866 nucleotides of DNA, taken from the sequence record AF039874.1; one strand, given 5' to 3'. This document shows, piece by piece, positions 1 to 866 of this stretch; the stretch's first letter is position 1, and the number at the start of each line of letters is the position of its first letter. This DNA comes from a phage. The position numbers and the translations under genes were made by a program. The notes under the pieces were generated by a model that saw only the letters and a list, made by a program, of their open reading frames with translations, searched no databases and had not been told where the DNA came from.

Positions 1-32
1 CTTCATGCCTGCAGGTCGACTCTAGAGGATCC
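1..32. other. Cloning-vector polylinker (pUC/M13mp-type multiple cloning site); not biological insert
   Basis: Directly visible restriction sites in canonical order: 5-10 is GCATGC minus one base (read has CATGCC, so a G is missing at the read start), CTGCAG (PstI) 9-14, GTCGAC (SalI) 15-20, TCTAGA (XbaI) 21-26, GGATCC (BamHI) 27-32. This matches the known pUC18/19 polylinker string aagcttgcatgcctgcaggtcgactctagaggatcc. Insert begins at the GATC of the BamHI site, consistent with a Sau3AI/BamHI-type junction. Confidence 0.92.
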
Positions 33-304
33 TTCATTACCACTAATACAGAATGTCCTTTAACCTTAATAAAGGTAGGATTAGTATTGTGGAAGTTAAT
101 GTATTGCTGGGTTAATTTAAATGCTTCTTGCCAAAGTTCTAGATTAAGAGGAACTTCACCATCTGCTTTCTTCCAGCCTTTCCTTTGCCAAGAGAACATC
201 CAGCTTTCCATACCATTTTTGCAATAAGCAGAATCAGTATAGATAACAATTGGGTCTATTATCTTTTTTAACTGACCAACGTAGAGCTGGGACAGCTTTA
301 GAAC
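28..304 (-). CDS. rnhA: Ribonuclease H, type 1 (RNase HI / RNH1 family): partial catalytic domain, C-terminal portion only. Truncated at the clone boundary, N-terminal half not identifiable.
   Basis: Minus-strand frame with codons starting at positions congruent to 1 mod 3 (e.g. 304-302, 235-233, 55-53) translates 304->50 as VLKLSQLYVGQLKKIIDPIVIYTDSAYCKNGMESWMFSWQRKGWKKADGEVPLNLELWQEAFKLTQQYINFHNTNPTFIKVKGHS. After a 1-nt frame slip near 47-49 it continues ISGNEG into the BamHI site. Family hallmarks present: the YTDS motif (Asp codon 235-233, the position of E. coli RNase HI Asp70 as I recall it), the W..W.(K/R)GWK.AD...V.N..LWQ block (cf. E. coli [26 protein letters not shown], recalled from memory), and VKGHSG..GNE before the final catalytic Asp, which would lie beyond the clone end. 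The symbol rnhA assumes a bacterial source; it would be RNH1 if eukaryotic. Frame is preceded by TAA at 307-305 and has no plausible start codon. Confidence 0.8.
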
Positions 305-463
305 TTATTGCAGTAAAAGATTTACGCCATTCAGTATAATCATGACCATTCATGCTCTTAGCGAGATTGAATGTTGAGTCCTGATTACAAGGTACAGAAA
401 CTACCGAAACTCCGTAAAGTTCTAAACCTTTAATATAAATATATCAGTAGCTTCATCCCACCC

Positions 464-866
464 NGCACCAAGGCAGCGGAATCCGATNCTAAAAGTTTTC
501 ATTACACCGTTTTTAATTAGTGAAAAAANACCCGGGTCAGAACTTTCANAGNTCNCACATCCGATTTCGAGACCCATTTCAGTAGGGTTAGGNTCAANAC
601 NCTTACCGATTGGCNACNATGATTCNTGCCCGAAAAGNAAAANCGGGTTTTCAGGTANTTAGTNANGNGCATTNANCGTTTTCCACNCANAANCAGGGAT
701 TACTCNCCNGCGCGNTNTTTTCAATTGGGGTACCGAACCCCGGGTTTTAAAAAACTTCCTTGGGTNCCCCCCAACAGATTTATTTTACNCCNCCAANTGA
801 NNGGGGGGGATTTAACTNTTACANCCNAANACCNCTGGNGCATTTTTANCCCCCAGAACAGTNGGG
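464..866. other. Low-quality read tail (ambiguous base calls); sequence here is unreliable
   Basis: First N at 464, N density rises steadily, with homopolymer runs (ccccccc 766-772, ggggggg 803-809) typical of a decaying Sanger trace. No reading frame survives here. Confidence 0.9.
727..866. other. Possible re-entry into vector (polylinker KpnI side and lacZ-alpha region), garbled by low quality
   Basis: ggtaccga at 729-736 resembles polylinker ggtaccgagctc. gttttaaaaaac (743-754) and tgggtncccccc (761-772) resemble vector cgttttacaacg and tgggaaaaccc. ccnctggng (831-839) and cccccagaacagtnggg (850-866) resemble ccagctggcg and cccttcccaacagttgcg of pUC lacZ-alpha, as recalled. Order is collinear but lengths do not match (read is shorter), so this is tentative. 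Confidence 0.3.

Follow-up and report, generated by a model that had tools for sequence, protein, structure and literature searches.

The window, by which we mean the whole 866-nucleotide stretch of DNA analysed here, is in all likelihood (probability about 0.95) a raw single-pass Sanger read that runs from vector into the insert of a shotgun clone, made from bacteriophage T5 DNA in a plasmid or M13 vector. This insert is chimeric, with an internal fragment of the T5 gene for RNase H (rnh) on the vector side and a fragment from the T5 head genes behind it. The following features were assigned, with coordinates in the window, strand where one applies, and identity.

1 to 31, no strand: polylinker of the pUC18/19 or M13mp18/19 type (SphI-PstI-SalI-XbaI-BamHI), ending ...GGATC (...CATGCCTGCAGGTCGACTCTAGAGGATC)
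32 to 286, minus strand: internal fragment of T5 rnh (T5.091, RNase H, 158 aa), T5 NC_005859 46468-46722, whole codons 57-140 (LRWSVKKDNRPIVIYTDS...VKGHSGISGNE)
48 to 49, no strand: C missing relative to T5 (T5 ...AATACCAG, read ...AATACAG), the difference lying at window 49 / T5 46485
250 to 252, no strand: extra G in the global alignment (GGG versus GG in T5), the extra base lying at window 252
285 to 288, no strand: AGCT (AluI) site at the chimeric junction, the rnh fragment ending ...AG (286) and the protease fragment starting CT... (287)
287 to 843, minus strand: T5 head maturation (prohead) protease gene T5.150 (pb11), codons 1-189 of 210, T5 103067-103634, start codon at about 841-843
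846 to 866, minus strand: stop codon and last codons of T5.151 (Hoc-like head decoration protein, pb10; annotated at T5 103638-104132), in the unreadable tail of the read

The polylinker start, the miscalls from about position 410 and the N's from 464 together identify the window as a raw single-pass Sanger read. Positions 4-32 match the pUC18/19 polylinker at 29 of 29 bases, and the same 29 bases were found at 100% identity (29/29) in 31 plasmid records with vector remnants; comparison of positions 1-31 with the T5 reference gave no match. The SphI site in the vector part lacks one G (CTTGCATGCC reads cttcatgcc). At the insert the vector ends as GGATC/CT (the slash marks the boundary), where the usual blunt cloning into SmaI would give GGATCCCC/CT. 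The vector may have been opened at a BamHI site that was then filled in, or else at SmaI, in which case compression in the first 50 bases, which are poor, would have cost the read three C's. Global alignment with T5 showed no errors at 287-386, and seven differences plus one N at 387-486, four of them a C for a T and one a single-base deletion. When errors were counted per 100 nucleotides, each bin after 486 contained 8-14 N's, the last bin having only 80 bases. Miscalls start at 412 and N's at 464; quality collapses after about 410. Between 412 and 468, four of the six base-call differences (one N excluded) are C where T5 has T (at 412, 427, 462 and 468), a pattern that looks like a systematic base-calling bias with fading signal and not like real variation.

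The segment behind the vector was traced to T5 rnh by nucleotide comparison. In a blastn search of 50,697 phage records, window 32-288 aligned with T5 rnh at 99.2% identity (NC_005859/AY543070 46468-46724; also AY692264), and the next T5-like phages reached at most 95.7% over the RNase H segment. Two single-base indels were the only differences between window 32-286 and T5 in a global alignment; with both repaired, 255 of 255 bases are identical to T5 46468-46722, with no mismatches, on the same strand and in the same frame as rnh/rnhA (YP_006919; AAU05228). Three T5 records, independent of one another, annotate the matched feature as rnh or RNase H ('rnh: Rnase H'). A protein search with the un-repaired query returned the 'RNaseH' of Escherichia phage ECOP18 (90%) and of Salmonella phage NR01 (89%) as the closest proteins. 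All close protein relatives were RNases H of T5-like phages, the nearest named non-phage protein coming from a Psychrobacillus MAG at 48% identity. A search of 5,426 complete E. coli genomes with window 28-304 (blastn, 11-base words) gave no match, which excludes host DNA. Positions 32-286 are a piece of the known rnh gene of the known phage T5. The preliminary description had expected nothing novel here, and rightly so, but its attribution of the segment to a housekeeping gene of an AT-rich genome falls with the T5 identity.

Set against the intact T5 gene, the window holds 84 of 158 codons, with vector on one side, a T5.150 fragment on the other, two indels within, and an AluI cut at both ends. 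These codons form an internal 53% of the gene (codons 57-140 of 158) that stops short of the last catalytic Asp, and not the C-terminal 55-60% of the domain that had been anticipated. The interval 28-304 originally given for the domain does enclose it but is slightly too wide: 28-31 is vector, 287-304 belongs to another gene, and the RNase H DNA is confined to 32-286.

One minus-strand frame of the window as written reads ...IVIYTDSAYCKNGMESWMFSWQRKGWKKADGEVPLNLELWQEAFKLTQQYINFHNTNPTFIKVKGHS..., with YTDS, WxxSWQRKGWKKAD, LWQ and VKGHS in this order. These four motifs had been reported in the right order and do lie in one frame; a continuous VKGHSG-GNE, reported with them, is not found in one frame as written, because a C is missing after position 48. 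The resulting frameshift splits GHS from G-ISGNE: the frame reads VLVVMK after GHS, GNE sits in another frame, and restoring the C after window 48 gives VKGHSGISGNE. The extra G at 252 causes a second frameshift just upstream of IVIYTDS and splits ...RWSVKKDNRP from IVIYTDS...; its removal restores the T5 reading frame exactly. The true residues upstream of IVIYTDS are LRWSVKKDNRP, and the string VGQLKKIIDP found there is unlike RNase H because the extra G puts these residues out of frame. A eukaryotic or ciliate origin (an intron, or TAA/TAG read as Gln) was considered for the stops upstream of YTDS and was ruled out, since the upstream DNA is another T5 locus and the frame break is a 1-nt insertion. 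The N-terminal half of RNase H, with the counterparts of D10 and E48, was sought in the other frames of 287-480 and was absent; the DNA there is the T5.150 protease gene.

Both indels in rnh are most likely sequencing errors; at 48-49, close to where the read begins, the C was most probably dropped in base calling. The extra G at 252 falls within a part of the read that should be good, a region where Sanger calls are normally reliable, and may be a real mutation of the clone. This position is what speaks for both frameshifts being real and the clone carrying an inactivated (pseudogene) allele of rnh. We regard such an allele as very unlikely. The read is error-prone, having lost a G from the vector SphI site and accumulating miscalls from 412 and then N's; both indels fall in short homopolymer runs (CC to C and GG to GGG), the classic compression or stutter error; and the remainder of the 255 bases agrees with T5 throughout.

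The junction at 286/287 joins T5 46722 to T5 103067, two loci 56 kb apart. Where the T5 rnh locus reads ACGTAGAG/CTTCTAC (GTAGAG/CTTCTAC), the window reads ACGTAGAG/CTGGGAC (GTAGAG/CTGGGAC), and the T5 protease locus reads TTCTTGAG/CTGGGAC (CTTGAG/CTGGGAC). At the left end of the insert, T5 has ACAG/CTTCATT and the window GGATC/CTTCATT, the CT at window 32 following AG in T5. All three fragment ends fall exactly at AG^CT (AluI) in T5. The AGCT density in 6.85 kb of the T5 loci is 0.73%, and the chance of three such coincidences is about 4e-7. With all three ends at AG^CT, the 286/287 junction therefore arose in vitro, when two AluI fragments were ligated; AGCT also occurs uncut within the insert, at window 202, 294 and 449, which indicates a partial digest. 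Cloning through Sau3AI/BamHI sticky ends was also considered, the insert seeming to start with GATC, and was ruled out: T5 has ACAGCTTCATT there, and the insert starts at the AluI CT. The read has all the marks of a chimeric clone: it begins in vector, it joins two genome segments that are not neighbours, and its junctions lie at the site of a single enzyme. On the simplest account, two fragments of an AluI partial digest were joined by blunt-end ligation, to one another as well as to the vector, fragment 1 being 32-286 (255 bp, from the early gene rnh) and fragment 2 being 287-866, from the late head-gene cluster 56 kb away. Neither the vector polylinker nor the chimeric junction had been recognized in the preliminary description.

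The junction between rnh and the protease gene could instead have formed in the genome of a T5 variant, by a true rearrangement or deletion, for example through illegitimate recombination at the 5-nt GAGCT microhomology. Both segments have the same orientation on the T5 map, GAGCT is common to both loci at the junction, and T5 deletion mutants exist, AY692264 being a 113-kb T5 record. We nevertheless hold this origin to be extremely improbable. A 56-kb deletion (46.7 to 103.1 kb) would take out what remains of the early region as well as some of the late region between the two loci; this interval of the T5 map holds replication genes, and its deletion should be lethal. The boundary between vector and insert is likewise an AluI half-site, and AG/CT on both partners, at about 4e-7 for three ends, is the signature of co-ligated restriction fragments. 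Both T5 halves occur at one place in none of the 806 matching phage records, of which 0 cover at least 80% of the query. That the read captured either a real product of illegitimate recombination in a T5 population, such as a defective deletion genome formed at GAGCT, or a genuine frameshifted rnh allele has, taken as a whole, only a very slight chance.

The second fragment of the co-ligated insert is also coding DNA. By blastn, window 284-865 matches T5 103064-103658, and the fragment 287-866 corresponds to T5 103067 to about 103659. The minus-strand start codon of the protease begins at T5 103634, which corresponds to window 843, and the annotated boundary of T5.151, T5 103638, falls at window 846. 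Translation of the 287-843 piece matched PHROG 80 'head maturation protease' (E=1.8e-8) and, weakly, Pfam Peptidase_S78. The RNase H domain had been called the only coding signal in the window, yet 287-843 codes for part of the T5 head maturation protease (its codons 1-189); the protease segment was probably missed owing to the read errors beyond about 410.

The RNase H signal itself is real and far above chance. A profile search with Pfam RNase_H (PF00075) and a protein search had both been proposed as checks on a partial type 1 RNase H domain on the minus strand, and both bear it out. The raw translation matches PF00075 with E=3.5e-9 and 37.4 bits over profile positions 60-123 of 141, and after repair of one frameshift the match rises to E=4.8e-12 and 46.7 bits over positions 60-130 of 141; both scores are above the curated gathering cut-off of 25.8 bits. 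The repaired fragment matched PHROG 531 'Rnase H' with E=1e-35, and the fragment scored 58.9 bits on NCBIfam NF001236, the equivalog model for bacterial ribonuclease HI. The protein search returned RNase H matches, with proteins of T5-like phages closest.

The full-length T5 protein is an RNase HI-like enzyme by fold family and active-site layout. Its best relatives in the PDB are bacterial RNases HI (3h08, E=3.7e-27; E. coli 1rch, 7e-24); the E. coli structures 1rch and 2rn2 and their mutants matched at about 1e-24, and human RNase H1 at 2.5e-14. The T5 protein carries all four catalytic carboxylates, in TDG (D9), MEL (E49), TDS (D73) and NEAVD (D143). Asp9, Glu49, Asp73 and Asp143 align to D10, E48, D70 and D134 of E. 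coli RNase HI (RnhA), and His133 aligns to H124, giving the same DEDD plus His layout; the E. coli sequence used for this alignment is consistent with the PDB alignment. Over the full length, the two proteins are 37% identical. The basic protrusion, or helix C (the W..W.KRGWK.AD block), is present, with WMFSWQRKGWKKAD aligning to its E. coli counterpart and the protrusion itself reading WQRKGWKKAD in T5. T5 RNase H differs from the E. coli enzyme by a 7-residue insertion (NTNPTFI region; ...HNTNPTF...) before the VKGH strand, and its gene is phage-encoded, with no DNA similarity to any of the 5,426 E. coli genomes. The insertion is at T5 RNase H residues of about 120-128, which correspond to window 62-100. 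NF001236 is the closest NCBIfam family, yet the full T5 protein scores 132.1 bits against its cut-off of 160 bits, which makes it RNase HI-like and not a cellular rnhA ortholog by the NCBI criterion. T5 RNase H belongs to a phage lineage of RNase HI that is mildly divergent and present in hundreds of T5-like phages.

The earlier classification of the domain as cellular in type and non-retroviral is upheld by the basic protrusion and by these bacterial relatives. HIV RNase H-domain chains among the matches listed were far weaker (3hyf, 1.9e-10, described as HIV-1 RNase H p15 fused with an engineered E. coli loop; 7xis, 5e-8). Retroviral RNase H (HIV-1 RT p15) has the superfamily fold in common with the T5 protein and only weak sequence matches. 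As is established, HIV RNase H is without the basic protrusion. T5 rnh also differs from its retroviral relatives in having no reverse-transcriptase context, its neighbours being thymidylate synthase and small ORFs.

That the segment comes from a cellular housekeeping RNase HI gene (rnhA/RNH1) of an AT-rich organism has next to no chance of being right: the cellular fold type with the protrusion WQRKGWKKAD, the bacterial RNases HI as best solved relatives, the bacterial 'ribonuclease HI' model as best NCBIfam family and the GC content of 35% would fit it, but it is already refuted by the 100% T5 match (255/255 after indel repair), the close protein relatives are all from T5-like phages with the nearest named non-phage protein at 48%, no match exists in the 5,426 E. 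coli genomes, the score of 132 bits is below the 160-bit rnhA equivalog cut-off, and next to the segment lies a gene for a phage capsid protease.

Of the four catalytic carboxylates of T5 RNase H, the cloned fragment keeps only Asp73 (D70 in E. coli, within YTDS), together with His133 (H124) and the basic protrusion; the AluI fragment (codons 57-140) does not reach Asp9, Glu49 or Asp143. With one carboxylate of four, the fragment cannot encode an active enzyme. It has neither a start nor a stop of its own, and unrelated DNA is fused to it on both sides. The cloned piece of rnh has no function.

RNase HI uses two-metal-ion catalysis to hydrolyse the RNA in RNA:DNA hybrids. By analogy, the complete T5 enzyme would cleave the RNA strand of such hybrids through a two-metal-ion mechanism involving Asp9, Glu49, Asp73 and Asp143, helped by His133. 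The product of T5 rnh is of the RNase HI type (PF00075) and is not a FEN; the phage T4 'RNase H' (also named rnh) and the T5 D15 5' nuclease (flap endonuclease, PIN-like) have an unrelated fold. Removal of Okazaki primers has been proposed as the job of T4 rnh and T5 D15, as it has for T5 rnh. The T5 record annotates rnh with processing of Okazaki-fragment primers and places it in the early region, adjoining thymidylate synthase and dihydrofolate reductase. A role of D15 in Okazaki primer removal has been proposed, and the RNase H homologue rnhA (AAU05228) has been listed in the T5 early replication region (PMC3632103). Homology and annotation suggest that T5 RNase H would work with the D15 flap endonuclease and ligase to remove the primers of Okazaki fragments. 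Among the papers listed, our literature search found T5 RNase H mentioned in passing and no biochemical test or characterization of it. In the T5 reference, separate promoters lie directly upstream and downstream of rnh (T5 45985-47011; at 1018-1092, 1370-1444 and 1970-2044 of the T5 excerpt examined), and the window contains none of that DNA. The gene appears to be a small early transcription unit of its own in T5.

Every T5 genome record already carries an annotation of rnh, as do hundreds of T5-like phages, and the truncation and frameshifts of RNase H seen here warrant no biological reading. The consequence is one of bookkeeping only: the right label for this stretch is vector plus a chimeric bacteriophage T5 shotgun insert, with no cellular gene fragment in it.

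Follow-up and report, generated by a model that had tools for sequence, protein, structure and literature searches.

The insert in record AF039874.1 is very probably a ligation chimera of two distant fragments of the bacteriophage T5 genome, and as such an artefact of cloning rather than a feature of biology. We analysed the whole 866-nucleotide stretch of this record (hereafter the window), in which an RNase H gene appeared to be interrupted by stop codons. The N-terminal part of the RNase H domain is truly absent from the window, and the DNA that stands in its place belongs to another, intact T5 gene. A preliminary description of the same DNA had left open a spliceosomal intron, a decayed pseudogene, a chimeric or rearranged clone, and undetected base-call errors. 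It had recommended an alignment to the source genome, and it is this alignment to T5 that places the two halves of the insert at separate loci.

The read consists of vector DNA and two segments of the T5 genome

The window is a single-pass Sanger read from a shotgun clone in which DNA of Escherichia phage T5 had been inserted into a pUC-type plasmid vector (Table 1). This is evident from the polylinker at positions 1-31 in combination with 41 Ns, the first of them at position 464: Both indicate a single-pass read that runs out of the vector into the insert and decays away from the primer. Bases 4-31 of the polylinker (28 nt) are identical to the sequence of polylinker-bearing plasmids; in one of these plasmids, the corresponding stretch reads AAGCTTGCATGCCTGCAGGTCGACTCTAGAGGATCCCCGGGTACC. 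In window 1-10, the polylinker in the read is CTTCATGCC as compared to CTTGCATGCC in the vector, with a G lost at about position 3/4. Indel miscalls thus occur at both ends of the read.

The three independent T5 genome records used for comparison were NC_005859/AY543070, AY692264 (st0) and AY587007 (ATCC 11303-B5). The three records are mutually identical through both loci at every position where the read differs from them. An origin of these differences from strain polymorphisms was considered and is ruled out by this identity.

Table 1. Features of the window, with their coordinates and the evidence on which they are based.
Feature	Window	T5 (NC_005859)	Strand	Evidence
Cloning-vector polylinker, pUC/M13mp18/19 type (..CTTGCATGCCTGCAGGTCGACTCTAGAGGATC; ..GCATGCCTGCAGGTCGACTCTAGAGGATC)	1-31		plus	plasmid match
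Fragment of T5 rnh (RNase H, T5.091)	32-286	46468-46722	minus	identity to T5
Missing G private to the read (CTGGTA in T5, CTGTA in the read)	49-50		minus	three T5 records agree against the read
Extra C private to the read (GACCA in T5, GACCCA in the read)	254		minus	three T5 records agree against the read
Probable chimeric junction, AGCT at both parental T5 loci	285-288		none	comparison of the read with both loci
T5 head-maturation (prohead) protease T5.150 / pb11, codons 1-190	287-843	~103068-103634	minus	alignment
Read-private missing T (T5 TTATTATTAAAG, read TTATATTAAAG)	435-436		minus	three T5 records mutually identical here
3' end of T5.151 (pb10 / Hoc-like head decoration), very low-quality read	846-865		minus	alignment and annotation table

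Only an internal part of rnh is present

Window 32-288 aligns to positions 46468-46724 of NC_005859 with 0 substitutions and two single-base indels. The alignment lies within the rnh gene T5.091 (46412-46888), and the fragment retains two bases of codon 56 (the last two) at one end and the first base of codon 141 at the other. The window does not encode an intact RNase HI (PF00075): Of the four carboxylates of the T5 enzyme (D9, E49, D73 and D143) only D73, in the motif YTDS, is found in the fragment, and the other three lie outside. The intact T5 RNase H is a protein of 158 amino acids (MSVFHVYTDGACKSNPGPGAWGFIVYDDNDDRLGSKSGYSPKTTNNEMELTAIVEALRWSVKKDNRPIVIYTDSAY...) that matches positions 5-138 of the 141 positions of the Pfam RNase_H model (2e-32), and its gene has a complete, continuous reading frame in each of the three T5 genome records. 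The N-terminal segment for which a search upstream had been suggested does exist in this intact gene, as YTDGA (with D9) and TNNEMEL (with E49).

One of the T5 records deserves a comment with respect to rnh. In AY587007 (T5 ATCC 11303-B5), the gene is annotated as a 336-nt CDS (46332-46667) that begins at the internal Met of ..NNEMEL.. and therefore lacks the catalytic D9, whereas the DNA upstream is identical to that of the other T5 records, in which 477-489 nt are annotated. The start given in AY587007 is thus an annotation inconsistency and no sequence difference. In addition, at the position aligned to window ~131-133, AY587007 has GAACTTGGGCAAG as opposed to GAACTTTGGCAAG in NC_005859, AY692264 and the read, resulting in a Trp-to-Gly exchange in RNase H. 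This exchange is due either to strain variation or to a mistake in AY587007.

The four stop codons that had drawn attention to the window are all present in minus-strand frame 1, a TAA at 307-305, a TGA at 352-350 and TAG codons at 403-401 and 424-422, and so is the peptide MVMIILNGVNLLLQ reported for this frame. It is also correct that the N-terminal motifs of RNase H are absent upstream: None of the three minus-strand frames has an RNase H match between 305 and 445. All four stops lie within the T5 prohead protease gene, where they are out of frame and nothing unusual; they are no commoner than expected by chance for DNA of 40% GC.

Two aspects of the earlier reading have to be revised. The homology to RNase H had been taken to end at 305; it actually stops at window 286/287. 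Moreover, the peptide VLKLSQLYVGQLKKII over 304-255 had been read as part of RNase H. Downstream of the extra C at 254, rnh continues in frame 1 instead of frame 0, and extending frame 1 upstream past this position yields this peptide, which is nonsense, up to the TAA at 307-305. It was this additional base that led the earlier reader into the wrong frame between 304 and 255; the true RNase H frame upstream of 254 is frame 0 (..ALRWSVKKDNRP), as in T5. Similarly, the missing G at 50/49 converts KGHSGISGNE to KGHSVLVVMK. The frame-1 peptide downstream of 304 covers only positions 60-123 of the Pfam RNase_H model, and after frame correction the match extends over positions 51-130 of 141.

The DNA upstream of the RNase H fragment is the prohead protease gene

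Window 284-865 matches T5 103064-103658, a region that contains the protease gene T5.150/pb11 and the last bases of T5.151/pb10. The interval in which the N-terminal half of RNase H had been sought (window 296-445) corresponds to about codons 138-187 of the protease. There are 0 mismatches to the T5 protease gene in window 284-411, and errors and Ns pile up above 412. The low overall identity of the protease match (82%) is entirely due to this decay of the read above 412. The T5 protein, which includes ..SKAVPAQERN.., scores 5e-19 to Peptidase_S78 when intact, and the minus frame-0 piece of the window gives only a weak match to this family.

Read quality had been regarded as good in this part of the window. 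This holds for 284-411, where no difference from T5 is found, but not for 412-445, which contains three substitutions and one deletion. The deletion, a missing T at 436/435, shifts the protease from frame 1 to frame 0, with the substitutions nearby at 427, 417 and 412. At these three positions, the read has G or T for an A of T5, and at ~463-474 it reads CTTGGTGCNGGG as compared to CTAGATGCAGAG in T5. The errors in window 412-475 are systematic late-read miscalls that introduce false D to G and E to G changes in the protease.

The two coding sequences are fused in frame: The protease contributes CCA GCT CAA and rnh GAA GCT CTA, giving ..SKAVPA-LRWSVKKDNRP... As a result of this in-frame ligation, minus-strand frame 0 contains no stop between 443 and 237. 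The fusion of protease codons 1-190 to RNase H from codon 56 onwards is a 1-in-3 coincidence, and the fusion ORF in the read ends at 236-234 solely because of the extra C at 254. It was also considered whether frameshifts alone might hide the N-terminal half of RNase H in this long open frame, which leads into RNase H. This was rejected, as the peptide in frame 0 proved to be the T5 protease and does not match RNase H.

The two segments meet at an AGCT site

In each of the three T5 genome records, the rnh and protease segments have the same orientation and are separated by 56.3 kb. On the minus strand, the junction can be followed from CCCAGCTCAAG at the protease locus and AGAAGCTCTACG at the rnh locus to CCCAGCTCTACG in the read; the junction bases proper, in the sense (minus) direction, are ..GCTGTCCCAGCTCAAGAACG.. 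at the protease locus, ..ATTGTAGAAGCTCTACGTTGG.. at the rnh locus and ..GCTGTCCCAGCTCTACGTTGG.. in the read. The two parental sequences share 5 nt at this point, AGCTC at window 288-284, and diverge fully beyond. As a consequence of the shared bases, the breakpoint is formally ambiguous within 284-288. We infer that blunt ends were ligated here at AG^CT, with window 287 on one side and 286 on the other. The switch is abrupt, and the read has 0 mismatches from window 411 to 255, on both sides of the breakpoint. The AG at 288-287, one of the splice acceptors considered in the preliminary description, belongs to this ligation point.

The junction was searched for in natural genomes. Among 808 T5-like phage records, none covers at least 80% of window 27-460 (0/808), and a junction-spanning 76-mer is contiguous in 0 of 459 T5-like phage records.

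The boundary between vector and insert also falls on an AG^CT of T5: T5 has GAAG^CTGTAG at the position where the read has GAAG^GATCC. Accordingly, the vector-side end of rnh reads GGTAATGAAG followed by CTGTAGAT in T5, and GGTAATGAAG followed by GATCCTCTAGA in the window. Thus, all three visible fragment ends, the rnh and the protease side of the junction as well as the vector boundary, are blunt AG^CT half-sites of the AluI type. Over 10.8 kb of T5 sequence, there is one AGCT per 128 bp, and the chance that three independent ends fall at the cut position is ~5e-7. The ends at AG^CT half-sites therefore point to co-ligated restriction fragments, most plausibly generated by an AluI-like enzyme (AluI or of the CviJI type). 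Since the AGCT sites at window 202, 294 and 449 were left uncut, the digest was partial.

The vector/insert boundary (window 27-36) reads GGATCC+TTCATT and not GGATCCCC+insert. A library made with Sau3AI/BamHI sticky ends is ruled out, as the T5 sequence lacks a GATC at this boundary. A blunt SmaI site was considered as well; it would give GGATCCCC plus CTTC, and the read, which has GGATCCTTC, would need three lost C calls. In contrast, GGATC^CTTC is an exact fit to a filled-in BamHI end followed by the CT.. of a blunt AluI half-site, a combination that regenerates GGATCC. This suggests that the vector end is a filled-in BamHI site. A literature search on the construction of the T5 library retrieved nothing relevant from the collection searched.

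Discussion

Four observations come together in the window: Each of the two segments is collinear with the T5 reference and they are not adjacent there, the breakpoint between them is abrupt, the ends lie at AG^CT, and the junction is absent from natural genomes. We propose that two blunt-ended T5 restriction fragments, both cut at AG^CT in a partial digest with AluI or a CviJI-type enzyme, became attached to each other in vitro, either ahead of their insertion into the vector or in the same ligation. One of these fragments would be internal to rnh and the other would carry the prohead protease gene, and on the sense (minus) strand, codon 190 of the protease would thereby be joined to codon 56 of rnh. 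The first 55 codons of RNase H, with D9 in YTDGA and E49 in TNNEMEL, would not be part of the clone, hence the missing half. A chimeric or rearranged clone had been among the options of the preliminary description, and it is borne out by the finding that the DNA upstream of 287 is the T5 protease gene, 56.3 kb away from rnh.

Chimeras apart, the junction might reflect a true deletion of 56.3 kb from the T5 genome, brought about by microhomology-mediated illegitimate recombination between 5-nt direct repeats, with the resulting defective molecule being present in a lysate and then cloned. The two segments are indeed in the same orientation, and the breakpoint has a short direct repeat at both ends, 5 nt in length (GAGCT at T5 46720-46724 and 103064-103068), of which one copy is kept, as it is typical for such deletions. 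However, four of the five shared nucleotides are the AGCT site itself, which also marks the vector-proximal end; restriction ends account for all three breakpoints at once, including the rnh end at the vector. A deletion of this size would take out nearly half of the 121.75-kb T5 genome, and the junction is found in none of the 459-808 T5-like genomes searched. Replication and tail genes are among those located between rnh and the head genes, so that a phage with such a deletion could not propagate. Taken together, we regard a genomic deletion as improbable.

Even less credit can be given to a rearrangement after cloning, in which a larger plasmid insert would have suffered a deletion in E. 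coli. Toxicity of phage protease and nuclease genes can favour clones that have undergone rearrangement, and the microhomology at the junction would fit such an event as well. Yet, the precursor plasmid would have had to carry 56.6 kb or more of T5 DNA, far above the capacity of a pUC-type shotgun vector, and the coincidence with AG^CT would be left without explanation. Even jointly, the genomic deletion and the plasmid rearrangement retain only a small share of the probability, and the in vitro ligation of two restriction fragments is clearly the preferred explanation.

Base-call errors do occur in the read, with three private indels (at 254, 50/49 and 436/435) and several substitutions, and they explain the confusion of frames. 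They do not explain the missing half: If it were there in scrambled form, window 287-411 could not be 100% identical to another T5 gene without any similarity to rnh codons 1-55, and base-call errors as the sole cause are thus refuted by the alignment to the point of having virtually no probability left. The same negligible weight applies to a spliceosomal intron or a decayed pseudogene that would interrupt the RNase H gene; apart from the stops, only the presence of AG dinucleotides speaks for it, whereas the source is an E. coli bacteriophage and the upstream DNA is the intact, conserved coding sequence of the protease, 100% identical to T5. For an intron, there is no upstream exon with the N-terminal half, and for a pseudogene there is no remnant similarity to rnh codons 1-55, while the RNase H of 158 amino acids is intact in the three T5 records. 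An alternative genetic code and a eukaryotic or ciliate origin had come into consideration as well; both became moot once the DNA had been matched to T5.

For the use of the record, it follows that the read needs to be marked as a chimera with vector contamination (1-31), and that it should be trimmed or regarded as low quality beyond ~411. Neither a truncated RNase H nor an intron, an unusual genetic code or a rearrangement of T5 should be argued from this read. This is a matter of data hygiene only; there is no consequence for the biology of T5 and no biological novelty.

Each part of the insert corresponds to a well-defined T5 gene. Window 32-286 is the same as T5 rnh (T5.091 / rnhA, RNase HI family, PF00075), with 0 substitutions over codons 56-141; it differs in that the clone lacks codons 1-55 and 142-158 and in that the read has one C too many at 254 and one G too few at 50/49. 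Similarly, window 287-843 is the same as the gene of the T5 head maturation protease (T5.150 / pb11, Peptidase_S78, PF04586), exactly so over 287-411; here, the copy in the clone stops after codon 190 of 210 through the ligation, and the read becomes ever more erroneous above 412. As a whole, the insert resembles the chimeric (co-ligated) inserts of plasmid shotgun libraries, with the same abrupt join of distant collinear segments at the half-sites of the restriction enzyme that generated them and with a junction that is missing from every sequenced genome of the organism. There is no substantive difference between the usual chimeric shotgun inserts and the one studied here, the in-frame fusion being coincidental.
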